A DNA stretch of 64,000 nt from a virus (lineage: Duplodnaviria > Caudoviricetes): positions 128,001-192,000 of IMG/VR virus record IMGVR_UViG_2595698668_000001; one strand, given 5' to 3'. The notes below the pieces were generated by a model that had not been told where the DNA came from, did not search any database, and saw nothing but the letters and a program-made list of their open reading frames with translations. Every line of letters starts with the position of its first letter. Positions within the stretch are counted from its first letter, which is position 1. The position numbers were made by a program, and so were the translations under genes. Shown here piece by piece: positions 1 through 64,000 of the stretch.

Positions 1-1736
1 ATAGACTCGGTGGCAACTCTACCGTTTAGGGTAGATGGTGTGATTGCAACTTGAGCCCAGTTTTCACCAGAACCGGATTGTGCGTTTGCTTGACTCTGTG
101 TCGCTACCTTCAACAACCCACGCATTGTTGTTGTAGATAGACGGTCGTTTAACAGGAACGGGCTTATTGCCACCCCAGACCATGCTTCATCGGATAGGTT
201 TCCACTAACTGCCTTGGATTCGCCATTAGATGCATATCGGGTGATACCACGACGGACGGTACTTGCCGTTTTATTAGCCAATGTTTCTGCGGTAACAAAA
301 TCCTCACAATCTGGGTTTTGACCGGTGGTGATCTCTTCTTTGTTCTTGTTTACAGATGCTTGAGAAGCAATAGCAGCCATACCATAAAATTCTGGTACAT
401 TGCGGTCTACCCGATACGGAATCTCCGACATAGTAACAACAGACCAAACGTCTTTACCAGAACCCAGAGCATTTGTGAAGTACACAAATTCCCACTGTTC
501 CCCCCGGTTTTGGATATCAAATGACTGAGTTTTTACGGTCTTTGATTCCATATTAGCGAGAAAATCACGATACGAGCTGATCCGTGGATTCATCAACGTA
601 TTTCCATCCGGAACAAAGAAATCATTTGTGCTGGTTGCGTCGATGTTTAAAGTTAAAGTAGAACCCCTTTTCATGTATCGTGTGTCTATAAAGAAGCTAT
701 CACCTCTTGCAGCATCGCGGGGGAATGTAATGTTGACAGTCGAGGGTGTTTCAGTATAAACTACTAGTCGGTCGTTTGGTTGACCCAAGTATGTAGATGT
801 TTTAACGCTTTTCCAACGACTATAGCTATCAGAATCAAAAACTCGCCATGCGTTGAGGGTTGAATCAAAGACAAACATACCCCAATCAGTAGAATCGAAA
901 ACAACCGTTTTCATTGGGGTCGATCCGTATTCAACTATGATGTTGTGGCTACTACCCGGATGAACGTTTACGGTTGTCTTTGTTACTGGGTTATTACCAT
1001 CAAGGTCATATGTGGTAATGGTATCACCGTTTCTGGCGAATTTTGGTAGTTGGATCTTAATTCCACCTGCATATCTGGTTTCTCTCATCAACTGATCGCC
1101 AACAATGGATTTATAATATCCACCTGCTGGGTATGACTTGTTGCTAATAAATGATTTGTTTACATCACCAGCGTATTCAGTTTGAACAAACCATTCACTA
1201 CCATTCAAAATGAAGTAGTTGGATGAATTTTTGGCGGTAATTTTATAAGAAGCCAAACCGGAAATAGTTCTTCCATTACCAGAAACATCTATGGTATAAT
1301 CGTGAAGATTAGAACCATTATCTCTGATAACAATAACGTCCCCATTAAGGGCATTAGTTGGTAGGGTAAATGTTACGTCACTACTTATGGTCTGTGCCAA
1401 GATGTGATCGCCAGCAGAAAGATTTGTCAACGCTGGTGCATTAGTCGTAACCAGCTTCCAACTTGGGTCTGTACGTACTGGTTTCCATTTTACCGGGTTG
1501 AATGCCTCTGGTGAGGTTATATCAACTTGACTTAGGTATATGCGGTTATCATAGATAACAGCAAAGTTTTTGTCGTATGTTCTAGTTGCGTCATATAGTT
1601 GGATTGTGTTTTCTTGTACAAAGAAATCGACACTCACACCATCCATCTTTGAGTTAATATCGGGATATCCGACGTTAACTATTTTTTGACCTGCGGCATC
1701 TAAGCCGTCGGTAACGCGAAACGGAATTGAAGACAT
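1..1736 (-). CDS. gp34: Long tail fiber proximal subunit (5' part, runs off window start)
   Basis: Hand translation from ATG 1736: MSSIPFRVTDGLDAAGQKIVNVGYPD..DFFVQENTIQLYDATRTY, the gp34 N-terminus; (T/S)PxxLxxRxAT..RG repeats in the same frame near 1-300; divergent from rnh as in T4. Confidence 0.92.
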   Translation of the reverse strand, partial: MSSIPFRVTDGLDAAGQKIVNVGYPDINSKMDGVSVDFFVQENTIQLYDATRTYDKNFAVIYDNRIYLSQVDITSPEAFNPVKWKPVRTDPSWKLVTTNAPALTNLSAGDHILAQTISSDVTFTLPTNALNGDVIVIRDNGSNLHDYTIDVSGNGRTISGLASYKITAKNSSNYFILNGSEWFVQTEYAGDVNKSFISNKSYPAGGYYKSIVGDQLMRETRYAGGIKIQLPKFARNGDTITTYDLDGNNPVTKTTVNVHPGSSHNIIVEYGSTPMKTVVFDSTDWGMFVFDSTLNAWRVFDSDSYSRWKSVKTSTYLGQPNDRLVVYTETPSTVNITFPRDAARGDSFFIDTRYMKRGSTLTLNIDATSTNDFFVPDGNTLMNPRISSYRDFLANMESKTVKTQSFDIQNRGEQWEFVYFTNALGSGKDVWSVVTMSEIPYRVDRNVPEFYGMAAIASQASVNKNKEEITTGQNPDCEDFVTAETLANKTASTVRRGITRYASNGESKAVSGNLSDEAWSGVAISPFLLNDRLSTTTMRGLLKVATQSQANAQSGSGENWAQVAITPSTLNGRVATES

Positions 1737-1775
1737 TTACAAGATCCTCTTGTGTTAGAATTAGTTATCATATAT

Positions 1776-1783
1776 TATTTAGG
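1776..1783 (-). promoter_or_regulatory. Late promoter CCTAAATA for gp34
   Basis: Same motif recurs upstream of most structural genes in the window. Confidence 0.75.
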
Positions 1784-1794
1784 GAGATTAACAG

Positions 1795-2730
1795 ATGTCA
1801 TTATTTGACAATCCAGATCTTGGGCTAACTGGCGAACCCAATATTCAACTAATAGATTATAGCCAAATAGTAATTTCAAATTTGATGTTTTACTTCAAAC
1901 CGGAAGATATCATCACTCCAAAAATCATTCGTAATATCATCATCGATGCATTGCGTTCTCATGTTTTGAAAAACAAAAATGATTATCCAAATATCATTAT
2001 TGCAATAGATTCCGTTGATGGATATTGGCGACGGGATGTAGCGCCGTATTATAAAAAGAGTCGGATCGCCAAAAAAGAAGAAAGTGGTTACGATTGGAAA
2101 GCTATTGGTGAAGCAATGACCGAAGTTCGGAAAGAAATTGCGCAATACCTTCCGTATAAGACTATTTATGTTCCGGGTGCAGAAGCAGATGATATTTTTG
2201 GTGTTTTGATAAAATACTTCAAAGAGAAAGACCCAGATGTTAAGATACACATAACGTCAGCAGATGGAGACTTTACCCAGCTTCAAAAGTGGAAAGGTGT
2301 TCGTCAATGGAACCCAATGCATAAGAAATGGGTTAAACCTGAACATGGTAGCGCCCAACGGGATCTCCTTTATAAAATTGTAAAGGGTGATACCAAGGAC
2401 TCCATCGCAAATATCTACTCTCCGTCTGACCTTATTTATAAAAATAGTCTTCTGGAAAAAGAAGACCGAGTGAGACAGAAATCAATTCGAAAAGAATTGC
2501 TGGCAAGTGTATTTACTGCCAAGGAACCAAAATCGCTTTTTGAAGGTGATGTATTGGAAAGATTTGAAGAAAATGAAAAATTAATTGATTTTAACTTCAT
2601 CCCCGATGATATTTCTGCTAAAATACTCACAGAATATCATTCTTTCAAAGTTCCAGCTCGTGGTAAAATCACAAATTACTTTATCTCTTCTGGTATGTCA
2701 GAAATGATCGGAAAAGAATCTGAATTTTAA
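1795..2730 (+). CDS. rnh: RNase H / 5'-3' exonuclease (FEN-like)
   Basis: LIDYSQI, YWRR..PYYK..R, EADD, SADGDFTQL, KGD..D.I motifs; T4 synteny. Confidence 0.95.
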   Translation: MSLFDNPDLGLTGEPNIQLIDYSQIVISNLMFYFKPEDIITPKIIRNIIIDALRSHVLKNKNDYPNIIIAIDSVDGYWRRDVAPYYKKSRIAKKEESGYDWKAIGEAMTEVRKEIAQYLPYKTIYVPGAEADDIFGVLIKYFKEKDPDVKIHITSADGDFTQLQKWKGVRQWNPMHKKWVKPEHGSAQRDLLYKIVKGDTKDSIANIYSPSDLIYKNSLLEKEDRVRQKSIRKELLASVFTAKEPKSLFEGDVLERFEENEKLIDFNFIPDDISAKILTEYHSFKVPARGKITNYFISSGMSEMIGKESEF

Positions 2731-2745
2731 TTGAGGAAATATAAT

Positions 2746-3069
2746 ATGGCTCGTGAAGCAAAAGAAAAACCTATTTTTAATATCCATTCTTCTAAGCAAG
2801 AACTTATTCAACTAGTAAAAACTTGCTATGAACATCACACCAAGATCTCTATCGAGAAGGAAGGTATCAAAGCCGCTAAAGATGCAGCAAAGGCGATGGG
2901 TGTGGATGGTAAGCGTTTCAATAAGGTTCTGAAAATGTATCTTGATCAGAACCGTGACGAAGTAGAACAAGAAAACGAAGAAGCAATCGACCTCTTTGAT
3001 ACTCTGTTTGTTAATGGTATGAAACAACAATCCCACGACTTTGATGATGAAGTTGAGGAAGATGAATAA
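2746..3069 (+). CDS. dsbA: Double-stranded DNA binding protein
   Basis: GVDGKRFNKVLKMY..Q.R..E.ENEE motif; position between rnh and gp33; ATG 2746 after GAGG. Confidence 0.88.
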   Translation: MAREAKEKPIFNIHSSKQELIQLVKTCYEHHTKISIEKEGIKAAKDAAKAMGVDGKRFNKVLKMYLDQNRDEVEQENEEAIDLFDTLFVNGMKQQSHDFDDEVEEDE

Positions 3070-3308
3070 TGGCTACAGAAAACGATAAGATTGAATTCTC
3101 TAAGAGAGTTGAAGAACTAGCAGAGGCTCAAGGTTTGAGCCTGCTTACCGCCTGCTTTGAAGTGGCTGACGAACAATCGGTGGAAGAGGATCAGATCCAT
3201 TCACATATCCACCCTGTTTTAAAAGAGAAAATTCGAATGGAAGCTATCAGTAACCGAGTACTTCGAGTTGAACAAGAAAATAACTTGGACTTTCTATTTA
3301 ACCAATGA
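3069..3308 (+). CDS. gp33: Late transcription coactivator
   Basis: FS..VE....G...L...I...LKEKI..EA....L pattern; synteny. Confidence 0.88.
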   Translation: MATENDKIEFSKRVEELAEAQGLSLLTACFEVADEQSVEEDQIHSHIHPVLKEKIRMEAISNRVLRVEQENNLDFLFNQ

Positions 3309-3970
3309 TTAAACTAATTCTCCCTCCAAAACCAATGATTACGATTGATGGGAGAAGCTGTTATCGCCTTTATAGGTCTTTAAAGACCCAATTTTCGAAC
3401 CCTAAATATCAGGTGGTTAAAGGTGGTGATTGGAAACTCCTAAATACATCGGAAGCAACCTATAATAAAATGGCTCGAAAGCACATTTACGAAAGGTTGG
3501 CGAAGAAATATAATCTGGGTACTCTCTGTGGTATAATGATCACGAATCTGTGTTCTAATCCGGATATGTGGGGTGGTGAATTCGGTGGTGAAGACGCCCA
3601 CGATCATTACTTAAAAACTACCGGTAAATATGAGAGAATGAGTATAGTCTTTAAGAAAGAAATTCAAGACTTACTCAGGAAATCAAAATCAAAAGGTGTA
3701 TCGTTCCGTGATATGATACTACCGACTGATGGTCAACCTTGGTTATTTAAATACGTCCAACAAGACGTTATTAGTTATGAAACGATGTTGCTTTTGGATT
3801 CATTATTCAATTTCATTGATTCGTATGATAAATTAAACGACCATGTTTGGCAGAACGGTTATTCTAGCCGTATCAAAGCTTATCGTAGCTTAGTTAAAAT
3901 AGATAAAGAAAAAGTAAGAAAACATTTCAAAAAAATAATCGAAGATTACAAAGAACTAAACAATATCTAA
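3305..3970 (+). CDS. gp59: Helicase loader
   Basis: MIKLILPP..IDGRSCYRLY, LAKKY, ISYET.LLD; synteny. Confidence 0.93.
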   Translation: MIKLILPPKPMITIDGRSCYRLYRSLKTQFSNPKYQVVKGGDWKLLNTSEATYNKMARKHIYERLAKKYNLGTLCGIMITNLCSNPDMWGGEFGGEDAHDHYLKTTGKYERMSIVFKKEIQDLLRKSKSKGVSFRDMILPTDGQPWLFKYVQQDVISYETMLLLDSLFNFIDSYDKLNDHVWQNGYSSRIKAYRSLVKIDKEKVRKHFKKIIEDYKELNNI

Positions 3971-3994
3971 AAATAATCCAAAGGAAAATAAAAT

Positions 3995-4966
3995 ATGTCT
4001 ACTGCATTTGTTCGTCGTAAAAAAGACCCGTCCGCCCTGCAAGCTCAACTGGAAGCTGTATCTAACAAAGGTGGTTTCCAACAAGACCTGACTGAATGGA
4101 AACTGACTGTTGATAAGAAAACCAAAGAAGGCTCCGCTATCATTCGTTTCCTGCAACCTAGTGATCTGGAAGGTATGGAAGATTGGCCCACCATCGTGAC
4201 CATCTCTAACCACTTTGTAGAGCGCGGTGGTAAGTACTACGTAGAAAACTGTACCGGTGGTACTCACAAGAATTACGACGGCTGCCCTGTGTGTCAATGG
4301 CGTAATGCTCAAGGTTGGGACTGGTCTAGCGAAGCTGATAAGAAAGCTGCTCGTGAAACTGGAACCAGTATCAATACCAACTACTGGGCTAACATCATGG
4401 TCATCAAAGACCCGGCTAACCCAGATAATGAAGGTAAAGTATTCAAATACCGTTTTGGTGTTACCATCCTGAAAATGATTCAAGCCGCTGCCGCTGGTGA
4501 TGAGGAAATGGGTGAAGCCAAGATTACCGTTACTGATCTGGACGAAGGCGCTAACTTCCTGCTCCGTTCTACCAAGAAGAACGAAAAGAATGGTACTCTG
4601 GAAACTTCCAAGTTCCAGCCGGTTGGTCCTCTTCCGGGTATTGAAAAGCCGGAAGTTCAGAAGGCAATTCTGGAAGGTATGCAGGATCTGCGTAAGATTG
4701 TAGCTGCTGACCAATTCAAGCCCTATGATGAACTCAAGAAGAAGTTTGATACTATTATGGGTGTTCGTGGTTCTACTGCTTCTGCAAAGAAAGCTGATCA
4801 AGAACTCGATTCATTCGAAGCAGATATGAAAAACTTCGAAGCAAGCACCACTTCCAAACAGGAAGTAAAGAAAGATGATACCGACGAACTGGCTAAAGCT
4901 GTGTCAGAAAGTGTAGGTTCCTCTGATGGTGATGACGACCTAGACGCTCTGTTGGCTGGTCTGTAA
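3995..4966 (+). CDS. gp32: Single-stranded DNA binding protein
   Basis: EWKL, A.IRFL, Zn ligands H..ENC..CPVC, YWANI.VIKDP.NP.NEGKVFKY, acidic tail DDDLDALLAGL. Confidence 0.97.
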   Translation: MSTAFVRRKKDPSALQAQLEAVSNKGGFQQDLTEWKLTVDKKTKEGSAIIRFLQPSDLEGMEDWPTIVTISNHFVERGGKYYVENCTGGTHKNYDGCPVCQWRNAQGWDWSSEADKKAARETGTSINTNYWANIMVIKDPANPDNEGKVFKYRFGVTILKMIQAAAAGDEEMGEAKITVTDLDEGANFLLRSTKKNEKNGTLETSKFQPVGPLPGIEKPEVQKAILEGMQDLRKIVAADQFKPYDELKKKFDTIMGVRGSTASAKKADQELDSFEADMKNFEASTTSKQEVKKDDTDELAKAVSESVGSSDGDDDLDALLAGL

Positions 4967-4972
4967 GAATTC

Positions 4973-4998
4973 AAAAAGAGACCTTCGGGTCTCTTTTT
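4973..4998 (+). terminator. Rho-independent terminator with CUUCGG loop
   Basis: AAAAAGAGAC-CTTCGG-GTCTCTTTTT after gp32. Confidence 0.9.
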
Positions 4999-5000
4999 TA

Positions 5001-5031
5001 GTTTACAACGTATGAAATTTTGTGATAGAAT
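5001..5031 (+). promoter_or_regulatory. Early (sigma70-type) promoter
   Basis: GTTTACA (T4-type -35), 18 nt spacer, TGaTAGAAT extended -10. Confidence 0.7.
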
Positions 5032-5049
5032 GATTTAAAACATAATGAG

Positions 5050-5658
5050 GTGAAAATGAAAAGTGCATTTCTAACAGACATTGATGGTGTATGTGTTTCA
5101 TGGCAAAGTAATCTACCGTTCTTTGCGGCTGAACATAACCTACCGACTGACGTAATTATCGAGATGATGATGGACGAGAAGTTTAGACCGATGAGCGAGA
5201 TTTTTAATTGCTCCCCTGCATTTGGTGAACAACTTCTCAGGAAATACAATGAAAGTAAGTGGATTCGTGGTCTCAAACCTTATAACGATGCACTGAAATT
5301 CATCAATGAAAATAAAGATGAATTCGATTTCATTGGTATTACTGCTTTGGGAACTAAGTTCGAAGTTGCTGCAAACCGGATGTCGAACCTGAACGTATTA
5401 TTTCCCGGTGCGTTTCGTGAAGTTCTGATCTGTGATCATAACGAAAGTAAAGAGAAACTGTTTGAAGAGGCATTTCAACACTATGGAAATCGGATAGTAA
5501 CTTACGTGGATGATCTACCTCATCACTGTGATATGGCTCGTAAGGTGCTAAATGACCGTTGTGGACTCAATATCCCAGTTTATGAAATGAACCGCCGTAA
5601 TAGCGACAAATCCGAATTCGTAGTTAACGATTTCAGTCAACTAGTAGGTAAAATTTAA
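5050..5658 (+). CDS. HAD-superfamily hydrolase (T4 30.2-like)
   Basis: LTDIDGV DxD motif, YVDD motif; upstream of ligase as in T4. Confidence 0.8.
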   Translation: MKMKSAFLTDIDGVCVSWQSNLPFFAAEHNLPTDVIIEMMMDEKFRPMSEIFNCSPAFGEQLLRKYNESKWIRGLKPYNDALKFINENKDEFDFIGITALGTKFEVAANRMSNLNVLFPGAFREVLICDHNESKEKLFEEAFQHYGNRIVTYVDDLPHHCDMARKVLNDRCGLNIPVYEMNRRNSDKSEFVVNDFSQLVGKI

Positions 5659-6119
5659 TGCAATATGAAGTAATTTGTGATGAAACAAATAATCCGATGT
5701 TAAATATTCAGTCTCCTGTTCCAACCTATTCTGTACCTCGCAGGGGGTACGTTTTTGTGCATCGTGGGATCTCTGGTATCTATGCTGGTATTCAGCTTGC
5801 ACATGCACTCGCACGACTTGTACATGACCAATACGCAAATACTGATATGATTGAGTGGATCCAAAACCACGAAACGCTGGTTGCTCTTGATGGTGGTAAT
5901 TCCGATAATATGAACCAGATTATGGGAATTTTGTATGGGGCAGATAATGTATTTTCGGCGTTTGAAGAACCCGATATGAACAATATGGTTACTGCAATTG
6001 CATATGTTCCATCTGAGGATGAAATGTTGGATATCGAATTCTATAAAAATAACAAGGAATTGATCCCTACAAATCCAGTAATCGATCTCCTTATTAAAAC
6101 TCGCACTCACAAAGGTTAA
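5658..6119 (+). CDS. Putative Pth2-like peptidyl-tRNA hydrolase
   Basis: YVFVHRGISG..AGIQLAHA...W...TLVAL...FEEPD...TAIAYVP resembles the Pth2 fold pattern. Confidence 0.6.
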   Translation: MQYEVICDETNNPMLNIQSPVPTYSVPRRGYVFVHRGISGIYAGIQLAHALARLVHDQYANTDMIEWIQNHETLVALDGGNSDNMNQIMGILYGADNVFSAFEEPDMNNMVTAIAYVPSEDEMLDIEFYKNNKELIPTNPVIDLLIKTRTHKG

Positions 6120-6122
6120 TAT

Positions 6123-7676
6123 ATGATTCTTGATATTCTGAACGAAATTAATACAGCCCGTGGTAGCGCAAAGCTGGAAGTTTTGAAATCACATGTAGAC
6201 AACGAACTTCTCTCCCGCGTATGTCTGATGACATACAGTAAGCAGATTACCTTTGGTATCAGCAAAAAGACATTCCCAGTCGTGTCGTCCCATACAGGGG
6301 AATGTAGTCTTGAAAAAGCTCTAACTTTCATGATGGAAAAATTTGCAACTCGGGTCTTTACTGGTGGAGATGCAATCAGTAGACTTTCCGAAATTCTCAG
6401 TCAATTGTCTGAATCGGATTCGGAAGTAGTTAAAAGGATCATGTTTGGTGATCTGGATGTCGGTATTAACGTATCCACTATCAATAAGGTATGGAAAGGT
6501 CTGGTTAAAGAACAACCTCAAATGTTGAGTAGCCCGGAAGATCAAAAACTAATTGATAAAATCCTCAAATTGGGTAATGCGTATGCAGAACTTAAGGCGG
6601 ACGGGGCTCGTGGATTTGGTGATGTGACCGGATTATCCACTGATGATGGTGTACATTTCTTTACCCGTAGCTCAAACGAATATTTGGGTCTTAATCGCAT
6701 TATGAGAGCGATTGATAAGATGCAATGCATTGGGTGGGTGTTGGACGGGGAATTCGTTGTACGCGCATCTGATGAGCCAGAAATCGATGTTATGGCATCC
6801 CTCATGGGTGATGTTGAAGAAGTTGAACTATCGAAAAGTAAAAAATACGATAAAACTGTGTTTGACCGTGAATCTGGTAATGGGATCATGAACACCTCCC
6901 TTAAAAACAGTATCACTCCGGAAGACTCAGAACGTGTGGTTTATCAGGTATGGGATATTGTACCCCGTGATGTGTATTATGGTTTGGTTCCATGTCCCCC
7001 AGAATTGACCCAACAGAAACGACGTCAAATTTTGATTGACTTCTTGTCTAAGTTGGATGATGATTGTATCCAGATCATTGAGTCTACCCCCGTAAAAACT
7101 CTTGCCGATGTACGCCGCGTGTATCAGGGTTATGTACAAGATGGATATGAAGGTATCATTCTTAAACACGGTGATTCTTTGTGGGAAAATAAGCGTAGTA
7201 AACTGTTTGTTAAGTTCAAGGAAAAATACCCGTTTGACCTTCGAATCATTGAGGTTTATCCTCATGACAAAGACCCTAACAAGGTTGGTGGATTTGTCAT
7301 GGTTTCCGAATGTGGTACTATCAAGACAAACGGCGGTAGTGGTCTTACTGATACAACACACAAGAAGTCATATAGTTCGGTTGACATTTTTAACCATCCA
7401 GAACTAGAACGATTTGAAGATAAGGGTGGTCAATTTATCGAAATCTATATCCCGTTGGAAGAACGTGGGGAACTAGACAGAGAAAAATTGATGCAGATGT
7501 ACCGCGATGGGGAACTTGATGATATGATTGTTGAGTGTGAAGTTAACGCACCAACCACATCAAAAACTCGGAAAGCTGGTGACCCAGAGTATAGTTTCTT
7601 CTTGCCTATCATCAAGAAACTGAGATGGGATAAGAATACCGCAAACCGCTACGAAGATGTTTTTGTTATCAGTTGA
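6123..7676 (+). CDS. gp30: ATP-dependent DNA ligase
   Basis: ELKADGAR (motif I), LDGE, EGIILK, WENKRS..KFK, C-terminal FLP..LRWDK. Confidence 0.97.
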   Translation: MILDILNEINTARGSAKLEVLKSHVDNELLSRVCLMTYSKQITFGISKKTFPVVSSHTGECSLEKALTFMMEKFATRVFTGGDAISRLSEILSQLSESDSEVVKRIMFGDLDVGINVSTINKVWKGLVKEQPQMLSSPEDQKLIDKILKLGNAYAELKADGARGFGDVTGLSTDDGVHFFTRSSNEYLGLNRIMRAIDKMQCIGWVLDGEFVVRASDEPEIDVMASLMGDVEEVELSKSKKYDKTVFDRESGNGIMNTSLKNSITPEDSERVVYQVWDIVPRDVYYGLVPCPPELTQQKRRQILIDFLSKLDDDCIQIIESTPVKTLADVRRVYQGYVQDGYEGIILKHGDSLWENKRSKLFVKFKEKYPFDLRIIEVYPHDKDPNKVGGFVMVSECGTIKTNGGSGLTDTTHKKSYSSVDIFNHPELERFEDKGGQFIEIYIPLEERGELDREKLMQMYRDGELDDMIVECEVNAPTTSKTRKAGDPEYSFFLPIIKKLRWDKNTANRYEDVFVIS

Positions 7677-7701
7677 CAAAAATGTACAGGGGGAGTAAAA
7701 T
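7673..7701 (+). promoter_or_regulatory. Early promoter TTGACA-17-TAAAAT, with -10 inside a hairpin loop
   Basis: Near-consensus sigma70 hexamers with 17-nt spacer; flanked by GGGGGA/TCCCCC inverted repeat. Confidence 0.75.
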
Positions 7702-7730
7702 CCCCCATACAATCAAAAGAGGAATACATT

Positions 7731-7907
7731 ATGAAAGGTTATATCTCATACATGGGTAAAGTTGTTGATGTAGAGCTTGACGAAAATGGTAACATCGATT
7801 TTGAATCTATGGGGATCCCAATCGTCGGGGTTGTACCGACTGCGTTTAACCAAAACACGTTTGTTGATGCATACGGTAATGTCCTTCATTTCAACGTACA
7901 TCGGTAA
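7731..7907 (+). CDS. Hypothetical protein (58 aa, MKGYISYMGKVVDVELDENG...)
   Basis: Hand-translated ORF with GAGGA SD; below ORF-track cutoff. Confidence 0.7.
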   Translation: MKGYISYMGKVVDVELDENGNIDFESMGIPIVGVVPTAFNQNTFVDAYGNVLHFNVHR

Positions 7908-7915
7908 GGGATTTT

Positions 7916-8536
7916 ATGACTCGCAAATTTAAATTCAAAGACGAAGAATCATTTAACAATTTCATCAATAAACATCTTTATATGAAAGGGGTTTTGTTCT
8001 GGTTCAGAGAATTTGAAGTCGATTATGACGAGGACTTTGGTGGGATCTATAATATCCAAGACGTTTTTGGTGATTGGCATACCACCCAGTTTGGTTCGCC
8101 TTTTTTCTGGTATGGTGATATTAAATCGTCCCTTATCGAAATTTATGATTGTGAATATCGCAATAAGTATGGTATGACCAGAGAAGAATACTGGGATGAG
8201 GTAATGCGCCGTCGTCAACCAGAATGGTGTGAGCTGGACCGTCTTAACATGATCGGGTCTCATTTCTTCCATGAAGATGAATACAAAGACACATATTATG
8301 ATGGTAAAATGTCTGTATTCCTTAGTGAGGCAAAAAGACCTTATGGGAACAAAGATATTCAACAGTCTATCGCCTATACTTTGGGGTGGGATTGGGGTCG
8401 TGAACTTTGTTACGATATGAAGGGGTTGCCAGATAATGTAAAAGAAGCAGCTACACAATTACATGAAAAATTGATAGCACAAGTTAGAGAGAAGGAAAAT
8501 AATGAGGAACGAGAACGAAATCACACTAACAAATAG
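7916..8536 (+). CDS. Hypothetical protein (KFKFKxEE N-terminal module)
   Basis: ORF with SD; N-terminus paralogous to 53952..54320. Confidence 0.75.
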   Translation: MTRKFKFKDEESFNNFINKHLYMKGVLFWFREFEVDYDEDFGGIYNIQDVFGDWHTTQFGSPFFWYGDIKSSLIEIYDCEYRNKYGMTREEYWDEVMRRRQPEWCELDRLNMIGSHFFHEDEYKDTYYDGKMSVFLSEAKRPYGNKDIQQSIAYTLGWDWGRELCYDMKGLPDNVKEAATQLHEKLIAQVREKENNEERERNHTNK

Positions 8537-9806
8537 TCAACAAATGGCGGTGGATGCGGTTCAATCTGGGACTGGTCATATTACGATATCCGGTCCCCCC
8601 GGTAGTGGTAAAACATTCTTGGTAAAATATATTATCAAAATGCTTGGTGACGAATTGGGTACAGTTCTTGCTGCCCCCACACACCAAGCTAAAATCGTTC
8701 TAACCGAGATGTCAGGTATTGAGGCTTGTACAATCCATAGCTTAATGAAAATCCACCCAGAAACACTCGAAGACATTCAGATCTTTGACCAAAGTAAAAT
8801 GCCAGACCTTAGCACGGTTCGATATCTCATTATCGAAGAAGCGTCTATGCATTCAAAAGCCCTGTTTAATATTACGATGAAATCTATTCCTCCGACTTGT
8901 CGTATTATTGCCATAGGAGATAAAGACCAGATCCAACCAGTAGATCACGCACCGGGCGAATTGAGTCCGTATTTCACAGATAGTAGATTTACTCAAATCC
9001 GAATGACTGATATTATGCGTCAATCTCTGGATAACCCGATTATTCAGGTAGCGACAACTATTAGGGAAGGTGGATGGATCTATCAGAACTGGAACAAAGA
9101 GAAAAAGTCTGGTGTGTATAAAGTAAAAAGTATCACAGACCTGATCAACTCATATCTCCGAGTTGTGAAAACTCCGGAAGACCTAACCAAATACAGGTTC
9201 TTGGCATTTACAAACAAGGTAGTTGATAAAGTCAACTCGATTGTTCGTAAACACGTATATAAAACAGACCTACCATTCATCGAAGGTGAGAAGCTTGTTT
9301 TACAAGAGCCGGTTATGGTTGAATACGACGATGATACGATAGAGACAATCTTCACTAATGGTGAGGTAGTAACTGTCGATGAAATTGAAGTGTCAGATAT
9401 GAACATTCGTATTGATGGCTCCCCAGCATTTTCTATTTCCGTTGCCAAGCTTAAGGTAACATCAGATTTTTCTGGTGTGACCCATGACATAATGTCTGTA
9501 TATGGTGAAGACTCAAAAGCTGAGTTTAATTACCAACTCAGTGAAGCGGCGGCTGTTATAAAACAAATGCAACGTGGACAAACTAAGGCAGCATGGGCTT
9601 CGTTCTGGGATGCTAAAAAGACATTTACAGAAACAAAATCTCTTGGTGCATGTACCATTCATAAAAGCCAAGGATCTACTGTAAAGGGTGTCTGGCTTGG
9701 GTTGCATGATATCAGTTACGCTGATACCGACCTACAACAACAACTTGTTTATGTTGGTGTGACTCGCCCCACGGATTTCTGTTTGTACTTCGATGGCTCT
9801 AAATAA
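8502..9806 (+). CDS. dda: Dda SF1B DNA helicase
   Basis: GPPGSGKT Walker A, APTHQAK, TIHS, GDKDQI.P, RQ, TIHKSQGST, YVGVTR. Confidence 0.96.
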   Translation: MRNENEITLTNSQQMAVDAVQSGTGHITISGPPGSGKTFLVKYIIKMLGDELGTVLAAPTHQAKIVLTEMSGIEACTIHSLMKIHPETLEDIQIFDQSKMPDLSTVRYLIIEEASMHSKALFNITMKSIPPTCRIIAIGDKDQIQPVDHAPGELSPYFTDSRFTQIRMTDIMRQSLDNPIIQVATTIREGGWIYQNWNKEKKSGVYKVKSITDLINSYLRVVKTPEDLTKYRFLAFTNKVVDKVNSIVRKHVYKTDLPFIEGEKLVLQEPVMVEYDDDTIETIFTNGEVVTVDEIEVSDMNIRIDGSPAFSISVAKLKVTSDFSGVTHDIMSVYGEDSKAEFNYQLSEAAAVIKQMQRGQTKAAWASFWDAKKTFTETKSLGACTIHKSQGSTVKGVWLGLHDISYADTDLQQQLVYVGVTRPTDFCLYFDGSK

Positions 9807-9810
9807 AGGA

Positions 9811-9828
9811 AAGGGGGAGTACCCCCTT
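9811..9828 (+). terminator. Short hairpin after dda
   Basis: AAGGGGG-AGTA-CCCCCTT; weak U-tail. Confidence 0.45.
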
Positions 9829-9841
9829 ACTTGAAAGGAAT

Positions 9842-10021
9842 ATGAAAATGAAATGTATCATTTGTAAACAAAAAATTGAATCTCATCAAACCACTGTAGA
9901 TACTCCCCATGGTACTCTCCATTATCAAGGATGTTATGCATACTACAAAGATCAATTTGAAAACTCTAAACTGAACGAATCGGATTTGAGTTCTAAAATT
10001 GAAGAGGTGCAAATGCTGTAA
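9842..10021 (+). CDS. uvsY.-2: UvsY.-2-like small protein
   Basis: Hand translation MKMKCIICKQKI..VDTPHGTLHYQGCYAYY..EEVQML matches the T4 UvsY.-2 pattern (CxxC, H, C); adjacent to uvsY. Confidence 0.8.
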   Translation: MKMKCIICKQKIESHQTTVDTPHGTLHYQGCYAYYKDQFENSKLNESDLSSKIEEVQML

Positions 10022-10437
10022 TGGATTACTCATTGGAAAGCTTACAAGCCGAATTGGAAAAAGACCTTATTATCGACCGTGGTAATATTCAAAATTCCGC
10101 TATGGACAATCCAGTAATCTATGGGAAATGGATCCGGTATAAAGCAGACTTAAGCCGTCAGCGTATTGGTATTCATTCTTCGCATGTTGTTATCCTGAAA
10201 GATAGTCTAATGCACAATACTGGGCGTGGTGATGATATATGCGAGTTTGATTTTAGTGCAACTGAATTAAAAACTATCATCCCAGCGGACGATAACGTTC
10301 TTTTGTCATCCAAAAAACTGGATTATCTTGATCTTATGATTAAGTTTTGTGACGGTGCAATCGAATCTATCAGACAACGTGGGTTTAGCATTCGAGCGAT
10401 TGTTGACCACCAAGCCCTTATGGTTGGTGTAAAGTAA
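10021..10437 (+). CDS. uvsY: Recombination mediator protein
   Basis: LESLQAELEKDLIID, Y.KW, TGRGDD, ELK..I.AD, FC..A...I..RGF.I. Confidence 0.93.
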   Translation: MDYSLESLQAELEKDLIIDRGNIQNSAMDNPVIYGKWIRYKADLSRQRIGIHSSHVVILKDSLMHNTGRGDDICEFDFSATELKTIIPADDNVLLSSKKLDYLDLMIKFCDGAIESIRQRGFSIRAIVDHQALMVGVK

Positions 10438-10440
10438 AGT

Positions 10441-10475
10441 AAAATCCCAAGTGAATCAATCACTTGGGATTTTTT
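10441..10475 (+). terminator. Rho-independent terminator
   Basis: AAAATCCCAAGTGA-ATCAA-TCACTTGGGATTTTT. Confidence 0.85.
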
Positions 10476-10497
10476 GTATTTATTTTTCAAAAATCGC

Positions 10498-10525
10498 TTG
10501 CACCAAAATCCAGTTCTGGTAATAT
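10498..10525 (+). promoter_or_regulatory. Early promoter
   Basis: A-tract, TTGCAC-16-TAATAT with TG extension. Confidence 0.55.
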
Positions 10526-10572
10526 TACTCATGTCGGGACGGGTTGTCCCTCTTCTGAAAAGGAAATGAACC

Positions 10573-10800
10573 ATGACTATGACCGCTCAAGTTTTCTTCA
10601 CCACTCGTTCTGCTGCTCGTGTCGCTTCCTTCGGTAAAATGACCGACAACGGTAAAGATTCTGCAAATCGTTGGGCTCGTTCTGTAGAGGTTACCCCTTC
10701 TCAGAAAAAAGAGACTATGACCCTCACCCGAACTGGTCGTCGTGGACCTTCCACCCAGACTACCGTGGTTGTTAAGAAAATGAAAACCATGGTTCGCTAA
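10573..10800 (+). CDS. Small basic hypothetical early protein
   Basis: Strong SD (AAGGA), codon usage like highly expressed genes. Confidence 0.75.
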   Translation: MTMTAQVFFTTRSAARVASFGKMTDNGKDSANRWARSVEVTPSQKKETMTLTRTGRRGPSTQTTVVVKKMKTMVR

Positions 10801-10811
10801 GGAGAGATAAA

Positions 10812-11168
10812 ATGAATCACTACAACAATGAAGTTTTGAAAAATGGTGAATTTGGTAAAGTTATGGAGATCCGTGAACTGACTAACGAGGTTCGAAAAGA
10901 ACTTAATTGTCTTGTTCTAGAACACTCACGGGGAAAGAACCGCCAAAACTGCATCTTGACTCTCCTTTATGATGTAGACCCAGATCTCGCCCACATGTTT
11001 TCCGCGTCACGTTATGTTCGGGTTGGTGGGACGATCTATCAAAAAGAAAAATGTAGCGTTGGTTTCATTTCTCAGTTGGTCTATGAAACTCTGCGTGATT
11101 ATGAAAAATTCCTGATGAAACCAACAGGCTACGACCCACTGTTCGTTAAAAACAAAAAGCCCGCATAA
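10812..11168 (+). CDS. Hypothetical protein (weak resemblance to T4 Dda.1)
   Basis: SD GGAG; SRGKN...I..L..VD..L.H.F loosely recalls Dda.1. Confidence 0.6.
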   Translation: MNHYNNEVLKNGEFGKVMEIRELTNEVRKELNCLVLEHSRGKNRQNCILTLLYDVDPDLAHMFSASRYVRVGGTIYQKEKCSVGFISQLVYETLRDYEKFLMKPTGYDPLFVKNKKPA

Positions 11169-11178
11169 AGCGGGCTTT
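11156..11178. terminator. Bidirectional terminator between convergent genes
   Basis: AAAGCCCGC-ATAAA-GCGGGCTTT. Confidence 0.8.
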
Positions 11179-11183
11179 AAAAA

Positions 11184-11465
11184 TCAAAAGTCTTCTACTT
11201 CCTCACCACCTTCCTCTTGTTTAAAGGCTTCACGGCGACCATCGATTGCATCCCGGATCTGAATATCATCAGTATCCGAAATAGCAACGGATTTTATTCG
11301 ACTTTTATAATAACGTTCTAGTTCGTCAAGTCCTTTGGGTGTCATTGCTGACATAATTTTACCCAAAAACTTTTCGATACTTACAGCAGGTTTGTCATCA
11401 CCACCATCGGTGTTTTTTTCTTCTACCTCTTCTTGAAGGCGAAGATAATCAGCAAAATATATCAT
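11184..11465 (-). CDS. uvsW.1: UvsW.1 protein
   Basis: SIEKFLGKIMSAMTPKGLDELERYYKSR...SDTDDIQIRDAI.GRR matches T4 UvsW.1; likely start MIYFADY at 11465. Confidence 0.9.
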   Translation of the reverse strand: MIYFADYLRLQEEVEEKNTDGGDDKPAVSIEKFLGKIMSAMTPKGLDELERYYKSRIKSVAISDTDDIQIRDAIDGRREAFKQEEGGEEVEDF

Positions 11466-11466
11466 T

Positions 11467-12390
11467 TTATACCTCTTGAATAATTGATAATACTCTTGGT
11501 AAGTCTCTTTCATATATAGTCTCTGTATTACCAGAGTACAACCAATCAGACACACCAGAAAATTGTTGTTTTATTTTTTGTTCTATATTGAAAGGTACGT
11601 TTCCATCGTCATATAACCGTTTAAACACGTTTTCGGATATTTCCATATCTACACCACGTATATGTTCGGATGACCTTTCGTCGGGGTCTCTATTTGTTAT
11701 CCCATATTTGTATATAACAGGGAGACGTTCTGCTTTGTATTTATACACATAAAACCAACCAGATTTTGATTTGTCATATCCGCCGTGACTAGAACACCCA
11801 GAACACCTATAACCATTTATAAAATTGTTGGCAGTAGAACTATTTATTCCATGATCAGGGCAAATATATTCGAATCTCGATTTTTGGTTTTTATAGCCTT
11901 CTGGAAATCCTAAAAATTCATACCCAGAATCATCACATAAAGACTTAATGTGTGATGATATCTCTTTTAATGTCTTCCTTTTATTTTTACTACACGAAGG
12001 GCATCCAGTTTCTTTATTTACAAAATTTACATAAAATGATTTTTGTGTTCCATGATGTTTACATTCAAATACAACAGAACGCATATCATTTAACTCATAA
12101 TCAGAAAATTCTATAAATTTATATCCAGATTTTTCGCATCTTCGTTTTATTAAAATTTCGTGCTGTTCTTTTGTTAAATGCTTCTTTTTAGAGCACCCAC
12201 AATTGAAATTACCATTCTCCAAATTATATTTTGTTGTAGAGAACGGGTGTGGGTATAACTCTTTATCTTCCGAGCATATCGAACAAGTATATTCGAAATG
12301 GGTTCTTCCCAATTTTTTAATTTTATTAATTACAACAATTTTACCACCACGGTCGGTGGTAAAATTGGAACCTACGAAATCACATATCAA
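11467..12390 (-). mobile_element. Free-standing homing endonuclease (Zn-finger repeats + C-terminal GIY-YIG-like domain)
   Basis: Repeated CxxC / C..HG..GCP.C modules; GWFYVY...YKYGITNR...R..EH...E; AT-rich; inserted between uvsW and uvsW.1. Confidence 0.8.
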
Positions 12391-13892
12391 AGCAAAATCT
12401 CCTTGATCTGATAATCAAACATCTCACTTGCATATCTTTCGATACGAAGCATTGCATGTTTGTAAGCATAATTTTTATGTGCATATTTAACCGAGCCCGG
12501 TTTTGAATTTTTGGTCTCGATACATAGGTTATCTACAATATCCCATAGAGTGGCTATAGTCTTCTCACCATGCTTTCGAAGAACCCGACCAATACTCTGT
12601 AACGTGGTAACCTTAGATTTAAATGGGGAAGCGAATATAACGTGAAATAGCTTTTTGATAGAAATACCGGTTGAGAATATACCGATAGAAGCAACGATGA
12701 TCATTCCATCGCTACCTTCTGCAATTTTCTTAAGCTGATCCCGTTCCTCTACGTTAGTATCACCATTAGCAAAGAATACATTATCGTGCTTTTTGCTAAG
12801 GGCCTCATAAAGTTTCTTCCCATGTTCCTTATGCCTAAACAATATCAAGGTATTCTCTTTCTTCTCTTTGGCTAATTTTAAAGCCAAACGACACACAAAA
12901 GCATTTCTCTTTGTATGTTCCTCGATATATTTAATCTCTTGTTGATATTCTATTCCTTTAGTTAATACACAATCTTGTTTAGGATACCGCAAGAACAGGT
13001 TATTTATTTTAAGATCTGTTACTTGACCCTCTTCCATAAGTTGTTTAGTACTAACCGGCTTGAATACATCCCCAAACAAACCAACATACGACATAATATT
13101 ACATTTACCATCTTTCAAAGAACCACTCATACCCCATTTAAACGGGCACTCAGAGAGGTTTGTGATGATATTCTTAATCTCACTACCTACGTTGTGACAC
13201 TCATCAATCAAAAGAGCCCCAAATTGACGAAACCAATGAACAGGTTGTTTTGATGCACTTTGCCATGTACTAACGAATACTGGTGCTGGGTGATCTTTTG
13301 TTTTGCCAGCCATAATACCATGAGAAAATTCCCGTCTCATAAACTGGTAATCCGCGAAATCGTCCATCATCTGAGTAACAAGGGAGGTTGTTGGAACGAT
13401 CAGCAATATTTTCCCATCATAATTAGTCATATACCAGTAGCAAATAAGAGCTGCTATTAGGGATTTACCGGCAGATGTAGGAAGGTTTAAGATACCCCGG
13501 TTATTCTGAATTGCGTAATAAACCGCATCAGCCTGATACCAGTGAGCGGTAATCTTATTTCCCCCAGAATATATATCAATATCCGCCAACCATTTGTCAA
13601 ACTCTTCTCTAGATGTGAAATGGCTAATAGGGGTGAAGTCTTCTTCTTTTTCAAATTCGTATTCGTTTCTAGCGCAATATTTCTCAAGGTTATTGACCAG
13701 ACCATAAGGGAATTTCCCATCCGGTTGTAGGAGACGGATCCGACCATCCCAACCGCTATATTTAAACTTAGGATTAAATCTAGCGCCACCTTCCGTCTCA
13801 AATGAATAATACTCTCTCAACTCCATGAAGATGTCACGTTCACACTCAATAATCGCATTACTATAGTCGTTGAATTTAACTGATACTTTCAT
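12387..13892 (-). CDS. uvsW: UvsW SF2 RNA-DNA/DNA helicase
   Basis: WDGRIRL, LPTSAGKS, VPTTSLV.QM, DECH, GMSGS, STGISIK.L, QSIGRVLR. Confidence 0.97.
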   Translation of the reverse strand: MKVSVKFNDYSNAIIECERDIFMELREYYSFETEGGARFNPKFKYSGWDGRIRLLQPDGKFPYGLVNNLEKYCARNEYEFEKEEDFTPISHFTSREEFDKWLADIDIYSGGNKITAHWYQADAVYYAIQNNRGILNLPTSAGKSLIAALICYWYMTNYDGKILLIVPTTSLVTQMMDDFADYQFMRREFSHGIMAGKTKDHPAPVFVSTWQSASKQPVHWFRQFGALLIDECHNVGSEIKNIITNLSECPFKWGMSGSLKDGKCNIMSYVGLFGDVFKPVSTKQLMEEGQVTDLKINNLFLRYPKQDCVLTKGIEYQQEIKYIEEHTKRNAFVCRLALKLAKEKKENTLILFRHKEHGKKLYEALSKKHDNVFFANGDTNVEERDQLKKIAEGSDGMIIVASIGIFSTGISIKKLFHVIFASPFKSKVTTLQSIGRVLRKHGEKTIATLWDIVDNLCIETKNSKPGSVKYAHKNYAYKHAMLRIERYASEMFDYQIKEILL

Positions 13893-13926
13893 CTCATCTC
13901 TCTTTAAATTTTTCACATATATAATT

Positions 13927-13947
13927 TATTTAGGGTAACACTAAATA
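13927..13947. promoter_or_regulatory. Back-to-back divergent late promoters (uvsW / 13993 ORF)
   Basis: TATTTAG-GGTAACA-CTAAATA. Confidence 0.7.
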
Positions 13948-13992
13948 AATGCGAGGGAATACCATTTCCTCATGACGTAGGGAGAAAATAAA

Positions 13993-14355
13993 ATGCTTAT
14001 AAATAGTAAGCTGTTTAAAGACACCCTACCCGTCCTAACCGTTATTGTGGCGATTTGGGCCTCTATATTTTCATATAATGAATTTATAGCGGATTCCCGC
14101 CAAGTAGCTTTTAAAGAGCAAATCACTTCCCACATGGACAAATCTATAGATAACCTAAGAACGGAGATTAAATCTCTCCCAAATAAGGATTCTGTAGAAA
14201 CTGCTCAACTGCGGGCAATGCTTTATAGCAAGGATCTTATCGATGAGGTTAATAGGGGGAACCGAGTTGAATTGGAGAGACTTGAGAAGCGGATCAGTGA
14301 AATGGAAAACGCCAGAGTTGAGAAGAAAACTCAAACAAAACGCGAGGACGGTTAA
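13993..14355 (+). CDS. Membrane-anchored coiled-coil protein, late-expressed
   Basis: Hydrophobic LPVLTVIVAIWASIFSY then a heptad-rich region; SD GGGAG; late promoter upstream. Confidence 0.7.
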   Translation: MLINSKLFKDTLPVLTVIVAIWASIFSYNEFIADSRQVAFKEQITSHMDKSIDNLRTEIKSLPNKDSVETAQLRAMLYSKDLIDEVNRGNRVELERLEKRISEMENARVEKKTQTKREDG

Positions 14356-14415
14356 GTTGTCTAACGTGGGTCATGATGCAATTTGCTCATGGCCTTTTTT
14401 CTTTTTAAAAAGGGG

Positions 14416-14445
14416 TTGACTCATGAAACTTATGTGTAGTATTAT
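14416..14445 (+). promoter_or_regulatory. Early promoter
   Basis: A-tract, TTGACT-18-TATTAT. Confidence 0.6.
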
Positions 14446-14477
14446 CTATCTCGTTGAGACACGAAAGAGGAATTACA

Positions 14478-14960
14478 ATGCTGAATGATCCTTATGAGTT
14501 GTTTTTTGATATGGATGGGGTGATGGCGGACTGGTGTCGTGCATTCGATGCTCGTTTTGGTGCGGGTGCGGCGGAACAGTTTGATAGCCTGAACAAAGAA
14601 GAGAAGAACCTTATCAAAGAAGAACTGGCAAATGGTAATTTCTATCGTCATCTTCCGGTGATGGAAAAGGGGGTTTCTCTGGTTATTGAGATGGTTCGTC
14701 AGGGTCGCAAGGTAAGTATTTTGACTAGCGTCGGTCGTCAAAACCCAGAAAACGTAGTTCGCCAGAAGAAAGGTTGGATCTCTTATGTATATCCCGCTGA
14801 TGTTGCTGCGGTTCTGTTAGAAAACTTCCATTATACCCTGTGTAGCGAAGACAAAGCCGCGTTTGCTCGTCCGAACGTTTGTCTGGTTGATGACCGTGCT
14901 AAGAGTCGCATCCCGTTCATCGCTGCTGGTGGTGTTGCTGTTGATATCGCTGACCTTTAA
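14478..14960 (+). CDS. HAD-family 5'(3')-deoxyribonucleotidase-like phosphatase
   Basis: FFDMDGVMADW, ILTS, K..W, K..FA...LVDDR, F.AAGG. Confidence 0.82.
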   Translation: MLNDPYELFFDMDGVMADWCRAFDARFGAGAAEQFDSLNKEEKNLIKEELANGNFYRHLPVMEKGVSLVIEMVRQGRKVSILTSVGRQNPENVVRQKKGWISYVYPADVAAVLLENFHYTLCSEDKAAFARPNVCLVDDRAKSRIPFIAAGGVAVDIADL

Positions 14961-14966
14961 GAGGAA

Positions 14967-15287
14967 TTGATTATGTTGGTAGAAAGTTTGTCTGTTGGTG
15001 TTGTTTGTCTTGGTCTGGCATATGGTCTTGACAAGTTTTTGGGAACTGGTATCTTTTCTTGGAAAGAGAAAACCCCATCAAAATTGATGCGATCTAACTC
15101 AGATCAAGATTCAGTAATGAGGAACCAACACAACCAAAAAGGTATGATCGCCAAAAATGTGTTTGGTAAATTTTATGGTGGAAAGCATAAAGCTAGGGTA
15201 AACTATGTCGAGAAAGAACTTTGTGTTCCACACCCGGTAATTGTTAACTTTATGAACAACCTTTATAAAGAAAGGAAACAAAAATGA
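14967..15287 (+). CDS. Hypothetical protein with N-terminal membrane segment
   Basis: ORF in operon; hydrophobic N-terminus. Confidence 0.65.
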   Translation: MIMLVESLSVGVVCLGLAYGLDKFLGTGIFSWKEKTPSKLMRSNSDQDSVMRNQHNQKGMIAKNVFGKFYGGKHKARVNYVEKELCVPHPVIVNFMNNLYKERKQK

Positions 15288-15607
15288 GTAATGAAGAATT
15301 GCAAGTAGAATATCCAAACATTTATTTTTCGAAGTACAGTACAGGGTCTTATTGGCGAAAAGGGGCTGGTGGAAGGGATGCAGAAGCACTACCACGAAAC
15401 AAACCACTTGAGTTTCTTAACGAACAGTGCGGTTTGGTAAATGTAGGTGTTCGATATTTTGTATGTACTTGTTGTGGTACTGCACAAGACGAAGACCAAC
15501 TGGTGGGTAATGTGTTTGCGGGGAAATATTGCAAAACCTGCTATGACAAAGAGCCACAAATTCGCAAATCTATTGCCGAAAGCAAAAAACCCGGTTTTTA
15601 TGACTAA
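15284..15607 (+). CDS. Hypothetical Zn-finger protein
   Basis: CTCC...CKTC motif; ATGA overlap with upstream ORF. Confidence 0.7.
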   Translation: MSNEELQVEYPNIYFSKYSTGSYWRKGAGGRDAEALPRNKPLEFLNEQCGLVNVGVRYFVCTCCGTAQDEDQLVGNVFAGKYCKTCYDKEPQIRKSIAESKKPGFYD

Positions 15608-15622
15608 ATAAAAGGAAATAAT

Positions 15623-16624
15623 ATGATTTTTGTAAAATATAACTCTCTTGAGAACCACTATCGTCAAAACGTCATCGACTCTTTTACAACTTCCGGATAT
15701 ACTGCAAAGGGTGTTGAATGGGTTGCAATGGAAAAGATTCATGGTACGAATTTTCAACTTGCTGTAAATGATGAACATGTACAGGCGGGTCGTCGAACTG
15801 ATCTTATTGGTGATTTTGACCAGTTTTATGAAGCAGACCTGATTGTAAAGAAATATCATGACAATGCACGAAAAGTATACGACTTTGTTAAACAAAAACA
15901 CCCAGAAGTTGATCAAGTAACAATCTTCGGGGAATATGCCGGTAATCTTACTACTGGTAAAATGATTCAAAAGGAAGTAGAATATGGAGATCAAGACTTT
16001 TATGTGTTTGATATCTTCATTTTCTCTGGTGAAACTGGAATGTACCTCTCCCACGATTTCGTGATGGAGTCCATCAGAGGAATCTTCAAACATGCCCCGG
16101 TTATCTACCGTGGGGATTTCGATGGTGTGACAAAACTCCCGAACGACTTCCAATCCGTTGTTATCCCAAACAACAAAGAAGGAAAATTCGGTCTGGTGGT
16201 AGGAACTGATAACATTGCGGAGGGGTTTGTTGCGAAGACAGTAGACCCACATTATACCCGTCAAGGTCGGACTATTTTCAAATCTAAAAACTCCAAGTTT
16301 ACCGAGAAAGGGAAATCTGACAAACCGGTAAAGGTAAAAGAGCCTCTGGGTGAATCTGATCTTGCTATGGTCCATGAGATCGCAGAATATATCAACGTAA
16401 ATCGTCTTAAAAACGTCCTAAGTAAGATCGGGATCCCTACCACTAAAGAGTTTGGTAAGGTTTCTGGTAACCTCTCGAAAGACGCAATCGAAGATTTCAC
16501 GAAGGATACCAACAAAAACCTACGAGATGCAGAACGACCTTCTGATGTGGGTAAAGCAGTGAACAACCTAGCAGGGGAACTTGTTCGGGAACACTGGATG
16601 AATATCCTTGATGGAAATTTCTAA
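15623..16624 (+). CDS. rnlB: RNA ligase 2
   Basis: F.KYNSLENHY, EKIHGTNF (motif I), FGE.AG..IQKEV.YG..FY.FDI, EGFV, K.KN.KF.E. Confidence 0.95.
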   Translation: MIFVKYNSLENHYRQNVIDSFTTSGYTAKGVEWVAMEKIHGTNFQLAVNDEHVQAGRRTDLIGDFDQFYEADLIVKKYHDNARKVYDFVKQKHPEVDQVTIFGEYAGNLTTGKMIQKEVEYGDQDFYVFDIFIFSGETGMYLSHDFVMESIRGIFKHAPVIYRGDFDGVTKLPNDFQSVVIPNNKEGKFGLVVGTDNIAEGFVAKTVDPHYTRQGRTIFKSKNSKFTEKGKSDKPVKVKEPLGESDLAMVHEIAEYINVNRLKNVLSKIGIPTTKEFGKVSGNLSKDAIEDFTKDTNKNLRDAERPSDVGKAVNNLAGELVREHWMNILDGNF

Positions 16625-16634
16625 AAATAAATGA

Positions 16635-16672
16635 AAAAAGGCTTGCCAACGGGTAAGCCTTTTTGATATCTT
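16635..16672 (+). promoter_or_regulatory. Composite terminator hairpin + early promoter (PeSL-like)
   Basis: AAAAGGCTTGCC-AACG-GGTAAGCCTTTT hairpin whose 5' arm contains -35 TTGCCA; -10 TATCTT 18 nt later. Confidence 0.65.
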
Positions 16673-16707
16673 ATACATATCGAAACAAGAGACAGAAAGG
16701 ACGAATC

Positions 16708-17343
16708 ATGAACAACGAAAAATTCAATGAAATTATGGAAAACGTAGTTGGTATGGTAGAAGCCGGTTTTGTTTCTAAGGCCGGTCAGAAACGCGCCCTG
16801 AACGAATGCACAAAAATGATGGATCTGGTGCGAGCCGAATTTTCTTCCTTCTATCTGGACTCCATTAGTATCGAACAGCGTAATATGGATCTTCCGGAAC
16901 ACGAAGCGGCGGTAGACCTTTATTATGCACATCCAAACACCGCAACTTTTGCCAAATATCTGGTAAAAGCAGAAAAAGCAATGCCTTGGATGGATAAAGC
17001 TCTGTGTGAAGAATTGGTTTCTATGGGTGAACAGGTTGTTGCTATGATTGCAACAGTTAAAAACGCCCCCATCAACCAACCAGAACCGAAAGTTAGCGAG
17101 AAAGAAGCAGTCATCAAGAAAAACATCATGGAAATCATGGAACTTCGGGGTGAACAGTTCAACCGGTGTCTTCGTTTGGATGAGATGTTTGGTCGGATGA
17201 TGGTAACCGCTAACGTTCACCTTGTTCGTGGACACAAAGGTACTGTGTTTGTTCGCGCCTTCTACTACGTTTGTGGTCACCTGACCCCTCTGAACGTAAT
17301 CATTGCTGCAATGGAAGAAGCAGCAAAAAAAGAAACCAAATAA
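16708..17343 (+). CDS. Hypothetical early protein
   Basis: ATG 16708 after AAGGA SD; C-terminal NVH.V..HKGT.F.RAFYY..G.LTPLN.I motif. Confidence 0.75.
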   Translation: MNNEKFNEIMENVVGMVEAGFVSKAGQKRALNECTKMMDLVRAEFSSFYLDSISIEQRNMDLPEHEAAVDLYYAHPNTATFAKYLVKAEKAMPWMDKALCEELVSMGEQVVAMIATVKNAPINQPEPKVSEKEAVIKKNIMEIMELRGEQFNRCLRLDEMFGRMMVTANVHLVRGHKGTVFVRAFYYVCGHLTPLNVIIAAMEEAAKKETK

Positions 17344-17364
17344 CTTTAAATTGAGGAATGAAAA

Positions 17365-18084
17365 ATGAAAAAGCGGTTTGTTAGTTTTGCTATCTTAGGT
17401 GCGATGTGCGCTATTAGTGCGGTACAGGTTAATGCCGCATCTTTTGATTGTGAGAAAGCATCAAGCAAAATAGAACGAACTATTTGTACAGACGAACGTT
17501 TGAGTGAATCAGACGAGAAACTAAATTCTGTTTATAAAGAAGTTCGAAAAATTAACCCGGCGATTATTGAAGGTCAGCGGGATTGGGTCAAACGTCGTAA
17601 TAAAGCATCTTCAATCGAAGAACTCGACCAACTTCATGAAACACGGATCCAAGAACTTGAATCCATGCTTAAACCAATCATCGAACAAGATGATGAAAGT
17701 GTATTCACTCGTTCCGAACAACCAAAAATCAAGAAAGTGTCTGTTGTTGAAAATAAAAACGTAGTGAAAGACATTAAATATTATATCGATGAAGTACAGC
17801 GCACTGGTGGAATGACTAATAAGGATGGATTCTTTTCCGCAAAAGAAGTGGGTAAGGGTTATCCTAGTTGGTTAAAAGGTTGTGGGATGGTTGTGGGTGA
17901 AGCACACGGTACAAAATATTTCATTAGTGACGCCAAGAAATATGGTCAATTTGATATCTATATCCAGAATGAATTGAGCTTTAAAACTGTCGCGGCTAAT
18001 ATCATGATTAAAAATATGGTAGATTCCGTAAAAGGCGATCTAGGTCTTGTTAAAATTATGTGTGATTCCGGAGAATTATATTAA
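17365..18084 (+). CDS. Secreted protein with LprI-like (lysozyme-inhibitor) N-terminal domain
   Basis: Signal peptide (..VNA|ASFDC), ASFDCEKAS..IERTIC...LS..D..L...Y...QR.W.K.RN. Confidence 0.72.
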   Translation: MKKRFVSFAILGAMCAISAVQVNAASFDCEKASSKIERTICTDERLSESDEKLNSVYKEVRKINPAIIEGQRDWVKRRNKASSIEELDQLHETRIQELESMLKPIIEQDDESVFTRSEQPKIKKVSVVENKNVVKDIKYYIDEVQRTGGMTNKDGFFSAKEVGKGYPSWLKGCGMVVGEAHGTKYFISDAKKYGQFDIYIQNELSFKTVAANIMIKNMVDSVKGDLGLVKIMCDSGELY

Positions 18085-18350
18085 TGAACCTCAAAGCTCG
18101 TGAATTGATGATAGAGCTATTCAATAACGGGATCGAGTGTAGGTTGGTATCTTCATCCACAAGCTCTTATATCGACGTACAGGGGCATATGGTGAGGGTT
18201 TCAGATCACGGAGGTCATTCTAAGTTCAAAGGAACTCAGATCCGAAAAGACCATGGCTATAAAAAGACCAAATATGGTATGATCTTTGGGTATAACGAGA
18301 TTGGAATGGCAGTAAAATATCTCAAATCCCTAAATACATTAACAAACTAA
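18084..18350 (+). CDS. Hypothetical protein
   Basis: ORF coupled to upstream gene; S.YI......RVSDH motif. Confidence 0.7.
   Translation: MNLKARELMIELFNNGIECRLVSSSTSSYIDVQGHMVRVSDHGGHSKFKGTQIRKDHGYKKTKYGMIFGYNEIGMAVKYLKSLNTLTN
18329..18336 (+). promoter_or_regulatory. Late promoter CCTAAATA for inh
   Basis: Consensus motif upstream of inh. Confidence 0.7.
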
Positions 18351-18362
18351 GAGGAATGCGAA

Positions 18363-19235
18363 ATGGCATTGAATTATGTAGAAGAACCAGTAGAAAAAGA
18401 AACTAAACCAAAAAAGTCTACTGCGAAAAAACAAAAAGAACTTGACCTTGGGGTAATCAACGAAATTGTTGATGCTAATACCGCACCAGAAGCAAAGGCT
18501 AAAATTCAAGCATATGCTAAAGAGTGTGGATTTAAAATTAGCAAGTCTAATACTTCTGTTGACGATATGATCGTCAAACTCCTTGAAATGGCGGACGCCA
18601 AAGAGAATGAAAAACTGGATCTTGCACCAGAACCAAAAGAAAAAACCCCTTTTATTGAACCTGTTGTAGTCGATGATGAATTCGACGTTGTAGATGAGGT
18701 TATTGAACTTGGTGTGGTTGAATCAATCAAAATTGATGATGGGGTAGTTAATATAAATACTCCAAACGATGTGAAAATTGAATTCACTCCACCAAAACCA
18801 CTAGAATATGTTGATGCTTCTGGGTTTAAAACTCTAGACGAATTAATTGAAGATGAAAAGACGTTTGTTAAAGAAAAAATGAAATCTGAAATTGAGGAAC
18901 CAAAGGATGATTGGTCTCCAATTGCAGGACCAGAGCGCGGTTTAATCCCATCGTTAAAGAATAATCAAAACCAATATACCAGAGAACCAGATTTGACCTA
19001 TGGTTTCAAACCAAAAGTAAATCTAATTGGTGCAGTTGGAAACCAATACCTTAATTGCCCATATTGGATTCTTGATTGGATTCTTGAGAAGGGGCCGACT
19101 TGGAAGAGTATTATTGATACTCATGAACGTGAACCGGATAAAGCACTTCTGAAAACAGTTCTTTATTACATCCAGATTAATGGCAGCGTGACATTGCGAG
19201 AAAGTCGAAATTCTCGTTTCCATACCATTTACTAA
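18363..19235 (+). CDS. inh: Inhibitor of prohead protease
   Basis: AK.K...YA...G.K..K, and C-terminal F.P...L.G..Y...PYWILDWI...W...L.YYI..NGSV..RESRNS.F. Confidence 0.88.
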   Translation: MALNYVEEPVEKETKPKKSTAKKQKELDLGVINEIVDANTAPEAKAKIQAYAKECGFKISKSNTSVDDMIVKLLEMADAKENEKLDLAPEPKEKTPFIEPVVVDDEFDVVDEVIELGVVESIKIDDGVVNINTPNDVKIEFTPPKPLEYVDASGFKTLDELIEDEKTFVKEKMKSEIEEPKDDWSPIAGPERGLIPSLKNNQNQYTREPDLTYGFKPKVNLIGAVGNQYLNCPYWILDWILEKGPTWKSIIDTHEREPDKALLKTVLYYIQINGSVTLRESRNSRFHTIY

Positions 19236-19240
19236 TATCT

Positions 19241-19264
19241 AGCCATCCTACGGGGTGGCTTTTT
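19241..19264 (+). terminator. Terminator with C-UACG-G loop (identical copy at 61824)
   Basis: AGCCATCC-TACG-GGGTGGCTTTTT. Confidence 0.88.
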
Positions 19265-19316
19265 TGTATCCCTAAATACTAATTGACCATTTTGGTCAAT
19301 ATAATAAGGGTGTTTA

Positions 19317-19538
19317 ATGGAATACAATTTCATCGAAGTTAATGAAAATATTTTTGTTCTTACTGGATATTTCGGATCTTATAATTTGATTGAGAGATGG
19401 AAAAGACTTGAAGAAGATGACCATTTAATGATCGTGAAGATAAAGGAATATTTGGAGAGGGGAAATATTGTGGTTGTACATGATGTACAAGAAGATTTAT
19501 TCGTTAAGCTAGATGGAGATAAATTTTACGTTTTTTGA
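19317..19538 (+). CDS. Hypothetical protein, late promoter at 19271-19278
   Basis: ORF with SD AAGGG; CCTAAATA upstream. Confidence 0.65.
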   Translation: MEYNFIEVNENIFVLTGYFGSYNLIERWKRLEEDDHLMIVKIKEYLERGNIVVVHDVQEDLFVKLDGDKFYVF

Positions 19539-19584
19539 TTTCGTATTGTATCAGACACTACGAATGTTTTTAACTTTTATACTT

Positions 19585-19609
19585 AGGTGATCTCTCGATC
19601 ACCTTTTTT
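19585..19609 (+). terminator. Rho-independent terminator
   Basis: AGGTGATC-TCTC-GATCACCT followed by T-run. Confidence 0.75.
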
Positions 19610-19635
19610 GTATCTTTTATATACAAAAATAATTA

Positions 19636-19753
19636 GTTTCACTTGCAATCAAAGTATAAAATCTCTATAAGTATTTATATAGAAGATCTATAATTAGAAA
19701 GTGTGAGCGAAGCGAACAGGCGGCTACGCCGTCTCACTACGTTCGAGATCTAT
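19636..19753 (+). repeat. 118-bp structured non-coding element, copy 1
   Basis: Reverse complement of 61855-61974 apart from 3 substitutions and one 2-nt indel. Confidence 0.95.
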
Positions 19754-19791
19754 TTATTTATAATGCTATTTAGGTGTGTTAAAATACTATC

Positions 19792-20352
19792 ATGAAAAGG
19801 AAAATTGTAACTCTTATAGGAACCAGATATCCTAATGAAGAGTATAAACAGTTGATGATAAGAATTGGAAAAGCTTTTTCGGATCGTGGTTATGGTGCTA
19901 GGTCTGGTGGTGCCATTGGTTCTGATACACTTTTCCTAACCGAATATGACCCAACATTAACCATTGTATATCGTCCTGATGATAGACCCGGTTGTGTTAA
20001 TGTCAAAAACCATGAAAACTATTATGAATTTGAATTGCTTGCTTCCCGTGTTCATGGGTCTGGAGTTGGCTGGGAATTTATGCCAATCGGTCACCAAGAA
20101 TTACACGCTCGGAACGTTCCTCAAGTTATGGGATTAAACCTCAAGTCTTATTCTGACTTAGTTGTATTTTGTGCAGAGGAATCGATACATGGTACTGTAT
20201 CTGGTGGAACTGCTACTGCGGTTAAAATAGCAAGAAGCCTAAATATACCTACCCTAAACATTATGAACCCAGTTCAAAGATCAAAACTTTGTAAATGGTT
20301 GGGTATTGATGATATACCAGTATTAGAAAAGGTTGACATTTTCAATCTCTAA
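19792..20352 (+). CDS. SLOG-superfamily (DprA/Smf-like) nucleotide-binding protein
   Basis: IGTR, G..ARSGGAIGSD, ARN..QV.G, GGTATAVKIA...IP..N. Confidence 0.8.
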   Translation: MKRKIVTLIGTRYPNEEYKQLMIRIGKAFSDRGYGARSGGAIGSDTLFLTEYDPTLTIVYRPDDRPGCVNVKNHENYYEFELLASRVHGSGVGWEFMPIGHQELHARNVPQVMGLNLKSYSDLVVFCAEESIHGTVSGGTATAVKIARSLNIPTLNIMNPVQRSKLCKWLGIDDIPVLEKVDIFNL

Positions 20353-20390
20353 ATATTGTTGTGGAATAATAACAATAAACGAGGTTGAAA

Positions 20391-20735
20391 ATGAAAAGCT
20401 CACCACGTAAGATCGCCAGAACTGCGCATGATGCGATTCGACGGTTTAATTTAATACTAGGCGACACCGATACATTGTGGAAAGAAGAACCCGAAAAGGT
20501 TAAACGGGTCTGGACTAAACATGTAACATATATAATCGACCACCCTGATTCTGATGCTCGAACTGTTCATGAGCTTTGGAGAAATTATAAAGAGGGAGAA
20601 GGTTGGATATTTGGTGAAGATAAATCTAGAGACGAGAAAACCCATCCATGTTTGACATCTTACGATGAACTACATGAAATAGAAAAGATGAAATATTATA
20701 TTTTCATCGAAACTGTTCTTGAGCAATCAAAATAA
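20391..20735 (+). CDS. RyR-domain protein
   Basis: HELW...K..EGW.FGE.K....KTHPCL..YDEL...EK.K is the RyR-repeat signature; CTAAATA at 20349-20355. Confidence 0.85.
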   Translation: MKSSPRKIARTAHDAIRRFNLILGDTDTLWKEEPEKVKRVWTKHVTYIIDHPDSDARTVHELWRNYKEGEGWIFGEDKSRDEKTHPCLTSYDELHEIEKMKYYIFIETVLEQSK

Positions 20736-20770
20736 AAAAGCCCCGACCTAAAAAGGTTGGGGCTTTCTTT
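20735..20770. terminator. Bidirectional terminator
   Basis: AAAGCCCCGACC-TAAAAA-GGTTGGGGCTTT between convergent genes. Confidence 0.8.
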
Positions 20771-20813
20771 TATCCAGAATAAAGCTTCTACGTCTTTTTA
20801 TCTGGAAAATTAA

Positions 20814-22043
20814 TTATGCGTAATCTTTCATTTCAACCATACACATACGAGCCAATTGAGACTTGTTGGCAGCACCTACCCAATCTTCCCCATCATATAC
20901 CTTAGCAGGGTTGGATTCAATTTTTCTGAAATCCGGGCTAGTAGATAGAGCATATCTTGAGATAATACCAACCACTGGTTGTAGCGCATCTGGATCGGCA
21001 GCAACCATAAAAGTGCCTGCTTCATCTTCTTCAATATATGGACTGTAATAAACAGCACTTACTGTATCAACACCTTCATCAAATTTAGCCTTAACACCAA
21101 CCAGCATATAATGGACTGGGGTTTTTGAATCAACAACCAATTTCATTTTAGTACCGATAATTCGGTGTTGATCGTCAACTAATCCAGACGTTTGAATAAG
21201 TGCGGCCACATGAGCAGAAGCAAGAATATAAGTCGGTTTGAATGTGGTATCCAAAGTAATTTGAGCAGCCATACGACACGCACGAGCAACAAGATCACGA
21301 CCAGCAAAATATTCAGTGGTTGCTACATTGTACGGAGTTGCTTTAACCTCTTTAGATGCAACGGTCACCAGCTTCATGATAATATCGCTGTTAATCTCTT
21401 CTGCAATGGCAACAGACAATAGATCTTCTACTGCTGCATCACCATCCATATTCATACCACCCATATCTTGAAGAAGTTCAAGAGTGATGTTAGATTTTAG
21501 TTTGCGACTACGAACAACGGATTTCCATTTGTTCATTACATATCTGGTTTTTTGGATTTCTTTATCTTCTTGGGTGTTCGGTACAATAGCATCAACAACA
21601 AGACGAAGGTTACCAGTAAAGACATTCTCAAAAAGAGAATTCAAATCGCCGGAATAATCACCATCATTGATAACTTGGAACACATAACCTTCACTGGCAA
21701 AATATGCTTTTGATACCATACCAGCACTACCAGCGGGTAATGCAGAAACGGCTGCCATATCAAATTCACCACCATAATTACGGTTATCAAGGTTAATATC
21801 CCGATGACTTTGATTGTCTTCGCTAATATACTCGTAACGTACACCAAATACGTTTGCTACTGGGTCTGTAGTTGGTTGAACACCAGCAAGCTCATCATAA
21901 ATTTTATTAAATGTTTTGCGAGTTAGTGAAACTAAAGAAGGGCGACCAGTTACGATATCACCACTACTAGATTCAACCAACCGCCCGGACATACCAGACT
22001 CTTTAATTAGGTCTTGTATTTTTTTGGAGACTACTTTAGCCAT
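20814..22043 (-). CDS. gp24: Capsid vertex protein
   Basis: GRP.LVSLTR, Q.T..PVA..FGVRY, SRKLK..T.EL.QD, YYSPY.E, D...LQP......RYAL. Confidence 0.93.
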   Translation of the reverse strand: MAKVVSKKIQDLIKESGMSGRLVESSSGDIVTGRPSLVSLTRKTFNKIYDELAGVQPTTDPVANVFGVRYEYISEDNQSHRDINLDNRNYGGEFDMAAVSALPAGSAGMVSKAYFASEGYVFQVINDGDYSGDLNSLFENVFTGNLRLVVDAIVPNTQEDKEIQKTRYVMNKWKSVVRSRKLKSNITLELLQDMGGMNMDGDAAVEDLLSVAIAEEINSDIIMKLVTVASKEVKATPYNVATTEYFAGRDLVARACRMAAQITLDTTFKPTYILASAHVAALIQTSGLVDDQHRIIGTKMKLVVDSKTPVHYMLVGVKAKFDEGVDTVSAVYYSPYIEEDEAGTFMVAADPDALQPVVGIISRYALSTSPDFRKIESNPAKVYDGEDWVGAANKSQLARMCMVEMKDYA

Positions 22044-22136
22044 TTTTAAGATTCCTCTTTTTCTTTTATTTAGGGCTCATTCATTGGTTGACTGTATGAA
22101 CTCTATCTAGTATTATTTAGACCAGTAAGAAAAACG

Positions 22137-22160
22137 AAAAGGGAACCCGAAGGTTCCCTT
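22137..22160 (-). terminator. gp23 terminator with CUUCGG loop
   Basis: Minus strand AAGGGAAC-CTTCGG-GTTCCCTTTT. Confidence 0.9.
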
Positions 22161-22176
22161 ATTTTTGGATTTGCTA

Positions 22177-23859
22177 TTAGGCACCCAGAACACGTACACG
22201 ACGGTAGAAGGAGTTCTTACCGAAGATTGCAGCACCCGGCATACCGGAAGTGATCTTGGAGAAGCCTTTGTTCTTGGAACCGTCAGCGAACGGGTGCAGT
22301 TTAACACCGTAACGGGTCTTGAAGCCAAGAATGGTAGCGAAGGACTTAGGATCCACACCACGCAGCGGGCTCAACGGGATGTATGGGCAGTAGTACAGAC
22401 CTGCATCCAGTTCGGAGCTACCCTTGAAGCCTACAGTGAAGTAATCTTCAACAGCGTACTGGTCGATGAAGACACGATACTTACCAGCCAGAACACCAGC
22501 GAACTGAGATACAGAGGTATCAGTGTTCAGCTTGGTAGTACCAGCAGCAGCCGGAGAAACCATCTGGTCGGTGGAACCGAGCATTACAGCAACGTTACGG
22601 GAACAGATTACGAAGTTACCGTTACCACGACCGGTTTGACGACCGATTTCAGCAGCTTCCTTATCGATTTGGGTAACCAGAGCCTTGGCGCTCTCACCTT
22701 GCCAACGAGCACCGCGAACGTCGTTCGGGTCTGCAAAGTTAAAGACACCAGCTTGTCCGCCATGTTGGTTAGTCCAACCAGTCTTACCGATTTGGGCGGT
22801 AGCGTTGATCCACAGGATCATTTCGCGGTTGATTTCCAGCATGATTTCGTTAGCCAGAATGCTGGACAGTTCGCTATCTGCATCCAGACCGTGAACGTTA
22901 CGCAGATCCTGAGCCAGTTCGATGGAGTACTGAGCTTTCAGTTGACGAGCCTTAGCTTCAACTACTTGCTTATCAATACGGAAACTCATTTCAGGCCACG
23001 GGTTATTGCTGGAACCATTAAAGTTCTCTTGCAGTTCCGCCATGGAGGTAGCCATACCTTCACCGATTTCAACCGCGATCTTGTCGTGGATCAGTTTCAG
23101 GTAACCAGCGGTTTTAACGTCAGCAGCAGTACCAGCAGTATAAGCGGTAACGAACTGAACAACCTTAGTACCGGAGTTGGAATAAGCGTCTACTTCTTCA
23201 TCCAGTTGGAAGCGAGCCAGATCACCGATTGCATAGGTTCCGTCTTTATCAAAAGCAGGAATCAGCGGAGCAGTGGCACCACGACCAGAGAAGCTGGAAT
23301 CAGGTGCATATTGCGGGTGGAAAGCTTCGCGAGCTTGAGCATCCAAAGCATCAGTACCATAGATGGCACGGAGGGTGAATACTTGACCAGCAGAAGAGGT
23401 CATCGGCTGAACACCACAGATATCAAAGGCAATCAGGTTGCTGATAGCACGACGAGCCAGACCCATAACAGCCGGACCGACGTTGGTGATGTTACCGGAA
23501 GCTTCACCAGAGGCGATCTTGATAGCATCATAACCGTGGTCACCGACGATGTTAGCTTCGGTCAGCATGGTTTCCATCTCTTCGCCGGACAGTTCGCGAC
23601 CTTCTGCCAGAGCAGCGGCTTGAGCTTCGTTCAGCATCTTTTTGGCTTCTGCCAGTTGAGCTTTACGACCTTGTACGTCAACCATGGAATCGATTACGGT
23701 TTGGTCGGTATATGCAGCACCGTCGTTACTCTTGATGTCTTCATATTGGTTTTCCATCAGACGAGCGACGATATCCTTGCGCTTCATGGTAGCAATTTCC
23801 GGCATACCTTCTTTTTCAAGCAGCGGTTTCCACTTAGCGATAATAGCGGTCTTAGACAT
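22177..23859 (-). CDS. gp23: Major capsid protein
   Basis: KW.PLL..EG, GDHGY, GPAVMG..RRAI.NLIAFDICGVQPM, WPEMSFRIDKQ, YSIELAQDL..VHG.DAD, GFKTRYG. Confidence 0.98.
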   Translation of the reverse strand: MSKTAIIAKWKPLLEKEGMPEIATMKRKDIVARLMENQYEDIKSNDGAAYTDQTVIDSMVDVQGRKAQLAEAKKMLNEAQAAALAEGRELSGEEMETMLTEANIVGDHGYDAIKIASGEASGNITNVGPAVMGLARRAISNLIAFDICGVQPMTSSAGQVFTLRAIYGTDALDAQAREAFHPQYAPDSSFSGRGATAPLIPAFDKDGTYAIGDLARFQLDEEVDAYSNSGTKVVQFVTAYTAGTAADVKTAGYLKLIHDKIAVEIGEGMATSMAELQENFNGSSNNPWPEMSFRIDKQVVEAKARQLKAQYSIELAQDLRNVHGLDADSELSSILANEIMLEINREMILWINATAQIGKTGWTNQHGGQAGVFNFADPNDVRGARWQGESAKALVTQIDKEAAEIGRQTGRGNGNFVICSRNVAVMLGSTDQMVSPAAAGTTKLNTDTSVSQFAGVLAGKYRVFIDQYAVEDYFTVGFKGSSELDAGLYYCPYIPLSPLRGVDPKSFATILGFKTRYGVKLHPFADGSKNKGFSKITSGMPGAAIFGKNSFYRRVRVLGA

Positions 23860-23931
23860 TTTTGTTTTCCTTTTTGGATTTGAAATTTAATTTTCGGGGA
23901 GAAGAACCATTTCTTCTTTCCCTTACAAATA

Positions 23932-23939
23932 TATTTAGG
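23932..23939 (-). promoter_or_regulatory. Late promoter CCTAAATA for gp23
   Basis: Consensus motif 73 nt upstream of the start codon. Confidence 0.8.
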
Positions 23940-23983
23940 GGAGTTATTTCAGTTATTTTTATAACTCCCCGTTAAACAGAAAA

Positions 23984-24817
23984 TTACCAGCGCATGAACT
24001 CTTGTACAGACTCATCGATTTTTGATTTGGGTTCTGGCTTTTTATCTTTCTTATCTTTTTCGCCTTTCTCACCCTTTTCATCTTTGTCGTCTTTCTTATC
24101 TTCGTCATCATTGAAGTTAAGATTTTCGTTTAGAGGTTTCTGATTAGATTCTTGCTCTTTCTTCTGAGAAACCATTTCAACCAGAGCACTTACACGAGTA
24201 CCGAATTGTTCAGCAGAACCAAACGAAATTCCCTCACAAAGAGTTTTAACTTGTTCTTGTTGAACCATAGTCAGCTCTTTAATAGACTCAGCGATAACAG
24301 CTTCACGTTCTTTAGCTTGAATACTTTCGGTCAGAGCAGAGTTTTTACTAACCAGATCGTTAATCATGCTTTGGGCTTCTTCCAGCTCGGCAGCTTGTTC
24401 GGCAACGATATCAACTGCATCCTCTGGAACAACAACGTGATGAGAAACAAATAGTTCTTTCATACCAGCAAGCAGACTTTCAGCAAGTTGGGCTTGGATA
24501 CCAGTTTCAATAGCTACTTTGTTATCTTCCATAAAGCTTTCTGCTAGATGTTCGAAATAGCTATCCATGGTTTTAATCAGTTCTGCATTCTTTGCTTCGG
24601 CGGCTTCTTGAACCAGTTCATCGGATTTAGCGGCTAGGGCTTCGATGTGCGATTCTGCGAGCTGTACGGCTTCCTCACGCAGTTTGGTTTGAAATACTTG
24701 GGTCAGTGCGTCAACGACACCCTCGCTCAAATTGAGCCCTTGCAGAGCGCCAGAAATGGCATCTGCTTGTACAGTGATATTTTTAGATTCACTGAGCAGT
24801 TGGTCTTTAATAGACAT
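23984..24817 (-). CDS. gp22: Prohead core scaffold protein
   Basis: K.QL..E..NI, Y..H...E....N..AI..GI...LAES...G.KELF..H.V.VPE..VD.V.E. Confidence 0.93.
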   Translation of the reverse strand: MSIKDQLLSESKNITVQADAISGALQGLNLSEGVVDALTQVFQTKLREEAVQLAESHIEALAAKSDELVQEAAEAKNAELIKTMDSYFEHLAESFMEDNKVAIETGIQAQLAESLLAGMKELFVSHHVVVPEDAVDIVAEQAAELEEAQSMINDLVSKNSALTESIQAKEREAVIAESIKELTMVQQEQVKTLCEGISFGSAEQFGTRVSALVEMVSQKKEQESNQKPLNENLNFNDDEDKKDDKDEKGEKGEKDKKDKKPEPKSKIDESVQEFMRW

Positions 24818-24838
24818 TGGTTTTTCCTTATTTGAAAG

Positions 24839-25564
24839 TTAACTTTTCAATGCTTCGATTAATTTGAGAATCTTTGCATCGTCTGTATTATTTAGGGTAG
24901 ATTTTTGATCGGTTTTTGATTCGTTAACTCGGTATGCGTTTGTATACGCATTAGGTGCGCTTGGTCCCCAAACAACATCCACCCCAACAGTTAAACGATA
25001 ACCTTCTTGAACTTCATTTAAACCGCGTGAATTGCGCTTCAAAGAACCAAGACCACGAGAACTAACACCCGGAATCCAACCAGCTCTAATAAGAGCAGCG
25101 ACCTTATCACCTTCCGCGTGGTCCCCTTCTACAATACGAGCACGACCATAAACGTCGTTACCTTTCCACCAGAGCTTTTCGATGACCAAAGCTGATTTTG
25201 ATGGGTCTGGATAAGAACGATCACCGGGGTGATTTAGTTCACCAAGAGATTGTTTGGACTCTACCTGATCTTTAACGTATCTTTCGACGGCTTTTTCCAT
25301 TACCCGTTTTGGATAAATACGACCATTACCATTAGGAACTTCCGCTTGGAGGAAAATACCCTCGATATAAAGATTACCAGTACCTTTGTCATCCACTGAT
25401 TCAATCAGGTAATATTCTTTATTGGGAACCCCAGATTCATTTTTCTCGGTTAGATTGTTATCAGTCCTATATTCGGTGCTCCAATGCTCAATTAAAAGCA
25501 TATTTTTTGAAGGTTCACCGTTATCTCTACCTTCCCAGTTTTCGACTAGAATATTTTCATACAT
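24839..25564 (-). CDS. gp21: Prohead protease
   Basis: LYIEGIFLQAEV.N.NGR.YP, LGELNHP, GVSSRGLGSL, VDVVWGPSAPNAY. Confidence 0.96.
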   Translation of the reverse strand: MYENILVENWEGRDNGEPSKNMLLIEHWSTEYRTDNNLTEKNESGVPNKEYYLIESVDDKGTGNLYIEGIFLQAEVPNGNGRIYPKRVMEKAVERYVKDQVESKQSLGELNHPGDRSYPDPSKSALVIEKLWWKGNDVYGRARIVEGDHAEGDKVAALIRAGWIPGVSSRGLGSLKRNSRGLNEVQEGYRLTVGVDVVWGPSAPNAYTNAYRVNESKTDQKSTLNNTDDAKILKLIEALKS

Positions 25565-25566
25565 GA

Positions 25567-26043
25567 TTAGAGCCCCATCGAATGGCGCTTGCGCATAGCC
25601 TTTTTATATTTCTTATTAGCTCGAATCTGAATAGACGGGTTAGCTCTTTTGGTCTTAACCGCATGTCTAGCAATTTGACGACGCTGTGACTTACTCAATC
25701 CAGTTGTTTGTGACGCTCTACGTCTACGGGTTTCACGATCATGGATACGGGTAACAGTACCAGCCGCGTTTACACGTTTTACAAGAACTTCATCAAGTTC
25801 CTCAGACTCTTCCAAAATACTTAGAATAGCTAGTGCTTCAATCGCATTTTCAGAAATCATATTTTCTGCAATTGTCAAAGAATCTTCTTCACCAAATACA
25901 GATTTAAGGTGTTGTGCTTTTTCGGGAGCAGTCGATTCGACGCATTCAGCGATTAACGAAAGGAGTACGTCGTACTCCAAATCGGTTTCAAGAATGCGAG
26001 AACCTTTTACTCCCCATTTGGAAATTACTTCTTGTTTTTCCAT
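25567..26043 (-). CDS. gp68: Prohead core protein
   Basis: VKRV.A.G...R..DR.TR.RRA.QTTGLSK..RRQIAR...KTKRANPS. Confidence 0.92.
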   Translation of the reverse strand: MEKQEVISKWGVKGSRILETDLEYDVLLSLIAECVESTAPEKAQHLKSVFGEEDSLTIAENMISENAIEALAILSILEESEELDEVLVKRVNAAGTVTRIHDRETRRRRASQTTGLSKSQRRQIARHAVKTKRANPSIQIRANKKYKKAMRKRHSMGL

Positions 26044-26072
26044 TTTTATTTTCCTTATGGGGTTGTTAAAAA

Positions 26073-26228
26073 TTATTCTTGTTCGTCTTCGAAGGGGGCT
26101 AAGGATGCTCCCATCTGAACCCGCATATCATGAGTTTTAGCGGCAATACGTGAAAACATTTCAGTTTCGAATGCACCTTTAGCGGCAATAAGATCGCCAG
26201 CTCGTGCTGCATTAATAAATTCTTCCAT
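26073..26228 (-). CDS. gp67: Prohead core protein (51 aa)
   Basis: Hand translation MEEFINAARAGDLIAAKGAFETEM...; position between gp20 and gp68; CTAAATA at 26242-26248. Confidence 0.85.
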   Translation of the reverse strand: MEEFINAARAGDLIAAKGAFETEMFSRIAAKTHDMRVQMGASLAPFEDEQE

Positions 26229-26253
26229 CACTCTATACCTTTATTTAGTGTTG

Positions 26254-27831
26254 TTAAAAATCAGCGAGACCATCTTCTGGATTTGGTGGATTGAGAATTT
26301 CGGATTTCATTTCTTCCTCAATCTTCTTCGCCTCTTCTTCAATTTGTTTATCTGTCATTTTCATTATGTCTTTCATAATTGTGTTATGAGACATATATTT
26401 CCCGACGATATTATTTTGAATGAGACTACTTACCACATCTATTCTACGTTGAAGAATCTCAATATCTTTAAGTTCTTCATAATAAGAATCTTTGGCATAT
26501 ACAATCTTGATGTTATTCTTTTCTTCGTCCCATTCTTCCTGACTCATAATACCTTTTAGAATAAGGTTTGTAACGAGTGGGTCATAGAAAATTGGGTCAA
26601 ATTGGCGCTGCATACCGCGAACCAATTTAGCAAACAACAGCTCATCACGAGATATTTCCCCACCATTCGAGAATGTAACACCACCAGATTCCATTGGGAG
26701 GCGACTAAGAGGCAATTTCATTGCTTCATAAACTTTACGGTTGAACCAACGAACGTCGTCCATTTCACCAATAGACTGGGCACCCGGAAGAGTAGAAATC
26801 TCAGTGGAAGCCTTACCATCTCGACGCATCAACCAGAAATCTTCTGTCATGCTTAGGTTATTGGCTGCTGTTTTAACCTTACCCGTCGAACTGTCATAGA
26901 TAACTCGGTTTTTAAAGCCTTGCATGACTTTGTTTACGTGTTCGGTTGCTTTTTTAGGTTGCATATTACCAACGTCAATATAAAAAATACGACGCTCTGG
27001 TGCGCGTGATACGCGATATATAACCAACGCATCTTCTAACATCTTCAAAATGTTAGCTGGCTTTATTGCAGCATGTAGATGCCCTATAATAGACCTACCA
27101 TCACAAGATACTTTACCACTGTGAGCATAAACCATCGCATCGCGGGGGATAACGATATGGTTTGTATTGGCTTGGTTTATATTATAAGTTGAACATTCAG
27201 TACCTGAATAAGTAAAATATTCCCGATGACCTTTATAAATGCTATTACCACCTTCAACCTCTTTAAAGTTTTCTCTGTGATAATATACGGCTCGGGGGTC
27301 TAACAACCGAAGTTCTTTAATACCTTCTTTTTGGTGTTTCGGGTCGATCATTTTATGGAAATAGATTCGACTATCGACATACCAACGGCGATATAATCTC
27401 TTACCTTCTTTTTCGAAGTTCAAAAGAGACAATATTTCTTCAAATTCTTCTTGAACCCGGTCTTTAATGGATTTATTCCATTTAGTTGCATCCAGATCCA
27501 ATGAAACAGTATTCTTTTCGTCTTCTTGAACAATTGCATCATTTACGATTTCATCAATCGCATTATCAACTTCATGATAATTTGTTAGAGCGCGATATTG
27601 ATCTATAAGTTGACGAGTTGAATTAATTTTTTGTTCAGTACCATATGCATAAGCTTGATATGCACGACTAGGAGCTGATGTATCGGTCCTATCAATAGAA
27701 TTAGCACCATCAGGATTGTCTGGTGCGGAGAAACTATCAATCCCCGATTTGAGTTCTATATCTAGTTCCTTATCGTCGTCTTTCGCCCACGGACGAAGAA
27801 AACTTGGAACAGTAAAACGACCATTGAACAT
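26254..27831 (-). CDS. gp20: Portal vertex protein
   Basis: EVDNAI.EIVNDAI, WYVD.R, LKMLEDALVIYR..RAPERRIFYIDVGN, MTEDFWL.RR. Confidence 0.97.
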   Translation of the reverse strand: MFNGRFTVPSFLRPWAKDDDKELDIELKSGIDSFSAPDNPDGANSIDRTDTSAPSRAYQAYAYGTEQKINSTRQLIDQYRALTNYHEVDNAIDEIVNDAIVQEDEKNTVSLDLDATKWNKSIKDRVQEEFEEILSLLNFEKEGKRLYRRWYVDSRIYFHKMIDPKHQKEGIKELRLLDPRAVYYHRENFKEVEGGNSIYKGHREYFTYSGTECSTYNINQANTNHIVIPRDAMVYAHSGKVSCDGRSIIGHLHAAIKPANILKMLEDALVIYRVSRAPERRIFYIDVGNMQPKKATEHVNKVMQGFKNRVIYDSSTGKVKTAANNLSMTEDFWLMRRDGKASTEISTLPGAQSIGEMDDVRWFNRKVYEAMKLPLSRLPMESGGVTFSNGGEISRDELLFAKLVRGMQRQFDPIFYDPLVTNLILKGIMSQEEWDEEKNNIKIVYAKDSYYEELKDIEILQRRIDVVSSLIQNNIVGKYMSHNTIMKDIMKMTDKQIEEEAKKIEEEMKSEILNPPNPEDGLADF

Positions 27832-27912
27832 ATGAGTAATCCTTTTATTTTATCTATATTTATTTAGGGCAATAAAATTAAAAGGATATGGGGTATTTCT
27901 ACCCCAATCATT

Positions 27913-28401
27913 TTATTCCCACCAGTCCAAAGCCATAATAACTTCAAACATTTCAACCTCAGACCCAGTATCCCAGTCCAAAGCAAGTTCGGAAATTTGG
28001 GTAGGCCAAGTACCATAAACTGTATAAGAACGAGTACGCTTACCAGTACGGTCGAGTTGATGTACGGTTGCTTCCTTCTTATATACGGTTGGAACTTCAC
28101 CATTGATATTACGACCAAGGGATTGAGCTATATTTTGCCACTCAATAAATTGTTGACGTGTGTTGTGTTCGGTGTCATTATAGACTGTGAGTGTCCAGTC
28201 ATCGAATGTACGGTCACCAGCCAGTTTGAGCTTTTTATTCTGATAACCCAGAATTACGGGTTCTACAGTTGCACCCGGCATAGAAGCAGCTTTACATTTG
28301 AATGAAAAGTCTTGCCCCATGAAAGGAATTTCAATCTCAAACAGGTTAGGGCGAGCCAGATCACCGTTAGAAAACGCACGGCTTACATCAGTAAGATCCA
28401 T
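27913..28401 (-). CDS. gp19: Tail tube protein
   Basis: GDLARPNLFE.EIP, AGDRTFDDWT.TV.ND, WP...SE..LDWD. Confidence 0.96.
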   Translation of the reverse strand: MDLTDVSRAFSNGDLARPNLFEIEIPFMGQDFSFKCKAASMPGATVEPVILGYQNKKLKLAGDRTFDDWTLTVYNDTEHNTRQQFIEWQNIAQSLGRNINGEVPTVYKKEATVHQLDRTGKRTRSYTVYGTWPTQISELALDWDTGSEVEMFEVIMALDWWE

Positions 28402-28468
28402 TTTAAACCTCTTTGTATTCTTTAATTATTTAGGGTGGTTAAAATGGGGGATATTATCCCCCACTCTA

Positions 28469-30505
28469 TTAGTTTTGTGGACCAACCAACTCATCGAAGT
28501 TAGCGGAAGTTCCCACAGCGGAGAAGTTCAGGCTAACATAGTTGATAGACCGTGCTGGTTTGATTAGAATAGTTGCAACAAACTCGTTACGGTCAATAAC
28601 CGCCGGGGTGTTGTTTGTCTCATCACACACGACGCGGAAATCATAGATACCACCAAGAGACTTGATAGAATCTAGGTAGGAATTGACCTCGCTGCGGAAA
28701 GAGTTACGAGTAAACGCATCGTTATTCTCAAACAGCTTATATTTCGCGCTTTCAGAGATAGACTTCTTCAACAGGTTGAACAAACGACGGACGTTGATCC
28801 GGTCGAATGGGGTTGGTTGAAGACTCATAGTCTTATCACCATACAGAATGAAACCTTGACCGGGGAATCCAACTACTGGGTTCATACTGTTTTGATACAG
28901 CTCATCACGATGCGCTTGACGAGTCTCGATAGCCAGCTTACGAACGTCTAGGATCTGCCCACGGTTAAACCCAGCCGGAGACATCCATGGTTGGGCTACT
29001 GTGTCTGTACGAGCACACAAGCCAGCCATATCAGCAGACAGCGGGATCCAACGGTTGGTGTCGTTGTATTTGTCGTATTGCAGCTTGTAGTTTGCAGATG
29101 TAGAACTATAGGTGGTTCCTATGTTCATGTTATCATCAACCACAACACCCGAATCGGTAACACCACGACGCCATTCAACCATCTTCTTAACAGCAGTTGC
29201 TACGGGTAGGTTTACCATGTATTCGCGGGGTGGGCTGATCCAACCAAGGCAATCCTGACGCTCATCACAGATAGCAGCAACGGATTTCTGTACAGTTGAA
29301 GCAATTTCTACCCCTTCACCAGCACAAGAACCGGCAATAAACAGGTTTACATCTACGTGCTCACGGTCAGAGAACATATCCCAGCCTTCAATCCAATCAC
29401 CGGCAGACGCAGTTGAGTTACCACTATTACCACCACCAAATGTAAGGATTCCAGAATACTCGGTAGGCCACGACTCAGCAACACCTTGGATAAAGGTGGA
29501 ATATCCGTTAATGAAGAATTCATCAACATAGATGCTGGAACCGTATATATCACGGTCATTCTCTTTTACTGACAGAATACGAGATTCAACAGCAGAACCA
29601 CCAACAAAAACAATCATCGCGAACTGGTCTTTTGTTTGTGGACCATATTCCAAATAAGAGCTTGGGGTGATATTACCAAAACTCAAGCCGCTTGGGAAAG
29701 TTTTCAGGTTTACTGTATTAACAGAAGAAATCTTACCATCTACACCAAACTTGTAATAATCTTTGTACGCAATAAATGCGACTTGGATATTATCACCAGT
29801 CAGACCGGCGTAACGAGAAGCAACAACAGGAATACCATAGGATTCGCACATATCGATGTATGTTTCGGTCGTTTCGTCTCTACGAAGCAGGGATTCACGG
29901 GAATATTCATCATTACGAATATAAATCTTACTATCTTGACGAATACCGTTCAGTACAGCCGTTGCGGATTGACCACTACCGGGACCACCAGAGGTGAATT
30001 GGATCTGCCACCCATTTTGAAGGGCTGGATAGTCGTTAAGTTCTTTTGCCTTTTTAACTACTTCGGCAGTAGAGAATCTAACGAAGGTGATACCACCAAC
30101 GGAGTTAAGTGCGGAAACTTTACCAGTAGTGATAGTTGCACCATTCTGGAGAATTTTAACATCGTCACCAATACGATAATCCACACCCGGAGATGTAATT
30201 GTATAATCAATTGTTTCAAAAAACGGACTAGAGTTACGTGCAGTATCTTCATCAAGAATACGGACGGTACGAAGATCGTTACCATATTTCAGGAAGTTGA
30301 TCGCACTGAGAACGCTATCAGCAGTTTGATTATCAGGACGACCGAAACGGTCGATAAGGTCGGTCTCAGAAACTAGTTGAGAAATTTGATATGCAGGCCC
30401 CCACTGGAATTTACCAGCCAGAGCCGCCCGTCCAGTAGATGAACGGGCAATAGTAGTTTGCATATTATTCTCTTTAGATTCTACACCCGGAGAAAGTAAT
30501 GCCAT
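28469..30505 (-). CDS. gp18: Tail sheath protein
   Basis: LLSPGVE.KE, GKFQWGPA, QYDKYND.NRW.PL, PWMSPAG.NRG, FDRINVRRLF, KPARSINY. Confidence 0.97.
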   Translation of the reverse strand: MALLSPGVESKENNMQTTIARSSTGRAALAGKFQWGPAYQISQLVSETDLIDRFGRPDNQTADSVLSAINFLKYGNDLRTVRILDEDTARNSSPFFETIDYTITSPGVDYRIGDDVKILQNGATITTGKVSALNSVGGITFVRFSTAEVVKKAKELNDYPALQNGWQIQFTSGGPGSGQSATAVLNGIRQDSKIYIRNDEYSRESLLRRDETTETYIDMCESYGIPVVASRYAGLTGDNIQVAFIAYKDYYKFGVDGKISSVNTVNLKTFPSGLSFGNITPSSYLEYGPQTKDQFAMIVFVGGSAVESRILSVKENDRDIYGSSIYVDEFFINGYSTFIQGVAESWPTEYSGILTFGGGNSGNSTASAGDWIEGWDMFSDREHVDVNLFIAGSCAGEGVEIASTVQKSVAAICDERQDCLGWISPPREYMVNLPVATAVKKMVEWRRGVTDSGVVVDDNMNIGTTYSSTSANYKLQYDKYNDTNRWIPLSADMAGLCARTDTVAQPWMSPAGFNRGQILDVRKLAIETRQAHRDELYQNSMNPVVGFPGQGFILYGDKTMSLQPTPFDRINVRRLFNLLKKSISESAKYKLFENNDAFTRNSFRSEVNSYLDSIKSLGGIYDFRVVCDETNNTPAVIDRNEFVATILIKPARSINYVSLNFSAVGTSANFDELVGPQN

Positions 30506-30517
30506 TTTATTTTCCTT

Positions 30518-32440
<1,923 letters not shown>

Positions 32441-32779
32441 TTATCCCTCAAAAATATATCGATAGAATGAACCTCTGGGGATATCTAACTTATTAGTAAA
32501 TTTGATAACAGAGTTCCCGATGATATATTTATCACCAGAAACATCATATCCTAATTTAGAAAAAATATAGGTGTATAGTTCTCTAACAAGTGGATAATTA
32601 ACAACTTGAACTCTAACACCATTTCTGTGTGTTAGAATATCCCACGATGTACTAATTAGATGGTCATTAAATTCCGTTCTATCTAGGTCAATATAAGCCC
32701 TTAGATGTTCTTCTGTTTTTATATGGTCTCGCCAATTAAGTTGCATTTTTAACCTCTTCTGATTCACCATCAATGACAA
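32441..32779 (-). CDS. Hypothetical protein between gp16 and gp17 (start possibly 32746)
   Basis: ORF fills the gap exactly, overlapping the gp16 end. Confidence 0.7.
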   Translation of the reverse strand: MSLMVNQKRLKMQLNWRDHIKTEEHLRAYIDLDRTEFNDHLISTSWDILTHRNGVRVQVVNYPLVRELYTYIFSKLGYDVSGDKYIIGNSVIKFTNKLDIPRGSFYRYIFEG

Positions 32780-33248
32780 GAGATTGAGCCTGTGTTTGGG
32801 TTCCTTCTCTTAGCATTAGTTCAGCAGGGGTTCCCATAAAAACAGTAGCGTTTTCAATATTCATACTCGGGCTAGGAGTTTCTGGTTTATTTCCACCAGT
32901 CTTTGTTTTCTCGGCTGTAATTGCGTCCATTTCTTTATGGAGCTTAAGAATTTCCTTTGTATTAGCAGTCCACGTTCCCATTAACTGAGTAAACGCATTA
33001 ACTTGGTTTGGACTCTCTGAATTCTTTGCATTCTCTAATGCAATTGCAGCCATAGCCATAATCATTTGTTGTTGTTGGTTTAATGCTTGTCTAGCCAAAC
33101 TGTAATCGTCTGATAGGTCTTTCGCTCTATCTAACGGGTTGGATTCCACTGGAAGTAATACAGTTGGTTCATACACAACAACTTCACCACCATCAAATCC
33201 GGGTAACCCAGATACATCAAGTAGACTTTTCATATCTAATTCGCTCAT
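32736..33248 (-). CDS. gp16: Small terminase subunit
   Basis: LD...LLD...LPG..G..V.VYEP..L..VESNP..R..DL..DY, LENAKNSESP, NIENATVFMG. Confidence 0.94.
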   Translation of the reverse strand: MSELDMKSLLDVSGLPGFDGGEVVVYEPTVLLPVESNPLDRAKDLSDDYSLARQALNQQQQMIMAMAAIALENAKNSESPNQVNAFTQLMGTWTANTKEILKLHKEMDAITAEKTKTGGNKPETPSPSMNIENATVFMGTPAELMLREGTQTQAQSLVIDGESEEVKNAT

Positions 33249-33249
33249 T

Positions 33250-34062
33250 TTAATTCTCTCTTGGTTTTGATGGTTCTGGATCTACGGGGATCGGGACGCC
33301 AGCAGAGCAAGTTTCTATATAATCCCCATTCCATGTGTTTGGTGTGGAATCAAAAGGAACCACCTGTGAATCAACGGATTCATAAGCTTCAATCGGTAAT
33401 CTTTTCATATTCCCAAAGAAATCAAGATATGTGGTTTTGATCTCACCTTTAAGGTCTGCAAAGTTCGCATACATCCACCCATCTAGTTCAAAGAATAAGG
33501 TCCATTCTAGACGACGACGTTCTCCACGGTCTCCTTCTAATTCTTCCGACATAGAAACAGATTGGATTGTTATCTGAATATCTCTATCAACGGGAGTTTT
33601 ACCGTCATGAAGTTCAACAATTTTGCATGGGAAGTTAGGTTGGAAATATGGTAGAATTTGCTCTACGATGGTATGCATATCAGTTTCATATCTGGTGTGA
33701 ATAGAAACCTCAAAAGTAAATTTCCAAGGTACTGGGTTGAAAATATTATATGACTTATTGTTTTGATCAGATGCTTGTCTTCCCTGCATACCTGTTTTAT
33801 ACTGGGAGTTATACATCATATCCACCATATGGATATTTATTCTAGGGAGAATGGTTTCACCACGAGCCATTTCACCATCATAATTGTTGCTAAACGCATT
33901 GTTAAGCTTTATGATAAATCTCTCTTTTGATGCGTTTGTAATTGGTACTTTATTATAAAATTTTTGGTCTCCCCGTGTACGTTCTACTTGTACACCACTA
34001 AGGAGGTCCATTAGCAAAACCGTATATCTACGCATTGAGCTATTATAGAAATATCCAAACAT
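33250..34062 (-). CDS. gp15: Tail sheath stabilizer / terminator
   Basis: MFGYFYNSS.RRY, VP...ASKE.F, ILPR, EQILPYFQP. Confidence 0.95.
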   Translation of the reverse strand: MFGYFYNSSMRRYTVLLMDLLSGVQVERTRGDQKFYNKVPITNASKERFIIKLNNAFSNNYDGEMARGETILPRINIHMVDMMYNSQYKTGMQGRQASDQNNKSYNIFNPVPWKFTFEVSIHTRYETDMHTIVEQILPYFQPNFPCKIVELHDGKTPVDRDIQITIQSVSMSEELEGDRGERRRLEWTLFFELDGWMYANFADLKGEIKTTYLDFFGNMKRLPIEAYESVDSQVVPFDSTPNTWNGDYIETCSAGVPIPVDPEPSKPREN

Positions 34063-34124
34063 AATTTATACTCCATATGTATTTATTGTATTTAGGGAAG
34101 CGGGGTTTCCCCCGCCTTTATATT

Positions 34125-34916
34125 TTATCTAAAGTCAAGATCACTGAATGGGTCTTTATTAGTTTGACCCTTAACAAATGGTTGATATGGAGCTTCTGCA
34201 ACCGGGGCACCAGTACCAATTAACACATCAAATTCTTCTACAAAATCATCTGCTTCGTCAGAAACAAAATCATCTTCTTCATATTCAAGAATAGATGTAT
34301 CAACTCGTTTATCGAGTTTACGAACCGGATCAAGTGCTGGGTTCATAATATAATCAGATGGACTAAACTCGGGTTGAATCTCTTCACCAGAATATATGAA
34401 TTTCTGTGCTGTAATTTTATACAGTGTTTCTTGTCCATTTTGATAGAATGGGTTATTTGGTTCAACCCAAGTTACTTCGAAAAGGGCATTATTCATAGGG
34501 AAATATATTAGGTCTCCCTCTCTTGCCTTCTCTCCATCACCTTGTCTATTAAACAGTTCTGGGGATACGGAGAATTCGGCTTCGTCATTTACACTCATAC
34601 CAAATTTTGAGAAAAATTCTTGACGTCCCTGATACCCCTCAAAGTTTTCCAAATACATAGCAACCCGGAAAGCGTTGTTGAATTTGGATTGCATATCTTC
34701 CCCGTATAAAAGGTCAAGTTTAACTAGTTCTCTTCGAATATAGAAAACTTCAATGCCTTTCATTTGGATTGCTTCTGACATTAAATGTCTAGCAAATGCT
34801 TGTGTATAGCCACAACCATAATTATTAACATGAGGATTCAATACTTCTTTTTTATTAGTTGAATCCTCATATCCAGAACCATCTTCCAGTCTGGCAAATA
34901 AATTAGAATCGTACAT
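34125..34916 (-). CDS. gp14: Neck protein
   Basis: YD..LFA.LE, E.IQM.G, FSKFG..V.DE, EGDLIYFP, FE.TWVE...PFYQ, KFIYSGE. Confidence 0.95.
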   Translation of the reverse strand: MYDSNLFARLEDGSGYEDSTNKKEVLNPHVNNYGCGYTQAFARHLMSEAIQMKGIEVFYIRRELVKLDLLYGEDMQSKFNNAFRVAMYLENFEGYQGRQEFFSKFGMSVNDEAEFSVSPELFNRQGDGEKAREGDLIYFPMNNALFEVTWVEPNNPFYQNGQETLYKITAQKFIYSGEEIQPEFSPSDYIMNPALDPVRKLDKRVDTSILEYEEDDFVSDEADDFVEEFDVLIGTGAPVAEAPYQPFVKGQTNKDPFSDLDFR

Positions 34917-34919
34917 ATA

Positions 34920-35840
34920 TTACCCCATAATAATTGGATCTGGACCAGCTAACAGAAGCAATTCCTCTCGAAGGGTCTCAATTTCTTGTTTGGCTTCTTG
35001 AATTAGTCTAGTTCCATCAACAGTTACTCCACCGGGGAGTTGCATCCCTTGGTGTTTAGCCATTATGTTCCCCCAAACCTCTTTAACGAACGCTGTGGAC
35101 ATATCTTTAACCCACCTGTTGTTATATACCTTCTGATCTGGGAAATCGTTCCTTGCGCTTCCTATGACACTTTGGGGGAGTTTCTTGTATGGGTTAGACC
35201 ATTTGTTTTCTAAATCCGATGCAGGTACACCGTGACCTATTGGTAAAGCACTACCTATATCGTTAAATGCGTATTCGTCGAGGTCTACGAAGTTTTGGAC
35301 ATATGCTTCAATAACCATCACATCACCTTTTTTGAGGTTGTTGTGTGTGATCTGTAGAATCCCAGATTTGGTATCAAAATCATAATCCGGTAGTGGATTT
35401 AATTGGTCTTGTAGGAGTTTCTGATATGAACTAAACGCAGCAAAATACCCAACGGAACCGATTGTTCCAAAAGGACCATGGTAGCAGGAACCAACGCCAC
35501 TTGTTGCTAACCCAGTAATGAAACTAGCAAACCAGTTTAGAGGAACACCACCACCCAACAGAGTCATATTACCGACCATACTACGCAGAATTCTAGTTAC
35601 TGCGAATACTGGGTATTCACTCAGATCGATATATCCGGTCATGGCTTGTTCTTCGGTTAGAATACAGGTTATAAAGGCCCGGTTTAGTGCGTCATGGTGG
35701 TAATCTTTATAAAGTTCAAGAGCCCGCCCGATACTGTCATAGATCTGAGTTTCTGTAACCTCAATATTTATAATTGGAGCACCTAACCGACGAAGAATAT
35801 TATCTTTTAGTTCTTTAGGGTTATTACAGGTATTATACAT
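34920..35840 (-). CDS. gp13: Neck protein
   Basis: NPKELKD.ILRRLGAPII..EVT..QI.D.I.RAL, YNNRWVK, KHQGM.LPGGV. Confidence 0.96.
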   Translation of the reverse strand: MYNTCNNPKELKDNILRRLGAPIINIEVTETQIYDSIGRALELYKDYHHDALNRAFITCILTEEQAMTGYIDLSEYPVFAVTRILRSMVGNMTLLGGGVPLNWFASFITGLATSGVGSCYHGPFGTIGSVGYFAAFSSYQKLLQDQLNPLPDYDFDTKSGILQITHNNLKKGDVMVIEAYVQNFVDLDEYAFNDIGSALPIGHGVPASDLENKWSNPYKKLPQSVIGSARNDFPDQKVYNNRWVKDMSTAFVKEVWGNIMAKHQGMQLPGGVTVDGTRLIQEAKQEIETLREELLLLAGPDPIIMG

Positions 35841-35877
35841 TTTATCTTCCTTTAATAGTTTACAATGGTATTTAGAG

Positions 35878-35911
35878 AAAAGCCCCGAACGAATAAACGA
35901 ACGGGGCTTTT
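35878..35911 (-). terminator. Terminator after the wac operon
   Basis: AAAAGCCCCG...CGGGGCTTTT inverted repeat; late promoter for gp13 adjacent at 35869-35875. Confidence 0.75.
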
Positions 35912-35913
35912 AA

Positions 35914-36057
35914 TTATTGTTCTTTATTTTTGTTAGCCTCTTTATCTTCTTCATTCTGCTTCTGTTTTTTGGTGATTGCTTCCGCCGCCACCTTAAGCAA
36001 CTGAGTTAGAATTTCGAGACCTATTGTCCTAAAGAATAAAAGTACAGCGGTTTGCAT
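35914..36057 (-). CDS. Small hypothetical protein (47 aa, amphipathic N-terminus, charged tail)
   Basis: Hand translation MQTAVLLFFRTIGLEILTQLLKVAAEAITKKQKQNEEDKEANKNKEQ; SD AAGGGG. Confidence 0.6.
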   Translation of the reverse strand: MQTAVLLFFRTIGLEILTQLLKVAAEAITKKQKQNEEDKEANKNKEQ

Positions 36058-36068
36058 TTTAATGCCCC

Positions 36069-37565
36069 TTAAGATATTTGGATCCTAGTTGAGCGAGTGG
36101 TTACTTGACCATAACTGTTCTTATAAATGGCGTAATAGAAAATTGATGTGTCGAGGGTTGGGGTAACTTCTATCTCTAGATTTTTAGAATTACCTACTTC
36201 AACACCCCTTGAGGTTTTCCATTGAACCGTGGAAAATCTATCACAATCCGATTCTATCACAACCGTATCACCAACTTGCGCGTTATATATAACTTGTGGT
36301 TGTTTCGTTATTTTAGGCGCAACCGTACTCCACCAAATTGTATCACCGACGATATCAAGAACCAGTTTTCCATCAGTAGATACCAATTTTCCATTACCCT
36401 GATTTGAAATATTAAATAGATGACTGTTTCCATCCATGTAAATTTCAAATTGTTCAATGGTGATGTTATTACTATTTAACCCGAATACAGTATTGAGCCC
36501 TGTATCAAGACTAAGATATGGATCTGTTATTCTTGCGTAGACTTCACCGTTTACATACAACCTTATATTTTGAGCAAATCCGTTAGATACATCAAACCAA
36601 ACGGCCACACCAATACTGTTATTTCTTGGTAATGGTCTTTTCAATGGTTTGGTATGATAAACACCATCAGGAGTTTTAACCCAGAATGTGTTAGTTTCTA
36701 GATTTATGCCCATACCAGTAGAAATATCACCAACGTTTTTTGAAGCTATCACTAGTTCTGTAGCGATATCGCCAATAACAAGGCCACCAGAAACTTTATG
36801 TGTCTTGTTCGCAACCATCAAAGAACCAGTGGTAGAGAATCCAGCGTCTCCATTTAAAATGATTGCTTCGTTGGTTAAAACGTGAGGGGTTGGTTGATAA
36901 TCAATCAGGATATTTGTATTTGTAACCATAGGTGAATCAAAAGAGAAATCACCATTTGTGTTATATCTAACTCCAACACCAAAGTTAAATTGTATTAGAC
37001 AGTCTTTCTTTGCGGTAAAAGTAGAGTATATACGGGTTCTCTCTTCACCAATTAATGGATTATTATCAAATTTCGTTTTGAATGTTAGATAATTATCAAT
37101 GGGTTCCCCATTATCCATGTATATATCAGCAAGTACACCACTATGAACCAACGTAAGATCGTTGTTTTTAACCATAACACTTGCGGTATAAGTTTTTCCA
37201 GCCTTTAACGAAATACGGGTTTGGAAGAACATTCGACTATCAATAGTTCTGAATGTATATCCTTTCGTATTTTCATTATCTTGGTTGAAGCTTATAGCAA
37301 AAGCATTATTTCCCGTATTTGTCGAGTTATTATAAACGGTATAGCAGGGTGGAACGTTTCCAATAACAACCCCGTCAGAATAACAAAAAATATCAGTACC
37401 ATTCAACATTCGACTATTTGCTAATAGGTTTTCGTCTCCAAGATCATAAGCTCTATGCCATGCCCCATTAGAAAAAACCCACGGTACGGATCTATGCCAG
37501 TTATTTTTATAAATGGATGGGATGGTGTCATGCACCACCCCATTTTTATACACTTTGTTAGCCAT
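36069..37565 (-). CDS. Putative fibre-tip adhesin (Trp-rich attachment N-terminus, CBM/LamG-like beta-sandwiches, C-terminal Ig-like domain)
   Basis: N-term KVYKNG..IYKNNW..WVFSNGAW; ENLL.NS..LKAGKTYTAS (CBM-like); RLYVNG (LamG-like); PKITKQP..VQWK..YYA...NSYG (Ig I-set). Confidence 0.65.
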   Translation of the reverse strand: MANKVYKNGVVHDTIPSIYKNNWHRSVPWVFSNGAWHRAYDLGDENLLANSRMLNGTDIFCYSDGVVIGNVPPCYTVYNNSTNTGNNAFAISFNQDNENTKGYTFRTIDSRMFFQTRISLKAGKTYTASVMVKNNDLTLVHSGVLADIYMDNGEPIDNYLTFKTKFDNNPLIGEERTRIYSTFTAKKDCLIQFNFGVGVRYNTNGDFSFDSPMVTNTNILIDYQPTPHVLTNEAIILNGDAGFSTTGSLMVANKTHKVSGGLVIGDIATELVIASKNVGDISTGMGINLETNTFWVKTPDGVYHTKPLKRPLPRNNSIGVAVWFDVSNGFAQNIRLYVNGEVYARITDPYLSLDTGLNTVFGLNSNNITIEQFEIYMDGNSHLFNISNQGNGKLVSTDGKLVLDIVGDTIWWSTVAPKITKQPQVIYNAQVGDTVVIESDCDRFSTVQWKTSRGVEVGNSKNLEIEVTPTLDTSIFYYAIYKNSYGQVTTRSTRIQIS

Positions 37566-37576
37566 CGTAAACCCTT

Positions 37577-40500
37577 TTAGTTGATGAATTCGAAGAACAC
37601 ATCACCTTCTTTAGGACTGGTCGGTGCGTCTGTAGCAAAATCACCGTAGTAATAAGCTCTTGTCCACTGACCATCTTGTCTTACGTACTTGTTTCCGTCT
37701 GCTGGTGCTTCGAAACTATCCTTTGTGAGGACTTTATCGTTATTGATTGTTACCTCAGATGCGGTAATACGAACCGGTAGACCGGTATCACCAATTGCGA
37801 TAAACTTTTCTGTAGAAGGTTGCGATATACTAATTATGTTCTTATCGACATTATTTACCCGTGTGGTAATACCGAAACTATTATTAGCACCTACTTCTGC
37901 AAGCTTGAGGTTAGTTACCTTACCGTCAAACTTCATGAACGTTCTACTATCACCAATAACCATTAGCTTATCGACGCCAACTGTATCTACCTTGGCTACG
38001 TTATATCCACCAATGATGAAATCGCTGGTTTCACCAACAGAAACATCCTTGGTTGGGTCTATACCGTCATGGATTAGAGTCCATTGTCCACCCTTACGAG
38101 CGTAGAAATTAGCGTTGTTTGGTGCGTCGTGTGCATCGGTCCAAACTTTCTTAGCATCAGAACCAACACCAACAAACAGATTACCAGTAGAATATACACT
38201 CACTGGTGTGGCTGTGTCGCCGATCACTATTTTGGTTTGGGTACTTTCTAAAAGAGACCCATAAGATGTAGAAATTTTACTTTCTAATTTGAAGTCGGAT
38301 ACAGTACCACGAAGGTTTATTTTCCCTGTGGTTCCACCAATTCGAGTTGTTACGGTTGCAGAGTCAACCGTAAATGCAGTAATCGTACCACTATTGGTTT
38401 TTGCCATTATAGATACGTTTTCTGCTAGGGTTATATTCCTTTCACCAACAGCTTGCCAGAAACCAACACCATCGTCATTAACCCGAGCGTATGCCAATCC
38501 GGATTGTGGTGCATCACCGATAATACCAGTACCAGACCCACCCTGTTCAACGACCATCCATTGGTTGTTCTTACGAGCGTAAAAACTACCATCTGCGGGT
38601 GCGTCCATGCCTTGGTGCCAAACCTTAAACCGGTCTACCCCAGTGCCTTGAATATAAAGATCCGTTGCAAATACGTTAGTAGTTTCAACATCACCATATG
38701 TCAGTATCCCACCAAAGTTATTGACCACGTTTAGATGTTTACCCATACCAACATTCATCTTAAACGCTTTATCTTGGTCCATGACCAATTCGCTAACTTT
38801 ACCCTTGAATGCAAGGTTTGTATTAGCAGAACCAATATTTATTGTGGTGTTATCTAATTTAATAACATCTGCACCAGCATAACCAATTACCGCATTTTGG
38901 TTTAGGGTAAATCCATTCTCTGGGTTGACGTCGGTAATATATTTTTTATAGTTCCCGATATGCAGAACATCAAATTCGCCGGTTGGTGTGTTATATTTGA
39001 AAGAATCGATGTCCTTACCAACCATAACTATATTCTTATCACTCTGACCAACTTTTATAGTTTGATCGGTAGAACCAAGAATAGTTTTCCCATATTTTCT
39101 GATATCAGAGGTTGTATCAAGAGAAATATTTCCGATAATGTCACCGACGATACGGAGTTTGGTTGTTCCGTTGTGACCAAAGGTCGGGATATATTTCCCA
39201 TCAGAACCAGTAGAATAAGAAACAAGGGTGGTCCCGTCGATAGCGGTAATCTTATTGTTATCACCAACCACAAAGTTAGTGGTAAAAAGGTCTCTCCACA
39301 CCCAGTTAGCACCATCATATTCTCGCGACCATACAGAACCAAGACGAGTTTCTGTTGGGTTGGGAATGTATCCAGCACCATTCTTATAATCGCGGTACAT
39401 CTGTTCATACATATCTTTCGATGCTTGATATGAACCAATTCTACGGTAATCGTCGTCGGCGACGTTTTTTGTCCCCTCTACCTTGATAACCAAACCTGTG
39501 TTTGGATTACCTACGGTATTTTGTAGATCCTCAATAGAAGTTCTATATTCGACGTTAACAGTAGTTGATATACTCGAAACACGACCATCAAGATCTTCGA
39601 AATGTTCTTTCTCTCTCTGGTCTACTTCTTTAACTTTTCCCTGCAATCCATCCAGAGGACTAGACCCTAGAATACCTTCGTTATTCTCCATACGGACACG
39701 AAGATCATTAATTCTACCCCAAGCGGTGGTATCCAGTGTGGAATCACTAGCAGAACCAAGAGAACGAGCCAAGTCATCAGACAGACCTTCGGTTTGTTTG
39801 GCGATGCCACTAATATAATCCACGTCTTTCTTGACATGTAAAGAATAATCGTATAGATTACCTACTGTTTGATAAGAATCTGTTTGTACATCAAGGTATT
39901 GAAGAGGGAATTCACCGTATCCAGTGTGTTCTACAAGTTCTTGAACTAAAGGTGAATTTGTTTCGTCAGCCATTTCTAAATCGCTGATACGAGAATAAAT
40001 GTTCCTAGTTGGATCCGGGTCTTGTCCAAGTTCGGTTCTAATCTGGTTAACTTCTTCCCTCAAAGATGCAGGGGTGGAGTCTTCCCACCATTTTTCAAGA
40101 GAAGTAACGCGAACATCAAGATTAACTCCTGTGTTATAGTTACGTTCGATTTGACCTTTTACCCCAGAAGAAAGTGAACCGGGTGATGGAACTCCATCAA
40201 TATCAAAATCTTTATAATTACCCAACATTTTTTTGATATGAAGGTCATCTGCTCGGAGAGTTCGGAATCTAAGAGATGGATCACCAACTCCGATATTATC
40301 TGAAATTGACTGGATTTTTGCGTCGAGGATCACGTCGGTTTCTTTGATGTCTTCAAGGATCCCACTATGGACATCCATTTCTGTTTCCAAATCGCCGACT
40401 CGTTGATATAAATCTCGTCCGTCACCAGCATTAATTATATCATCATGAATATTCACCTTGTCGATAACTTCCGACATCTTAGAAAGGATTGTTTCTTGGT

Positions 40501-40702
40501 TTTTATCCAATGTCTCTACGTTAGCAGAAATTTGAGTAGAGGGGCGGTTTAAAACGCCCCCTTTATCACCAACAATAGTCGGATCCGCACCTTGCGGTTG
40601 CTCACCATTTTTAATCCATTCAACCTGTTTTTGACCAGAACCAGCAACAGGCATATCAGAAGTATATTTCAGGTCATCCAATACAGGTTTAATAATTTCC
40701 AT
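37577..40702 (-). CDS. wac: Fibritin (collar/whisker), extended to 1041 aa
   Basis: N-term L.Y....P..GQ....WIKNGE...GA....G.LNR....I..NVE; coiled coil; foldon-like repeats; follows gp12; CCTAAATA at 40733-40740. Confidence 0.9.
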   Translation of the reverse strand: MEIIKPVLDDLKYTSDMPVAGSGQKQVEWIKNGEQPQGADPTIVGDKGGVLNRPSTQISANVETLDKNQETILSKMSEVIDKVNIHDDIINAGDGRDLYQRVGDLETEMDVHSGILEDIKETDVILDAKIQSISDNIGVGDPSLRFRTLRADDLHIKKMLGNYKDFDIDGVPSPGSLSSGVKGQIERNYNTGVNLDVRVTSLEKWWEDSTPASLREEVNQIRTELGQDPDPTRNIYSRISDLEMADETNSPLVQELVEHTGYGEFPLQYLDVQTDSYQTVGNLYDYSLHVKKDVDYISGIAKQTEGLSDDLARSLGSASDSTLDTTAWGRINDLRVRMENNEGILGSSPLDGLQGKVKEVDQREKEHFEDLDGRVSSISTTVNVEYRTSIEDLQNTVGNPNTGLVIKVEGTKNVADDDYRRIGSYQASKDMYEQMYRDYKNGAGYIPNPTETRLGSVWSREYDGANWVWRDLFTTNFVVGDNNKITAIDGTTLVSYSTGSDGKYIPTFGHNGTTKLRIVGDIIGNISLDTTSDIRKYGKTILGSTDQTIKVGQSDKNIVMVGKDIDSFKYNTPTGEFDVLHIGNYKKYITDVNPENGFTLNQNAVIGYAGADVIKLDNTTINIGSANTNLAFKGKVSELVMDQDKAFKMNVGMGKHLNVVNNFGGILTYGDVETTNVFATDLYIQGTGVDRFKVWHQGMDAPADGSFYARKNNQWMVVEQGGSGTGIIGDAPQSGLAYARVNDDGVGFWQAVGERNITLAENVSIMAKTNSGTITAFTVDSATVTTRIGGTTGKINLRGTVSDFKLESKISTSYGSLLESTQTKIVIGDTATPVSVYSTGNLFVGVGSDAKKVWTDAHDAPNNANFYARKGGQWTLIHDGIDPTKDVSVGETSDFIIGGYNVAKVDTVGVDKLMVIGDSRTFMKFDGKVTNLKLAEVGANNSFGITTRVNNVDKNIISISQPSTEKFIAIGDTGLPVRITASEVTINNDKVLTKDSFEAPADGNKYVRQDGQWTRAYYYGDFATDAPTSPKEGDVFFEFIN

Positions 40703-40735
40703 TAGTTTTTACCCCATTCGTTTATATATTAGTAT

Positions 40736-42091
40736 TTAGGTTGTTTGGTATATGTCATTAACACCCCAAACATGCCATATAATACAGTTGTCACCCGTGG
40801 TATGGAAATAAGTACCATTGGCGTTAAACCTACCAATCCACCAAGTAGAATCGGTGTCCGCAATCCACCAAGCGTTGGCGAAATTATCTTGAAGGATAGA
40901 AATTTGAGCCTTTGATATATAGTTAGACTTCATATGTCTACCATCATCCCCAGAGGATACAACTATTAACCCATCGTAATTCCACCACGGCTGTGACATA
41001 TTAAAGTCACCACTTTTATGACCGCCATATGGAGCAGCATTAAAAATCAATTGTCTATCAGTTCTATTAAGAGTTACTGCACTTCCACGATTAACCTTTC
41101 CATTTATTTGGTTTTGTTTATCCTCAAATGCTCCAACCGCCCAATCATATCTCACAACCGCATTAGGTGAACCATCTTGGGGATTTGTAAGATATATATT
41201 TGGGGTAATCAACGCACCGGTCATTGTTCCACCGGTTTTTGCAACTAAGGTTGTTGCTCCATGAGAACTTAACGCTTTATTCGTTGCCCCTTGTACAGCA
41301 ACGTCTGTCAATGCAACAATACCCCACTGGGAAGACGATGCAATCGGAAGAGTTGCGGGGCTAATGGCTACGTCAGTTGCAGTACGGGCATTAGACTCGG
41401 CTTGCGTTGCCATTTTTACTGTACCAACTCTTGATTGAGTTGCACGAGTCTCAATAAAGCCTTTCGGACTAACTGCTACACCGTTATGCAAAGCCGCATT
41501 GATTACTGGGGATGGGGAAATCTTAACTATCCCAGAGGTCAATTCAGTTGCGCCAGAATTTGCAGTAACTGCAAACTTATCTATCATTGCCTTAACAACA
41601 TCAGGACTTGTTGCAGTAGTTGAATCAGTCCCTTGTTGTCCAATGGTAATCGTGGATAATTTCAACGTACCGGCTTTTGTGGTAGAACCGATTGCTTTTG
41701 TTCTGATGATATCCCATATACCAGCCGTATTAATGCCTATAGAGGCGCTTGCTGCTGTTTCTAGACGTTCCGCGCTGGTAGCGTACCTAACTAGACCCTT
41801 AACCGTTTCTGATGCGTCTGGGCGCACCCATTTGGCTTGTAAGGTCTTGGGGGTAACGATTGCATCAGCCACTGTTCCTGCCAATACTTCCGCTTCCGTC
41901 GCAATCCTGAGAATACCCATTTTTGTTTCGGTCGCTTTCATATCCTCATACCTTCCAATTGCATGGGGTTGTATGAGTTCAGCCATTTTTTGTACATCTT
42001 TAGTCGTTGCTGGGAAATTAGTGGTGCTAGGATCTAGCACCACATCAACAGCTTTAGAACTAATATGTTGTTCTGTATTATTAATCATCAT
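40736..42091 (-). CDS. gp12: Short tail fiber
   Basis: NNT.QHIS..A..V..DP..TNFP....DVQ, ATE...G..RIAT..E repeats; synteny. Confidence 0.9.
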   Translation of the reverse strand: MMINNTEQHISSKAVDVVLDPSTTNFPATTKDVQKMAELIQPHAIGRYEDMKATETKMGILRIATEAEVLAGTVADAIVTPKTLQAKWVRPDASETVKGLVRYATSAERLETAASASIGINTAGIWDIIRTKAIGSTTKAGTLKLSTITIGQQGTDSTTATSPDVVKAMIDKFAVTANSGATELTSGIVKISPSPVINAALHNGVAVSPKGFIETRATQSRVGTVKMATQAESNARTATDVAISPATLPIASSSQWGIVALTDVAVQGATNKALSSHGATTLVAKTGGTMTGALITPNIYLTNPQDGSPNAVVRYDWAVGAFEDKQNQINGKVNRGSAVTLNRTDRQLIFNAAPYGGHKSGDFNMSQPWWNYDGLIVVSSGDDGRHMKSNYISKAQISILQDNFANAWWIADTDSTWWIGRFNANGTYFHTTGDNCIIWHVWGVNDIYQTT

Positions 42092-43062
42092 TAACCAATC
42101 CTTTTCCAGTAATAAAGTGTTGTTACCGTGGTATCAATTGCGACTTTATCTTCTTTGAAAAACATTTCCCAATATCCGTAACCATAAGATGCAGGAGATC
42201 CAACAACCCAATCGACGGTCATCCCATATTCAGACCATGGTTCTGGTGTATGATCACGAAGATCTCTATATGTGAAGTTTATAGAATCACTAGAAAGTTT
42301 AGTAACATCCCTCACATATAAACCATCTACTTCAAATTGTTTAAGTAAGTCGAATACTTTATCTCTAACAAATGTCGGACTTACACCATCTGCAACTTCA
42401 ATTCGAGTACCAAACACATCAAGAACAACAGGCATACCAGAAATTGGAGATGAAATAGCACCAGAAAAGGTTAATGTGTCGATTTGTGGTTTTCCGCTTG
42501 GGTCTGTATTATCTATATTTATGATGACAGAACCTTTATTAAGTCTTCCCACATATGCAGCATCGGAAATTGCGTTTTCAACTGTCTTGAACTTGTTATG
42601 ACTTCTGGCATCTTGGATTGTTAGGTTACCGATACCACCAACAACAGATAGTGTCTCTAATGTCGGGTCTCCATTAAACTCATGGTCTGATGCTTTCCGG
42701 CTCTTAATCATAGAAGCCATTCGACTTCTAGTCATATCTGTGTTTGTTCTACCGTCAAACATAGTCACGGTTACAACAGACGAATCCAAAGAACTTAGTT
42801 CCGCACCTGACGTGGAATTAACTTCTTTAACACGACATCTGAAATAACCATGATTATATGATGCGTTTGATGGAAGAACCCTTAGATTATCAGTTGCCGC
42901 ACTAGCATCAACAACAGCAGTCCAAGCATTGCTATCTACGGAAGATTCCCAAGAATATCTAAGTTCTGCATCTACGTTGTTTGTACTTGCTAAAATAGAA
43001 AGCTGGTAGGAACTACCAGCATAATATGTTAGGCTTCTTGGTTGTTGAAAAATACTTATCAT
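42091..43062 (-). CDS. gp11: Baseplate wedge subunit / short-fiber connector with N-terminal Ig-like domain
   Basis: SR.A......VGG..IG, NP.G..Q.D...F.G, GYG.W, YYWKRI; start overlaps the gp10 stop (TAATG). Confidence 0.88.
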   Translation of the reverse strand: MISIFQQPRSLTYYAGSSYQLSILASTNNVDAELRYSWESSVDSNAWTAVVDASAATDNLRVLPSNASYNHGYFRCRVKEVNSTSGAELSSLDSSVVTVTMFDGRTNTDMTRSRMASMIKSRKASDHEFNGDPTLETLSVVGGIGNLTIQDARSHNKFKTVENAISDAAYVGRLNKGSVIINIDNTDPSGKPQIDTLTFSGAISSPISGMPVVLDVFGTRIEVADGVSPTFVRDKVFDLLKQFEVDGLYVRDVTKLSSDSINFTYRDLRDHTPEPWSEYGMTVDWVVGSPASYGYGYWEMFFKEDKVAIDTTVTTLYYWKRIG

Positions 43063-45200
43063 TATTCTACCCTTAGCCATCTATGGGCGGTGGTTGTAGG
43101 TTGGATCACAGAGAACGGGTTTACTGTTTCGTTTGGTCTGGTATAGACATAATCCTCTCTGTATTTCTTATAACCCGGACCACTCTCGTCTGGGTCGTAT
43201 TGACACCCACCAACAAGAACATCACCATTCGGATCTGCAATAAGCGCCTTTTCCGTGCTTTTTGTTCCGGGGGTGTTATCAACCGCAAGGGTTACGTCGT
43301 TTTCACCAAAAATACTACCGGCACTGTGTCTTGGTTGTCCGTTAATATCCAAATCTTGGTTATTCAGACCGTATATCGGGTCGTTTGGATTCTGACTATT
43401 CCACCCAGCAACAACCTTACCCTCTGCCCAACGAACCCAAGTACCAATCCCCATATAGGTTGCTGGGTTGTTCGGGTTATGTGCGTTTTCGTAGATAGTA
43501 CCAACTGGATAAAACATATCAAACAGCATTGCAATAGAGTTTGCAGGAACGTTGATCAAATCGTTAGGATCTGGTTGTACTGTCTTTGGGGTTGGATTGA
43601 AAGGATCGGAATATCTAATTTTCCCGGTCAAAGTAACAGGAACAGTATTGATATACTTTTTGTCTGTCTCTTTGATAATATCGTCAAGTTCAAGCAACGA
43701 ACCAATATCATTATTAAACCAACGAATCGTAATAACGTCTTCATGGTTGAACGGTTCGTTCACCACGATATCACGCATATAACCGTTCTCATCTTCGATA
43801 GGTCCAAAATCAACACCGGTAGGAACCCAAACACCACCATTAGCAATACAAGATTCTTGAGTTAAGCTATCCGCACCTTCACAAGTAAAAAACGGTATAT
43901 CGCCCTGTCCAGATTTAACCAATTGACGACCGTTGACAATCATCTCTAGAGTTTTTGGGTTAAAAGTCTCACTCGGTTGGAAGCCGAATTCGGAAAGGTT
44001 GAATCTAAATTTAGCAGACAGATCACCAACAAACCGACGTCCAGTTTCAGAAACATAATCAACAGGAACATATTGATCAGAATAAACCCGAATAGTCGCA
44101 GTTTCGTAAGAACTTCTATATGTAGCCAAACCATCTAAGAAAGTTTCGATAACAACAACATCACCAGCTTCACATGGCTTTTCTAGCTTAATGGTATATC
44201 CATCAAGGTCTGTTATTTTACTAACACCAACATAGTATGAAAATTTTGTTGCTATTTTCATTTGAGCTAGAATGTCGGGGGTTTCATTCACAGAAACATA
44301 TTCGCTGGTCAGTTTATCAAATTTCATGAGGTATGTTTTATCGTTATAAACACACACCAGACGGTCTTCGTTAAGTGGTTTCTTATTAAGGTCGAATTTT
44401 ATGTATGTCTTTTTATCAGATTCTTTAGAATAGAAAGATACTACAGTATTCCCTTCAACTGTTCCAAACCTAGTTCCCTTACCAACAATAGTACCCCATC
44501 TATCGCTATCGATTTTTACCGGGTTAATATCAATCTTGGCTGGGTCTGCAACAGTCTTTTGAACAATAGAACCATAGTTTGATTCGGGACCGTATTCCTG
44601 ACCGTAATAAAGAATGTTACCGCGCTTATATACGTTAATCGAGTTTCTGTTATAACCAGACGAGAATATATTTTGAAAATCGGTTTGACCTTCGGTTGCA
44701 ATAAATTCTTTTTTAGCAACGGTTGCTATGTCGTTGGATCTAATTTCACCAACATATTTACTTGGTACATAATCCCAGTTACCGGGAGAGCAATATACAA
44801 GTTCAACGTCCATGAAATTGTTTTCTAATCTGTGTGTACCAGAAGACCCTTTGATGGTATTAAATCCACCGGGAACCAGAATTACAGGGTTTCCGCCCCA
44901 AGTTCCCATTACATCACGAACACGAATAACCTTACCATAATCGGCTGGTGTCCCACTCGGAAGATTGACAGTAATACGACCGGTTGTTGTATTAATTACC
45001 CAAGCCTGACCCATAATAGCTGAGAGAGTTTTTGTGTGGTCGCTATATGGTTTCCATGCACCGGCAGCATGAGGAATGTTACCATCCCCCAAGTTGTAGT
45101 AAAGTTCATTAAAGTTGTCGTTTGTCTTCTGACCACCTTTTCTAAGGTAATCACCGGTTCCGTCATCAACACGATTACCAATAATAATTTGCTGTTTCAT
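43062..45200 (-). CDS. gp10: Baseplate wedge subunit and tail pin
   Basis: MKQ.I.IGN.VDDGTGDYLRKGG.K.N.NF.ELYY.LGDG..PH.AGAW, YPVGTIYENA.NP.NP.TYMG. Confidence 0.96.
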   Translation of the reverse strand: MKQQIIIGNRVDDGTGDYLRKGGQKTNDNFNELYYNLGDGNIPHAAGAWKPYSDHTKTLSAIMGQAWVINTTTGRITVNLPSGTPADYGKVIRVRDVMGTWGGNPVILVPGGFNTIKGSSGTHRLENNFMDVELVYCSPGNWDYVPSKYVGEIRSNDIATVAKKEFIATEGQTDFQNIFSSGYNRNSINVYKRGNILYYGQEYGPESNYGSIVQKTVADPAKIDINPVKIDSDRWGTIVGKGTRFGTVEGNTVVSFYSKESDKKTYIKFDLNKKPLNEDRLVCVYNDKTYLMKFDKLTSEYVSVNETPDILAQMKIATKFSYYVGVSKITDLDGYTIKLEKPCEAGDVVVIETFLDGLATYRSSYETATIRVYSDQYVPVDYVSETGRRFVGDLSAKFRFNLSEFGFQPSETFNPKTLEMIVNGRQLVKSGQGDIPFFTCEGADSLTQESCIANGGVWVPTGVDFGPIEDENGYMRDIVVNEPFNHEDVITIRWFNNDIGSLLELDDIIKETDKKYINTVPVTLTGKIRYSDPFNPTPKTVQPDPNDLINVPANSIAMLFDMFYPVGTIYENAHNPNNPATYMGIGTWVRWAEGKVVAGWNSQNPNDPIYGLNNQDLDINGQPRHSAGSIFGENDVTLAVDNTPGTKSTEKALIADPNGDVLVGGCQYDPDESGPGYKKYREDYVYTRPNETVNPFSVIQPTTTAHRWLRVE

Positions 45201-45202
45201 TT

Positions 45203-46129
45203 TTATGCCCCAATTGCATCGATAGATTTGATATATACGTCTATCGTTGACTGACTAATGTTTTTTATGGTCAGTAAAACAGAATTACCTGTGATGCTAT
45301 AAGAAGCTTCGAATAAAAGGTTTTCTTCCGCTTTATCTGGTGTTTTGGTTCGCAGTCTGGCGTATTCAGTAGAATAAACTTTGGTATCTGCGGTACTGGT
45401 ATTATTTACCATCAGTAAAGTTTCGCATGATTCTTGAAGGGCACCAACACCACGTTGAGTAACAAAGACCATGTGTTTAACGGCGTTGAATTGTGGCTTA
45501 CTAAACAAAACTACGTTTCGGTCAGCACCAACAGCAATCCCAGTAATAGTGGCGCTATATGAAGTTGCAGAATCGCCATAAATCGATTCAAGCTTATAGT
45601 TCCATTTCGAACCCGCTGGGCTTGCTTCTGCTACCCATATGGTCAATTTGAAATTGGAACGGTTTACAACCAATCTATTCCCACTAGCACCGATGGTATC
45701 ACCAGAACCACTAGTCCGAATGATCACTTCTTTACCAGCACCAAACCCCACAGAACCGTCTGTATTGACGAATTCTATGCATTCCCCACCATGACCACTA
45801 CCTTGGGGAAGAGTTATAGTAAGGTCTCCTGTACCGTCTCTGATAACAGATAGGTCGTGCATAGAACCAAATTCTACTGGGTTACCAGATGGCTGTTCTG
45901 CCCCCGCATAGTATGCCCGAGTGTGTTTCTGATAATATCCAGTACCATGGAGGGTTTGGACGCGATTACCAAAACCAGAAGTCTTACCAATTCTGTAGTC
46001 CCCGAACACGTTCCAAATACTGTTTATATCTTGGTTTAATTTTAAGCCGCCGTCATGAAGGGTATCACCTGTTCCTTCTTGACCACGGACGCCAGTATCA
46101 ACTAGCTCTTTAGGCTTTTGTACAGACAT
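45203..46129 (-). CDS. gp9: Baseplate wedge / long tail fiber connector
   Basis: Q.PK.L.D.G..G...TGD.L.DGG.K.N......N.FGD, LH.TGYYQK. Confidence 0.94.
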   Translation of the reverse strand: MSVQKPKELVDTGVRGQEGTGDTLHDGGLKLNQDINSIWNVFGDYRIGKTSGFGNRVQTLHGTGYYQKHTRAYYAGAEQPSGNPVEFGSMHDLSVIRDGTGDLTITLPQGSGHGGECIEFVNTDGSVGFGAGKEVIIRTSGSGDTIGASGNRLVVNRSNFKLTIWVAEASPAGSKWNYKLESIYGDSATSYSATITGIAVGADRNVVLFSKPQFNAVKHMVFVTQRGVGALQESCETLLMVNNTSTADTKVYSTEYARLRTKTPDKAEENLLFEASYSITGNSVLLTIKNISQSTIDVYIKSIDAIGA

Positions 46130-46180
46130 TATTTTATATCCTTTATTTTATAGGGTTCACCCTTGTATTTAGGAGAAAAT

Positions 46181-46210
46181 AAAAAACCCGACCTGACGGT
46201 CGGGTTTTTT
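46181..46210 (-). terminator. Terminator after gp8
   Basis: AAAAACCCGACC-TGAC-GGTCGGGTTTTT; gp9 late promoter at 46166-46173. Confidence 0.85.
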
Positions 46211-47192
46211 AGAAACTAAACACCACGTTAAATTCTTCCGTTTGATCTCTAGAACGAATTACCGGTTGTCTATTATCCATATAGATAACATTACCGCTAT
46301 GTCTTTCTAGTTGTGACGGATCGTAACTGAGTGCAGTTGCTTTTACATCTGGGTCCGCTGGTGTATTTTTCACCAACAGTGGGTTGTTTATAATTCCCAT
46401 CTGTCGAAAACCAGTGTTACCTATTTTACTAGATGCTGGGAAATTATAACTGTCGAAATAAGACCTAAACCTAAGTGTATTACATTTTATCCTACCAATT
46501 AGGTTATAATCATTTGGATACCAAGTTATAACATGTTGGTATCCCCACACATCGGGAGATGTTTTTAGTTCATCGGGGGTTGGCACTACGATATATTCAT
46601 TTGAACAATCGTTTATTGCAACGTCGGTTGGTATTGTGTATAGATATTCCCATATATAACCATCTTGCATGTTTACGCCATCAGAACGTCCAATCGGGAG
46701 TATGCTGAATATTGATGGAGTCCATTTACCACCAACTTTCAAACACTCTTCCTTGTCTTTAATGGTTTGAATCGAACACATACCATCTGATGGTACATCG
46801 ACACAACGATAAACCATCCACCCAGACCCAATTTCAGTTGTGTTATATGGTGCTGAGTTGGTAACTACAATGTCACCGATATGGAAAGTGTATGGGTCTG
46901 CATATCTCTGGTCACCCCAATCTTTACGAGGCACCACCGGACGGATAAGTTCTTTTTGGATCTTAACTGCTCCGAGCATCCTAGACCAAATATCCGAATA
47001 CCCCTCCGATGTATCGTCAGGATATGGCGGTGCAAATTTTGGATCCGACTCGTTATCCGCCCATGCTTCACTTCTTCCGAAATATGCATAGAGGGTATTT
47101 TGTGTATTACCATCTCCGATAAGAGAATAAAAGTTTAAAAGGTTAGCGACCCGAAAGTCGCTAGTAACCATTGCTCTATAAATCACTGACAT
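46209..47192 (-). CDS. gp8: Baseplate wedge subunit
   Basis: SVIYRA.VTS.FR...LNFY..IGD, FGRS..W..NE...FAPPYP.D, PR.DWGD, WEYLY.IP. Confidence 0.96.
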   Translation of the reverse strand: MSVIYRAMVTSDFRVANLLNFYSLIGDGNTQNTLYAYFGRSEAWADNESDPKFAPPYPDDTSEGYSDIWSRMLGAVKIQKELIRPVVPRKDWGDQRYADPYTFHIGDIVVTNSAPYNTTEIGSGWMVYRCVDVPSDGMCSIQTIKDKEECLKVGGKWTPSIFSILPIGRSDGVNMQDGYIWEYLYTIPTDVAINDCSNEYIVVPTPDELKTSPDVWGYQHVITWYPNDYNLIGRIKCNTLRFRSYFDSYNFPASSKIGNTGFRQMGIINNPLLVKNTPADPDVKATALSYDPSQLERHSGNVIYMDNRQPVIRSRDQTEEFNVVFSF

Positions 47193-49879
47193 TATTGTTC
47201 TACCTTAACTTGGGTAGGCGGTACTGGCACAAGGAGTTTACTTACATCACGAGGATTGCCTATATCATCCTTAAGCCGTTTTTCTGACAACCGTTTAAGG
47301 TCAGAATACCTACTACTGAAATCGCTAAACAAGGGACTACCATCAAGCCTACGCGCCGATGGGGTATAAACAACACCGTCAACAGTCCAATTTTGTTCAT
47401 CTTGGTCATAATTTCTGACCTCAAATACATTACCGGTACTTGTATCAATTGCGTTATTCCACTCAGACACATCAAATGGCGTTTGTGGTTGTTCCACTTC
47501 CATTAATTCCCCTGTTATCGGGTCGAATAGAGGTACTGGATCTGTAAACGAACCATTGGGGTCTGGTACTGTTCTATATTTAGGGGTTAGGCTAGGTAAA
47601 CCTGAATCCCACCGATATGATTTATTTATATCGACGATAGTCTCTATGTGTTTCATAGAAATACCACCGTTAACCATAACAGTTAGTAGAGTAATACCAA
47701 CAAATCCAAATCCAACTGGATGAACAAACCGAATAACATCATCCTTATATCGAGATGTGTTCAATTCAGAACGAATTCTCATCATATAGTAAGATCTGTT
47801 TCTGTTTATATAATCTATGTCGGAATATGCCAGCTCTTTACCCTTAACTCCCCGCGTGACTTCACCAACAAAAGAACTTGATTCAGATTTTATTTCTTGC
47901 CCAACTTCCAACTTACCAATAAGGTTATGAATCGTTATTTTCCATCTTAACTGACCATCAACAAACTGACGCTCAATATAGGTAACGTTGGCTCGACCAG
48001 TTTTGGTAAATATCGTTCTTCCAACAAGATCAGTACTGATATTAGACGACTTAACCAGTATATCATAATCTATCCCAACTTGAGATTCGATTTCAATATC
48101 TACATCGGCATCATATAGCAGTTTGAACAAGAACTTATAACTATCCAGAGTTCCCTTTGAGCTATAAAAGTTATTGGCGTTAGCTTCGAAGAATTTAACA
48201 ACCTCATCTCTCTTGTTTTGGTCTAGATATATATTCCGTCTTCTCATCTCAGACCACAAAAATACGAAAGAATCTTTTTCTCTCGGGTATTTCAGTTTGA
48301 TGAAATTGAGAAGCTTGCCATACATCGAATCAGTACCATCAGATAGGAATTGAAGATAATATTCAGCAAACTTAGAGTAATTTGAATCATTGAAATAATG
48401 TTCAGGCCCCATAATTCTCAACATAGGTGCGATATTTGGGTCAATAATTCCTGTATCATCCTTCTTCTCTTCAACAACTTCTCTTTCTTGGTTTATCAAA
48501 GAAGCTTGCAACGCGATATATTCTGGTCTCCAAAATACAGATGCTTCGTCTCTAACACGATAAGGGAACTCATAGTATCCAAATATCTCTCCACCAAGAC
48601 CATTCTCTCTATTATAAGCAGTATGGATCAAAATACCGTTACAATACTTACTAAAGTTTTTGAAATTGATATTGTTCAGATAAAATTTTACAGAACCTTT
48701 ATTCCAAACTTCTTTGTTATATACCCGTGTAGGGTCTATGTTATATTGGTATTTGGTGGAAGGTGTTATAAGAACTATTCGGTTTTCATGGTTTTTCCAA
48801 ACCCTCTCCCCAGTCATAGCCATATAATCAAACCCAGCCTCGTTATAATATCTAGCTGGTCTTAAGGAGAAAACATCACCATCTTCGGTTTCCCATTGAT
48901 ACATGAAAACTTTCTTTTCACTAAGATATCCAAAGTCGGAACTGTATTTCACCGCATAGGTCACATCATCCGGGTATTTATTAACGGTATCAAGATCTTC
49001 GATAGTATTGGTGTATTTGTAAGTTGCACCTGATACAAATAATTTAGTACCATCAACACTCATATCTGAATATTTGTGTTCGATATTATACCGTTCATCC
49101 TCGGTATTCCCAAATACTCTTTCCCATGAACCACCATCCGGAACAGAAGGCTTTACTATCTGTCCATCTTCTTGGTAAAGGTCAAAAATATTAGGATAGG
49201 CAAAATCGTCAACAAACCGACTATATTTCACCGGGTCTACTATCTTTTGTACAGGGTCAGAATAGATATCAGCAATAAACTCAAATGAGTCGTGGCTATC
49301 ACTTGGTACAAAGTTGACTTTCATTTGCATTCCATGGGTTCTACCTTGGAATATCCTAGATTCCCATCGTGTAGAAACTTTACCAACGTGTGTACCGTCA
49401 GGAAGGAAAGTCACCATCTCACGACCAACGTCAATACCATTGATAAAACTAATATCTTCTGCTGGGTCGGAGAAGTTCATATTCCCCAACATAAAATCTT
49501 CTTTCTTGTATTTTTCGTTGAGACGATATACACCAGAATATGTAGATTTCTTTACGTTTTTCGGATCTCTTTTATCTTTCCCTGCGTCTACTTCACCGGA
49601 TACCAGCGCATAACAAACCTCGTTAAGCACATCCATTTTCTTAACTACTACGTTTGGATTATCACAGATCGTAAAGACTTCCGGATCCCATATGATATTA
49701 CCTTCATTATCGGTTGGGCCACCAGATACACGTATACGTCTAGCAACACCATTTGCAGAGGCATATAGCCACATATTAGAGGACGTTTGAGCTTCTACTT
49801 TTCTTCTGATGTCGTCGGGGTACTTGGCAAAAGTCCCAAAGAACATAGTAGGAAATGGGATAGACGAATCAGTATCCAT
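47192..49879 (-). CDS. gp7: Baseplate wedge initiator, C-terminal portion (frameshift-split)
   Basis: W.RVFGNTE.ER, RNIYL...KRDEV..FFE....FYS.KG...SYKFLFKLLY, Y..DV.RFVHPVGFGF, RLKD..GNPRD. Confidence 0.92.
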   Translation of the reverse strand: MDTDSSIPFPTMFFGTFAKYPDDIRRKVEAQTSSNMWLYASANGVARRIRVSGGPTDNEGNIIWDPEVFTICDNPNVVVKKMDVLNEVCYALVSGEVDAGKDKRDPKNVKKSTYSGVYRLNEKYKKEDFMLGNMNFSDPAEDISFINGIDVGREMVTFLPDGTHVGKVSTRWESRIFQGRTHGMQMKVNFVPSDSHDSFEFIADIYSDPVQKIVDPVKYSRFVDDFAYPNIFDLYQEDGQIVKPSVPDGGSWERVFGNTEDERYNIEHKYSDMSVDGTKLFVSGATYKYTNTIEDLDTVNKYPDDVTYAVKYSSDFGYLSEKKVFMYQWETEDGDVFSLRPARYYNEAGFDYMAMTGERVWKNHENRIVLITPSTKYQYNIDPTRVYNKEVWNKGSVKFYLNNINFKNFSKYCNGILIHTAYNRENGLGGEIFGYYEFPYRVRDEASVFWRPEYIALQASLINQEREVVEEKKDDTGIIDPNIAPMLRIMGPEHYFNDSNYSKFAEYYLQFLSDGTDSMYGKLLNFIKLKYPREKDSFVFLWSEMRRRNIYLDQNKRDEVVKFFEANANNFYSSKGTLDSYKFLFKLLYDADVDIEIESQVGIDYDILVKSSNISTDLVGRTIFTKTGRANVTYIERQFVDGQLRWKITIHNLIGKLEVGQEIKSESSSFVGEVTRGVKGKELAYSDIDYINRNRSYYMMRIRSELNTSRYKDDVIRFVHPVGFGFVGITLLTVMVNGGISMKHIETIVDINKSYRWDSGLPSLTPKYRTVPDPNGSFTDPVPLFDPITGELMEVEQPQTPFDVSEWNNAIDTSTGNVFEVRNYDQDEQNWTVDGVVYTPSARRLDGSPLFSDFSSRYSDLKRLSEKRLKDDIGNPRDVSKLLVPVPPTQVKVEQ

Positions 49880-49932
49880 CTTAACAAATGTAAGCTGATC
49901 ATCAGACCAAAAATGAAGATCTGAGCTAAATC

Positions 49933-50694
49933 TTACTTCATCAACGTTTCGTCCATAAAAGCAAAATCATATCCAAGAAGGAAAGATGTATTCCTGTTTT
50001 GGCTCATTACGGTATTACCGGTTGGATATCCAACACGGTCAGAAATAGCTTGGTAGTAATACCAGTTCTGCCCACCGTCGTTAGTTACCTTACAGTAGTT
50101 TTGATATTTTTCAAATGCATATACAACACGGCGATTCGCACCAAGGTAAACACTATTAATATCCCGACAAATTTTTGATACAGAACCCAAAATCTCATGA
50201 TATTCGTCGTCGCTAGTAACAAAGTTTTCTATATTTGTGACGTTCGAGATGCTAGGGTCATATATAAAGTTTTCATTCATCAAACTAGCCTGAATTACAT
50301 CACTATTGAGGTTGATATAATCCATCTTGTTTTTATGCAACTTCATATCAATAAACTTAAACGACGGAATGAATTTCTCCATGGTAGATATTTGATATGC
50401 GTTTGTTGTGAATGATTCGATTACATCACTAACAACCCAATCAGACGGCTCCAAACCGGGATGAGTTGTAGATATTCTAAATTTATATTTTGTATCTGGG
50501 ATGAGAGATGAACTGAAAAATTCGGGGGAATATTCCACCCCCAATTGTGTCCAACTATCTACCCCAGTACCTGAAACGATGGTGTATTCGACAATATAAA
50601 AATAGTTCGAACCTACATCATCCCATTTTAGGTGAACGAAGTTCGCGCCGAGCATGGCGACGCGAAGACTTGTTATTGTTGGAGCTTTTATCAT
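49933..50694 (-). CDS. gp7: Baseplate wedge initiator, N-terminal portion (frameshift-split)
   Basis: KAP.ITSLR...L.AN.V...WDDVG.N..Y.VE (FN3-like); reading continues in the -1 frame at 49957-49960. Confidence 0.9.
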   Translation of the reverse strand: MIKAPTITSLRVAMLGANFVHLKWDDVGSNYFYIVEYTIVSGTGVDSWTQLGVEYSPEFFSSSLIPDTKYKFRISTTHPGLEPSDWVVSDVIESFTTNAYQISTMEKFIPSFKFIDMKLHKNKMDYINLNSDVIQASLMNENFIYDPSISNVTNIENFVTSDDEYHEILGSVSKICRDINSVYLGANRRVVYAFEKYQNYCKVTNDGGQNWYYYQAISDRVGYPTGNTVMSQNRNTSFLLGYDFAFMDETLMK

Positions 50695-50696
50695 TT

Positions 50697-52652
50697 TTAA
50701 ATTACCACCGAGTTCATTTCAATTGTTGTGTATTGAGGACGTAGGTTATTCTCAAAAACGATCAATGTGCCATCCGACGGGAATATATTAAGTGAAGTTG
50801 GTTCACTATGTAATTCAATATATGCCGCAATAAACTGATCTGGGTCTTTATTGAGAACACCAAGGTCAAATGTGATTTGGTCTATTTCATAATTTATAGA
50901 CCCAACTACATAGTATTTACTGCGCCCATCAATTACTTTCCTGTCAAAGTCGCTTCCGGTATATTCTTGAACACCGGATATATGACCAGCAGCAAAGGGT
51001 CCAACCAACATCAATCCAGTATTTACACTGTGTACACCAGACGGATCAGGAATATCGTTCTTCTTAGTACCAACATAATGAACATCATAACTTGTTGTTG
51101 TGTTATGGATATATTTTATTTCGGTGCTATAGATAGAACCTTCAACTAGGTCGTTATTGTACTGGATACCATTCATAGGACTAACTAGATAGTTGTCGAT
51201 TTCTCGAACAAGTCCAATTTTTGTTTCCGTACCAAGAATAGACACATCAGTATTATCAATACGACTGTTCATTTTTGATGTATAGAAACCAGCATTGAAG
51301 ATTTCAACCTCTTCCGTATAATAACGGTCTATGGAATTCAAGATCTGACCTTGTAACCATTCTTCGGTTTGTGGGAGCTGGTTTATTGCGTAGGTAACCT
51401 TGGCATTGGTTTTCACATACATATAATTTGGACTATGAACAACCGGTGTGATCGTACTAACGTTAAACGGTCTCAGATAGTTTTGGATGTCTTCTTTCTG
51501 AACAGTAGTCAGATATAAACCATCTTGAGGCTTTATCGCAATGAATGCATAACCCGGCTTTTCCGGGTTGGTATAACACTGGATAGCCTGAACAATGTTA
51601 CCGAACCGACTGGATATGAAAGTTTCGTAATCGGAAGCAGTAACACAACGACGCTGTGTCTCTCTCATTACCGGGCCTAGTGAACGAATACGTTCTATAT
51701 CCTCAACTTCACCACCACCAATAGATCCAACATAATTCACATCGTTGATTCCGTCAGGATGAGTTGGGTTTTCTCTGATCTCTTCAACAACCAAGTTAGG
51801 AATTGTATCAACATAATCAAAACCACGAGAACCGTTAGCGGCGGTTCCTTTGGTGCTTATGTATTCCAAAACGATGGTATCACCTACAGAAGGCTTTAAA
51901 CCACCAACGTAGTTACTGCGGAGCATACCGTTAGTATCAACGGTAGAGTCGCCTTCCCCGAAATATATTTCAGTGAAGCTATCAATTGTTTCTCGTTGAT
52001 AAAAAACAGTCGAAGTACCACCAACACGAACAATCGGTTTATTAGACCAGTCTTCCCATTTAGCCCCGTTCACATAAACGTTAACATATCTACGGTCAAT
52101 ATTTGGATCCTGAATTACAATAGTTCCATCCTGACCAAACGTCATTTGGTTTCTGATAATTCTACCCTGAACTAAGTTAAGATCGGTAATGTATCGTTTA
52201 TCTATACCACGTATTACCTCAACATCTTCCCAAGTGACATAATCATAAAATTCAACTTCTTCAATAGAAGCGGTAAATTTAGTACCCTTCGGAATTGTAA
52301 TAGAACGAGGACTACTATCAATCGGGCTATAATACGCTTGGATCTGTATCATATTAGTACTAGCACTCATACCCCAAGGCATATACCCATTGTCTTGTGC
52401 GTGTTGAACCACAGAAGAACGAAGGCGGGCTGTTTGGTTATACCCTTCAAATAAAGCCCCGTTTGCAAATTGCTGATGATACAGCATAGCATAAGCCATC
52501 GATTCAATTAGAACAGTCAATCTTGACCCTTCAAAATCATAATCTTTAAATTCATATTGGTTTTTAAAGAAATCCCGCAATCTGGTTTTGAAACCTTCAA
52601 AGGTACTCTCTTTGAATACGTTGGGGATTTCAACTGAGTTAATATTAGCCAT
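50697..52652 (-). CDS. gp6: Baseplate wedge subunit
   Basis: F.DYDFEGSRL.VL, TA.LRSSVVQ.AQD.GY, GGG..EDIERIR, QRRCVTA.DY. Confidence 0.96.
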   Translation of the reverse strand: MANINSVEIPNVFKESTFEGFKTRLRDFFKNQYEFKDYDFEGSRLTVLIESMAYAMLYHQQFANGALFEGYNQTARLRSSVVQHAQDNGYMPWGMSASTNMIQIQAYYSPIDSSPRSITIPKGTKFTASIEEVEFYDYVTWEDVEVIRGIDKRYITDLNLVQGRIIRNQMTFGQDGTIVIQDPNIDRRYVNVYVNGAKWEDWSNKPIVRVGGTSTVFYQRETIDSFTEIYFGEGDSTVDTNGMLRSNYVGGLKPSVGDTIVLEYISTKGTAANGSRGFDYVDTIPNLVVEEIRENPTHPDGINDVNYVGSIGGGEVEDIERIRSLGPVMRETQRRCVTASDYETFISSRFGNIVQAIQCYTNPEKPGYAFIAIKPQDGLYLTTVQKEDIQNYLRPFNVSTITPVVHSPNYMYVKTNAKVTYAINQLPQTEEWLQGQILNSIDRYYTEEVEIFNAGFYTSKMNSRIDNTDVSILGTETKIGLVREIDNYLVSPMNGIQYNNDLVEGSIYSTEIKYIHNTTTSYDVHYVGTKKNDIPDPSGVHSVNTGLMLVGPFAAGHISGVQEYTGSDFDRKVIDGRSKYYVVGSINYEIDQITFDLGVLNKDPDQFIAAYIELHSEPTSLNIFPSDGTLIVFENNLRPQYTTIEMNSVVI

Positions 52653-53073
52653 TTGATAGTTCCATTTTTAGTTCAACAACAGTTGATAAATTTGTGATAA
52701 GAGAATAATAAATAGAAACTATATATTCGTTTCTGTCGTATAAAGGAACGACTTGTACCTGCCTCAATTTTACACGAGGTTCATAGTTTCTTATTGCATC
52801 ATATATACTTCGTTCAACTGCACTAGTTGACGCATCATTCATTAATTCAAATAGTTCCGCACTGATATCACAGCCAAAATCAGGATCAAACGGTTTTTCT
52901 CGCTTCCTAGTTGCTATAATACCAGCCATTGACAATTGCACCGCACCGATATTCTGTGTCATAAGAACATCGTTTGTCTTTATATCACGACGAAAATTAG
53001 GGTCTATATCTGTATAATAGACAGTCTTCTCGTTGGTGATAATTTTTAATCTGTTTCCAAAAAATCCAGCCAT
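52645..53073 (-). CDS. gp25: Baseplate wedge subunit
   Basis: Y.DID..F, AV..S...I..TRK.E.PFDP.FGC.I...LFE, AI.NYEPR. Confidence 0.93.
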   Translation of the reverse strand: MAGFFGNRLKIITNEKTVYYTDIDPNFRRDIKTNDVLMTQNIGAVQLSMAGIIATRKREKPFDPDFGCDISAELFELMNDASTSAVERSIYDAIRNYEPRVKLRQVQVVPLYDRNEYIVSIYYSLITNLSTVVELKMELSNG

Positions 53074-53081
53074 AATAAACC

Positions 53082-53384
53082 TCAAACAACAAATACATTA
53101 GATGAACATTCCACAATAACTTCCCCTTCTGTACAAAGATCTGCTAATTGTGCAACCCGTTTCCCCTCGATGAATACTTTCGCACTACTGGCGATAACAA
53201 GCCCAGACTTCGGACTCGGATCATCACCGGGTTTTATGTGAGTAACCACCCTATCATCTTCTCTAACTAGAATTTGTTTTCCGTTAGCAAATACCGTGGT
53301 TGTGGTTCCAATAACCTGACTTGGTAACCAAGGCCCCGGTCCAACAGTTTTTGCTCCATTTAATACTAAACCTGCCATTTTCAT
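53082..53384 (-). CDS. gp5.4: PAAR-like spike tip protein
   Basis: Three VF.nG-type repeats (VFANG, VFIEG, NVFV); ~98 aa; downstream of gp5/gp5.1. Confidence 0.85.
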   Translation of the reverse strand: MKMAGLVLNGAKTVGPGPWLPSQVIGTTTTVFANGKQILVREDDRVVTHIKPGDDPSPKSGLVIASSAKVFIEGKRVAQLADLCTEGEVIVECSSNVFVV

Positions 53385-53893
53385 ATCCCCAATTTTGGAA
53401 AAGGCCCAGATGAAGATACATACGCCCTAAATTTTGCAACCCAACCATCAAAAGAACCTATGATAGTCATATTTATAGAATCACTAACTGTTTTTCTAAC
53501 TGGTAGTACAGGATCTGTAATATCGTCATAAACCAACGTCTGTGTATAAGCAACAACCTTTTTTAATTCGCTTGGTGGATTAAATGCTACGAGGTCACAA
53601 GTAGTTGGTTCTGGTAAAGAAGCGAACGAATTTGTTTGTGATATATGTAGAGATGTTCTATCTCTATACTTTAGAACCAAATCTACTTTTCCATCAAAAT
53701 AGTCATTGACTTTCCCATGTAACCTGTTACCATCAAGAAAAATCCCGTCTGGTGCTAGGTCTTCTGACGGAACTACCGCAAAACTCACAAGTTGTTCAGA
53801 TGCGGTTAGTGTATAGCTAAACAAGCTATCCACGGAAGTTTCCCCATCAAAAATGGTTGATTTCCAGTTGGTAGGTGTGTTAATTTGCGCCAT
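53381..53893 (-). CDS. gp5.1: gp5.1-like baseplate-region protein
   Basis: I..GE.SV...F, LKYR......SF..LP....DL..F.PP; start MAQINT after GGAGG SD and CCTAAATA (53916-53923). Confidence 0.75.
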   Translation of the reverse strand: MAQINTPTNWKSTIFDGETSVDSLFSYTLTASEQLVSFAVVPSEDLAPDGIFLDGNRLHGKVNDYFDGKVDLVLKYRDRTSLHISQTNSFASLPEPTTCDLVAFNPPSELKKVVAYTQTLVYDDITDPVLPVRKTVSDSINMTIIGSFDGWVAKFRAYVSSSGPFPKLGI

Positions 53894-53951
53894 ATAAAAA
53901 TCCTCCATTATGGAGTATTTAGGGTTGTTCATATAAAATAGAGGGTATAGT

Positions 53952-54320
53952 ATGCTAATGTGCAATAAATTCAAATTCAAAAACGAAGAAGCAATGGAAA
54001 AATTTATACGGCTTGGAAAAAAAGATGACAACGAAGAAAACAATCGTATCATAGCGGAAACACTCGGTATGGATATCTTTTTTGTCGATGAAAAACAGGC
54101 AGATGAAATCTATAAAATAGAAGGATATGAAAATCTAAATGAATTCAGCCCAATCTTTACTTCGAAAGAGATGAAAGAATGCCTTATGATAGCCGAATCA
54201 GATGATGAGGAATCGTATGAACCTCCGAAGGTAAACAAAACCAAAAATGATTTATTGGTTTTGCGTAAAGAACTGATGAAGCAAGTACATCGAATTGATG
54301 AAATGTTGGAATCTCTATAA
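53952..54320 (+). CDS. Hypothetical protein (KFKFKxEE module + short coiled coil)
   Basis: ORF antisense to the structural block; paralogous N-terminus with 7916..8536. Confidence 0.72.
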   Translation: MLMCNKFKFKNEEAMEKFIRLGKKDDNEENNRIIAETLGMDIFFVDEKQADEIYKIEGYENLNEFSPIFTSKEMKECLMIAESDDEESYEPPKVNKTKNDLLVLRKELMKQVHRIDEMLESL

Positions 54321-54332
54321 GGGGAAATAAAT

Positions 54333-54608
54333 ATGAAACTAATTTATGTAGGAACTAATTTTGCTGGTTTTAAAGAAAATCAGGTTCATAATTTTCGAGT
54401 TCGTCGAGAACTAAAAAACTTTATCGAAAAGAACTTTGATAAAGTGGAAGATGAAGAACTTCTGATGGAAGTAAAGATGAAAGAAACCATTTATTGGGAT
54501 TTCTGTCCATATGAACTTGATGTAGGTAGTGGCACTCTATCTTTTGTGTGGGGACTTGAAAAAGAAGCACTCCAAGAATATATCAAACAAAGCGCCGACG
54601 ACATCTAA
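54333..54608 (+). CDS. Hypothetical protein
   Basis: SD AAGGGG; ends at bidirectional terminator. Confidence 0.72.
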   Translation: MKLIYVGTNFAGFKENQVHNFRVRRELKNFIEKNFDKVEDEELLMEVKMKETIYWDFCPYELDVGSGTLSFVWGLEKEALQEYIKQSADDI

Positions 54609-54611
54609 AAC

Positions 54612-54640
54612 AAAAGGGATCCCGATGTGGGATCCCTTTT
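54612..54640. terminator. Bidirectional terminator
   Basis: AAAAGGGATCCC-GATGT-GGGATCCCTTTT. Confidence 0.88.
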
Positions 54641-54642
54641 CG

Positions 54643-56481
54643 TTAGTTAATACTAACAGTAGAACCACTAATCTCGGTCGTACCTTGAGAGGTAATAAGA
54701 GATTGAGCAGCTTGCGATTTATAGCTACCAGATACAGTTACTGTATAATCACCCAAAACGTTAAGATTCATATCACCCTCAACATTCTGATTGCAGTTAC
54801 CTTGAACTGTTGCAGTTAGATTCCCTTCTATGTCACTAACAACATCACCGCCTACAGATAGGGTCACATCGGCGTCTATACGCGATTCTAAGCCACCGTT
54901 AACAGTTTGCTTAACGTTCCCCTTCACCGACTGTTCAACGTTGCCATAGACCGATTCAGACACATTTCCTTTGACAACCTGAGTCAAGTTTCCATCAACT
55001 TGCTGGGTACAGTTTCCCATAACGTATACGGTCGCGTTACCTTCAACAACTACCTGATAATCACCCTTTACGTTGATCATCCTGTTTGCCATATCGATAA
55101 CATAGTCGTCACCCATAACTTTGTTTACTTGACGACCACCACCAGAGATCTCAATATAGGTTCCTGATGTATGTTTCAGGTTATATCGTTCTTTCCCCGG
55201 AGTATCGTCAAATTCCTGAATGTGACCACTCTCCGATTCATATACATGGTTATATGGGTATTCAGCAGCATATGCGCTTGGTGGTTCTTCGAAAAGAAGA
55301 CCATCGGTGCGAGGCGGTGGCGGAACGGACGGATCATCTGGGTCGATTTCATCAGCAAAAACAACCGGAGAGGACAATGCCATAATAGAACGCTTCATTC
55401 TTCCTGATATTGGGGGAATGGGTGGTTCCTCTGGTTTTGGTTTGACACCGTAAGACTCTAGGTTTCCGGTTAAAATAATCTTGGCGACACGATTCGCTCT
55501 CCCCGGAGTTTGTCTAGCCCAAAGAGAGTCAAGCATACCATTATATGCATCCCGCCAACGTTCTTCATACATAGCGTTTAGCGTATTTTTGAATTTTGCT
55601 AATCCGCCAGCTCCCATCTGAAACGCCATATTTTCTAAAGCCATTTGACGACTTCTATTTTCCTTGACGTAGACACGACGTATATTTTCGAATCTCATCA
55701 TATCGGCACGAGTCTTTTGAATGTCCTCGTTAAACAGCTTTGTAACGTCTTCTGGGGAGATTACACCACCTTGCACAGGATGACCTAACTGTTGAGTTAG
55801 AATCGCATCTATACGGGCTACGTTTCGTGTATTCTCATGTATGATTAAATGACCAATACCTATGGTTGGATATCCAAGGGAATCAAGATACCATTTGTTC
55901 CTAACCCCTTCATCACCCTTCAACATTTTTTCAATTGTGAAATCCGGATCATCATCTGCGATTGCATCTTCAAATGATTTGTCATCAGGGGCTAATGCAC
56001 CAGAAGTATTTTCATCCTGAGTATAAACCGATAACGGCTTCCCATCAATAGAAACTGGTGCCGTTCCATGGATTCCATCCCCTTTTTGTCCACCACCGGC
56101 TAATATATTAACGTCATTACCAATATAACGAGGATATTGACCGGTTGGGTCACAGAAACCCCGCAGAGTATTTGGTTTCTGGACATAGGATCCGGGTATA
56201 GAAAAAAGTATTAAACCATCCTGTTTAAACTCATCCTTGAAAACCCCCATAACCCATACACCCTCTACTAGGTTTGTTGGGCTATTTCCTACACCAGATA
56301 TAGAGGCTGAATCCGTTGATGTGGCACAACGCATCCAAAGAAGTTCATCAGTAGGTATACCAATTAAATCATCTTTTGATTTTTGATCTGTGTGGTATCC
56401 CATCACACGAACTCTATATCTCCCTTGACTAAGAGGATCAAACCGATCCTCTACAACTCCAAAAAAGAATTCAAATTTCAT
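54643..56481 (-). CDS. gp5: Baseplate hub subunit and tail lysozyme (central spike)
   Basis: OB fold (GVVEDR.DPL..GR.RVRV.G.H), lysozyme ML..DEG...Y.D..GYPTIGIGH (E/D/T triad), QTP.RA, YPY.H..E.ESGHIQEFDDTPG, VxGxxxxx beta-helix repeats. Confidence 0.97.
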   Translation of the reverse strand: MKFEFFFGVVEDRFDPLSQGRYRVRVMGYHTDQKSKDDLIGIPTDELLWMRCATSTDSASISGVGNSPTNLVEGVWVMGVFKDEFKQDGLILFSIPGSYVQKPNTLRGFCDPTGQYPRYIGNDVNILAGGGQKGDGIHGTAPVSIDGKPLSVYTQDENTSGALAPDDKSFEDAIADDDPDFTIEKMLKGDEGVRNKWYLDSLGYPTIGIGHLIIHENTRNVARIDAILTQQLGHPVQGGVISPEDVTKLFNEDIQKTRADMMRFENIRRVYVKENRSRQMALENMAFQMGAGGLAKFKNTLNAMYEERWRDAYNGMLDSLWARQTPGRANRVAKIILTGNLESYGVKPKPEEPPIPPISGRMKRSIMALSSPVVFADEIDPDDPSVPPPPRTDGLLFEEPPSAYAAEYPYNHVYESESGHIQEFDDTPGKERYNLKHTSGTYIEISGGGRQVNKVMGDDYVIDMANRMINVKGDYQVVVEGNATVYVMGNCTQQVDGNLTQVVKGNVSESVYGNVEQSVKGNVKQTVNGGLESRIDADVTLSVGGDVVSDIEGNLTATVQGNCNQNVEGDMNLNVLGDYTVTVSGSYKSQAAQSLITSQGTTEISGSTVSIN

Positions 56482-57716
56482 TGTATATCCTTCCCTCTAG
56501 TATCGGAATCAGATATCAATTCTAAGTTCATGATATAAGAGCCCTGTGTACAGACATGATTTATTGAGTTGATAAGCCAGCGTCCTGCATCTTTTGATGT
56601 CATTTCACCATTCATATCACCCGCAATAATATTTACCACTTGACCACAACTCAGGTCCGAATTACCGGCAACTTGGATAAGCATTCTTTTTGCGTTTAGT
56701 GATGTTCGGTTTGTTGCTCTTATACCAAGAGAGTTACCATTAGAACCCATATTGATATACTTATACATCTGATCTTCTGTTGTGAAATAAACACAAGCAT
56801 TTCTTTCTGGTTTTATATCACCACCAAACCATGGCTCTGGGTTTAGTGTTGGATATACATCTTTTACAGACGTATAATCCTGATAACTATTTGTATAAAG
56901 CTTTTTATCCAAAGACATCGAATGAACGTTAACGCCAAGACCACCATTCCTATATTGTTCTGGTATGTTGTATCCCTTAACACGCTGCATCTTGATTATC
57001 TTGTTATACATTGTCGTGTCGTGGGTTGCTTCAAATATCAGATCGACTACAGGGTCTCCAACCATCATTGATGTACCAGTTCTGAATTTGGCTCCATCTA
57101 CATCCTCATAAAAATAGAAATTACTATCACCCTTTGAATTAACATCTGATGATTGTGCAGAAGAAGCCAAGAAATTAATAACTGATATCGGTGTTAAATT
57201 TGGAATTACAATATCCCGGTTATAAAGCGTTGGTTCAACAAATATAGTTTCATCAGTGAATCCAATCACCCGGAGCATATCAGAAACTATTGCATGAATG
57301 GATGTCCCTTTATAGCTTTTACTGATCCGACTGTATTCATTCTTATGGTCTTGTTCGGATACAAGATGAAGCCTTACAAACTTTTGGGTTTGTGTATTTG
57401 GGTTTGTAATATCTTCATAACGAGTAACCTTGAATATTTTAGAATACGTTTTTGCATCAGTTCCGTTTAAATGGACAGACCTAAAACTTATTTGTACCTT
57501 CTCATCACCTCTTGGATTAATTGAGTTTATTAAATTCATGAAATCAACAAATTCAAGGGTGCCTTTCAGCAACCCTTGACTAATCCCTTCATATATGGAG
57601 AAGGATTTGAATATATCAGTTATATCAAACCCTTCACTATCCAAGCTTTGAAAGAAAACAATACGCTCAATGGTAAAGTTTTCATACGCCGCCGTACTGC
57701 GTCTACTTATTCCCAC
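56478..57716 (-). CDS. Baseplate hub protein (gp27-like)
   Basis: SIYE....L.G.L...D, F.FYED..G..F, V.GN..L..G..V, G.WLI..I.H hub-fold motifs; immediately upstream of gp5. Confidence 0.7.
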   Translation of the reverse strand: MGISRRSTAAYENFTIERIVFFQSLDSEGFDITDIFKSFSIYEGISQGLLKGTLEFVDFMNLINSINPRGDEKVQISFRSVHLNGTDAKTYSKIFKVTRYEDITNPNTQTQKFVRLHLVSEQDHKNEYSRISKSYKGTSIHAIVSDMLRVIGFTDETIFVEPTLYNRDIVIPNLTPISVINFLASSAQSSDVNSKGDSNFYFYEDVDGAKFRTGTSMMVGDPVVDLIFEATHDTTMYNKIIKMQRVKGYNIPEQYRNGGLGVNVHSMSLDKKLYTNSYQDYTSVKDVYPTLNPEPWFGGDIKPERNACVYFTTEDQMYKYINMGSNGNSLGIRATNRTSLNAKRMLIQVAGNSDLSCGQVVNIIAGDMNGEMTSKDAGRWLINSINHVCTQGSYIMNLELISDSDTRGKDIQ

Positions 57717-58269
57717 GGATACGCTCCATTAATCTTGTATATTCATCCATAAACCTACCCAGATCAGACGGATTTAAAACGTTTATGGTTCTCTTGGATT
57801 CGTTGGTTGCTAATTCATGTTCTATAGCAGTAACAGGGACTAAAGTCCCGGTATGCTGTTTATATAGATGAGCGGTATCCCCTTCATCATACCAAACACC
57901 AGAACCAACAGGATATTCTTTCATACGAAAATACATCTCACCATTTTCATCAATATGATATAAAACAGTTCCCTCTTTTGCTGGAAGGTTTTTATATTTT
58001 TGTGCTGTATATTGATGAACTATTTCTTCCTCACATATCCAATCATAAAAAGGATCGTATACTTGGTTAAGAAATAGTAGGATCCAATAATATTTCGTAT
58101 CCCCATATAAATCATAGGAAACAACTTCTGGTCTGGGAGAACCAGATACGATATATTTTCTTACAATGAATTTGCTCAAAATATCATCAAAATAGTTACC
58201 ATGTGGACGAAATATATCAGCAGTTGGTGCCCCATTATATTTTATAGGGGGGAAATAGTTAAATAACAT
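57703..58269 (-). CDS. gp53: Baseplate wedge subunit (LysM-like)
   Basis: MLF.YF.PI.Y...DIFR, G.PRPE.....LYG...YYW..L..N..YDP.Y.W, E.E...NE.KR.I. Confidence 0.93.
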   Translation of the reverse strand: MLFNYFPPIKYNGAPTADIFRPHGNYFDDILSKFIVRKYIVSGSPRPEVVSYDLYGDTKYYWILLFLNQVYDPFYDWICEEEIVHQYTAQKYKNLPAKEGTVLYHIDENGEMYFRMKEYPVGSGVWYDEGDTAHLYKQHTGTLVPVTAIEHELATNESKRTINVLNPSDLGRFMDEYTRLMERIRGNK

Positions 58270-59327
58270 TATCTCTTACCTCCATACGATCCGAAGAAGA
58301 ATTCACCAGAATCGGGATTACCCAAATCTGATGTAAGAGCTTCCCAGTAATCGCGATAAACCGGACGAAGTTCTGTAACAGTGATTTCTAGATCTATTGC
58401 AACAGAATCAGCAGCCGTTGACGCGAATGTATCATATATTTGGTCTGGGGTTTTGTTGATCCGGATATTACTAATACCGGCTGGACCCATTGCAAATTTA
58501 GGTGTAAATCTAATCTTCTGTTCTTGACTTTGACTTACCCTTTCCTCGATAAACCATAGAGGGGGAACTTCTAGATAAGTATACCCTTCCCCAGCTCCGA
58601 GTTCTGAATCCGTACCAATTCCAAGAGAAGCAAGATCTACAGCCCCTTTGTTTTCAGCAGCACTAAGAACCATAAAAGTTTTGATTATTTGCCCAACCTC
58701 TTTTAATTCTGCCATAGATCTTGGTCGGAATTGAAATATAAATGTTTGGGAACGTACACCAGTACCACGATACATTTGAGCGGCTCGGTCACCAAGCAAA
58801 TTACCAGTCACCTGAGAATTATATCGTTGTGCAATACCACCAGTAGAGACAATGACCTTTTGAGCCATTGCGTTTACAACGGCTTTGCCGCCGTTTGCAA
58901 TACTATCCAATGTACCATCTCTTTCTGATGCGTTAGCTTGATAGTTCATAACTATATCTTGAAGGAATCCACCATCATTATCTTCATAATTATGACTAAT
59001 GTTTTCGTTCATGTTTGGCATATATAACTGAATAACTGCTAGGGTTTCTTCGTTGAATTTACCCTTAACAGACCTCATAGAACGTTCGTGGATATCACTA
59101 TTTTTAAGCCCCCCATTTGTTGGTTTTACGGCATAGAAAACTAGATAAGAAGAGTGTTTGTTGTCACTACCCTTCATGGTTAATGGGTACTGCAAAGCCT
59201 TTATACCGGGTTTCTTAGAGTTTTTATTTTCTATAATAAGATCTGTTCCCTCTGACTTAGTGTCAGTGAGTGGGTTGAAACTACCACCGGTAGCTCGGTT
59301 AACCCCATTGAGAATATTAACTTTCAT
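58269..59327 (-). CDS. gp48: Baseplate tail tube cap
   Basis: LQYP, I.LYMP....ISHNY, MY.G...R...F.F...PR...E, FAMGP..I.NIR..KTPD, LEIT..E. Confidence 0.8.
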   Translation of the reverse strand: MKVNILNGVNRATGGSFNPLTDTKSEGTDLIIENKNSKKPGIKALQYPLTMKGSDNKHSSYLVFYAVKPTNGGLKNSDIHERSMRSVKGKFNEETLAVIQLYMPNMNENISHNYEDNDGGFLQDIVMNYQANASERDGTLDSIANGGKAVVNAMAQKVIVSTGGIAQRYNSQVTGNLLGDRAAQMYRGTGVRSQTFIFQFRPRSMAELKEVGQIIKTFMVLSAAENKGAVDLASLGIGTDSELGAGEGYTYLEVPPLWFIEERVSQSQEQKIRFTPKFAMGPAGISNIRINKTPDQIYDTFASTAADSVAIDLEITVTELRPVYRDYWEALTSDLGNPDSGEFFFGSYGGKR

Positions 59328-59352
59328 TTTTAAACCTCATGTTGTTTACTTG

Positions 59353-59375
59353 TATTTAGGGGCAAACCCTAAATA
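59353..59375. promoter_or_regulatory. Palindromic pair of divergent late promoters (gp48 / gp4)
   Basis: TATTTAGGG-GCAAA-CCCTAAATA. Confidence 0.8.
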
Positions 59376-59396
59376 AAACAAATAGGAGAATTTATT

Positions 59397-59867
59397 ATGG
59401 CCGGAAATAACACATACAAAGGTCAATACTTTGTAAAGAATAGAGAAAAATATAAAGGTGATCCAAAAAAGGTTACCTACCGTAGTTCGTGGGAAAAGTA
59501 TATAATGGAGATGCTGGATAATAATCCAGACGTTAGATATTGGAATAGTGAATGTATGGTTATTCCGTATTTTTCTAATGCAGATGGAAAGAAACGACGT
59601 TATTTTATGGATATGTGGATACAGTGGTCTGACGGTTCTATTTCTCTCTGGGAAGTTAAGCCTAAAAAAGAATGCTTTCCACCAGTACCACCAAAAAGGA
59701 ATACATTAAAAGCAAAAAATGCTTATATTCAAGCTGTGTATACATGGCAAGTCAATAACGACAAATGGAAAACCACCGCAGAATTATGCAAGAAAAAAGG
59801 GTGGAGATTTAATATAATTAATGAGGACTCATTGAAAGCAATGGGTTTCAAAGGACTTACTAAATGA
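59397..59867 (+). CDS. gp4: Head completion nuclease (TnsA-like)
   Basis: YKG....N..KYKGD...I/VTYRSSWE, WNSE..VIPY, RRYF.D, EVKP.KE, VN..KW. Confidence 0.94.
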   Translation: MAGNNTYKGQYFVKNREKYKGDPKKVTYRSSWEKYIMEMLDNNPDVRYWNSECMVIPYFSNADGKKRRYFMDMWIQWSDGSISLWEVKPKKECFPPVPPKRNTLKAKNAYIQAVYTWQVNNDKWKTTAELCKKKGWRFNIINEDSLKAMGFKGLTK

Positions 59868-60862
59868 TATTCGAAATAACGGAACGTGCAGAGTCCACAA
59901 CAGAAAAACGCAATAGAAAACAATGGATTGATGTTGGTGTTGATTATATGAACGCCAAGAAAAAGAACCCAAGTCTTACTGCAAAGAAATATGCAGAGGA
60001 AAAAGGGTTGAATTATGAAACATTCAGTAGAGCTATGCGCAGGCACAGAGAAGAAATAAAGACTTATTATTCTCTGGTGAATCCAAACAAGAATAAACAA
60101 CAATGGATTGAGCTTGGTGTTGATTATTTGACACAAAAAGAAAAGAGTAGCATTACTCTAAAAAATTATATTGAAGGACGGGGACTTAATAAAGAAACCA
60201 CGGAGCGGGCATTCAGAAGATTCAAGCAAGATATTCTATTGGCTAAGAAATTAAAAGACGCACAAATAAGCGGAAGAAAACTATCTAAAGCCGAAAAATA
60301 TCAGATGCTATTGGCTGACTTTAGAAATAAAGTAAGACAACATGAAAAAGAGCCAGTCAAGTCTCAGAAGAAGTCAACGGAATGGTTTAACAATTTCATA
60401 AAGAAAAACGTTCGGGGACACCAAGTAACAAGACCTATTGCTGGTCGATTGTATACTTTCGCATATGATGCAAAACATAAAGCAACCCTACCATACTGGG
60501 ATAAATTCCCCCTGATAGTATATCTTGGTCTTAGTGCAAAACACAAAGGTTTGATGTTGGGTCTCAACCTCCACTATATTCCGGTAAAAGCCCGTAAAGA
60601 ATTTATGGAAGAGTTGCTGAAACATGCAACCACAGAGAGGATTACCAACCGTACATCCCTAAATATCAACTGGGGTAAGGTTAAGGGAATGAGGGGTGCA
60701 GACCATATGATCAAAGCGTATTTGCCGGGTCATATTAAGGGTCCATTAATGGAGATTAAGCCGCAGGATTGGAGTTCTGTTATTAATCTACCGACTCAAC
60801 GGTTTGTATCTGGTGTTCCTCCGAAGACCTATAATACGAATTCCGTTTGGAGATCATACTAA
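59864..60862 (+). CDS. gp2: DNA end protector protein
   Basis: GRLY.F.YDAKHK.TLPYWD.FPLI.YLG, GLNLHYIP.K.R..F..ELL, IKAYL. Confidence 0.95.
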   Translation: MIFEITERAESTTEKRNRKQWIDVGVDYMNAKKKNPSLTAKKYAEEKGLNYETFSRAMRRHREEIKTYYSLVNPNKNKQQWIELGVDYLTQKEKSSITLKNYIEGRGLNKETTERAFRRFKQDILLAKKLKDAQISGRKLSKAEKYQMLLADFRNKVRQHEKEPVKSQKKSTEWFNNFIKKNVRGHQVTRPIAGRLYTFAYDAKHKATLPYWDKFPLIVYLGLSAKHKGLMLGLNLHYIPVKARKEFMEELLKHATTERITNRTSLNINWGKVKGMRGADHMIKAYLPGHIKGPLMEIKPQDWSSVINLPTQRFVSGVPPKTYNTNSVWRSY

Positions 60863-61818
60863 TGAATTTAATACCACCTATTCCAACCATAGATACGTTG
60901 CAAAATGCGTTTGACCGGACACTTGAGTCCGGTCTTAATTCACTAACAAATTTATCAATAGATGCATCAGATGAAATACCAGACCTAACTAGGTTCATGA
61001 GAAAAGTAGAAAATTCGGATTTGGCTAGACCTAACATGTTTATTGTTCGGTTTGGGGATTTCCGAACATCTATATTCAGTGATGGTGTTTTTGACCGAGA
61101 TCTTCCGATATTTCCGGACTCAAATAGTGGGATGGACGTCAACGACAGCCTTTTCTCTGGTACAAGTTATGCTTGGCATAGAGTTCAGGATATTGCATTG
61201 GGACAAGCGCACAAAATCCTCACACCTAGCATGAAGAAGATTTTTGGTGCTTGGGATCCGTCCTTGATCCGAATCATACCGGGTGCAGGAGAGATCCTTG
61301 ACGGATTTTTGGGAACTGATTACGATGTAAACCGTGATCTTGCACTTATGGTAAAGAGTGTCGGTCTTCCTAGTTCTACTTTAGAAACGACAATCAACCG
61401 TACAGACAAACTACCTCGACATGAAGTACGGGGTAGAAACTACGGAACCATGAGTATGACGTTTTACTGTTCCCCTTCTTACGAGGAACGTTCTTTGATG
61501 CTAACATGGCAGAATACAATTGTCAACCCAAGAAATGGACAATTTGGATTTTATAATACGTATGCAAAGGATATTGACGTCATCACATTAGACCGTCATG
61601 GAGTTAAGCAATCCACCGTACATAATACAGGGTGTTTTCCCATAGAGGTAGGTGAAGTCCAACTAGATTTTGAGAACAATTCTCAAGTAGCGACCTTTAC
61701 CGTCACATTCGCTGTATCAACCACAGTGCATGTTCCTACTAAGGGTGAAGAGAACGGTATAGACTCTATAGAGAGTATCATAAGACGTACTACAGGCGTT
61801 GTGAAAGCCATACGTTAA
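60862..61818 (+). CDS. gp54: Baseplate tail tube initiator
   Basis: DLARPNMF.V.F, LMVKSV.LP, W.N.IV.P..G, GC.P..V....L....N.Q..TF.VTFA (tube-like fold). Confidence 0.85.
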   Translation: MNLIPPIPTIDTLQNAFDRTLESGLNSLTNLSIDASDEIPDLTRFMRKVENSDLARPNMFIVRFGDFRTSIFSDGVFDRDLPIFPDSNSGMDVNDSLFSGTSYAWHRVQDIALGQAHKILTPSMKKIFGAWDPSLIRIIPGAGEILDGFLGTDYDVNRDLALMVKSVGLPSSTLETTINRTDKLPRHEVRGRNYGTMSMTFYCSPSYEERSLMLTWQNTIVNPRNGQFGFYNTYAKDIDVITLDRHGVKQSTVHNTGCFPIEVGEVQLDFENNSQVATFTVTFAVSTTVHVPTKGEENGIDSIESIIRRTTGVVKAIR

Positions 61819-61823
61819 TACTA

Positions 61824-61847
61824 AGCCATCCTACGGGGTGGCTTTTT
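61824..61847 (+). terminator. Terminator identical to 19241-19264
   Basis: AGCCATCC-TACG-GGGTGGCTTTTT. Confidence 0.88.
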
Positions 61848-61854
61848 CATATCT

Positions 61855-61974
61855 ATAGATCTCGAACGTAGTGAGACGGCGTAGCCGCCTGTTCGCTTCG
61901 CTCACACTCTTTCTAATTATAGATCTTCTATATAAATACTTATAGAGACTTTATAATTTGATTACAAGTGAAAC
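61855..61974 (-). repeat. 120-bp structured non-coding element, copy 2 (inverted)
   Basis: Near-identical reverse complement of 19636-19753. Confidence 0.95.
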
Positions 61975-62050
61975 CATCTAAGATCAAGTCTTGAAGAACA
62001 TCATGTTACAATGTACTAAATAAGTATAGATCTATAAGGGATTTTTAACT

Positions 62051-62836
62051 ATGACAAACAAAACCACGATTGACAAGAGTGTACTTCTTGCTGCTATGCA
62101 GAAAAACGTACAACAGACCAATGTGACTTTATCAGATGGTAGGAAGATCAAGGTTCGTGCTTTCTTGATGAAAGAAATGAAACTGTTGATGCTGGCTAAC
62201 GAAGCTAATACTGGAATCGATGATGCAATCATTCAAATCGTAAAAAACTGTATCCTAACCGATAATGTTGATGTAGACCTTTTACCTGTGTTCGACTTAG
62301 AGGCTGTTTATCTAGCTTTGTATAAGCTATCAAAAGCCAGTCCTACTGTCCCAGTTATGTTTACTTGTGCTAACGAAATTCTTGATGAAGATGGTAATGT
62401 CCAATATGATCAATATGGTGAAATTGTTCGTTGTGGTTCTGATATCAAAGTAAACGTAAACTTGAATAATGCTAAATTGTCTGATGCACCAGATAACAAA
62501 ATTGTTCTGAATGAGAACATGACCGTTTATATGAGATATCCTAATATCAGCGAGGTTGAATATTTCAACGTAGAAGTTGAGTCTGACTTGTTTAACTTAA
62601 TAAATCGCTGTATTGACGAAGTTCATATGGGAGATCAGGTTGTTAAGGTTGGTGTTGATATTCCGTATGAGGATATTTCGGAAATTATGGAATATGCCGA
62701 TTCAGTTGCTTTGACCAAAATGGGAACATTTGTAACGGCTCTCCCCCAACATACTCTAAATATACCTGTAAAGTGTAAAAAATGTGGACACCAAGAAATT
62801 GTTACACTTAAAGGGGTAGAAAGTTTTTTCGCATAA
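62051..62836 (+). CDS. gp26: Baseplate hub assembly chaperone
   Basis: R.FL.KE.K.L..A, L..FDLE..YL.L, I.L.......MRYP, C..CG.....L.G..SFF; CTAAATA at 62016-62022. Confidence 0.85.
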   Translation: MTNKTTIDKSVLLAAMQKNVQQTNVTLSDGRKIKVRAFLMKEMKLLMLANEANTGIDDAIIQIVKNCILTDNVDVDLLPVFDLEAVYLALYKLSKASPTVPVMFTCANEILDEDGNVQYDQYGEIVRCGSDIKVNVNLNNAKLSDAPDNKIVLNENMTVYMRYPNISEVEYFNVEVESDLFNLINRCIDEVHMGDQVVKVGVDIPYEDISEIMEYADSVALTKMGTFVTALPQHTLNIPVKCKKCGHQEIVTLKGVESFFA

Positions 62837-63000
62837 CGCTTGTTAACCATACCATATACGATCATTTTAATACGGTATATAAGCTTAGAAAAGATGGATG
62901 GAGCCATTCAGACCTTGAGGATATGACCCCCTTTGAATTTGGTGTTTATGTTCACCTCTACCTAAACGATCTTAAAGAACAGGCGAGAGAAAAGGACTAA
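62824..63000 (+). CDS. gp51-like C-terminal segment, probably translated by -1 frameshift from gp26
   Basis: Hand translation FFRITLVNHTIYDHFNTVYKLRKDGWSHSDLEDMTPFEFGVYVHLYLNDLKEQAREKD*; no ATG/GTG/TTG before the conserved part; T TTT TTC at 62824-62830. Confidence 0.75.
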   Translation, partial: FFRITLVNHTIYDHFNTVYKLRKDGWSHSDLEDMTPFEFGVYVHLYLNDLKEQAREKD

Positions 63001-63003
63001 GTG

Positions 63004-64000
63004 ATGATTGACAAGCAGAAACAGAACGAACTTGATAAATCGGTTCGAGATGTCACGGATGCTATGGATATTGTTTCTGATTCGATGCTTAAGTTGGACG
63101 ACAAGACAGAAAAGTTGTCCAACTCAACAAAAGACCTTACCGCGTCTTATGATATTACCTCTGATTCCAGTCTGGAAGTCGCACAAGAACAAGAAAAATT
63201 AGCGAACCAGATAAAAGGTGCAAGAAAGGATAATAAGCGTAGTAATAAGGTTGAAAACGAATTAGTTTCAGCTAGACGAAAGCAACTGGAAGACATTTTA
63301 AATAATAAACAACCCCTAGTGGATTATAGCCAAGGTGTAAAAAGTCAGAACCCGGAACAGGGGGAAACTGCCAAACCTATGCAGGAAGACACTAGGGAGA
63401 CTTTGAAAGAATTTATACAGCGCGAAGTTGGTGATCGCCGCGAATTTGTGGAAAATTTCAAAGAAGAAAATCAAAAAACTGGTAAATTTGTTCGAGAGAT
63501 AGCAAAAAAAGCTAATATAGTTGATCGAATGAAGAAATCAGAAACATCAGCAACAGCGAAAATACTTGGTCATACCATGTCCGCTGGTATCGGTATGGTT
63601 ACTGGAACCATAAACGATTTGTTATCAACTATTCCCGGTTATAATCAGGCCGCTAATGCAACGAAGTTTGTTGGTGGGTCTATTATTGATGCACATAACG
63701 CACGTAAGGAAAAGAAATTAGATGCAAAAGCGAATGCGGCTTATGAAGAGAAGAAGGCTGATGCTACTTCTAGATTCCAACAGATCCCACAAAACAAACC
63801 AGAAGACAAAGTAAAAACAGATAGAAATAACCAAGAGCAAAAGAAAGAAAGACAAGAAAATGGAAGAGAACGAGAGAATAACGAAAAGCGTCATAAAAGC
63901 TTAATCGATGTTCTTAAAGGTATCCAGATGTCCATGTTGATCGGTAAACTGATTGGTGGTGTTGGATTTGTTCTTAGTGGTCTTGTTTCTGGTATCAGTG
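63004..64000 (+). CDS. gp29: Putative tape measure protein (5' part, runs off window end)
   Basis: Frame from ATG 63004 (MIDKQKQNELDKSVRDVTDAMDIVSDSMLKL...) hand-checked open over its first ~100 codons; helical/coiled-coil, with G/A-rich hydrophobic stretches near the window end; follows gp26/gp51-like. Confidence 0.65.
   Translation, partial: MIDKQKQNELDKSVRDVTDAMDIVSDSMLKLDDKTEKLSNSTKDLTASYDITSDSSLEVAQEQEKLANQIKGARKDNKRSNKVENELVSARRKQLEDILNNKQPLVDYSQGVKSQNPEQGETAKPMQEDTRETLKEFIQREVGDRREFVENFKEENQKTGKFVREIAKKANIVDRMKKSETSATAKILGHTMSAGIGMVTGTINDLLSTIPGYNQAANATKFVGGSIIDAHNARKEKKLDAKANAAYEEKKADATSRFQQIPQNKPEDKVKTDRNNQEQKKERQENGRERENNEKRHKSLIDVLKGIQMSMLIGKLIGGVGFVLSGLVSGIS

Follow-up and report, generated by a model that had tools for sequence, protein, structure and literature searches.

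A composite intergenic element of 118 bp is present in six copies in the genome of a T4-like Aeromonas phage (231,743 bp; Straboviridae, Emmerichvirinae), and the same six loci are occupied in the same order in relatives of the genera Ceceduovirus and Ishigurovirus. The element joins an AT-rich, imperfectly palindromic module to a GC-rich module with three small hairpins, whose pairing is maintained by compensatory changes and whose G.A mismatches hardly vary. It is tentatively regarded here as a cis-acting, origin-like or priming signal, which may be active as single-stranded DNA beside an unwinding element.

Copies, loci and spacing

The window, that is the whole stretch of 64,000 nucleotides which was analysed, corresponds to bases 128001-192000 of the 231,743-bp virus record and holds two of the six copies (Table 1). 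Copy 1 (19636-19753, plus strand) and copy 2 (61855-61974, minus strand) differ by three substitutions and one 2-nt indel, which confirms the two near-identical copies in opposite orientation that were reported in the initial annotation. Their GC-rich core of 51 nt is identical, a match that was reached in 0 of 100 shuffles. Both copies are also intergenic and non-coding, as had been supposed. No ORF of at least 40 amino acids covers copy 1, which has a small ORF with a terminator on one side and a DprA-like gene on the other, and copy 2 lies between a gene ending at 61818 and a gene starting at 62051, the neighbours being tail-tube-like and baseplate-hub-like late genes.

The description of the element as twice-repeated holds within the window; the whole genome has six copies. 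Among annotated phages, its nearest relatives are found in Ceceduovirus and Ishigurovirus, two genera of T4-like Aeromonas phages (Straboviridae, Emmerichvirinae). Jumbo Aeromonas phages of this group are under development for aquaculture and therapy. The whole records of ten relatives were searched for copies, and six strong matches each were found in G2, Assk, Aswh_1, ZPAH1 and phage 65, and five in avDM6. Copies are present in AS-sw, AS-zj, Aszh-1 and AsSzw2 as well, but here Ns or truncated copies occur at the repeats. Altogether, the element was found in 18 of 18 matching phage records, all of them from Aeromonas phages. Among the 50 loci listed in a pattern scan of viral contigs, the true matches were phage 65, AS-zj and two metagenome contigs only. 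In bacterial and archaeal genome contigs, none of 60 candidate loci held the element; all were chance or unrelated matches.

The distances between the copies agree between this genome and phage 65, and the flanking DNA of the two phages is homologous at all six loci. The six sites therefore existed before the two genera diverged. When this genome is compared with phage 65, only loci 2 and 5 have indels or replacements directly beside the element; at locus 5 of phage 65, the GC module is replaced by a second, inverted AT module and a spacer of 80 nt. The six loci include conserved head, tail and fibre clusters.

An assembly artefact, which would have explained one of the two window copies, can be ruled out, because all 18 matching phage records carry the element and because the summed contig depth at the element is about six times that of the flanks (run X1). 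In the public runs, contigs are interrupted at the element, and the sequence at their loose ends corresponds to the flanks of the other loci. Short-read assemblies of these phages break or chimerise at this repeat.

The gaps between successive copies range from 25.6 to 49.0 kb and are unusually even. In 100,000 random placements, the probability of a smallest gap this large was 0.0039 for a uniform null, 0.0037 for intergenic sites and 0.0022 for a length-weighted null, and the probability of a largest gap this small was 0.0012. The even spacing counts as a single observation, because all relatives are syntenic.

According to a crude ORF map, four copies are oriented along with the neighbouring genes and two against them, and a promoter alone therefore does not account for the orientation. 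As a signal of its own, the orientation pattern was discarded, since four sign changes around the circle equal the chance expectation (32 of 64 arrangements). A map of GC skew and strand switches showed nothing at the six sites.

Table 1. Features of the element. Positions refer to the window unless they are marked as genome positions.
Feature	Position	Strand	Remarks
AT-rich module, copy 1	19634..19700	+	genome locus 4; imperfect palindrome, from 20-nt end word (19634-19653) to TTAGAAAG
Sigma-70-like hexamers, copy 1	19643..19671	+	TTGCAA (19643-48), 17-nt spacer, TATAAG (19666-71); putative promoter
Second TATAAT, copy 1	19689-94	+	almost invariant in sequence
Central dyad of the AT-rich module	19664..19683		TCTATA-N8-TATAGA; contains TATAAATA on the minus strand (19672-79)
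Hairpin 1, copy 1	19702..19718	+	outer pairs, tandem GA, GC stem, GAA loop, GC stem, tandem GA, outer pairs
Hairpin 2 (central), copy 1	19719..19733		GC stem of 4-6 pairs; 3-nt loop, TAC on +, GTA on -
Hairpin 3, copy 1	19732..19746	-	TC, GA, AC, GTA loop, GT, GA, GA
AT-rich module, copy 2	61907..61976	-	genome locus 5; opposes both flanking plus-strand late genes
GC-rich three-hairpin module, copy 2	61862..61906	-	hairpin 1 61890-61906, hairpin 2 61875-89, hairpin 3 61862-76
Intrinsic-terminator-like hairpin of the gene upstream of copy 1	19585..19604	+	about 30 nt before copy 1
Intrinsic-terminator-like hairpin of the tail-tube-like gene	61823..61844	+	abuts the GC end of copy 2
Locus 1	genome 32053	-	
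Locus 2	genome 81015	+	
Locus 3	genome 122051	-	
Locus 4	genome 147630	+	window copy 1
Locus 5	genome 189855	-	window copy 2
Locus 6	genome 219838	-	

Structure and variation of the two modules

The AT-rich module of about 65 nt is the best-conserved part of the element. Between this genome and phage 65 it shows 74-85% identity, compared with 9-67% for the flanks (neighbouring 100-nt blocks), and the conservation spans the whole 65 nt and not the hexamers alone. The module is an imperfect palindrome, and its central dyad (Table 1) is retained in the relatives. In the forms which consist of AT modules only (ZPAH1 locus 3, phage 65 locus 5), the 20-nt end words are inverted with respect to each other and agree in 16 of 20 positions. 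In the genus of this phage, TATAAG is the first -10-like word, with a spacer of 17 nt and without the final T of the -10 consensus; in phage 65 and avDM6 it is TATAAT, with a spacer of 16 nt. A simple promoter consensus scan did not call the hexamers in either window copy. They are also unlike the usual early-type promoters of the genome, which are composed of an A-rich tract, GTTGAC(T/A), a spacer of 16-18 nt and TGnTAnnAT. From the -10-like word to the GC module, the G+C content is about 17%, as read from the sequence of copy 1.

Two further words in this module, AGATCT and a late-promoter-like TATAAATA unlike the word used elsewhere in the genome, were highlighted in the initial annotation. 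Both are present, AGATCT twice per copy and TATAAATA on the opposite strand (19672-19679), and the difference from the word used elsewhere was borne out: of 406 crude ORFs, 31 have CTAAATA in the 80 nt upstream, a 9-fold enrichment, and 3 have TATAAATA, the enriched upstream word of the phage being CCTAAATA. In the copies of phage 65 and avDM6 both words are missing, and GATC with them. Neither TATAAATA as a late promoter nor AGATCT/GATC as a conserved feature was retained, and the words carry no weight because they are not conserved across the genera. No MotA-box word was found in the element; a Pfam search for MotA was empty, and its control was silent as well.

In the GC-rich module, the three hairpin strings proposed for copy 1 are all present. 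For the comparison among phages, 51 N-free copies were used, which gave 33 distinct module strings, and a hairpin form was sought that comprises outer pairs, GA, a stem of 2-3 bp, a loop of 3-4 nt, the stem, GA and the outer pairs. In 27 of the 33 strings, such a GA hairpin is located on the top strand beside the AT module, and another one occupies the bottom strand at the opposite end. The remaining six strings depart from this arrangement; they comprise two Ishigurovirus locus-1 forms, two locus-6 forms, the AT-only locus of phage 65 and a metagenomic relative without the third hairpin. The two outer hairpins carry their stabilising features on opposite strands, and the GCGNAGC-type hairpin with a C-G-closed GNA triloop, as it occurs in mini-hairpin signals for initiation on single-stranded DNA, is present. 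Twelve hairpins of the strict motif were found in the genome, ten of them inside the six elements, compared with a mean of 0.45 in 20 simulated genomes.

An alignment was made of 23 of the 33 strings, after flipped modules had been re-oriented so that like was compared with like; eight strings that deviate from aligned ones solely at the junction or flank were left out, together with L042 and L131. With the model of three local hairpins, 93.5% of the cells are paired. Compensatory changes support all three hairpins, as six of twelve pairs changed on both sides (24 such cells), and the covariation score of 0.272 exceeds that of shuffles (0.116; 0 of 500 reach the observed score) and of slid controls (at most 0.072). 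Owing to the relatedness and partial homogenisation of the copies, these changes represent perhaps six to eight independent events. At the tandem G.A positions, 21, 23, 23 and 23 of the 23 rows show no change, and a GNA loop is found in 19 of 23 rows for hairpin 1 and, on the other strand, in 19 of 23 for hairpin 3. The C-GNA-G triloops and tandem GA mismatches, which had been noticed in the window copies, are thus conserved features of the element. In hairpin 2, the sequence of the stem varies among the copies and the pairing is kept; its 16 distinct forms comprise 13 triloops (ten with GNA on one strand, three with AAA or TTT) and three tetraloops. The compensatory changes and the invariant G.A pairs indicate selection on the structure.

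Two other folds of this module were rejected. One long imperfect hairpin, which is preferred by RNAfold, gave about 90% pairing, but none of its ten arm pairs is compensatory and several changes break pairs. A pseudoknot-like arrangement of GUGAG/CUCAC and CGAAC/GUUCG showed no compensatory change and a score of 0.059, compared with a shuffle mean of 0.068. Nearest-neighbour folding of the GC module by itself gave unremarkable z values, -1.4 and -0.8 for DNA and -1.2 and -0.6 for RNA; sheared G.A pairs receive no score in these models.

The two modules behave as separate units. At the same locus, the GC module is flipped in different phages, and the locus-4 module of ZPAH1 is the exact reverse complement of the modules at its loci 1 and 5. 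Because the architecture is a dyad, such a flip preserves the layout, with the top-strand G.A hairpin first and the bottom-strand hairpin last. Indels are concentrated where the two modules join, and in one metagenomic contig the GC word is present on both sides of the AT module as an inverted repeat. AT-module paralogues within a genome are 84-85% identical, compared with 78% for orthologues between the genera; among close relatives this is reversed, and the orthologues reach 95-96%, above the paralogues. This pattern points to a slow concerted evolution of the copies or to their co-evolution with a trans-acting factor.

Relation to known elements and alternative explanations

The element is rated as a variant among known kinds, which are either the composite repeats of promoter and stem-loop in T4-like phages or the mini-hairpin signals of single-stranded DNA. 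It is not described in the literature covered on PeSLs in T4-type phages, on intergenic repeats of Aeromonas phage 65 and on Ceceduovirus, Ishigurovirus and Emmerichvirinae, a scope outside which many subscription papers lie, and the accessible part of the P19 genome paper mentions neither promoters nor the repeat.

PeSLs are established in T4-like phages (RB49/phi1, PST/T4, nt-1/KVP40) and are, like the element, short composite intergenic repeats with sigma-70-like hexamers and a stem-loop; in both cases the copies are similar enough to recombine and have adjacent indels (PMC2839356, PMC4122927). A corresponding cassette, in which the AT module would drive the downstream gene as an early-type promoter and the GC module would serve as an insulator or as a leader with structure, while the homology between copies would mainly provide a substrate for recombination, such as gene shuffling or gene conversion, without a role in replication, is itself open to doubt and nearly as likely as the origin-like reading. 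The two readings are not mutually exclusive, because the T4 origins are themselves promoters. A promoter function would agree with the TATAAT form of phage 65 and avDM6, which fits the PeSL consensus of nt-1/KVP40 (TTGYVH-N17-TAWWAT), and with the gene context: at four of the six loci, the start of a co-oriented ORF lies 18-90 nt beyond the element or is found within the following 180 nt, and at locus 1 the element is directly followed by a ribosome-binding site, 6-10 nt past the end of the GC module, and by ATG. Loci 3 and 4 have terminator-like hairpins ahead of the element, and in a metagenomic relative (L096) the left arm and TATAAT are located directly upstream of a gene. The indels and replacements beside loci 2 and 5 and the closer similarity of AT-module paralogues than of orthologues between the genera would also be expected of recombining PeSLs.

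Several features of the element do not correspond to such a cassette. Two of the six copies oppose their neighbours, and transcription from copy 2 would run into the terminator of a late gene in convergent orientation. The stem-loop that defines a PeSL is a terminator upstream of the promoter, whereas the GC module is located downstream of the hexamers, has no T-run and forms three G.A mini-hairpins with features on opposite strands, for which a plain leader gives no reason. PeSLs are numerous and clustered in hyperplastic regions; the element has only six copies at fixed, conserved and evenly spaced loci, which include late structural clusters. The conservation over the whole 65 nt goes beyond what the hexamers would require, TATAAG has no final T, and the usual promoters of the genome are different. 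In the strict sense the element is not a PeSL, both in the position and kind of its stem-loop and in its copy number and location.

It is unlikely that the element acts at the level of RNA. A transcript from either direction could form a long AU-rich hairpin followed by the GC hairpins, and might serve as a processing or stabilising site, as a shared operator for a protein that binds RNA or, in the case of locus 5, as a short ncRNA whose end is set by the adjacent terminator. As RNA, the complete element folds better than shuffled sequences do (-29.4 kcal/mol, z -2.9; 0 of 200 shuffles equal it), the covariation does not separate RNA from DNA, a transcript from either side would meet a G.A/GNA hairpin first owing to the dyad layout, and the module at locus 1 ends shortly before the ribosome-binding site. 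On any single transcript, however, the third hairpin would contain tandem pyrimidine mismatches, and most copies are not followed by a terminator. No Rfam family came near its threshold in a search with five weak matches (E 0.31-6.8), the best of which (22.5 bits, threshold 70) is located outside the element, and the public runs labelled 'RNA?' had adapter-like loose ends and behaved like DNA assemblies. Furthermore, C-G-closed GNA triloops are a stability motif of DNA. The advantage of DNA over RNA on which the initial annotation had relied is in agreement with published melting data: d(GCGAAGC) melts at 76.5 °C, and the corresponding RNAs are described as far less stable, with 39 °C given for a related octamer, r(GCGAAAGC) (PMC13037366).

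A selfish or neutral palindromic repeat of the MITE type, which spread once in an ancestor and was kept similar by gene conversion in a recombinogenic phage, is a rather improbable explanation. Like REP and MITE repeats, the element is small, palindromic, intergenic and multi-copy and occurs in both orientations. The inverted 20-nt ends, with their 16 of 20 matching positions, are found in the AT-only forms only, and each module may stand alone, be flipped or be placed on either side of the other; the signs of concerted evolution and the chimerising of assemblies at the copies are also in line with such a repeat. In contrast to such repeats, the six loci are fixed across two genera without any insertion polymorphism seen, the copies are evenly spaced, and compensatory changes and invariant G.A pairs have been kept. 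No Y1 transposase (Y1_Tnp) was found by a search whose control matched in six of 14 genomes, and the bacterial and archaeal candidate loci held no copy. The initial suggestion of a small mobile element is weakened by the syntenic loci, the negative transposase search and the lack of copies in the bacterial genomes searched.

Least probable among the alternatives is a cluster of binding sites for a DNA-binding protein of the phage or host, with an architectural, packaging or recombination-hotspot role, for example if extrusion and cutting of a cruciform seeded recombination-dependent replication. Both modules show dyad symmetry, the copies are evenly spaced, and all sites in a genome change together, as expected with a trans-acting factor. 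However, the half-sites of the GC module are ordered a-b...a'-b' and not as a simple inverted repeat for a dimer, the pairing and the G.A mismatches are conserved and not the stem sequence, and the protein searches, which covered Y1_Tnp and MotA, yielded no candidate protein.

A putative single-strand signal for replication

The origin-like reading fits better than a plain promoter to five features of the element: the AT-rich palindrome with promoter-like words, the strand-symmetric hairpins of the DNA type, the six fixed copies, their even spacing and an orientation independent of the neighbouring genes. Of these, only the constant positions and the regular spacing are newly obtained support for a function as origin, priming or recombination site, and this support is indirect. 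In this model, the AT-rich quasi-palindrome would be the easily melted part, and melting might be driven by transcription from the sigma-70-like hexamers, as at T4 oriF and oriG. The opening would then spread into the GC module, where each strand would fold one compact hairpin with tandem sheared G.A pairs and a GNA triloop, one on either side of the central hairpin. Such mini-hairpins may resist coating by SSB and would thereby stop the bubble from closing or provide each strand with a mark for starting or loading, similar to the ssiA/ssiB pair of RSF1010 oriV and the hairpins at the complementary-strand origin of G4. At RSF1010 oriV, signals on opposite strands are located beside an AT-rich region. 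The element would thus be an entry point for the replication and recombination machinery of the phage at six regularly spaced places. The melting, the transcription, the folding in vivo and the link to replication are steps that we infer from the sequence. That the six cassettes are the replication origins of this phage group, or loading sites for a primosome or helicase, is conceivable but somewhat more doubtful.

A fine synteny with the T4 origins was considered and dismissed. The gene uvsY is located about 9 kb from locus 4, and locus 3 lies 45 nt past the 3' end of the gp34-like fibre gene, where it adjoins a homing-endonuclease-like gene; T4 oriG sits at the 5' end of gene 34. A possible likeness to the R-loop origins oriF (uvsY) and oriG (34) of T4 concerns their design, as minimal forms of about 100 bp consist of a promoter and an A+T-rich unwinding element, which suffice for function, and as several dispersed sites exist per genome (PMC3016281). 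At least five such origins are described for T4, and the workings of those other than oriF and oriG are stated to be poorly known (PMC3016281). Unlike the element, the T4 origins are described as MotA-dependent middle promoters without a shared motif and without a GC-rich hairpin module, and six identical origins would be unprecedented in the family, because the T4 origins share no common motif according to this source (PMC3016281).

The GC-rich module finds its counterparts elsewhere. Mini-hairpins are described at the priming sites of G4, St-1 and alpha3, at ssiA of RSF1010 and in the promoters of N4, and mini-hairpin DNA is reported to bind SSB poorly (PMC13037366). The origins of G4, St-1 and alpha3 and the ssiA/ssiB sites share with the element the compact GCGNAGC-type hairpins, the C-GNA-G triloop and the sheared G.A pairs, but these signals belong to phages with single-stranded DNA or to a strand-displacement plasmid with its own primase, whereas the element is found in a double-stranded T4-like phage (PMC13037366). 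The promoters of the N4 virion RNA polymerase are likewise recognised in single-stranded form and have a stem of 5 bp and a 3-nt loop of the GNA type (GGA or GAA) (PMC13037366). They require a virion polymerase of the N4 type. The hairpins of the element have additional flanking tandem G.A pairs and come in threes.

The element is compact, conserved and fixed in copy number, and its 118 bp represent a defined object for replication assays, coverage mapping and pull-downs. If it proved to be a promoter cassette only, it would extend the PeSL idea to a new architecture and would still show that selection keeps mini-hairpins of the DNA type, with G.A pairs and GNA loops, on both strands. If the origin-like reading is true, the element would be the first shared, sequence-defined origin motif in T4-like phages, with an AT-rich unwinding palindrome beside opposite-strand mini-hairpins that act like an ssiA/ssiB pair, and with sites every 25-49 kb the whole 232-kb genome would be reached quickly.

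Orientation of the GC module

The six copies of the element in the genome of the Aeromonas phage (G000) were compared at genome coordinates 32053, 81015, 122051, 147630, 189855 and 219838. When the GC-rich three-hairpin module (GC module) was considered alone, its absolute orientation alternated strictly (-,+,-,+,-,+), for which the chance over six copies is 2 in 64. This strict alternation was absent from the related phages ZPAH1 and 65, which carry a flipped module at locus 4 or locus 6.

Genes and promoters beside the copies

The next gene after window copy 1 (locus 4) encodes a DprA-like protein (see table). Phage 65 possesses homologous DNA at the same locus (about 71% identity), and because only two small ORFs are annotated there, the gene may be broken in this phage. 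The element at locus 3 is found downstream of the gp34-like long tail fibre gene, 45 nt from its 3' end. Between this copy and the NrdA-like gene is a homing-endonuclease-like gene, located slightly outside the window.

The late-promoter word of this phage is likely CCTAAATA(A/C). In a simple ORF map of the whole genome, CTAAATA occurred at most 80 nt upstream of 31 of the 406 crude ORFs, a 9-fold enrichment, compared with 3 of 406 for TATAAATA within the same distance.

Features near the element copies and an example of the late-promoter word
Feature	Coordinates	Strand	Match or position
Homing-endonuclease-like gene	G000:C1:120968-121870	+	phrog_7363, E 5e-139
DprA-like gene, next after copy 1	window 19792-20352	+	phrog_768, E 8e-52
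CCTAAATA(A/C)	window 62020-62050		upstream of baseplate-hub-like gene

Element copies in other assemblies

The assemblies of the related phages AS-sw and AS-zj appear to break or chimerise at the repeat (L025, L046, L009). In the RefSeq record of AS-sw (NC_048674.1, 'partial genome'), the inh-region flank is present twice (4092-6389 and 120516-122836), and one of these flanks is linked via the repeat to the locus-1 genes. Single Ns occur at the module junctions of element copies in both phages.

More than 30 matches to the AT-rich search pattern (among L134-L193) were located in one Bacteroidales metagenome-assembled genome, Md513_bin13 (contigs JAISTG01...), which seems to have its own multi-copy repeat, unrelated to the phage element.

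Distant relatives of the AT-rich quasi-palindrome (AT module) were detected in two metagenomic viral contigs, G001 (16.4 kb; L091/L131) and G002 (26.8 kb; L096). In G002, the left arm and TATAAT are located immediately 5' of a gene and resemble an ordinary promoter. In G001, the AT module is bordered by the GC word on either side, as an inverted repeat.

What the first reader, a model, noticed from the sequence alone, without database searches (positions are those of the whole stretch)
62790..63010. Lambda gpG/gpGT-style programmed -1 frameshift joining gp26 to a start-less gp51-like ORF, just upstream of the tape measure
Seen in sequence: gp26 ends GTA GAA AGT TTT TTC GCA TAA (VESFFA*) and contains a canonical X XXY YYZ slippery heptamer, T TTT TTC (62824-62830). 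The -1 frame opens only at 62812 (TAA at 62809-62811) and stays open to TAA 62998-63000. It encodes RITLVNHTIYDHFNTVYKLRKDGWSHSDLEDMTPFEFGVYVHLYL, with no ATG/GTG/TTG before its 35th codon. An SD-like AAGGGG (62811-62816) lies just upstream of the heptamer, and the putative tape-measure gene follows immediately. Established: long-tailed phages make two tail assembly chaperones (lambda gpG/gpGT) by -1 frameshifting upstream of the tape measure, and T4 itself has separate gp26 and gp51 genes. Inference: here one locus yields gp26 (261 aa) and a ~316-aa gp26-51 fusion, implying gp26/gp51 are the T4-superfamily G/GT chaperone system.
Basis: partly seen in the sequence, partly recalled or inferred. 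Interest (0 to 1): 0.82.

Follow-up and report, generated by a model that had tools for sequence, protein, structure and literature searches.

The report
Conserved frameshift in phage gp26 gene
Near the end of a baseplate-hub assembly gene of this T4-related Aeromonas phage lies a strictly conserved slippery sequence that most likely lets some ribosomes slip back one base and make a longer second protein, the same pair that phage T4 makes from two separate genes (26 and 51).

Summary
gp26 (62051-62836, PF12322) carries T_TTT_TTC (62824-62830) one codon before its stop. The -1 frame is open from 62812 to 63000 and has no start codon before its 38th codon. In 98 of 98 distinct gp26 loci from Aeromonas, Vibrio, Cronobacter, Acidovorax phages and cyanophages the heptamer, its frame and the stop one codon later are kept, although neighbouring codons vary. 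The -1 frame evolves as coding sequence (25 synonymous against 9 non-synonymous changes; the other frames 5:29 and 4:31). T4 gp51 is a gp26 paralogue that carries the same extension in frame. Phages with a separate gene 51 have lost the heptamer in gene 26 (0 of 7). This genome has only one PF12322 gene. The best reading is a programmed -1 ribosomal frameshift that gives gp26 (261 aa) and a 316-aa gp51 equivalent. No downstream RNA structure is conserved; synonymous codon choice favours a Shine-Dalgarno-like GAGGG about 9 nt upstream. The lambda G/GT analogy (tube-family gene, chaperone with shift, tape-measure-like gene) is plausible but not shown: fold similarity to known tail chaperones is insignificant and the downstream 620-aa protein is only a tape-measure candidate. 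My nine literature searches found no report of this.

The parts
60847..61818 (+). gp54-like baseplate-tail tube initiator (T4 gp19 tube family), the gene upstream of gp26
   Evidence: phrog_45 'tail tube' 2.2e-48. PF06841 E 2.2e-4, below the curated cut-off. Annotated 'baseplate-tail tube initiator' in AS-yj.
61823..61844 (+). terminator-like hairpin followed by a T-run, after gp54
   Evidence: Consensus scan only: 1 found against 0.8 expected.
61931..61938 (+). TATAAATA, a candidate T4-type late promoter ahead of gp26 (the consensus is recalled, not tested)
   Evidence: 10 matches in the window against 6.3 expected, so not significant by itself.
62051..62836 (+). gp26 short form, 261 aa, the product of standard decoding
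   Evidence: PF12322 E 2.5e-54. phrog_150 E 2.9e-58. AlphaFold2 model with pLDDT 93.2.
62811..62816 (+). Shine-Dalgarno-like AAGGGG, 7 nt before the heptamer; a candidate upstream stimulator
   Evidence: At the homologous Glu-Gly codons of 98 distinct loci, GAG is used 60 times of 83 against 741 of 2313 elsewhere in gp26, and GGR 68 of 96 against 283 of 693. These counts are not corrected for relatedness.
62824..62830 (+). slippery heptamer T_TTT_TTC in X_XXY_YYZ register
   Evidence: Kept in 98 of 98 distinct loci (95 TTTTTTC, 3 TTTTTTT). Absent from gene 26 in 0 of 7 T-even-type phages that have a separate gene 51.
62834..62836 (+). 0-frame stop TAA, exactly one codon after the heptamer
   Evidence: The same position in 98 of 98 loci. 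It is kept by the exclusive use of NTA/NTG codons in the -1 frame: Ile is ATA in 48 of 48 cases, against a background ATA share of 0.11.
62830..63000 (+). -1 frame extension: 56 codons plus TAA; joined after Phe260 it gives the 316-aa long form (gp51 equivalent)
   Evidence: phrog_634 'baseplate hub assembly catalyst' E 2.2e-12. hhalign to the C-terminus of T4-type gp51, prob 94.6. Synonymous to non-synonymous changes 25:9 in this frame, against 5:29 and 4:31 in the other frames.
63004..64000 (+). First 332 aa of a 619/620-aa protein (the 65p120 family; runs past the window end); a tape-measure candidate
   Evidence: phrog_11300, function unknown. Full length read from the genome. Only weak leads point to T4 gp29. 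No other tape-measure family was found in the genome.

Best explanation
Gene 26 of this Ceceduovirus-like Aeromonas phage is decoded in two ways. Most ribosomes read through T_TTT_TTC, add one Ala and stop, which gives gp26 (261 aa). A minority slip back one base while the two Phe-tRNAs sit on UUU UUC; both can re-pair with UUU UUU. These ribosomes continue in the -1 frame for 56 codons and give a 316-aa long form. The two forms correspond to T4 gp26 and T4 gp51, the non-structural or weakly structural factors needed to build the baseplate hub. T4 encodes them as two paralogous genes; this phage and many other T4-related phages encode them in one gene. Shown here: the anatomy of the site; its strict conservation at the nucleotide level; coding-type evolution of the start-less -1 frame; colinearity of the predicted product with T4 gp51; loss of the heptamer where a separate gene 51 exists; and only one PF12322 gene in this genome. 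Inferred: that the shift is ribosomal; that an upstream Shine-Dalgarno-like GAGGG/AAGGGG helps it; and that efficiency is low, so the long form is the minor 'catalytic' species. More speculative (about even odds): the pair acts like lambda G/GT. In that reading the shared gp26 body holds the tape-measure-like protein encoded next, and the four-helix extension recruits a tube or hub partner.
For: Site and frames. Family assignments: gp26 is PF12322 at E 2.5e-54; the -1 ORF hits phrog_634 at E 2.2e-12 and the C-terminal 230-282 of phrog_150. Conservation: 16 of 16 phage records; 89 of 89 IMG/VR loci chosen by motifs far from the site (the best 80 of 593 cyanophage-type hits plus 9 others); 98 distinct sequences in all. 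Nucleotide-level constraint: the codon before Phe-Phe ends in T in 98 of 98 loci although it encodes five different amino acids. The second Phe codon is TTC in 95 of 98, against a background TTC share of 0.33. The 0-frame stop is kept by ATA in 48 of 48 Ile codons, against a background share of 0.11. No conserved start: the first ATG/GTG/TTG of the -1 ORF lies anywhere from +3 to +35 codons, and upstream of the site in only 4 of 98 loci; the -1 frame is closed 0 to 28 codons upstream. Coding signature: 25:9 synonymous to non-synonymous in the -1 frame, against 5:29 and 4:31 in the others; 14:4 within the start-less first 33 codons. T4 link: gp51 is PF12322 at E 3.9e-52 plus phrog_634; hhalign places the extension on gp51 200-245 (prob 94.6) and the body on gp51 6-185 (prob 92.4); MAFFT puts both Phe-Phe motifs on the same columns. 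Natural control: 0 of 7 T-even-type gene 26 copies keep a slippery heptamer (TTC TTT or other codons). This genome has one PF12322 gene only. Not an assembly error. The end of the extension ORF abuts or overlaps the start of the next gene; a 4-nt overlap is seen in 7 of 10 Aeromonas-type records. T4 background: gp26 and gp51 are listed as hub assembly chaperones, and gp51 is essential but absent from the particle (passages of PMC3004832).
Against: There is no direct evidence of the trans-frame protein: no peptide, Ribo-seq or reporter data, and no RNA run covering the site. No conserved downstream hairpin or pseudoknot was found and there is no Rfam match, so the stimulator is uncertain. The Shine-Dalgarno-like signal is confounded by a conserved Glu-Gly motif, and the codon tests ignore relatedness. 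Against the G/GT reading: the gp26 model has no PDB match at E <= 0.001. Its best-probability hit, the HK97 tail assembly chaperone 2ob9_B, has prob 0.69, E 0.74 and only 70 columns. The gp51-type model shows no tail chaperone in its top 50 hits. The downstream protein has no significant similarity to T4 gp29. In Acidovorax phage ACP17 and the cyanophages the downstream gene differs.
Confidence: 0.82

Rival explanations
1. Transcriptional slippage: RNA polymerase adds one U on the T6 run, and normal translation of the edited mRNA gives the same 316-aa protein.
For: The predicted protein would be identical. The run is a homopolymer (T6, or T7 in 3 of 98 loci). No RNA data were available to exclude it.
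Against: By my recollection of the field, known productive slippage sites have runs of about 8-9 or more; the Atkins 2016 review was consulted only for the passages found. Here the run is held at exactly six T plus C in 95 of 98 loci and always in X_XXY_YYZ register, with the preceding wobble base fixed as T. That is what tandem tRNA re-pairing needs and what polymerase slippage does not. Selection for polymerase slippage would favour longer runs.
Confidence: 0.07
2. The -1 ORF is a separate small gene (as annotated in some records as a 40-63-aa 'baseplate hub assembly catalyst'). It would be translated on its own from an internal or non-canonical start, or by re-initiation after gp26 terminates.
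For: Several phage records annotate such small ORFs from internal ATG or TTG codons (phiAS5, Syn19, P-RSM6, S-ShM2, PX29, Ahp1). The gp26 stop lies only 4 nt after the heptamer.
Against: Candidate starts are not conserved in position (+3 to +35 codons). Conservation and the synonymous-change signature begin at the Phe-Phe codons, ahead of any start (14:4 in the first 33 codons). The homologous residues are an in-frame continuation of the gp26-like body in T4 gp51. This model does not explain the fixed heptamer and its loss in phages with a separate gene 51.
Confidence: 0.05
3. Assembly or sequencing error in a homopolymer, or a decaying gene: really one continuous ORF, or a pseudogene remnant.
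For: Homopolymer runs are error-prone.
Against: The same arrangement is seen in 98 distinct loci from many studies. It is also seen in contigs of three independent runs. The -1 frame is under purifying selection.
Confidence: 0.01

Closest known systems
Phage lambda gpG/gpGT and the conserved tail-assembly-chaperone frameshift of long-tailed phages (Levin 1993 and Xu 2004 are recalled; the mechanism is as described in passages of PMC5009743)
   Same: A -1 shift on an X_XXY_YYZ heptamer a few codons before the stop of the upstream ORF. Two products share the N-terminal body, and the longer one is presumably rare. The gene lies between a tube-family gene (gp54) and a long tape-measure-like gene. 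The T4 homologues are assembly factors, and gp51 is absent from the virion.
   Different: There is no sequence relation and no significant fold relation to known tail chaperones. The body is about twice as large and carries a four-Cys motif in most lineages. The extension is only 56 aa. The heptamer is U_UUU_UUC. The function known from T4 is hub assembly, not shaft initiation. Binding to a tape measure or tube protein is untested.
Phage T4 gp26 and gp51 (baseplate hub assembly chaperone / catalyst)
   Same: These are homologous. gp26 here and T4 gp26 both belong to PF12322. The predicted long form is colinear with T4 gp51, including the extension.
   Different: T4 has two divergently transcribed paralogous genes. 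Its gene 26 has no slippery site: Phe-Phe is coded TTC TTT in the T4-like loci. Here one gene with a frameshift supplies both forms, and the genome has no second PF12322 gene.
E. coli dnaX tau/gamma frameshift (recalled)
   Same: A -1 shift on a homopolymeric-type heptamer, with a Shine-Dalgarno-like element about 10 nt upstream acting as stimulator. Here GAGGG/AAGGGG lies 7-9 nt upstream and is favoured by synonymous codon choice.
   Different: dnaX also uses a downstream hairpin, and its shift shortens the protein. Here no downstream structure is conserved and the shift lengthens the protein.

Membership tests
Programmed -1 ribosomal frameshift site | X_XXY_YYZ heptamer in the register of the upstream frame | tested here: met
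   T_TTT_TTC at 62824-62830 in the gp26 frame.
Programmed -1 ribosomal frameshift site | Heptamer conserved in diverged homologues beyond what the protein sequence requires | tested here: met
   98 of 98 distinct loci. The wobble bases are fixed against backgrounds of 0.64 (T-ending codons) and 0.33 (TTC). 0 of 7 loci keep the heptamer where a separate long-form gene exists.
Programmed -1 ribosomal frameshift site | The -1 ORF is open from the site, lacks its own conserved start, and evolves as coding sequence | tested here: met
Programmed -1 ribosomal frameshift site | Stimulatory element (downstream structure or upstream Shine-Dalgarno-like sequence) | tested here: inconclusive
   No conserved downstream pairing and no Rfam hit. 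Synonymous codon choice favours an upstream GAGGG, but this is confounded by a Glu-Gly motif and by relatedness.
Programmed -1 ribosomal frameshift site | The trans-frame protein is detected | not testable with these tools
   No RNA or proteome data cover the site.
PF12322 T4_baseplate (gp26/gp51) | Profile match above the curated cut-off | tested here: met
   184.7 bits against a cut-off of 24.5, E 2.5e-54.
Tail assembly chaperone pair G/GT | Two overlapping frames joined by a shift, placed between a tube gene and the tape-measure gene | tested here: inconclusive
   The order is gp54 (tube family), gp26 with the shift, a 620-aa protein, gp3. The tape-measure identity of the 620-aa protein rests on weak leads only and on the absence of other candidates.
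Tail assembly chaperone pair G/GT | Tail-chaperone fold or family membership | tested here: inconclusive
   No tail-chaperone Pfam family was hit. Foldseek against the PDB gave HK97 chaperone 2ob9_B at prob 0.69 but E 0.74, 70 columns. This was not reproduced with the gp51-type model.
Tail assembly chaperone pair G/GT | The body binds the tape measure; the extension binds the tube protein | not testable with these tools
Tail assembly chaperone pair G/GT | Needed for assembly but absent from the virion | not tested
   Known only for T4: gp51 is absent from the particle, and the presence of gp26 is disputed (passages of PMC3004832).

The most novel reading that the evidence does not exclude
gp26 and its frameshift-extended form are the long-missing tail assembly chaperone pair of the T4 superfamily. 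In this reading the frameshifted single gene is the ancestral state, shared by Aeromonas, Vibrio, Cronobacter and Acidovorax phages and by cyanophages. The T-even lineage resolved it by duplication into gene 26 (short, no slippery site) and gene 51 (long, in frame). The 'catalytic' amount of gp51 needed in T4 is then the counterpart of the low G:GT ratio in lambda. The shared body would escort the tape-measure protein into the hub, and the four-helix extension would dock it to the hub or tube initiator.
Probability: 0.4. Interest if true: 0.88.

Novelty: new variant of a known kind. Interest (0 to 1): 0.8.

Why it matters
Frameshift-coupled chaperone pairs are a hallmark of long-tailed phages, but by my recollection T4 and its relatives have stood as the exception. 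[quoted passage not shown] This site shows that a very large group of T4-related phages, including the abundant marine cyanomyoviruses, make the two proteins from one gene by recoding. It also shows that T4's two genes are the unfused version of the same pair. That has three consequences. It corrects the annotation of hundreds of genomes, where the long form is missing or the extension is called as a tiny separate 'gp51'. It gives a clean natural experiment for frameshift evolution, with recoding replaced by gene duplication. It turns the question 'what do gp26 and gp51 do?' into testable predictions about ratio control and partner binding. In nine full-text searches and in the held part of the Atkins 2016 recoding review I found no report of it. 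Subscription journals and supplementary files were not searchable.

Tried and rejected
Downstream RNA stimulator. Single-sequence folds of 96 junctions gave a mean z of only -1.3 against mononucleotide shuffles, with inconsistent shapes. RNAalifold found 0 pairs in 11 Aeromonas-type sequences and only a trivial 5-pair helix in 20 cyanophage sequences. Rfam found nothing.

Tape-measure identity of the downstream protein. There was no Pfam hit. hhalign to T4 gp29 alone gave prob 0.3. hhalign to a six-member gp29 alignment gave prob 24.7, E 8e-4, restricted to a hydrophobic Gly-rich mid-segment. There was no PDB sequence match. The ESM Atlas gave score 0.89 at rank 13 to a PF25671 cluster, which is a lead only.

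gp26 related to gp28. T4 gp26 weakly hits the gp28 PHROG (E 9e-4), but hhalign of the gp26 family against T4 gp28 gave prob 0.45. Rejected as unsupported.

No RNA holder was listed for the stretch. The one possibly-RNA run that was laid does not cover the site.

A search for longer database proteins containing the window's extension found none, which is weak evidence.

Two attempts to scan IMG/VR with broad alignments failed for lack of conserved stretches; narrower alignments were used instead.

L119 was dropped from the gp51 alignment because its gene is interrupted.
Full report
WHAT THE WINDOW IS. The region around the finding is 97% identical in DNA to Aeromonas phages of the AS-zj/AS-yj group (Straboviridae, Emmerichvirinae, Ceceduovirus). 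It is about 70% identical to phage 65 and its relatives. All 18 matching records were Aeromonas phages. The window is bases 128001-192000 of a 231,743-base virus record estimated to be 98% complete. Local gene order on the + strand is gp4, gp2, gp54, gp26, a 620-aa protein, gp3, gp1. gp48, gp53, a gp27-like protein, gp5, a PAAR protein, gp25 and gp6-gp9 lie on the other strand upstream.

THE OBSERVATION.
- gp26 spans 62051-62836 and has 261 aa.
- It ends ...GTA GAA AGT TTT TTC GCA TAA.
- T_TTT_TTC lies at 62824-62830 in X_XXY_YYZ register.
- The -1 frame is closed by TAA at 62809-62811 and open from 62812 to the TAA at 62998-63000.
- AAGGGG lies at 62811-62816.
- The next gene starts at ATG 63004.
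A shift at the heptamer would give 260 + 56 = 316 residues. By itself the heptamer means little: there are 15 copies in the window, fewer than the 31.8 expected.

COMPARATIVE EVIDENCE. A tblastn search with the 62-aa -1 frame translation found 91 phage records, from Aeromonas, Vibrio, Cronobacter, Citrobacter, Pectobacterium and Acidovorax phages and many cyanophages. I examined 16 of these records. In all 16, gene 26 ends with the heptamer, then one codon, then a stop, and a -1 ORF of 55-70 codons begins FFR[LIV][TA]L.

To avoid selecting on the site itself, I fetched IMG/VR loci using gp26 motifs from the N-terminal and middle parts of the protein. This gave 9 Aeromonas-type loci and the best 80 of 593 cyanophage-type loci. 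All 89 of 89 show the same arrangement; in 2 of them the -1 ORF runs off the contig end.

After removing duplicates, 98 distinct sequences remain:
- The heptamer is TTTTTTC in 95 and TTTTTTT in 3.
- The codon before Phe-Phe is AGT, TCT, GCT, GAT, AAT or GGT. These are five different amino acids, always ending in T; the background for T-ending codons is 0.64.
- The second Phe codon is TTC in 95 of 98, although TTC makes up only 0.33 of the other Phe codons in the same genes.
- The 0-frame stop always follows after exactly one codon, and that codon varies among 20 different triplets. The stop is held in place by exclusive use of NTA/NTG for the Ile/Val/Leu codon of the -1 frame. Ile is ATA in 48 of 48 cases, against a background ATA share of 0.11.
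These are constraints on nucleotides, not on the proteins.

The -1 frame has no conserved start. The first possible start lies anywhere from +3 to +35 codons after the first Phe codon, and upstream of it in only 4 of 98 loci. In four loci the -1 frame stop sits directly against the heptamer.

Between the window and phage 65, 42 of the 171 extension bases differ. These amount to 25 synonymous and 9 non-synonymous codon changes in the -1 frame, against 5:29 and 4:31 in the other two frames. Within the start-less first 33 codons the count is 14:4.

Contigs from three independent studies cover the T-run without any indel.

RELATION TO T4. T4 gp51 (249 aa) matches the gp26 family PF12322 at E 3.9e-52 over residues 1-201. 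It matches phrog_634, the family hit by the -1 ORF, over residues 147-246. Profile comparison places the extension on residues 200-245 of T4-type gp51 (prob 94.6, E 7e-8) and the gp26 body on residues 6-185 (prob 92.4, E 5e-7). In a joint MAFFT alignment, the Phe-Phe at the end of gp26 and the Phe-Phe at the start of the extension fall on the same two columns of gp51.

So T4 gp51 is the in-frame equivalent of the predicted frameshift product, and T4 gp26 is the short form; it ends ...EFFELL. In 7 T-even-type IMG/VR genomes that carry both genes, gene 26 has no slippery heptamer: the Phe-Phe is coded TTC TTT or has been replaced (0 of 7). The window's genome has a single PF12322 gene. Phages therefore carry either two genes or one gene with the heptamer. 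That is what one expects if both forms are needed and the heptamer exists to make the second.

MECHANISM. The most likely mechanism is tandem -1 slippage of the P- and A-site Phe-tRNAs from UUU UUC to UUU UUU.

I found no conserved downstream structure. Single-sequence folds were only mildly stable and inconsistent in shape. Alignment folds gave no meaningful pairs. Rfam gave nothing.

Upstream, the conserved Glu-Gly codons five and four codons before the first Phe codon show a strong synonymous bias toward GAG (60 of 83, against 741 of 2313 elsewhere) and toward GGR (68 of 96, against 283 of 693). This creates GAGGG/GGAGG 8-9 nt before the heptamer. The window has AAGGGG 7 nt before it. This resembles the Shine-Dalgarno-like stimulator of dnaX (recalled). 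However, the test is not corrected for relatedness and the motif also encodes conserved residues, so I rate it as suggestive.

The role of the fixed stop is open. It may keep the short form free of any tail, or it may contribute to the shift.

Transcriptional slippage would give the same protein. It does not explain why the run is held at six T plus C in a fixed register. Independent translation of the extension is contradicted by the missing start, by conservation from the first Phe onward, and by gp51.

FUNCTION. By homology the two forms are the hub assembly factors known from T4. The T4 tail review lists gp26 and gp51 as hub assembly chaperones. [quoted passage not shown]

AlphaFold2 gives confident models. 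The window's gp26 has pLDDT 93.2. A T4-like gp51 has pLDDT 93.4, and in it the extension forms four helices over residues 196-248. The fold recurs in baseplate-hub proteins of many myoviruses, including jumbo phages: 60 BFVD matches at E <= 0.001. It has no significant match among solved structures.

The lambda G/GT comparison rests on architecture and position:
- a shift near the 3' end;
- a shared body;
- a tube-family gene upstream;
- a long protein downstream, whose start overlaps or abuts the end of the extension ORF.

That 620-aa protein is a reasonable tape-measure candidate for these reasons:
- it is similar in length to T4 gp29 (590 aa);
- it has a coiled-coil-like N-terminal part and central Gly-rich hydrophobic segments;
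- it gives weak hits to the gp29 family;
- no other tape-measure family was detected in the genome.
None of this is proof. The one suggestive structural hit, the HK97 tail assembly chaperone at prob 0.69 and E 0.74, was not reproduced with the second model. In cyanophages the downstream gene is a long protein filed under 'endolysin' or unknown PHROGs. In phage ACP17 it is a small protein weakly matching a spanin family. I put the G/GT-like function at roughly even odds.

NOVELTY. None of the 16 phage records examined annotates a joined coding sequence. Several call a 26-63-aa fragment of the extension as a separate protein. No longer protein containing the window's extension was found in the large protein collection, which is weak evidence. 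Nine full-text searches linking gp26, gp51 or the baseplate hub with frameshifting found nothing relevant. The held part of the Atkins 2016 recoding review contains none of the terms baseplate, T4-like, cyanophage or gp26. Xu et al. 2004 could not be read; my memory is that T4 was not among the phages with an identified site.

VERDICT. A programmed -1 ribosomal frameshift producing gp26 and a gp51-equivalent long form is the best explanation (about 0.8). The G/GT-type chaperone role is a good hypothesis that can now be tested.

Noticed in passing
L119:1201-1958 (IMG/VR T4-like genome): Gene 51 of this T4-like genome is interrupted mid-gene. Two ORFs (1201-1563 and 1587-1958) together cover gp51. 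The break is far from the region homologous to the frameshift site; it may be a sequencing error or a broken gene.
   Followed up: partly
window 47192-49879 and 49933-50694 (- strand): The gp7 baseplate wedge homologue is split into two adjacent ORFs. They match phrog_964 positions 1-255 and 282-1029.
   Followed up: no
window 59864-60862 (+): The gp2 DNA end protector (phrog_429, residues 137-332) carries an N-terminal extension with two copies of an HTH-like module (phrog_32288).
   Followed up: no
whole window, both strands: TTTTTTC is depleted: 15 copies against 31.8 +/- 5.7 in shuffles, and all 100 shuffles had at least 15. This is consistent with avoidance of slippery runs.
   Followed up: no
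window 22165-23883 (+) and 22177-23859 (-): Two long ORFs of 572 and 560 aa lie almost exactly over each other on opposite strands. Only one is likely to be a gene.
   Followed up: no
window 63049 (inside the 620-aa gene): One contig of run X5 lacks 9 bases here, an in-frame length variant of the tape-measure candidate.
   Followed up: no
own genome (G000): No match was found to the T4 gp28 family (PF11110) or to the T4 tape-measure families (PF25671, phrog_1283). T4 gp26 weakly hits the gp28 PHROG (E 9e-4), but profile comparison did not support a relation.
   Followed up: partly
alignment A1 (gp26 family): A four-Cys motif (C106, C128, C242 and C245 of the window protein) is kept in the Aeromonas-type phages and has counterparts in T4 gp26 and gp51. 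The second Cys pair is absent in cyanophage gp26.
   Followed up: no
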